Below are positions 1 to 64,000 of a stretch of DNA of 64,000 nt, one piece after another. The stretch covers positions 150,249-214,248 of the forward strand of contig JAQGDQ010000262.1 in the NCBI GenBank assembly GCA_030141605.1, in the 5' to 3' direction. The notes under the pieces were generated by a model. It searched no databases, had not been told where the DNA came from, and worked only from the letters and a program-made list of their open reading frames with translations. The translations under genes were made by a program, and so were the position numbers. The stretch comes from Tubiluchus corallicola. Taxonomy: Eukaryota > Animalia > Priapulida. How positions within the stretch are numbered: position 1 is the stretch's first letter; the number at the start of each line of letters is the position of its first letter.

Positions 1-829
1 TATTTTCTTTCAAAATTTCAAAGAATAGGTTATTTTGACCTGCAGTTTAACATTGGGTCCGGTTTTACTTTAAATGAACAGTAATTTTATACTGTGGACG
101 TGATAAAGAACAATAACACTAGTCCCTTACTCAGAAACTCAACGGTCCCTTATGCTAAGGGCCTCTCGTCTCTGGTTCCTAAACTGCAACAGTTTGTTCG
201 TAATGCTCGTTGTTCTGTTGTTTCCCTTACAAACTTACTGTGGACGTTACAAGATACAAACAGCTGCTTGATAATTTTTTGGCAACCACTTCGTTCCCAA
301 ATGTTCGGACTTCTAATCTGTGGAATTCTACGTCAGAAAATAGTTTCCCCAAATATTAACCAAGATTCAGGATAAACGGCAATAGATACTTTCCATCACT
401 AGCAAAATAGTTATATTAATTCTATGTCATTTTGGACACGTGCATTATTCATATTTTTACCTTCTGTCTGAAGCCATTGCTTTGAGGTAGCCATACCCGT
501 GCTAAGGCAATTAGTATAAAACTTAAAAAAAGTTTTAATTAACTACGTCGTCTAGTCTCATGTTTCCTTTCAGTCTTCAAAGCTGTCATTGTGCTTGAAT
601 ATTACGCAGCATGCATTACACGAATACATCATACACGGTAATCTAGTCAACAGTTCAGTGATGATTTGCATTTTGAGACGATCTGCTTGGCGCTTTCATG
701 CACATATTAATTTTACAGGCAAGATTTTACTCAGCGCCATGCTAATCTCGTTATTTACGATCTCATGGCATTTAAAAGTGAGAGGAATTAACTTCAATTA
801 ACTCGAATTAGTGAAATGAGGCTGGGGAA

Positions 830-1028
830 AACTAGGCTGACAGACTGTAATAGTTAAGAGCTTCCACTGGAGAATTGTAGAGGTTTTATGATTTGAGTTA
901 GAAAAGTTGAAGAACTGTATTGTTCATAACTAGGCTGACAGACTGTAATAGTTAAGAGCTTCCACTGGAGAATTGTAGAGGTTTTATGATTTGAGTTAGA
1001 AAAGTTGAAGAACTGTATTGTTCATAAC
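830..1028. repeat. 98-bp perfect tandem duplication
   Basis: ACTAGGCTGACAG... starts at 831 and again at 929. Confidence 0.95.
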
Positions 1029-3371
1029 AAGACAGAAAGCCACCACAAAAGATAGTATCAATAAACATGACCCTGTAAAAACAGGCAACAGACAAATGCA
1101 AAATAAACAGATTTCTATCAAGAGGTTCTAAACCAGGCAGTCAAAATAGTTTTGCACGAAACACAGTACCAGATAGAAAAAACTGTAAAAGCTTTAACGA
1201 TTGTGGTTAGAAGTAGTACCACGTTAACGGTGTTATGAGAACAATGTATAAATTCAGAGAAATTCTGTCTCTAGGGCATCTGTCTCCAGTCATATTATGC
1301 GGTACAGTAGTTGTAACTAACAGCGGTGGTCATACTCAATGAAAGCGTTCTTATAATTGTAGCCTTAAGTACCAAGTCTTAAGTACAGAAGTTCTGTATA
1401 TAATTTCTGCATACGTGGATATGGTTTCTTTCTAGTCTATGATAAATCCCGTTTACATTATGAAATGATTTTACGGACGAGGAAAGTCAAACCTTATCCA
1501 GTAGGCCTATTTTCCACTGAGTGATGCCACATATTCCATATTCTGTAATGTAAACCGGTCATGTATCTGTACTGGATTCGTCTGCCCGGTTGGAAACTAT
1601 TAGGTCTAATAACAAATGAAAATGCTCTAGACTAACGCCAAATTAACAATCGAAAGTGAGACGGTATCGATTATAGTGTATTATACTGCAATTTTTATAA
1701 AGAAGTCCCTAGAGATAATTTAACGCAGCTAGGCCTTGCATTTACCGACCTGCTTGCCACAAACGCTTAGATAAGAAGGCATGAATTTAGTGCTCTGACT
1801 CTTCCCGTTTTCCAATTTTGATTAGTTTAGCTTTAGTCAGTATGTTTCCCTTACTTGAGACATTTACGTCACCTCGACTTGTTTCCGTCGGCCCCAAATC
1901 CAGGGTTGGGCTATCATTGCTACTTCACAGTGTGTAAATGACTAAATGGCTAGTTTATGAGGGCAGGAAAAAAATGTTTCATTTTTGAAAGTGATTCCCT
2001 AAAACAGCAACCGTCGCTATTAATCCAGATTCCCGCGTTCAGTGACTATTATATTTTATTTTGGGTGCTTGAAATTGGCTCCATGTGGTACCCGTCCTGC
2101 TGAATGCATTTCCTGCTAATATAAGTACAACGAACTTTTTTCTGTGAAGCCAAGCACTCGAAAAACCTGCAAATGTTACCTTGTTCCTTTCCTTCGCTTC
2201 ACTGAAGCTACAGATGAAGCCAGTGGTTACGCTTGAATACACTCTCACAGATTCTCAGCTGTCAACATTCTACTCAAGCTAACTAGCTCTTGTGTGGCAG
2301 ATCTCTATTGACTCACGAATCATCTTGTCCGTCATCAATGGTCCTTGACATGCGCTGACCCAGAAATGGCAGTCAAGGGACTGGTGTTTATTATCATGTA
2401 TATAGACCAGTAGCTGGTCAGCATCTCTTCTAACTGCCATCTAGTTGTAAACTAAATAGTCAGCAAATTAAAGCAAGATTATCTAGCATTTTCTCCAGCT
2501 ATGATAAACAAAACATTGCATGTGACAAAAGGCGTGAAAAGAGCCAATGACAATTTTTCCATGCAGTAACTAACGACATAATAATGAGGATTTTTGTAAA
2601 CGATTTTTACAACAAGACATCTAATTGGTGAACGTCGTGTTGTTGTTTTACGGTTATCGTGGATTCGTTATTATAATGAACCACCAAATACGGCATTTAA
2701 ACATTTATAATAATCAAACACTTCTAATAAACATATAATTAAACAACTTGATGACCCCAGCTCTAGTTAGCCTGTTGGATCCAAGCTATAGATAGCCTGA
2801 TTCCTATTGTGTGTTCCTCCGCTATAATATTTTTGTAGTTGTCGTGGAAATAACTTCCACGAGTGAAAATTACCCTAAAAAAATTTGGGTTTCCGCCATT
2901 GGATGGCGGGGGTAAGGGAGCAGACGATCGTTTTTAGCTTTGTTCTGGGTTTTCTTAATAAAAATAAAAATAATAAAATGTCATACTACAGCTTATTGTA
3001 ACTGTAGTTTACTAAGAAAATTACGCTACAATAGTTCTTAAAATGTTTGTCATAGATGTACTAGTTGCGACACAACAGTGATATTCAGATTTTCTGCATG
3101 CTCACTAATTAACTGAAATATTTTGCTGAAATGCATGGCACCGCAAACATGGTACCATGAAGTAGTAATGGCTGATAGCTGCTGTCTGCCAAGCTTCAAT
3201 TACCAATAAGTAAGTCAACAGTTCTACTTTCCACATAGAAGCCGTCATGCCTTTTGAGCTAAACGTAAGTGTTTTTCTCTCCTTTCAGGCGCGACCGTTC
3301 TTGTTACTTTGTACTAGTGGTATTTTACAATTTGATACTAGCTACTGAATTATCTGGAAAGAATATTAATT

Positions 3372-42324
<38,953 letters not shown>

Positions 42325-42649
42325 TTGTTAGACTTGATGAAACTCAGACTTGTTAAGGTCCTAAGGTCCTGAAGCTTCTCTTTGTTATCAAATGATTGTC
42401 ATCATGTAACTTATTGAGGATTGAAACATTTGGTACAAGGTTAGCGACTGTAAAAATCATTTGGATTTGGCAAAAGAATTAAAGGAGCTGGCGGATTAAA
42501 AAATACGGCTGGTGCAAACAAGAACGAATAAACGATTATAAGATGGATGTAAATGACGAAAACAAATTGAAAATGATGCACTGTAAGCCGTTACTTGAAA
42601 CAAGCATTAAAAAAGGAGCAGTGTAATTAGTGTAAAATTATTGAACGTA

Positions 42650-42803
42650 TTGCTGCTTTTGACACTCTGCTAAACAGTCAGTAAAAAGTTAGTACGACCA
42701 AGGCGATGTATTGAAAGTGTTGCCACATTGCTGCGTTTGACACTCTGCTAAACAGTCAGTAAAAAATAGTACGACCAAGGCGATGTATTGAAAGTGTTTC
42801 CAC
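42650..42803. repeat. About 78-bp tandem duplication in the putative Neto 3' UTR
   Basis: TTTGACACTCTGCTAAACAGTCAGTAAAAA...GTATTGAAAGTGTT occurs twice. Confidence 0.9.
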
Positions 42804-43659
42804 TTTTTATATGATTATGAACAGTGATCAACTGTAATCAAAACAGCAATGGCTTCTGATATGATACCGAATAGCAGTCAATCATGTACCCACCAAGGTC
42901 AAGTAATGAAAATTGCCATTTTTGTACTATTATAGTATAATACAGTATAGCATATGCATTATAGTGCCACGTATACATGTAGTACTGAATTTTAGTCGAA
43001 CAATTTCACTCTAAGGGCTAAGACTAATTTAAGTTGTGTCATCTTGTTTGATTGTAAAAGTCAGACGACCACTGTATTATCAGTGCTGAGAATTTGTAGC
43101 CTTCACAGCTGCTTAACTTAATAATCGAGTTAATTTTTTTAGAGCTCTCATTGCATTGTAGATTAGGAACAAAGTTCAATTCAATTCAATTGATTTATTT
43201 CGCAATGTACATATACATATGCATTACATATGCATCGATAATCAGTTTTTGTTGATACAAAATTATGATACAATTCATGAATTCTGCGCTAGAGACCCAA
43301 GAAGTTAGCTTATGCTAGGCCACTAGAATTAGTTCCGAGAAAAACTGCAATATATTGCTAATGGTTAGTTTAAGTTTGCTAAAATTGAAGTTTAGGAATC
43401 AAATCACGAGGAACAAGTTTGGTTTGACAACTTGTAGTCACAGCACGAACATAGCCATAGCATTGCACCGTATCTGGTTTAATGTTCAAAAGCAGGAATT
43501 CTTCAAAGCAAAAGGCATTGGCAAAGCAAAAACAAAATGTCCGGCGTTGTTAAAACTTGTGCATTTCCTCACAGTACAGATGCCATAGAATAAGTAATAA
43601 TTTAAAAAATGTTTTTTTATAGAATCAGCAAGTTCAGTATATTGATCAGTTTATGTGTA

Positions 43660-43880
43660 GGGAGGCCTGGGGACGTGGGGCGTGGGCCCAGAAAATTTCT
43701 GAACTGCTAGAACGCCGGAGAAGCATTTTCGAAGAGAAAATATGGAGTTATACAGTTGTTAAAGGAAAGAACAATTGAATGTTAGCATAAAGCAAAAAAA
43801 ATGTTACCTCGGCGCGAGGCCCCTGGAGGGTGAGCCCCGGGGAAGTATCCCCACTTCCCCCTCCCCAGAAATGGGCCCTG
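43660..43880. mobile_element. Partial relative of the 35079-35260 MITE
   Basis: Shares the right end TTACCTCGGCGCGAGGCCCCTGGAGGGTGAG...GAAATGGGCCCTG; left end not clear. Confidence 0.65.
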
Positions 43881-44926
43881 TGTGTAGGGATAGCATTAGT
43901 GCAGTCATTCGCACAATTCTCTTCTTGTGGTATGCCTAATGTTGTTACTATAATTAATGGATCCAACTTGTGTTCTCAGAATCCATATTCTCAAAAGCAC
44001 TTTCTAAAGAACAACGTAACTTTAGTGTGAAAATGCTGTTTCTTTAACGTTCTTATGCTGCATGCTCAAAGACTCAGTTTTATGTATATAGTCAAACATG
44101 TATTATTTATTAACCATATTTAATAAAAAAATAATAAATTTTGTTCAAACTTTCATAATTTTTATGATCTTGTTATCAACACAATTTTAACAGCCGCAGT
44201 TTCTAACTTAAATGATAAAAGATGTATACTAACTACAATAAAGTTATTATGTACATGTGTCAGCATTTGGTACGGCAGCAGCAAACAATTCAAAACAACA
44301 GCAACAGAAGCCACAATATTAAAATTACATTTAAATAAACTTTTCACTTTGATATAGTAAAAATATGCTACTACATGTATTGACATGTAGTAGGTACATT
44401 GACATGCATGTACCTTCAAATACTTATTACACTTACTACATCATCACAGATCTTGAATAAATATTTACATACTCGTATGTAAATCCACGTACGTAAAGTG
44501 CAAATATACAAAGTACCAACTAGATATTCATCTATTAAAATTAATGAAAAAGTCAAATTTTCATTTTTTACTACATCTATAACGTTTCTAAATATATTTT
44601 TGATACATTAAGTTTATTTATTTAGTAAAATAAGCTTTAGCAAAACATTTAGTTTCATTAAAATGATATTTATTGATTGATATTGGATATATAATAACCA
44701 GCAAAGCAATTACATATGAGCACACATACACAGTTCTTTAATTACCACAATAAACAAGAGCTCATAAATTAAGTTATAAGCTATGATGCTTTCAATAAAC
44801 ATTAGATATATTTTATTTGCCTATGCAGTCTCAGCACTTGCATGATGACATACTTTTACTTTTTGGAAATCGTAGACAAATCTAATAAAACTAACTATAT
44901 TGAAAAGATAAATCAGGGCAAAAGTA

Positions 44927-46050
44927 TTTCGTGTGGCTATATGTGTGTGTGTGCTTGGGAATGCACGTGTGTGAGCGTGCTTCGTGTGGCTATATTTGTG
45001 TGCGTGTGCTTGGGAATGCACGTGTGTGAGCGTGTTTCGTGTGGCTATATTTGTGTGCGTGTACTTGGGAATGCACGTGAGTGAGCGTGCTTTGTGTGGC
45101 TATATGTGTGTGCGTGTACTTGGGAATGCACGTGTGTGAGCGTGCTTCGTGTGGCTATATGTGTGTGCTTGGGAATGCACGTGTGTGAGCGTGCTTCGTG
45201 TGGCTATATGTGTGTGCTTGGGAATGCACGTGTGTGAGCGTGCTTCGTGTGGCTATATGTGTGTGCGTGTGCTTGAGAATGCACGTGTGTGAGCGTACTT
45301 CGTGTGGCTATATGTGTGTGCGTGTGCTTGGGAATGCACGTGTGTGAGCGTGCTTCATGTGGCTATATATGTGTGTGTGTGTGCTTGGGAATGCACGTGT
45401 GTGAGCGTGCTTCGTGTGGCTATATATGTGTGTGTGTGTGCTTGGGAATGCACGTGTGTGAGCGTGCTTCGTGTGGCTATATATGTGTGTGTGTGCTTGG
45501 GAATGCACGTGTGTGAGCGTGCTTCGTGTGGCTATATATGTGTGTGTGTGCTTGGTAATGCACGTGTGTGAGCGTGCTTCGTGTGGCTATATATGTGTGC
45601 GTGTTTGGGAATGCACGTGTGTGAGCGTGCTTCGTGTGGCTATATATGTGTGTGTGTGTTTGGGAATGCATGTATGAGCTGCTTCGTGTGGCTATATGTG
45701 TGTGTGTGTGTTTGGGAATGCACGTGTGTGAGCGTGCTTCGTGTGGCCATATATGTGTGTGTGTGTTTGGGAATGCACGTGTGTGAGCGTGCTTCGTGTG
45801 GCTATATATGTGTGTGTGTGCTTGGGAATGCACGTGTGTGAGCGTGCTTCGTGTGGCTATATATGTGTGCGTGTTTGGGAATGCACGTGTGTGAGCGTGC
45901 TTCGTGTGGCTATATATGTGTGCGTGTTTGGGAATGCACGTGTGTGAGCGTGCTTCGTGTGGCTATATATGTGTGCGTGTTTGGGAATGCACGTGTGTGA
46001 GCGTGCTTCGTGTGGCTATATATGTGTGTGTGTGTGTGCTTGGGAATGCG
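44927..46050. repeat. About 50-bp minisatellite with variable internal (GT)n
   Basis: Unit TTGGGAATGCACGTGTGTGAGCGTGCTTCGTGTGGCTATAT(AT)(GT)n. Confidence 0.95.
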
Positions 46051-46825
46051 TGCTGTTAGGACGATGACTTTCCGGGTGTGTAACAACTGTTTTTTTAATA
46101 TCTATTTTTTTATGTTATCTGAGTGCTTTGTAAAGCCTTATTAATTACACCGGCCGGAATGTAAAGCATTAGGTAACTCGCTCCTTGTGTTTAATCTCAG
46201 CACCCTAGCTGCTTTACAAGTAGATACCCAGTACAGCACAGACATCTGCAAAGCCTGTAGACTACAAGTTACTATTCCATTCTTCTACTGTTCGAATTAA
46301 CAGTTCTAACATCATTTCTAGTGACACGCACACTAACTTTTTGCAATTTTTCTGCATTTGCTCTCTTTTGTAAATTTTCAAATACATTTCTGTAGTTAAT
46401 AACAACAGTCGCCAAAAACACACATTGCATCAACAATAACAACATCACAGTGGAACAGACATCTTCAGACATTAATATGTAAGCATTTAACTAAAAATGT
46501 GTCAGCCTGTTAAACAGTGCACTTTTCTACACTGCGTACGTTCGCACCGTTACTGAATGACATGTCGGCATTTTAAAACAATGCAGAGATCGCCAAACAG
46601 TTCATTAAAGAGTAGACTATAAAGTACACGATGCCAGAAACTGTATCCGAGAATGATTACAGCACTGCTGAAGAAGAAAAGTAAGTAACATTTCAGTAAA
46701 CCAACTTACTGATGCTCAAATAGTGAGGGCACTTACTGCATAATGATCTATTTTGTTTGTCCTGAGACTGTGACATTATGCTCAACATACAGGTGTTCAC
46801 CAAGGAAGAATTCCTGTTCTTCTGG

Positions 46826-46973
46826 CTATGAAAGATCTTTACCAAAGCTTCTCCTAAGCCGTGCCTGTTCTGCGGCTGCATGCAGATGCACTGCATCAAA
46901 GTGTTTTAGTAAATCGTCAAAATTTATCATTTTTTTGTGACTTGATTCAGCATCTTTTTTCTTTGTTGAGGAC
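46826..46973 (-). CDS. VAC14: VAC14 terminal exon (...[14 protein letters not shown]...GKDLS*)
   Basis: tttgcag acceptor in phase 2; I-x-F-x-x-LL-x-HF motif of the VAC14 C-terminus. Confidence 0.85.
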
Positions 46974-49900
46974 CTGCAAAATTTAAAAAAAAACTAGCAC
47001 TGCAAATGTTTGCAATATTTGCTGTAATGTCTACGTTTAAAAAAGAATCCGAAATGCGAATTATTGGATTACTCACTTACTGAGTTTTTCTGCCCACCTG
47101 CCTGTCTCGATATATCGTTTAGAATGTCATTTAACGTTGTCATAGAATCTGTTTTATTATAAAAGAATCAGAGTACAAAGTTGCTCAATTATGACATCAC
47201 AATATAAAAACTGGCTAAAATCCAATTACATGAACAACAAAGAGAACAAGAACAATGAGATCGGCTTCACTGCAAAAGAAATCTGTTTATAAAGTTACAT
47301 CGCAAGTGAGTAACCCAAAGATCTAGCTTGGGGAAATTCAAAATTAGAAAGTGCGTATAAATAATTGTGCATTTACATTCTGGATGCCCTACAACTTGAA
47401 CTGCTTGAATCCTTTCACAAACAGCAATGACAGAACAACATTCCACCATGTCTGAAGGACTTCCAAAGCTGAAAGAGTGGAGAAGAGGAAGTGAAGTTCT
47501 TACAAATGTGGTACAAGTCCAGATTTGCGGTACAATTGAATGACTGGTAAGTGTGGGCAAATCTACTCATACCTGGCATGCATAGACCATAATAACAGAA
47601 TCACGAAATCTCATAATGACTTCTGAGGTAATGTAGTTGTTCACGTTCATAAAAGAAAGACAATTGTTGTGATTTAAAAATTCCCTTGCATGGCCAAGAG
47701 ACTTGGTTGTGAAGAATTAGGGTAACATCACATGCACACATCACGACATGAACATATAAGATACAGTAAAGGCTGAAGTCAACACACTCTTATGCCTTAG
47801 ACACCTACGCCATGAGAACATTTATTCCACACACACACACTATTTGTTTACTCAAAACCAGAGAACCGAAGCGAACTCAAGAAGCGCGTAGGCACAAAAT
47901 ATTAGGAGCATAGATATTACAAAAGGAACTTTGCGGCTGTAATATGAAGAAAAAATATTACTTTTTCTCTGCAACAGGTGGCACCGATGCTTGCACATTT
48001 GGAATGCATTGAAGACGATGAAGCAGTGTTCTAAATGCGTCGCTCTGTGGTAGTAACATGAGTAGACCATACAGACTTTTCATCAGATGCTGATTATTCT
48101 CGGTATCAAGTAGCTGCAGTCGTAAATCTGGTAAAGTTTAAGAATGTGGAATCGATTACGGCTGTTATTTAAACATGAGAATAAAACGTGTAAAAATGCA
48201 ACAAGAAACTAAGCCTGTAACACGCGTTGCTCAGGCAGTCAGAAAAAATATGAGACTATAGAACCCAGTCCTCAAAAGCCTTACCCAACAATTTCCCTGT
48301 TTTATAAACCGTTTTTATTAGGTGCATAAATGTGCTGATTTAAACTTGCATTGCCCCCTCTTTTCTGTTATAAATTGGTTTCCTTTTAAACAGGTCATGT
48401 GACCGGTCTTCTACCTGTACACTTACCTGTAGATTGGAGTAACTCAGGCATTCACACACTGCAGTTACAGATTGTTTCGCGTAATTCATTGATTCATTGT
48501 TATAATTTCATAATTACTCTTATAGAAGATTACCATGTAAGTTGATTTATTAATTTCTTAAATCTTGAACCTTTGTTTATTAAAAAGACTAGAGATTAGA
48601 TTTTATAATTTGCGTAAAACTTTGTTAAAGTTAATTAGATCAATTTGGTTTAGATTTCGCCATAAAATTGAGCAAAATTATATAAAATTATCTGATTTGT
48701 TTTCAGATTAAACGATACAAGCTACACAATTATGCTGATGGAGATTTTTTACATGAAGGTAGCACAAAAAATGGGTGAATTAATCATAATATGGAATATG
48801 TAATTTATTAAAGTATCAAACAAGTTGTTTACTACTATTACTAGGAAAAGGAAAGTGTTAATTATTAATTAATGAAAATTATTAAAGGAAAATGTTGACA
48901 TTGTGTTCGAAACAAACCATCAGTAGAAAATTGGTAATTTTTTTATCAAATTTTTCGATTTTTCAAAAAGACAGAGTGTTTTTACAGTAACTCGTGTGCT
49001 TTTAAATAGAAATGCAGCCTTATACAATTTTTACAAAGTTTACACTTAGACTACTCTTTGCAAAAGAGACTTCTTAGTCTCAAATCTTCTAAGTACTGCA
49101 TGACCACTGAGCACCTGATGTCAAACATAGGCTCTAGTACCAGAAATTTGGGTGCTACAGTGATCTGACCAAAAACAAACAAACAAAGAAACAAACAAAA
49201 AACAATTTTTTTAATTATATGAATCAGGTAATAGGAAATTTACACTTTCTTTCTTTGTCTCTTTAGCATTTTGACATTTTAGTATTGAGATTTGTGCATG
49301 TGTATGTGTAAGCGCTCATAGGATTTCAATATGCAGATTCAGATTCTGGGATCCCATGAAATGCCCTATTCCTGAGAAGCTCTTGTGGTACCCCAAAGGT
49401 GAATACATTGCCGTGATAATTTGCAGCCACACAAAACCCGTACAGCAACAATGACAATGATTTCGAGATAAGCAACTCTAGTACTTCATACTCTAGCAAG
49501 ATAAAGAGATTTCACGGAAAAAAGATATGTTATCGAAAACTATTTCAAGAAGATAATTGCCTTTTAATTGGAAAAAAACACAATAGAAGTTTTTGAAGTA
49601 CAAATTTCGTTAGATAATACTTATATAAATACTATAATTATAACTGATTAGAAATATTATTTTTATTTGAAAATGTTTGCTACTTGTTACTGATAAAATT
49701 TTTGGAGTTGCAATTGTGGTTCCACTGCTTTCCTTCTGTGTTTAAACTGTTGCTGGTACTGATGTAATGATTTCACAATAATATAATTTCGCATTACAAG
49801 CTGTGCAAAAGTTTCTCAACATTTTTAATGAAGAATTACTAATATAGATTGACGGAGATTTTTCTTTAAGGCGGTCTTTCAGTTGAAAATATATTAATAT

Positions 49901-52273
49901 TTATATTTTAGTGGCAAGTAAAGTGATATAAGGTATGGTTGGTTGGCATCCTTCTGTCTCGGAAGACAATGGAGTGTGCGTCAAGAGAGACAGTTATTGA
50001 TCACATTAATGGAGCTGGCCGTTGGGTCACTTGACCTCCTCCGCCCTCTAGCCGTTGGCTGCTTGTGCAGCTCCTCCGCCTCGTGTCGAGATACAGTGTT
50101 GGCATCCCGCAAACCTACAGCACCTGGTGTTCCTAGGCGGTCACCCATCCAAGTACTGACCAGGCTCTACGTTGCTTAACTTCGGCGATCAAACGAGAAC
50201 CGGTGTTTTCAATGTGATTTGGCCGTAGTCAAATATAAGGTATAAAGCTCCCTTTTCAGAAATACATCAAGATTCAGCCAAAAAAAGAAAATTTACTGTT
50301 ATACAAAAATACAAGTTCTTTATAGAAACTAATTTCTTGCTGATCACTCCATATAATATTATATTTATGATTTTCATGATCTGTGTATATAAATACTTAC
50401 AAGTAAAGATTGGTGACTCTATTAATTGAACCAGTTTATCGATTTCGGTCAAGAACTCGACCGTGACTTCCAAGTCACCACTATACTGCAAAGTTAGGGA
50501 AAGTATTGCACAGTACAATATATTACTAACGTTTGTATTATAGCAACAAAAAAAATTGAATTGAAAATTGAAGCAAACAAAGCAACTTTTAGAATTCAGC
50601 ACGAAAATAAACGACATAAACTCAACTAGCCTGTCCAGAAAAGTTCAGAGAGTGACCACTTAGAGCCTCCATCATTCGTTCATAAAAGGATACAATTTCT
50701 GTAAAAGTTGACTAGCATGATGATAATTTTGAGTGAGAAAGCACAGTGATACAGTTGCCACCGGGTTAAAGCACCAGGAACGATACAGACACACGAACAA
50801 GCTGCAACTATTCTAAATAAAAACGAAAGAGAATGTTTGATTATTACTTTTAAAAAGAATTTGCAATAACATTGATTAGTATGTACTGGCTGCTATAAAA
50901 TCTATCAACATTATTGTTTTTGCAGTTAAAACCTAACCTAACTTTGCTCCGTATTAGAATTTTGTAACCCACTGATTGCAAGATTTGTAATCTACTGATT
51001 GCAAGATTTGTAATCTACTGATTGTAAGATTTGTAATCTACTGATTGCAAGATTTGTAATCTACTGATTGTAAGATTTGTAATCTACTGATTGTAAGATT
51101 TGTAACCCACTGATTATGAGATTTGTAACACACTGATTGTGAGATTGGTAACCCACTGATTGTAAGATTTGTAATCTACTGATTGTAAGATTTGTAACCC
51201 ACTGATTGTAAGATTTGTAACCCACTGATTGCAAGATTTGTAACCCAGTGATTGCAAGATTTATAACCCACTGATTGTAAGTTTTGTAACCCACTGATTG
51301 TAAGATTTGTAACCTACTGATTGTAAGATTTGTAACCCACTGATTGCAAGATTTGTAACCCACTGATTGTAAGATTTGTAACACACTGATTGTGAGATTT
51401 GTAACCCACTGATTGTAAGATTTGTAACCCACTGATTGTAAGATTTGTAACCCACTGATTGAAAGATTTGTAACCCACTGGTTGTGAGATTTGTAACCCA
51501 CTGATTGTAAGATTTATAACCCACTGATTGCAAGATTTGTAACCCACTGATTGTAAGATTTGTAACCCACTGATTGTAAGATTTGTAACCCACTGATTGT
51601 GAGATTTGTAACCCACTGATTGTAAGATTTATAACCCACTGATTGTAAGATTTGTAACCCACTGATTGTAAGATTTGTAACCCACTGATTGCAAGATTTG
51701 TAACCCACTGATTGCAAGATTTGTAACCCACTGATTGTAAGATTTGTAACCCACTGATTGTAAGATTTGTAATCTACAGGTTGTAAGATTTGTAATCTAC
51801 TGATTGTAAGATTTGTAACACACTGATTGTAAGATTTGTAACCCACTGATTGTAAGATTTGTAACCCACTGATTGTAAGATTTGTAACCCACTGATTGTA
51901 AGATTTGTAACCCACTGATTGCAAGATTTGTAACCCACTGATTGCAAGATTTGTAACCCACTGATTGTAAGATTTGTAACCCACTGATTGTAAGATTTGT
52001 AACCCACTGATTGTAACATTTGTAATCTACTGCATGACTCTCCCCATGCAAGGAAGTAAAGTAGAACAAAAAATAAGTAAGAGAAGTTCTTAAAGTACTT
52101 CTGTTTTCAAATCTTTTAGCCTACTTCGCAGCTCGAATAGTTCCTTCGACGTAAGCAGGATGATGTTGAGTGTTTGCACCATGTGACTAGCGAACTTTAT
52201 ATCTTCTTCATGAAGTAGTATTTCCGCAAATGTCCTGTAGATGTCCTCAGCGCTCAGCAGGACACAGAGCTGC
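46826..52273 (-). CDS. VAC14: VAC14 (PIKfyve/FIG4 scaffold), last five exons: 52099-52273, 50694-50812, 50401-50480, 47962-48127, 46826-46973
   Basis: Translations [29 protein letters not shown]..., [60 protein letters not shown]...[14 protein letters not shown] and [13 protein letters not shown] match the VAC14 Fig4-binding C-terminus. Phases are consistent; TAG stop at 46826-46828. Confidence 0.95.
47962..48127 (-). CDS. VAC14: VAC14 exon ([44 protein letters not shown])
   Basis: Conserved motif; phases match neighbouring exons. Confidence 0.95.
49937..50230 (-). mobile_element. 5S rRNA-derived SINE (SINE3-type) with RTE-like 3' tail
   Basis: Full-length 5S-like head, body, tail TCTTCCGAGACAGAAGGATGCCAACC; TSD ATATAAGGTAT at 49926-49936 and 50233-50243. 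Confidence 0.85.
50111..50230 (-). rRNA. 5S rRNA-like sequence (SINE head or pseudogene rather than an rDNA array copy)
   Basis: Reverse complement GACTACGGCCAAATCAC...GAAGTTAAGC...AGTACTTGGATGGGTGACCGCCTAGGAACACCAGGTGCTGTAGGTTT, 120 nt with box A- and box C-like motifs. Confidence 0.85.
50401..50480 (-). CDS. VAC14: VAC14 exon ([26 protein letters not shown])
   Basis: Highly conserved VAC14 motif; GTAAGT donor. Confidence 0.95.
50481..50693 (-). other. U12-type (minor spliceosome) GT-AG intron in VAC14
   Basis: 5' site GTATCCTTT; branch-like TTTCCCTAAC about 12 nt before the TAG acceptor; no polypyrimidine tract. Confidence 0.9.
50694..50812 (-). CDS. VAC14: VAC14 exon ([39 protein letters not shown])
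   Basis: Conserved LYRSWCxNP motif; followed by a GTATCCTTT donor. Confidence 0.95.
50960..52032. repeat. 23-bp minisatellite, about 46 copies, filling most of a VAC14 intron
   Basis: Unit GATTTGTAACCCACTGATTGTAA. Confidence 0.96.
52099..52273 (-). CDS. VAC14: VAC14 exon ([12 protein letters not shown]...[14 protein letters not shown])
   Basis: Close match to recalled VAC14 sequence; ttttcag acceptor, phase 2 start. Confidence 0.95.
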
Positions 52274-53619
52274 CTGAAAAAGAAATGAAATTAAGAAAAA
52301 CAAGGATTAAAATTCATTTATTTCACAATTTCACAATAGTTTCAAACATTGATCTACGCTGTAACATTCCAGGACTTGGCATAAAGCAAAAATTGCTGTT
52401 TTTAAAGGAAAGCAACATCGTGTTTCGTCTATAAAATACTGTCAATCATAAACTCCAAACAACTTCTGCGTGTTGCTTAACTGACTTGACATTTGATATG
52501 TGATCTCTTTCCATACAAACAGAGATGCAAAGATTTCACAGATGCATCACTGCCAATTGTTAGCAGGTACTAACTGCCACCTGCATGCTTAGTTTAATTT
52601 AATTATAATAATGTCATGCAGGAGGCACCACAGTACAGTAATATTAATTTTGATAAAGTTAATAGTCACAATCCTCTACACACCAAAACAAATAATAGTT
52701 GGACAATTTTTTAATGGTTTCAAAACAAAATATAATGTTGATATGATACTGCATGTAAACTTGGTCTCGTGAAAATATTTGCAAAGAAGAGATGATGACT
52801 GACTAAGAGGTCTTGAGTAATAAAGACAAAAACATCAGAGCGTACCATCATTCACTTTTGTGCAAATTTTAAAAAAAGCCTACCATTTGCGCAAAAATAG
52901 TTTCACAATGTGCACGAATGAATAGAAACATCTCATGGCAAAAGATCTTTTTTAAACTCGTGTTTTTATTTGGTCACAATTCACAGTAAATAAATTCTTC
53001 TTTAAGAAATTTGAAGTTGTGGGTTTGTTATATTTGGATCGTCTTGATCAAAATTTGTTATATTTGATCTAGCTGTGTTATTGATTTTAGCAGGTAGATT
53101 AACAACTACCAACTAAAGAATGATCAAGAGACATACATAACCAGTAAAATCATTTTCCGTAATTATGCAGACCGTAATAGTGTCCATGGAAACAGCAGAA
53201 TAAGAAGTCCTTGCTTCAAGGCACTGGCCTGCAGTGTTTCAAGCATTAAGATGCATGCATGCAGTATAACGTGTATAAGTAACACACACTGACACTTTTA
53301 GCACTTCAAATTAAGCATTAGTTGACTGTCACCGTCATTTTCTTCTTTCTTCAATATCACAGCAGTTTGCCTTGTGACTTTTGACCACCAACAGTGCACT
53401 CTGTGTTATCAGTCACTCCCTCCTCCTAACTTAAAAGTATCTCCCATCTAATTCTTTAAAAGTTACTAAGTTAGTTGCCCACAGCTTTTGAGCCACGATT
53501 GACCTGTGACCTATTTAAAATAGCTGACTGCCCTATCAGGTATTATAAGTTCCTAAGTTTGCTTGCCCATCTTTGCAGTTTTTGTGACATAAGTTTCTTT
53601 CTTCTGATACAATTTTTGT

Positions 53620-53705
53620 GGCTGTTGATGCTGTTGTTGATGTTGTTGTTGTTGTTGTTGTTATTGGTGTTGTTGCTACTATTGTTGTTGTTGTTGCTAC
53701 TGTTA
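53620..53705. repeat. (TTG)n microsatellite
   Basis: Seen directly. Confidence 0.85.
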
Positions 53706-55661
53706 ATAATGATGTATTTTATTGTGGCCACATTTTAATCAAATCTTGCCTTTTATTGTTGGTTTTTGATCTTTTGAAATAGGAAGTACGAATGACTAAA
53801 TGAAAATGATTAAACGTTCAAAGTAGTGAGACACAAACAATTAAAGAAATACATATCGAGGTTTCTTTAAAAATGGATAATCGCATAACCCTATCTTAAC
53901 AACAAGCATAAAACGATTTCTGACAGTTTCAGTCCTGTTACAAATAGATTACCAGGTTAGTGTACCATAGGTTTCTCCCCCGAGTTTTATTAATATAATA
54001 ATTTCTTTAATCGAATCTTGCATTTTCACTGGTGCACCTTTCAACCGGTTCTTTGGCCACACGTTTACGTATTTCATCACCCTTGACCTTTAATCGAGGC
54101 CGAGTTTCGGTACAATACGCACACTCTTGGTCACTCTGGATCACTGGCTCACCAGTTTTATTTCCAAGATTTTGAATTCTAAAAGACAAATAAACCACTA
54201 ACACCTTGACCTTGACCTTTTAATCAAATGTCGCTGCTAACAATAACAGTGCATGAGAACCGTTATCTAGATTAATAGTCCTCGCCTCTGCAGGAGTTCC
54301 GATTTCGGGTGCAGTATGTCGAAATGTGTAAAAAATTGTAACGCTCTGTCATATGCCAGGTGCACCTTTCTTTTAGGAAGGCTCCAGCATATCCCATGAT
54401 CTCGTGCGAGTGTCTCCTCTTCCGCCGGCATTGAAAAATTGACTTGTTTTAAAATGTAAAAAATAACATTATCATTCTAATCATTTATCTAATTAATTTA
54501 ATTAATTTTTTTTGCTCCAAAAAATATGGTACTTACTGATAATTTATAATATAAAATTATATAGCAGAAAAGGGGCAGTGAAGGTCCATACGGTCATCGG
54601 GTTTATCCTAATAACAATATAACAGCTTGGTGCAACAAATTGCTTTATTTAGGGAATTTACAGTTTACGTTATGAAAAACAAACAAAAATAATGACAAAA
54701 AAATAAATCTTTGTATTAAGATACAAAACAAAAATAAAATCAAGGACATTTAAAACGAAAGACGAACAAAAATCAAAGTCAAAATATAAATGGAGAACTT
54801 GAGTAAGTAAACTCAAATTAAAATAAAACAAGAACTAGAATTATCTGATCCGCTAATAGAAACAAAACTCAAAAAAAGATTCAAATCTTTAAATCTGAAA
54901 ATCTTAAACCAAACAGAAATCAAAATCTAATCGAAACCAAACTAAAATATAACACAAAAGAGAACAATTTGAAGAAGAATTTCTACTTTGAAGGAGAAAA
55001 ATTTTTGACGATTTGCAAAAACTCCCCAAGGTTGGGACTCCATATTTGACATTTTGGTTCTGTCAGCCCCATCTCATTAAAAGTAACCATTTCAGTACCA
55101 TGCATTAGATCTGTGTTTTATGATATTAAATCAGCAAATTTTATTACAAAAACTCAACTCAACAAGTTACAAAACAATAACTATGGCCACTAGACCATTT
55201 TATCATCTTGACAGCCACTTGGTAATCCTTTGTTAAATAAAGAGCAAATAACAAAACCATTTCACAAGCAGTTTTACACGCTCAATTGTGGTAAAACCTT
55301 GGTGTAGCTTTACATTCTAAACACCAAGGTAATTAGTTCTAGAAACACGATATTATGGATATTATAAGACCTGTTAAACAGGTTTGCTTACAAATAAATA
55401 TACAATAAGGCCTGTTCATTCTACCAAGATTGGAACCCTGTGTAAATAAAATGTTAAGTACATCGCTAGATTATTTGTTAGCACAAACATAGACTGGTAG
55501 CACAATATCGAGGTGGTAGCATTGCTAAGACGTTACACCTCACGTTGTAAGAAGAAATTTGCAGAACAGTTAAAAGAATTATAATAAAAATTGTCACTTT
55601 TAACGCGGATGTATAACAGTTTAACAAGCACTAGGTGTCACTTAACGTGCTAATTATCTTG

Positions 55662-55694
55662 TGACGTGCATTTTTACTTTATCAGTCTATAAAG
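55662..55694 (+). promoter_or_regulatory. Putative promoter of the nested FGase-like gene (CRE-like TGACGT and TATAAAG)
   Basis: TATAAAG at 55688-55694, 150 nt upstream of the ATG at 55838. Confidence 0.4.
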
Positions 55695-55837
55695 GAAAAA
55701 CGATAGACCTAATTGCTTCCCCGGTGACCAGACCCAGCAGGAGGAGGCTATTCTGAGCCTGTGTCTATAGGTTAGCAGAACACAGTCCTTGGCTGAGCCT
55801 GGAAGCCACCCACACATCTACACCGGATTCCAGTAAG

Positions 55838-58800
55838 ATGTGGCTGCTTTTGCAACTGTGTGTGGTTCTAAGCATTTTACTGCTGCAGCCAACAGAATGT
55901 ATTTTCAGCGAATCTGGATACATAGAGTATATCGAAGGTCAGAGTAACTTAATCATCAGGTAATGCTTAATGGAAAACTACCTTGTTTAGGATTTCGAGC
56001 AGGTAATAAGAAGCTATTGTTTTTAAAAGTCAATAACGCTTTCAAAGTAGCCAGTGTAATTGTGAATGAATCAGTTTCTCCCACGTGTTTATATATACTG
56101 TGCTACTGTGTTTTTCCTAAGTGCTTGTATACTTTTTAGTGCAATATCTTTTTTATGTGTTAATTATATAAACAACAACAAAAAAACTCCCAAAAATTAT
56201 TTGAGTAGTTATAATAGTTACTTGTGATCTTTTCTCTTTTTTGTTCTTGTCTTTTGTTCACCTGAAGAAGAACTAGTGGCAGTTTCAAACGTTATGCTTT
56301 TCCTTTCTTTCTTCCTTGTTTTTTAATCGTGGGTTTCTTATTCATTGCCACTATTCTTGTGATTAAGAATTATTTGTGTTATGAAGTGCATTTGTCATTA
56401 TGTTAAATAAAAACCAACGTTAATTTTATTACATTTATTATTGTTACTTAAAATATCAATACTACTATCTGAGTCATTTGAAGCAAGTGGTTCTCCAAAA
56501 ATGAATACACCTTACATTCCTAAAAACAATACCTAGTTTCTAAGCAACTTCTTGTGAAAACATTCTATTTCACACCTATAGTCATCTATGAGCCACAGCA
56601 GTATGATTGTAAAAAAATTATAGCTAAATTCTACAGCATAAGACTCGAGATTTTGATTATGAATACTGACGAGCCTTCAGTTTCAACAGGTAGGTCCAAG
56701 GGTAATAAAACTTCTTATAAATTAGCCAAAATCCTGTACAACTTTGCAAAAATAATTTCCCACACTACACAGAGTGAAGGATATTTCCACAAACTATTAG
56801 CCTGCTTAGAAGGAAATGTTCATTGCGATGGTTTATTCAGACAAAAAACATGAGTTTGTACAACTTACTTAAATATCCTACTTAAATCTAATAAGAAATT
56901 AGGTGCTCTTATTTATGAAACAAAACTTTACGCTACAACTACAAAGAACTAGTAGTAGTATGGTAAAAACACAAAACTTAAATAATTAACATAATCATAA
57001 ACGAGTTTAAATTACACAATCACAGCACAAGGTTTATCCAGCACTCACAGATTACCACCAATATATAACTGCCTTTTTTATCACATTCATTTAAGTAGTT
57101 TCCAAAGTGAATAAGGTCTTCTGGGTTTGTATAAAGCCACATTACTGAGTATACATTACCTTTTTCTAAAGAGAGATTATATATTTTGTGCTCATATTTT
57201 TGTCTAATATCTTCAAACAAAGGACAAGTAAAAAGGTAATGTAATTCGTTTTCTACTAATGAGCCAACTTTTTGAGCTTATGTTGCGACAGTATTGGCAA
57301 AGCCTTTCATCCTCTTTTTTAGTTTTATATCTACCGCGTTCTATTTCCAGGGCATGGTCGTTCATACGTAATTTTGTAATCTTTACTATTGTAAAAGTAA
57401 TTCAGAAAAGGGACGAATGCTAGCTATAGAACCTTACCTATGTCCACAAACAGCTGCTACACAAATCTACAGATGATAATGTACAGTGCTAGCTAACCAC
57501 GTGTTTCACCCGTTTTACTGAGTCAGATACGTGGCGTGTATAAGGTCACGTGACGGCCGTAGCTAAGCCGCGTTGCTCTGGTACACTTAACCTTTGACCT
57601 GCAACAACTGAGCGTGCGCACAACGAAACTATGAAAAGGCTTATTACCATAGAATAAAAATGTACCATAGAAACACATGTACCAGTCCACTACCCGACAA
57701 ATTATAATTAAAAAAAAGAGCGACTTCAGTTTTTGGAAATGTATCTGGAAGTATTTTCGAGCAAAGTAAGATAATCCTCTCCCAACTTTCCCCTAAGAAA
57801 TGTTTATTCTTTTCAAAACAGCTGGAGAAGAAATATCAGTGCTAATCTCTTTTCAGTGCACCTCATGGAGGAGCCGAGAAACCCGAGGAGATTCCTGATC
57901 GAAAAGGAGGGTGCTTTGTAGACATGAAGTGCATTTATAGCCATGACTGTGGTGAACCAGATCCAGTAAATTGCAGAGTCACTGATTATGCTGTAAGCTG
58001 AGCAAGAAGGATTCTGTTTATTTGCTAGCATAAATATTCTTGCTTATAAGCGCTTATAAATAGTTAGAAAGCATCTTGACCAGATTTTGAACTAACATTG
58101 AAATCCAACTTTGATAAGGCATGTAAAGCTATATTCTAAATAATGAATAATCGATTAAACATTTAATTCATGTTAATGAAAACCATTATTGATGATAATA
58201 CGAGTTATATAGCTCTGGCGTGGCATCCGAAATACAAAAAATAACAAAACATTGAATTATGTTATGCTGCAAAAGTTTGCTAAATTTCTGTAAGGACGAA
58301 TTAAATAATTGATGTTTTATAATGTGATTAACAAAAGCAGTGTAACAAAAAAAAAGAATAATAAATAGTGTGAATTGTACACAGCTTATCCACCATGTTT
58401 CAAAATAACGTATTATCAATTAATGTGCTCAATTTAGACACTGAGTCTTTAAGTTTTCTTCTTTTAAACAGCAGTCCTTAGTTAAACTATGACCTAAAAA
58501 TTACACTTTTCAAAGTAGCTCAAAAATTCATCAAGAATACTGGTAGATTTAAGTAAGGAAACATACTTATATTTTCTTGATCATTCAATCACATTTTGTT
58601 ATGCATTGTTTCTAGCAGAATCTTTTAAAATTTACTTTGTATTTTGTCTGAGGTCTTTACATTAGCTTGGCTTGTTGACCAAAGGTCACATTATATGTGA
58701 AAAATAATAAATGCAATATGTTTATAAGAAAAATAGAGTGAGTTAGCAATCATATAAAATACATATAATTGCATACACATGTTGTGCAGCCTTCTGATTT

Positions 58801-60596
58801 TAGCATCCCAAGAAGAAGTTTATTAGTCAGACATTCACACTACAACACGGCATCTTGAGCATGAACTATACATCTTAGTGAGAGCGAAATGCTATCAAAG
58901 ACTAATGGTAGCACACAGTTTTCACCAAGTTTTGGGCAATACTGATAAAACGGGACACTTTGTACTGTGACTACAATGTATCATAGTAAACATGGGTACG
59001 GTCTCAGTCTCAATTCCAATTAACTAGATAATTCTAAAAAAATTTCCTTGTCACATACTTGAATTGAAATTTTCATAAAAAAATGTCAAATCCATTGTCA
59101 AATGTCAAAGCCAGTGTCAAATCCTTTCCTTTTAGCCTGTGAACATTAAATGATTTGTAATTCCAGCACAGAAAAACCTTCCACAAAAATTAATAACTAG
59201 TATTAATAATAAGAGATTTTACAGAACAATAATTTCAGATTCATTAATATTACAAATTAGAAACATAACAAAGAGCTGTAGGATTGCTACTAGGACATAA
59301 CTTTAATAATCTTAATGTCTTGTAACAGGATTCGTACACGCTTGAGATAACAAAAGCAGTCGTGGAGCAACTCAATGCATTATGGGATGTCCATCCACAC
59401 GCGATTATTAATCATCTGCACAGGAGCAAACTAGATGCAAACAGGAACAAAGAACAAGCTGCGTTTGGTGATCCCACAGCTGAAAAAGCTTGGGAGGAAT
59501 ATCATTACTACATAAATCAGGTAACTTGAAATGATTTATGTTTTCTAACCATCTGACTCTCAGGACGACATGTTTTTCTGTCTGTTTATCCAGTTCAAAG
59601 ACGTTTATCCGACGCACAAAATCTTCAAAACAAATGATCCGGTAACTATATTTAGCAAAAGTTTGGCATATGCAGTCAAAGGTCAAAGGTCAAGGCCATG
59701 AAATATTTAGGCTTACAGTTAAACAATTTAAAGGTCAAGGTCACGAAATATTATTTATTGAATTTTAACCAAAGGCAAAATGTAAAAGTACAGGTTGTAT
59801 TCAACACAGTTGTCAAAGGCAAGAAATCAAAGACAAAGAAAAAATAAGTGACTTATTTTTATATTAGTATATTCTTGTAGGACTGAATGCAATGCAGCAT
59901 TTCTCAAATGGCAAAAAAAGTTTGAATCAGTTGTGTTCAGGACGTGGGAATTCGGTATAGTTGGTTTATACAGGGTGTTCTGTAAGAAACTGTGCAGCAG
60001 AAGTCTGGTTATGTATGTCATATAATTATATTTGATCATGCAAAATGTAGGTTATATGGTATTTTCTCTTAATGTCATATGTTATTGTTATTTTATGACA
60101 TTTTCACGTAATAATTCGTTTCTGTCCACAAGCTAATGGTGCACAATTTCACCAGTTATTGTAGTATAATCTTCACTGGAATTTCATCAGCATGTTTCAG
60201 CATATCAACACATTTCTGTTGACTGTTTTTTTCTGGAGCATCCTGTATAAGCACGTCCTATCAATTCACTCAAAACACATTACGAAATTCTCTGCACTGT
60301 TGTTTTGGAAATCTGCAAATTTTGAAAGTTCATTAAAAAGCGAGACACATACCAATTTATCTTTTCTGGTTAAAGAGCAAAAAGACCATCGGTGGCCACG
60401 CTCTGTACATAGACATGCATGGTGTCAAAACACATGCAGAAGAATGGATAGAGCTGGGATACGTCATCAAAAACACAGAGTTAGATTATGGCAACTACAC
60501 CCACAAAGACAGTTCAATTCGATACTTAGCAGAAGTGCTTGAACGAACGACGAAGGAAGATTTTGACTGGGTTTTGAACGGACACGGCAGTATGGG
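55838..60596 (+). CDS. N-formylglutamate amidohydrolase-like (Zn-exopeptidase fold) secreted protein, exons 1-4: 55838-55959, 57857-57992, 59329-59520, 60376-60596
   Basis: Signal peptide MWLLLQLCVVLSILLLQPTEC, then YIEYIEG..LIISAPHGG..PEEIPDR, DSYT, PHAIINHLHRSKLDANR, AWEEYH, IDMHG and IELGY. Splice phases are consistent. Confidence 0.88.
56990..57420 (-). mobile_element. Decayed LINE 3' end
   Basis: NELHYLFTCPLFEDIRQKY resembles the terminal E-x-H-x-L-x-x-C-x-x-x-x-x-x-R motif of LINE ORF2. Confidence 0.6.
59971..60245. mobile_element. Degenerate mariner-type MITE
   Basis: TA-CAGGGTGTTCTG ... TGGAGCATCCTG-TA ends, similar to the 19631 element. Confidence 0.55.
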
Positions 60597-60879
60597 GTAC
60601 GTCTTTGTCTATAGATTTTTCATCAGTAGTTTACCATAAGCTCTATATTAACTGCTGTAAATGTGGCAACGGTGTGCCGTAGTTGTATATGGCAAACTTC
60701 ATGTATAATTTTTTCAGTAGTTGTGCAGTAACTGTTGTGTAATGTTTGGTGTGCATGCAAGCAGGAAATCAGTTACAGTAACTTTGGTGACAGGTTTGTT
60801 TGATAGGGAAAATGTGGAGGAGGGGGCAATAAAGATGAGCCATAATAATAGCTTATGCTCCAATCAGAAATGTATTCAT

Positions 60880-61251
<372 letters not shown>

Positions 61252-61379
61252 TCGTTTAGAACATAGTGCAGGGATAACACCTTAAGTAACTCAATATGTA
61301 TTGCCAAAGTGGTCCCAATTATAATTACCCCCAAGTTACTTCGATAAACATTAAAAATGTATCAGTCCTCCTAATATAG

Positions 61380-61750
61380 CTAGATAAAAATGTTAAAAAT
61401 ATAAAGCTTAATCCAAAATGGCATCACACAATTTAATACTACCCGACATTATGCGGAAGTTTTGAATACCATTCAGCAATTTTTCTTTATAAATATTTAA
61501 ATGATTTGATGCCAGCTTTCAGTGCCAATCAGCTTCAATTTAAAATCGAAAAAAACGTTAACCCAAAGAACACACAGCATAAAACAAATAATAAATACAA
61601 TTCTGTTTGCAAAGGGGCAATAAATACATGGAATGATTGTCCACCTAATGTAACATCTCCAGTAACTAAAAATGAACTGAAAAATACCATACTAGCCTTA
61701 AAAAAACTAATATGAGAAGATAAAATCACACCACCTTACTGTTATTATCA
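61380..61750 (+). mobile_element. Decayed CR1/L2-like LINE 3' end
   Basis: KYNSVCKGAINTWNDCP...KNELK resembles the LINE C-terminal G...WNxLP motif. Confidence 0.5.
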
Positions 61751-61801
61751 ACATTCACCCAGGGGTCTGTAGTCGTGGCAGATCAAAACCTCATTCTTTA
61801 T

Positions 61802-62479
61802 CACTTGTTTATGCAGTTTTACATACACTTGTTTATGCAGTTTTATACACTTGTTTATGCAGTTTTACATACACTTGTTTATGCAGTTTTACATACACTT
61901 GTTTATGCAGTTTTACATACACTTGTTTATGCAGTTTTACATACACTTGTTTATGCAGTTTTACATACACTTGTTTATGCAGTTCTACATACACTTGTTT
62001 ATGCAGTTCTACATACACTTTTTTATGCAGTTTTACATACACTTGTTTGTGCAGTTTTACATACACTTGTTTATGCAGTTTTACATACACTTGTTTATGC
62101 AGTTTTACATACACTTGTTTATGCAGTTCTACATACACTTGTTTATGCAGTTCTACGTACACTTGTTTATGCAGTTCTACGTACACTTGTTTATGCAGTT
62201 TTACATACACTTGTTTATGCAGTTCTACGTACACTTGTTTATGCAGTTTTACATACACTTGTTTATGCAGTTCTACATACACTTGTTTATGCAGTTCTAC
62301 ATACACTTGTTTATGCAGTTCTACATACACTTGTTTATGCAGTTCTACATACACTTGTTTATGCAGTTCTACATACACTTGTTTATGCAGTTCTACATAC
62401 ACTTTTTTATGCAGTTTTACATACACTTGTTTGTGCAGTTCTACATACACTTGTTTATGCAGTTCTACATACACTTGTT
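61802..62479. repeat. 24-bp minisatellite, about 28 copies
   Basis: Unit ACACTTGTTTATGCAGTTyTACAT, ending just before the VAC14 exon acceptor. Confidence 0.96.
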
Positions 62480-62496
62480 CATTTCTCACATTTCAG

Positions 62497-62708
62497 GTTG
62501 TACTGAGGAACTTGGAAGTGTTAGCAGAAATATCATCGTCTCCAGCCGGACTCAAATATACTGTCTCCTTACCGGACAATGTCAAAGGAGCCATATCTTC
62601 ACCTCCCGGAAACATGAACAGCTATTTTCTAAAGTTTCTGCTGAGCTTAATGAATCTGTTTGCAACGGACAGTCAGCTGCTGGATGACAGAGGATCCTTC
62701 ATAATCCA
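62497..62708 (+). CDS. VAC14: VAC14 exon on the opposite strand to the rest of the gene (VVLRNLEVLAEISSSPAG...MNSYFLKFLLSLMNLFATDSQLLDDRGSFII)
   Basis: Matches the VAC14 segment immediately N-terminal to QLC; tttcag acceptor; CA|GTAAGT phase 2 fits the exon starting at 52273 on -. Confidence 0.92.
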
Positions 62709-62899
62709 GTAAGTTCTATTTTATCATGTATCAGCATTTCCTTCATTATGCTTAAGTAAGCGTACTTAAGTTAGTAATCCTTACTAAGTAGCAATAACAG
62801 TAATTTAGTGGATTTATGACCTCACAATATCGGGGATTATACATGAACAACAAGAATACCACAGAAGTTCGACATTTCTAAAGTTGTATACCGTATAGT

Positions 62900-63240
62900 A
62901 CTTAAAGCACAAGAAAACCCTCACTTACATTTTTTTGAAATATGCCGGCATCAATGTTCGTTTGGCTGGAGATAAATATTTTAATTTCTTTTACATTTTT
63001 AAGCAAAGCCTTCTGTGTGCATATTTTGTATTGTGATTTCAATATTTTTAATTGTATATTAGAATGCAATAAATGTTGTTCTAGGGTTGGTTCTTCCTTT
63101 AAATGTTTTGCGATTTTTGTCAATATATTCGTACACCCGAGGAAGCCATTGTCCAGGTTTCTCATCCCCGTCAATGTGATGACTTCAAATTGGCTGTGTG
63201 ACATCGTATTAGGCTATGCTGGCCAGGACATATAGATCTT
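62900..63240 (-). mobile_element. Possible Penelope-like GIY-YIG endonuclease relic
   Basis: Degraded ...MRNL...TKIAKHL...ILK...KEIKIFI pattern. Confidence 0.35.
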
Positions 63241-63567
63241 TGAACGCAGCTTAATATAAAGAACATTTGTTACCCAAGTCTAAAAATCTGTACTTTTTTA
63301 ATTCATGAAACAAGATCAAATTACAGCATGCAAAGATGATATGTCGATGACTTTTTACTATTACTTACAAAATATGTACTGCTCAGTGGTAACAACTCTA
63401 ACTATAAGTCTGTTGTTTTCACTATCTGGTTGACAGCAATCATGACTATAAATGTGCCTTCCATACACAGGCACACACACAGAAAAACCCGCCATTTTGT
63501 CCTTTTTTCAGTGAAATAAAATTTTATCATAATGTAATTAAGTAGGACAGTTATGTAACATCCAGTC

Positions 63568-63880
63568 TTAGTACACAAACAACATGAACCATAAATTTCC
63601 AAATAAGAACATTACTGAAGACAATGATATGTGTGTACCGACACTGTAATACATCTCCATGTAATCATGAATAATCTTTGCGACTTCTGGACACACCGTC
63701 TGGCATTGTTCTTCATTGCGCAGGCGCAGTGGCAGCTCTATTTGTATTCCGTCTACGACTCCGCCATCTTTTGAACCATGAATTTGAGTGTTGTAACCAC
63801 CGCGGAAGTATCCTTTCCCATTCGGGGTCGGGTATTGTGGGGATGGTATCACTTTATGTCCAATCTGCTGAAACATCCAG
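63568..63880 (-). CDS. Terminal exon of the FGase-like gene, on the opposite strand (WMFQQIGHKVIPSP...YFRGGYNTQIHGS...DGIQIELP...hydrophobic tail)
   Basis: ttgacag acceptor in phase 2 completes the GG|C Gly codon left by exon 4; family motifs GGY and QIE; C-terminal hydrophobic segment. Confidence 0.88.
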
Positions 63881-64000
63881 CTGTCAAATGTAATAATAAT
63901 AATTATAATAAAATTCGTTATTGCTATAAAAATTACACATCATTGAAAGGTAAACTACACATTCAAAAACTGATAGTACAGCCAGTGTTTCCACTGCTGT

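What the first reader, a model, noticed from the sequence alone, without database searches (positions are those of the whole stretch)
52099..63880. Two interleaved genes each have one exon on the wrong strand: reciprocal strand switch implying an inversion
Seen: the VAC14 exon ending RGSFII-CA| is on + (62497-62708), but its phase-matched successor (G-CAG-CTC-TGT, QLC) and all later exons are on - (52273 and below). Conversely, FGase-like exons 1-4 are on + and end in GG|, while the phase-matched terminal exon (C-TGG-ATG) is on - (63880-63568). All exons and splice sites look intact. Inference: flipping one block that starts between 60597 and about 62480 and ends beyond 63880 repairs both genes, giving an FGase-like gene nested antisense in one VAC14 intron. 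VAC14 is a conserved gene, so the most likely explanation is an assembly misorientation at the 60.9-61.25 kb microsatellite or the 24-bp array. A heterozygous inversion allele is possible; antiparallel-exon trans-splicing, as in Drosophila mod(mdg4), is the least likely but most interesting option.
Basis: partly seen in the sequence, partly recalled or inferred. Interest (0 to 1): 0.85.

Follow-up and report, generated by a model that had tools for sequence, protein, structure and literature searches.

The report
Flipped DNA block splits two genes
In this animal genome sequence one piece of DNA lies back-to-front, so the conserved gene VAC14 and an enzyme-like gene inside its intron each have one intact exon on the wrong strand; this is most likely an assembly error or a rare broken copy in the sequenced animal, not a new way of splicing.

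Summary
VAC14 residues 431-501 are on + (62497-62708); five later exons are on - (52273-46826). An FGase-like gene has four exons on + (55838-60596) and its last on - (63880-63568). Read in protein order, both sets give stop-free frames with AG/GT splice sites. An intron-free public sequence, 98.6% identical, joins the VAC14 exons normally. One flipped block explains both genes.

Public contigs match the window up to the 372-bp microsatellite at 60880 and from 63420 to 64000. So the left break lies in the repeat-rich stretch 60.9-62.5 kb, and the right break lies beyond the window. Depth is about equal on both sides, which argues against a true duplication. No data I could lay crossed the left break, so an artefact and a real allele cannot be told apart.

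Odds: assembly or library artefact 0.55; rare real inversion allele 0.37; true inverted duplication 0.04; trans-splicing 0.04. Trans-splicing would need three trans joins, two of them around an internal VAC14 exon. Interest is low unless long reads from several animals show the flip is fixed.

The parts
62497..62708 (+). [quoted passage not shown]
   Evidence: tblastn 97% to P0001, AG/GT ends; carries N where 41 of 43 homologues have D
52099..52273 (-). VAC14 next exon (phase-2 partner of the + exon)
   Evidence: Pfam Vac14_Fig4_bd E 7.6e-19
50694..50812 (-). VAC14 exon
50401..50480 (-). VAC14 exon
47962..48127 (-). VAC14 exon
   Evidence: Pfam Vac14_Fig4_bd E 2.7e-15
46826..46973 (-). VAC14 last coding exon with stop
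   Evidence: open frame ending in a stop; joined C-terminal part 60-61% identical to named VAC14 proteins
55838..55959 (+). FGase-like exon 1 (coding part; hydrophobic signal-peptide-like N-terminus)
   Evidence: ORF list, GT donor and frame; weak homologue support
57857..57992 (+). FGase-like exon 2 (PHGG motif)
   Evidence: 70 of 150 homologues
59329..59520 (+). FGase-like exon 3
   Evidence: 100 of 150 homologues
60376..60596 (+). FGase-like exon 4, ends in phase 2 (GG|GT)
   Evidence: 101 of 150 homologues
63568..63880 (-). FGase-like last exon, on the strand opposite to exons 1-4; inside the flipped block; hydrophobic C-terminal tail
   Evidence: 148 of 150 homologues; open in a second sample, 5 of 9 coding differences silent
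60880..61251 (.). Compound microsatellite (CAA)n(CTA)n(TTA)n with a pure 222-bp CTA run; first candidate for the left break
   Evidence: TRF; contigs of X1, X2 and X3 all end 11 letters past 60895
61252..61801 (+). 550-bp spacer with a probable decayed LINE ORF2 C-terminus; which side of the break it belongs to is unknown
   Evidence: Atlas third hit 'RNA-directed DNA polymerase' 0.91, recognition below threshold, a lead only; no convincing Pfam hit; resemblance otherwise recalled
61802..62479 (.). 24-bp x 28 minisatellite running into the acceptor of the + VAC14 exon; second candidate for the left break
   Evidence: all units in one orientation
63900..64000 (.). Start of a dispersed repeat that runs off the window; the right break lies beyond
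   Evidence: summed depth rises to about 30 times the single-copy level; one X4 contig spans 63422-64000

Best explanation
A block that begins in the repeat-rich stretch 60.9-62.5 kb and ends beyond 64 kb is written back-to-front in this assembly, most likely through an assembly or library artefact, so the animal's working chromosome would carry an ordinary VAC14 gene with an ordinary FGase-like gene nested antisense in one intron. Shown: the strand switch, intact exons, a normally ordered VAC14 coding sequence from the same or a very close taxon, and the bounds on the breaks. Inferred: both genes are spliced in cis from an unflipped allele. Also inferred: the flip entered the contig through a local strand switch, for example an inverted chimeric molecule or a wrong path at the pure CTA run or the 24-bp array. 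A fold-back that also repeats the left part further right in the assembly counts under this explanation.
For: One flip repairs two independent genes with perfect phase and no decay. P0001, from a 2,205-bp Logan contig that holds 637 codons and so must be intron-free, joins the exons in normal order at 98.6% identity over 207 aa. Contigs from 3 runs of the best-matching sample follow the window up to the microsatellite and stop there, so the break sits where such contigs cannot test it. Exon 5 is open in a second sample about 3% diverged (19 differences in 579 nt; 5 silent, 4 conservative, no stop among 9 coding), which fits a working gene. Vac14-null mice die perinatally (PMC2600653, passages), so a fixed broken state is unlikely if the gene matters as much here. 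Inverted chimeras dominate in amplified long-read libraries, mean false inversion 1,493 bp (bioRxiv 10.64898/2026.06.11.730069, passages). Weak hint only: contig depth in X1 and X3 rises together about 1.5-fold at 57.8-59.9 kb (13 to 19-23; 6 to 10) while X2 stays near 150, as an amplified library might give.
Against: No read or contig was seen that joins the left flank to the unflipped partner, so the artefact is not demonstrated. There is no N gap at the break, which argues against a scaffolder orientation error. Kilobase tandem arrays are resolved, which points to long reads that should span a 372-bp microsatellite. A random misjoin at a common microsatellite would be expected to reach a distant locus, not a neighbouring piece of the same gene. 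Library types are not on record. In one animal study, C. elegans assemblies had similar inversion counts with and without amplification, 144 vs 117 (PMC11660948, passages). The D435N change at a near-invariant site fits a decaying real allele slightly better.
Confidence: 0.55

Rival explanations
1. A real, young inversion on one chromosome of the sequenced animal (a rare heterozygous null for both genes) that the assembler happened to output; the other chromosome makes the normal mRNAs.
For: No gap at the junction, long-read-grade sequence, and a local rearrangement. Repeats lie at or near both ends. The sample is heterozygous, with half-depth allele contigs (7 vs 14; 74 vs 167). D435N lies in the flipped exon. 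Intact exons are expected of a young allele.
Against: No inverted repeat pair that could drive it is visible inside the window: the 550-bp spacer, the left flank and the 24-bp unit had no blastn match elsewhere. The one candidate pair, (TTA)n at 61227-61251 with (TAA)n at 63891-63911, was not supported: X4 bridges it, and none of the 24 loose-end rows shown (of 53) matched the predicted partner.
Confidence: 0.37
2. A true inverted duplication: the sequence to the right continues as a mirror copy with the complete FGase-like gene on - and the 3' part of VAC14 on +.
For: The right end is outside the window, so it is not excluded. The FGase-like family has relatives with tandem domain duplications (P0044, P0045).
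Against: Contig depth of the block equals that of the left part (X1 13.5 vs 13-23; X2 199.5 vs 149-187; X3 4-9 vs 5-10; X4 11.4 vs mostly 9-16), not half; the tool warns that such depth is no copy number. Neither copy would be a complete VAC14, so a third would be needed.
Confidence: 0.04
3. A fixed inversion rescued by spliceosomal trans-splicing between antiparallel transcripts, as in Drosophila mod(mdg4).
For: All splice sites and frames are intact, and a normally ordered VAC14 coding sequence exists; this fits, but fits the other explanations equally. The mod(mdg4) arrangement is thought to have arisen through small inversions (PMC4528330, passages). Because the genes are antiparallel, each primary transcript could in principle run through the other gene's displaced exon in its sense direction (inference).
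Against: If the 5' VAC14 exons lie on - beyond the block (not seen), it needs three trans joins, two of them around a constitutive internal exon. The known fly cases use one join onto alternative 3' exons. There is no exact TSA core in the window, and the best U1-pairing sites after the two donors (8 and 9 of 11) do not exceed control introns (8, 9, 8, 11). No evidence shows the flip in a second animal. No paper holds both 'VAC14' and 'trans-splicing'.
Confidence: 0.04

Closest known systems
False inversions in long-read assemblies from inverted chimeric molecules (bioRxiv 10.64898/2026.06.11.730069; PMC11660948; passages read)
   Same: Local strand switch of kilobase scale inside a gap-free contig, intact sequence on both sides.
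   Different: Amplification of this library is not on record; the chimeric read itself was not seen.
Heterozygous gene-disrupting micro-inversion in an outbred animal (general knowledge)
   Same: Both breaks in introns near repeats, exons undecayed, heterozygous sample.
   Different: The second break and any repeat pair were not observed.
Drosophila mod(mdg4) and lola intragenic trans-splicing (PMC4528330, PMC4387717; passages read)
   Same: Exons of one protein on opposite strands in the written sequence, normal-order mRNA.
   Different: There the displaced parts are alternative 3' exons with their own promoters, conserved across species, one trans join, TSA motif. Here an internal constitutive exon is displaced, two genes are hit reciprocally, and no conservation, promoter or TSA is shown.
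VAC14 (scaffold of the PIKfyve/Fab1-FIG4 complex; Pfam PF11916, PF12755)
   Same: C-terminal Fig4-binding region; P0001 passes both Pfam cut-offs.
   Different: Residues 1-430 are outside the window.
N-formylglutamate amidohydrolase (FGase/HutG, PF05013)-like proteins of animals and protists
   Same: 35-41% identity over about 285-310 aa to uncharacterised proteins of Owenia, lampreys and Diphylleia.
   Different: Relatives score below the Pfam and NCBIfam cut-offs; this protein has hydrophobic ends suggesting secretion and a membrane anchor (inference); activity untested.

Membership tests
mod(mdg4)-type trans-spliced gene | Exons on opposite strands in the true chromosome, shared by individuals or species | tested here: inconclusive
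mod(mdg4)-type trans-spliced gene | mRNA joins the antiparallel exons in protein order | tested here: inconclusive
   P0001 joins the VAC14 exons, but differs at 3 of 207 residues and its source genome's order is unknown; no such sequence found for the FGase-like gene
mod(mdg4)-type trans-spliced gene | Displaced parts are alternative 3' exons needing one trans join | tested here: not met
   The displaced VAC14 exon is internal, residues 431-501 of a ~730-aa protein
mod(mdg4)-type trans-spliced gene | TSA core or unusually strong U1-pairing site in the last 5' intron | tested here: not met
   0 exact TSA cores on either strand; best U1 pairing 8-9 of 11 vs 8-11 in four control introns (motif)
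mod(mdg4)-type trans-spliced gene | Independent promoters for the displaced exons | not testable with these tools
   No raw RNA reads; the promoter scan is bacterial
Assembly or library false inversion | Independent molecules support only the unflipped order | not testable with these tools
   Only contigs were served, and they end at the microsatellite
Assembly or library false inversion | Break falls in sequence that is hard to assemble | tested here: met
   Left break confined to about 60896-62480: microsatellite, probable LINE remnant, minisatellite
Assembly or library false inversion | Scaffold gap (N) at the break, for the scaffolder subtype | tested here: not met
   0 N in 64,000 bases
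True inverted duplication | Left part at twice the depth of the central block | tested here: not met
   Equal contig depth in 4 of 4 runs; a weak measure
VAC14 | Vac14_Fig4_bd domain above the Pfam cut-off | tested here: met
   68.4 and 56.8 bits vs cut-off 25 for two single exons
FGase / HutG (PF05013, TIGR02017) | Score above the curated cut-off | tested here: not met
   3 of 5 relatives hit PF05013 at 20-23.5 bits vs 28.9; TIGR02017 18.8 vs 278.75 in 1 of 4; single exons of the window gene had no FGase hit; the joined protein was not scanned

The most novel reading that the evidence does not exclude
The flip is fixed in the species, and two nested antiparallel genes rescue each other: each primary transcript runs through the other gene's displaced exon in its sense direction, and trans-splicing rebuilds both mRNAs, including a double trans join around a constitutive internal exon of VAC14.
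Probability: 0.04. Interest if true: 0.92.

Novelty: not a real feature. Interest (0 to 1): 0.2.

Why it matters
If an artefact: it marks a local misorientation that would make annotation call VAC14 and an FGase-like gene broken in this genome; a useful correction, no new biology. If a real heterozygous allele: one example of a single inversion knocking out two nested genes, ordinary genetic load. Only if it is fixed would it matter much: obligatory multi-step trans-splicing of a conserved housekeeping gene, beyond the two well-supported fly genes described in PMC4528330.

Tried and rejected
No whole genome is held for this window, so the sequence beyond 64 kb and the 5' VAC14 exons could not be located. 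Right break at the (TAA)n tract 63891-63911: suggested, rejected (X4 bridges it; X1, X2 and X3 contigs run from the exon to 63934 with no difference, 23 letters past the tract). Left break in the unique stretch 60597-60895: rejected for the best-matching sample. A 361-nt X4 contig fits 60638-60881 and goes on for 118 other letters that were not shown; it did not appear on exon 5 (X4 depth there is one contig only); unresolved. Word-indexed homologue searches with FGase-like exons 5 and 4 found nothing. PDB search with the + VAC14 exon: 0. Metagenome scans: 0 loci by protein and 0 by a 24-nt pattern. Inverted-repeat scan: the 25 longest of 435 pairs were all the microsatellite pair at 17.2/29.1 kb. 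Earlier findings: none for this genome or look-alikes. Paper searches were seen as listings with abstract starts; five papers were read as passages only; no supplements were read. No structure or complex prediction was run, as it could not bear on the question.
Full report
Observation. The window is gap-free animal DNA of about 36% GC with many resolved tandem arrays; the named best hits of the VAC14 exon are arachnids, annelids and a nemertean at about 47-59%, so the group is not determined. The exon at 62497-62708 on + encodes VAC14 residues 431-501. tblastn with four homologues puts every later match on -, from 52273 down to 47961, and finds no exon for residues 1-430. The second gene was tested with 150 relatives found by an exhaustive search with its last exon: 148 hit 63880-63568 on -, and 101, 100 and 70 hit the three + exons; in 71 of 101 the + exon 4 and the - exon 5 are adjacent in the protein. 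Read in protein order, the exons give 327 aa and 299 aa without internal stops and with AG/GT at all internal junctions. Read straight on, exon 4 stops after 14 codons and the VAC14 exon after one.

Geometry. One inversion with its left break between exon 4 of the FGase-like gene and the + VAC14 exon, and its right break past the acceptor of exon 5, restores both genes. The result is an FGase-like gene nested antisense in the VAC14 intron between residues 501 and 502. This follows from the coordinates.

The normal product exists. P0001 (637 aa, one Logan contig of 2,205 bp, so intron-free) is 98.6% identical over 207 aa and runs FIIQ-QLCV across the strand switch. It differs at three residues, so it comes from another individual or a close species. 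It shows a normal VAC14 message, but not how it was made. No such sequence was found for the FGase-like gene.

Public DNA. Six runs were listed, all as contigs; X1-X3 are one sample (shares 0.82, 0.76, 0.41; possibly the assembly's own source, so not independent) and X4 is a second sample (0.28). On 52040-60895, X1 (680 nt), X2 (1,637 nt, from 59270) and X3 (443 nt) follow the window to the end of the stretch and end 11 letters further on, inside the microsatellite. The left break is therefore not in the unique part of intron 4. On 63420-64000, X1 and X2 match without a difference to 63934, and one X4 contig spans 63422-64000 with 19 differences; a dispersed repeat begins near 63900. The right break is therefore beyond the window, and my own candidate at the (TAA)n tract failed. 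X4's exon 5 has 9 coding differences: 5 silent, 4 conservative, none a stop. Depth is about equal left of and inside the block in all four runs, which argues weakly against a true duplication. One X4 contig leaves the window at 60881 for 118 unseen letters and is the best open lead.

Which cause. The left break is confined to a compound microsatellite with a pure 222-bp CTA run, a 550-bp probable LINE remnant and a 24-bp x 28 array. For an artefact: undecayed exons, an open exon 5 in a second sample, perinatal lethality of Vac14-null mice (PMC2600653, passages), and the known excess of kilobase inverted chimeras in amplified long-read libraries (bioRxiv 10.64898/2026.06.11.730069, passages). 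X1 and X3 also rise in depth together at 57.8-59.9 kb while X2 is flat, a weak hint of amplification. Against: there is no N gap, long reads should span these repeats, the library type is not on record, and amplification did not raise inversion counts much in a C. elegans test (144 vs 117; PMC11660948, passages). The D-to-N change at a site where 41 of 43 homologues have D leans slightly to a real dead allele, or is a plain variant or base error. I put the artefact at 0.55 and a real heterozygous inversion at 0.37. These odds are judgement, not computed.

Trans-splicing. [quoted passage not shown] Here an internal constitutive exon is displaced; if the 5' exons lie on - beyond the block, three trans joins are needed. 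No TSA core is present, and U1 pairing after the two donors is no stronger than in control introns. A search for papers holding both VAC14 and trans-splicing found none. It is not excluded, because the flipped order was neither confirmed nor refuted in a second animal: 0.04.

Names. VAC14 membership is met. The second gene is FGase-like only: relatives score below the curated cut-offs, and its hydrophobic ends suggest a secreted, membrane-anchored hydrolase (inference).

Earlier notes of this scan on other genomes describe similar single flipped exons with similar readings; they are unchecked and are not support.

Verdict. The reciprocal strand switch is real in the written sequence and is a DNA-level flip. 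It is most likely not a feature of the species. Interest 0.2.

Noticed in passing
window 50112-50230 (-): Full-length 5S rRNA match (100.1 bits) inside a VAC14 intron, followed by about 190 bp of GC-richer sequence; could be a dispersed 5S gene or the head of a 5S-derived SINE (recalled resemblance).
   Followed up: partly
window 57368-57663: Very high-copy short element just upstream of FGase-like exon 2: summed contig depth about 700 to 1,700 times the single-copy level in X1 and X2; MITE-like or SINE-like.
   Followed up: no
window 57020-57401 (-): Two overlapping ORFs that resemble a LINE ORF2 C-terminus (recalled; no convincing Pfam hit) in FGase-like intron 1; depth about 25 times single copy.
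   Followed up: partly
window 4158-42321 (+): A CUB-domain gene (Pfam CUB at 4158-4379 and 10430-10630) with a probable membrane segment near 36152-36385 and a 485-codon ORF at 40867-42321, lying tail to tail with VAC14; strand-consistent as far as seen.
   Followed up: partly
   Followed up: partly
window 55838-55959 (+) and 63568-63630 (-): The FGase-like protein has hydrophobic stretches at both ends (signal peptide and possible GPI-type tail), unlike cytoplasmic bacterial HutG (recalled); two relatives (P0044, P0045) hold the domain twice.
   Followed up: partly
window 60638-60881: A 361-nt contig of the second sample (X4, depth 35.6) fits here and then runs on for 118 letters unlike the window, so that animal may lack or differ in the microsatellite.
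   Followed up: partly
window 17255-17734 and 29130-29274: Long (AAT)n and (ATT)n tracts form an inverted pair 11.7 kb apart, the first compounded with (ACT)n, like the microsatellite at 60880.
   Followed up: no
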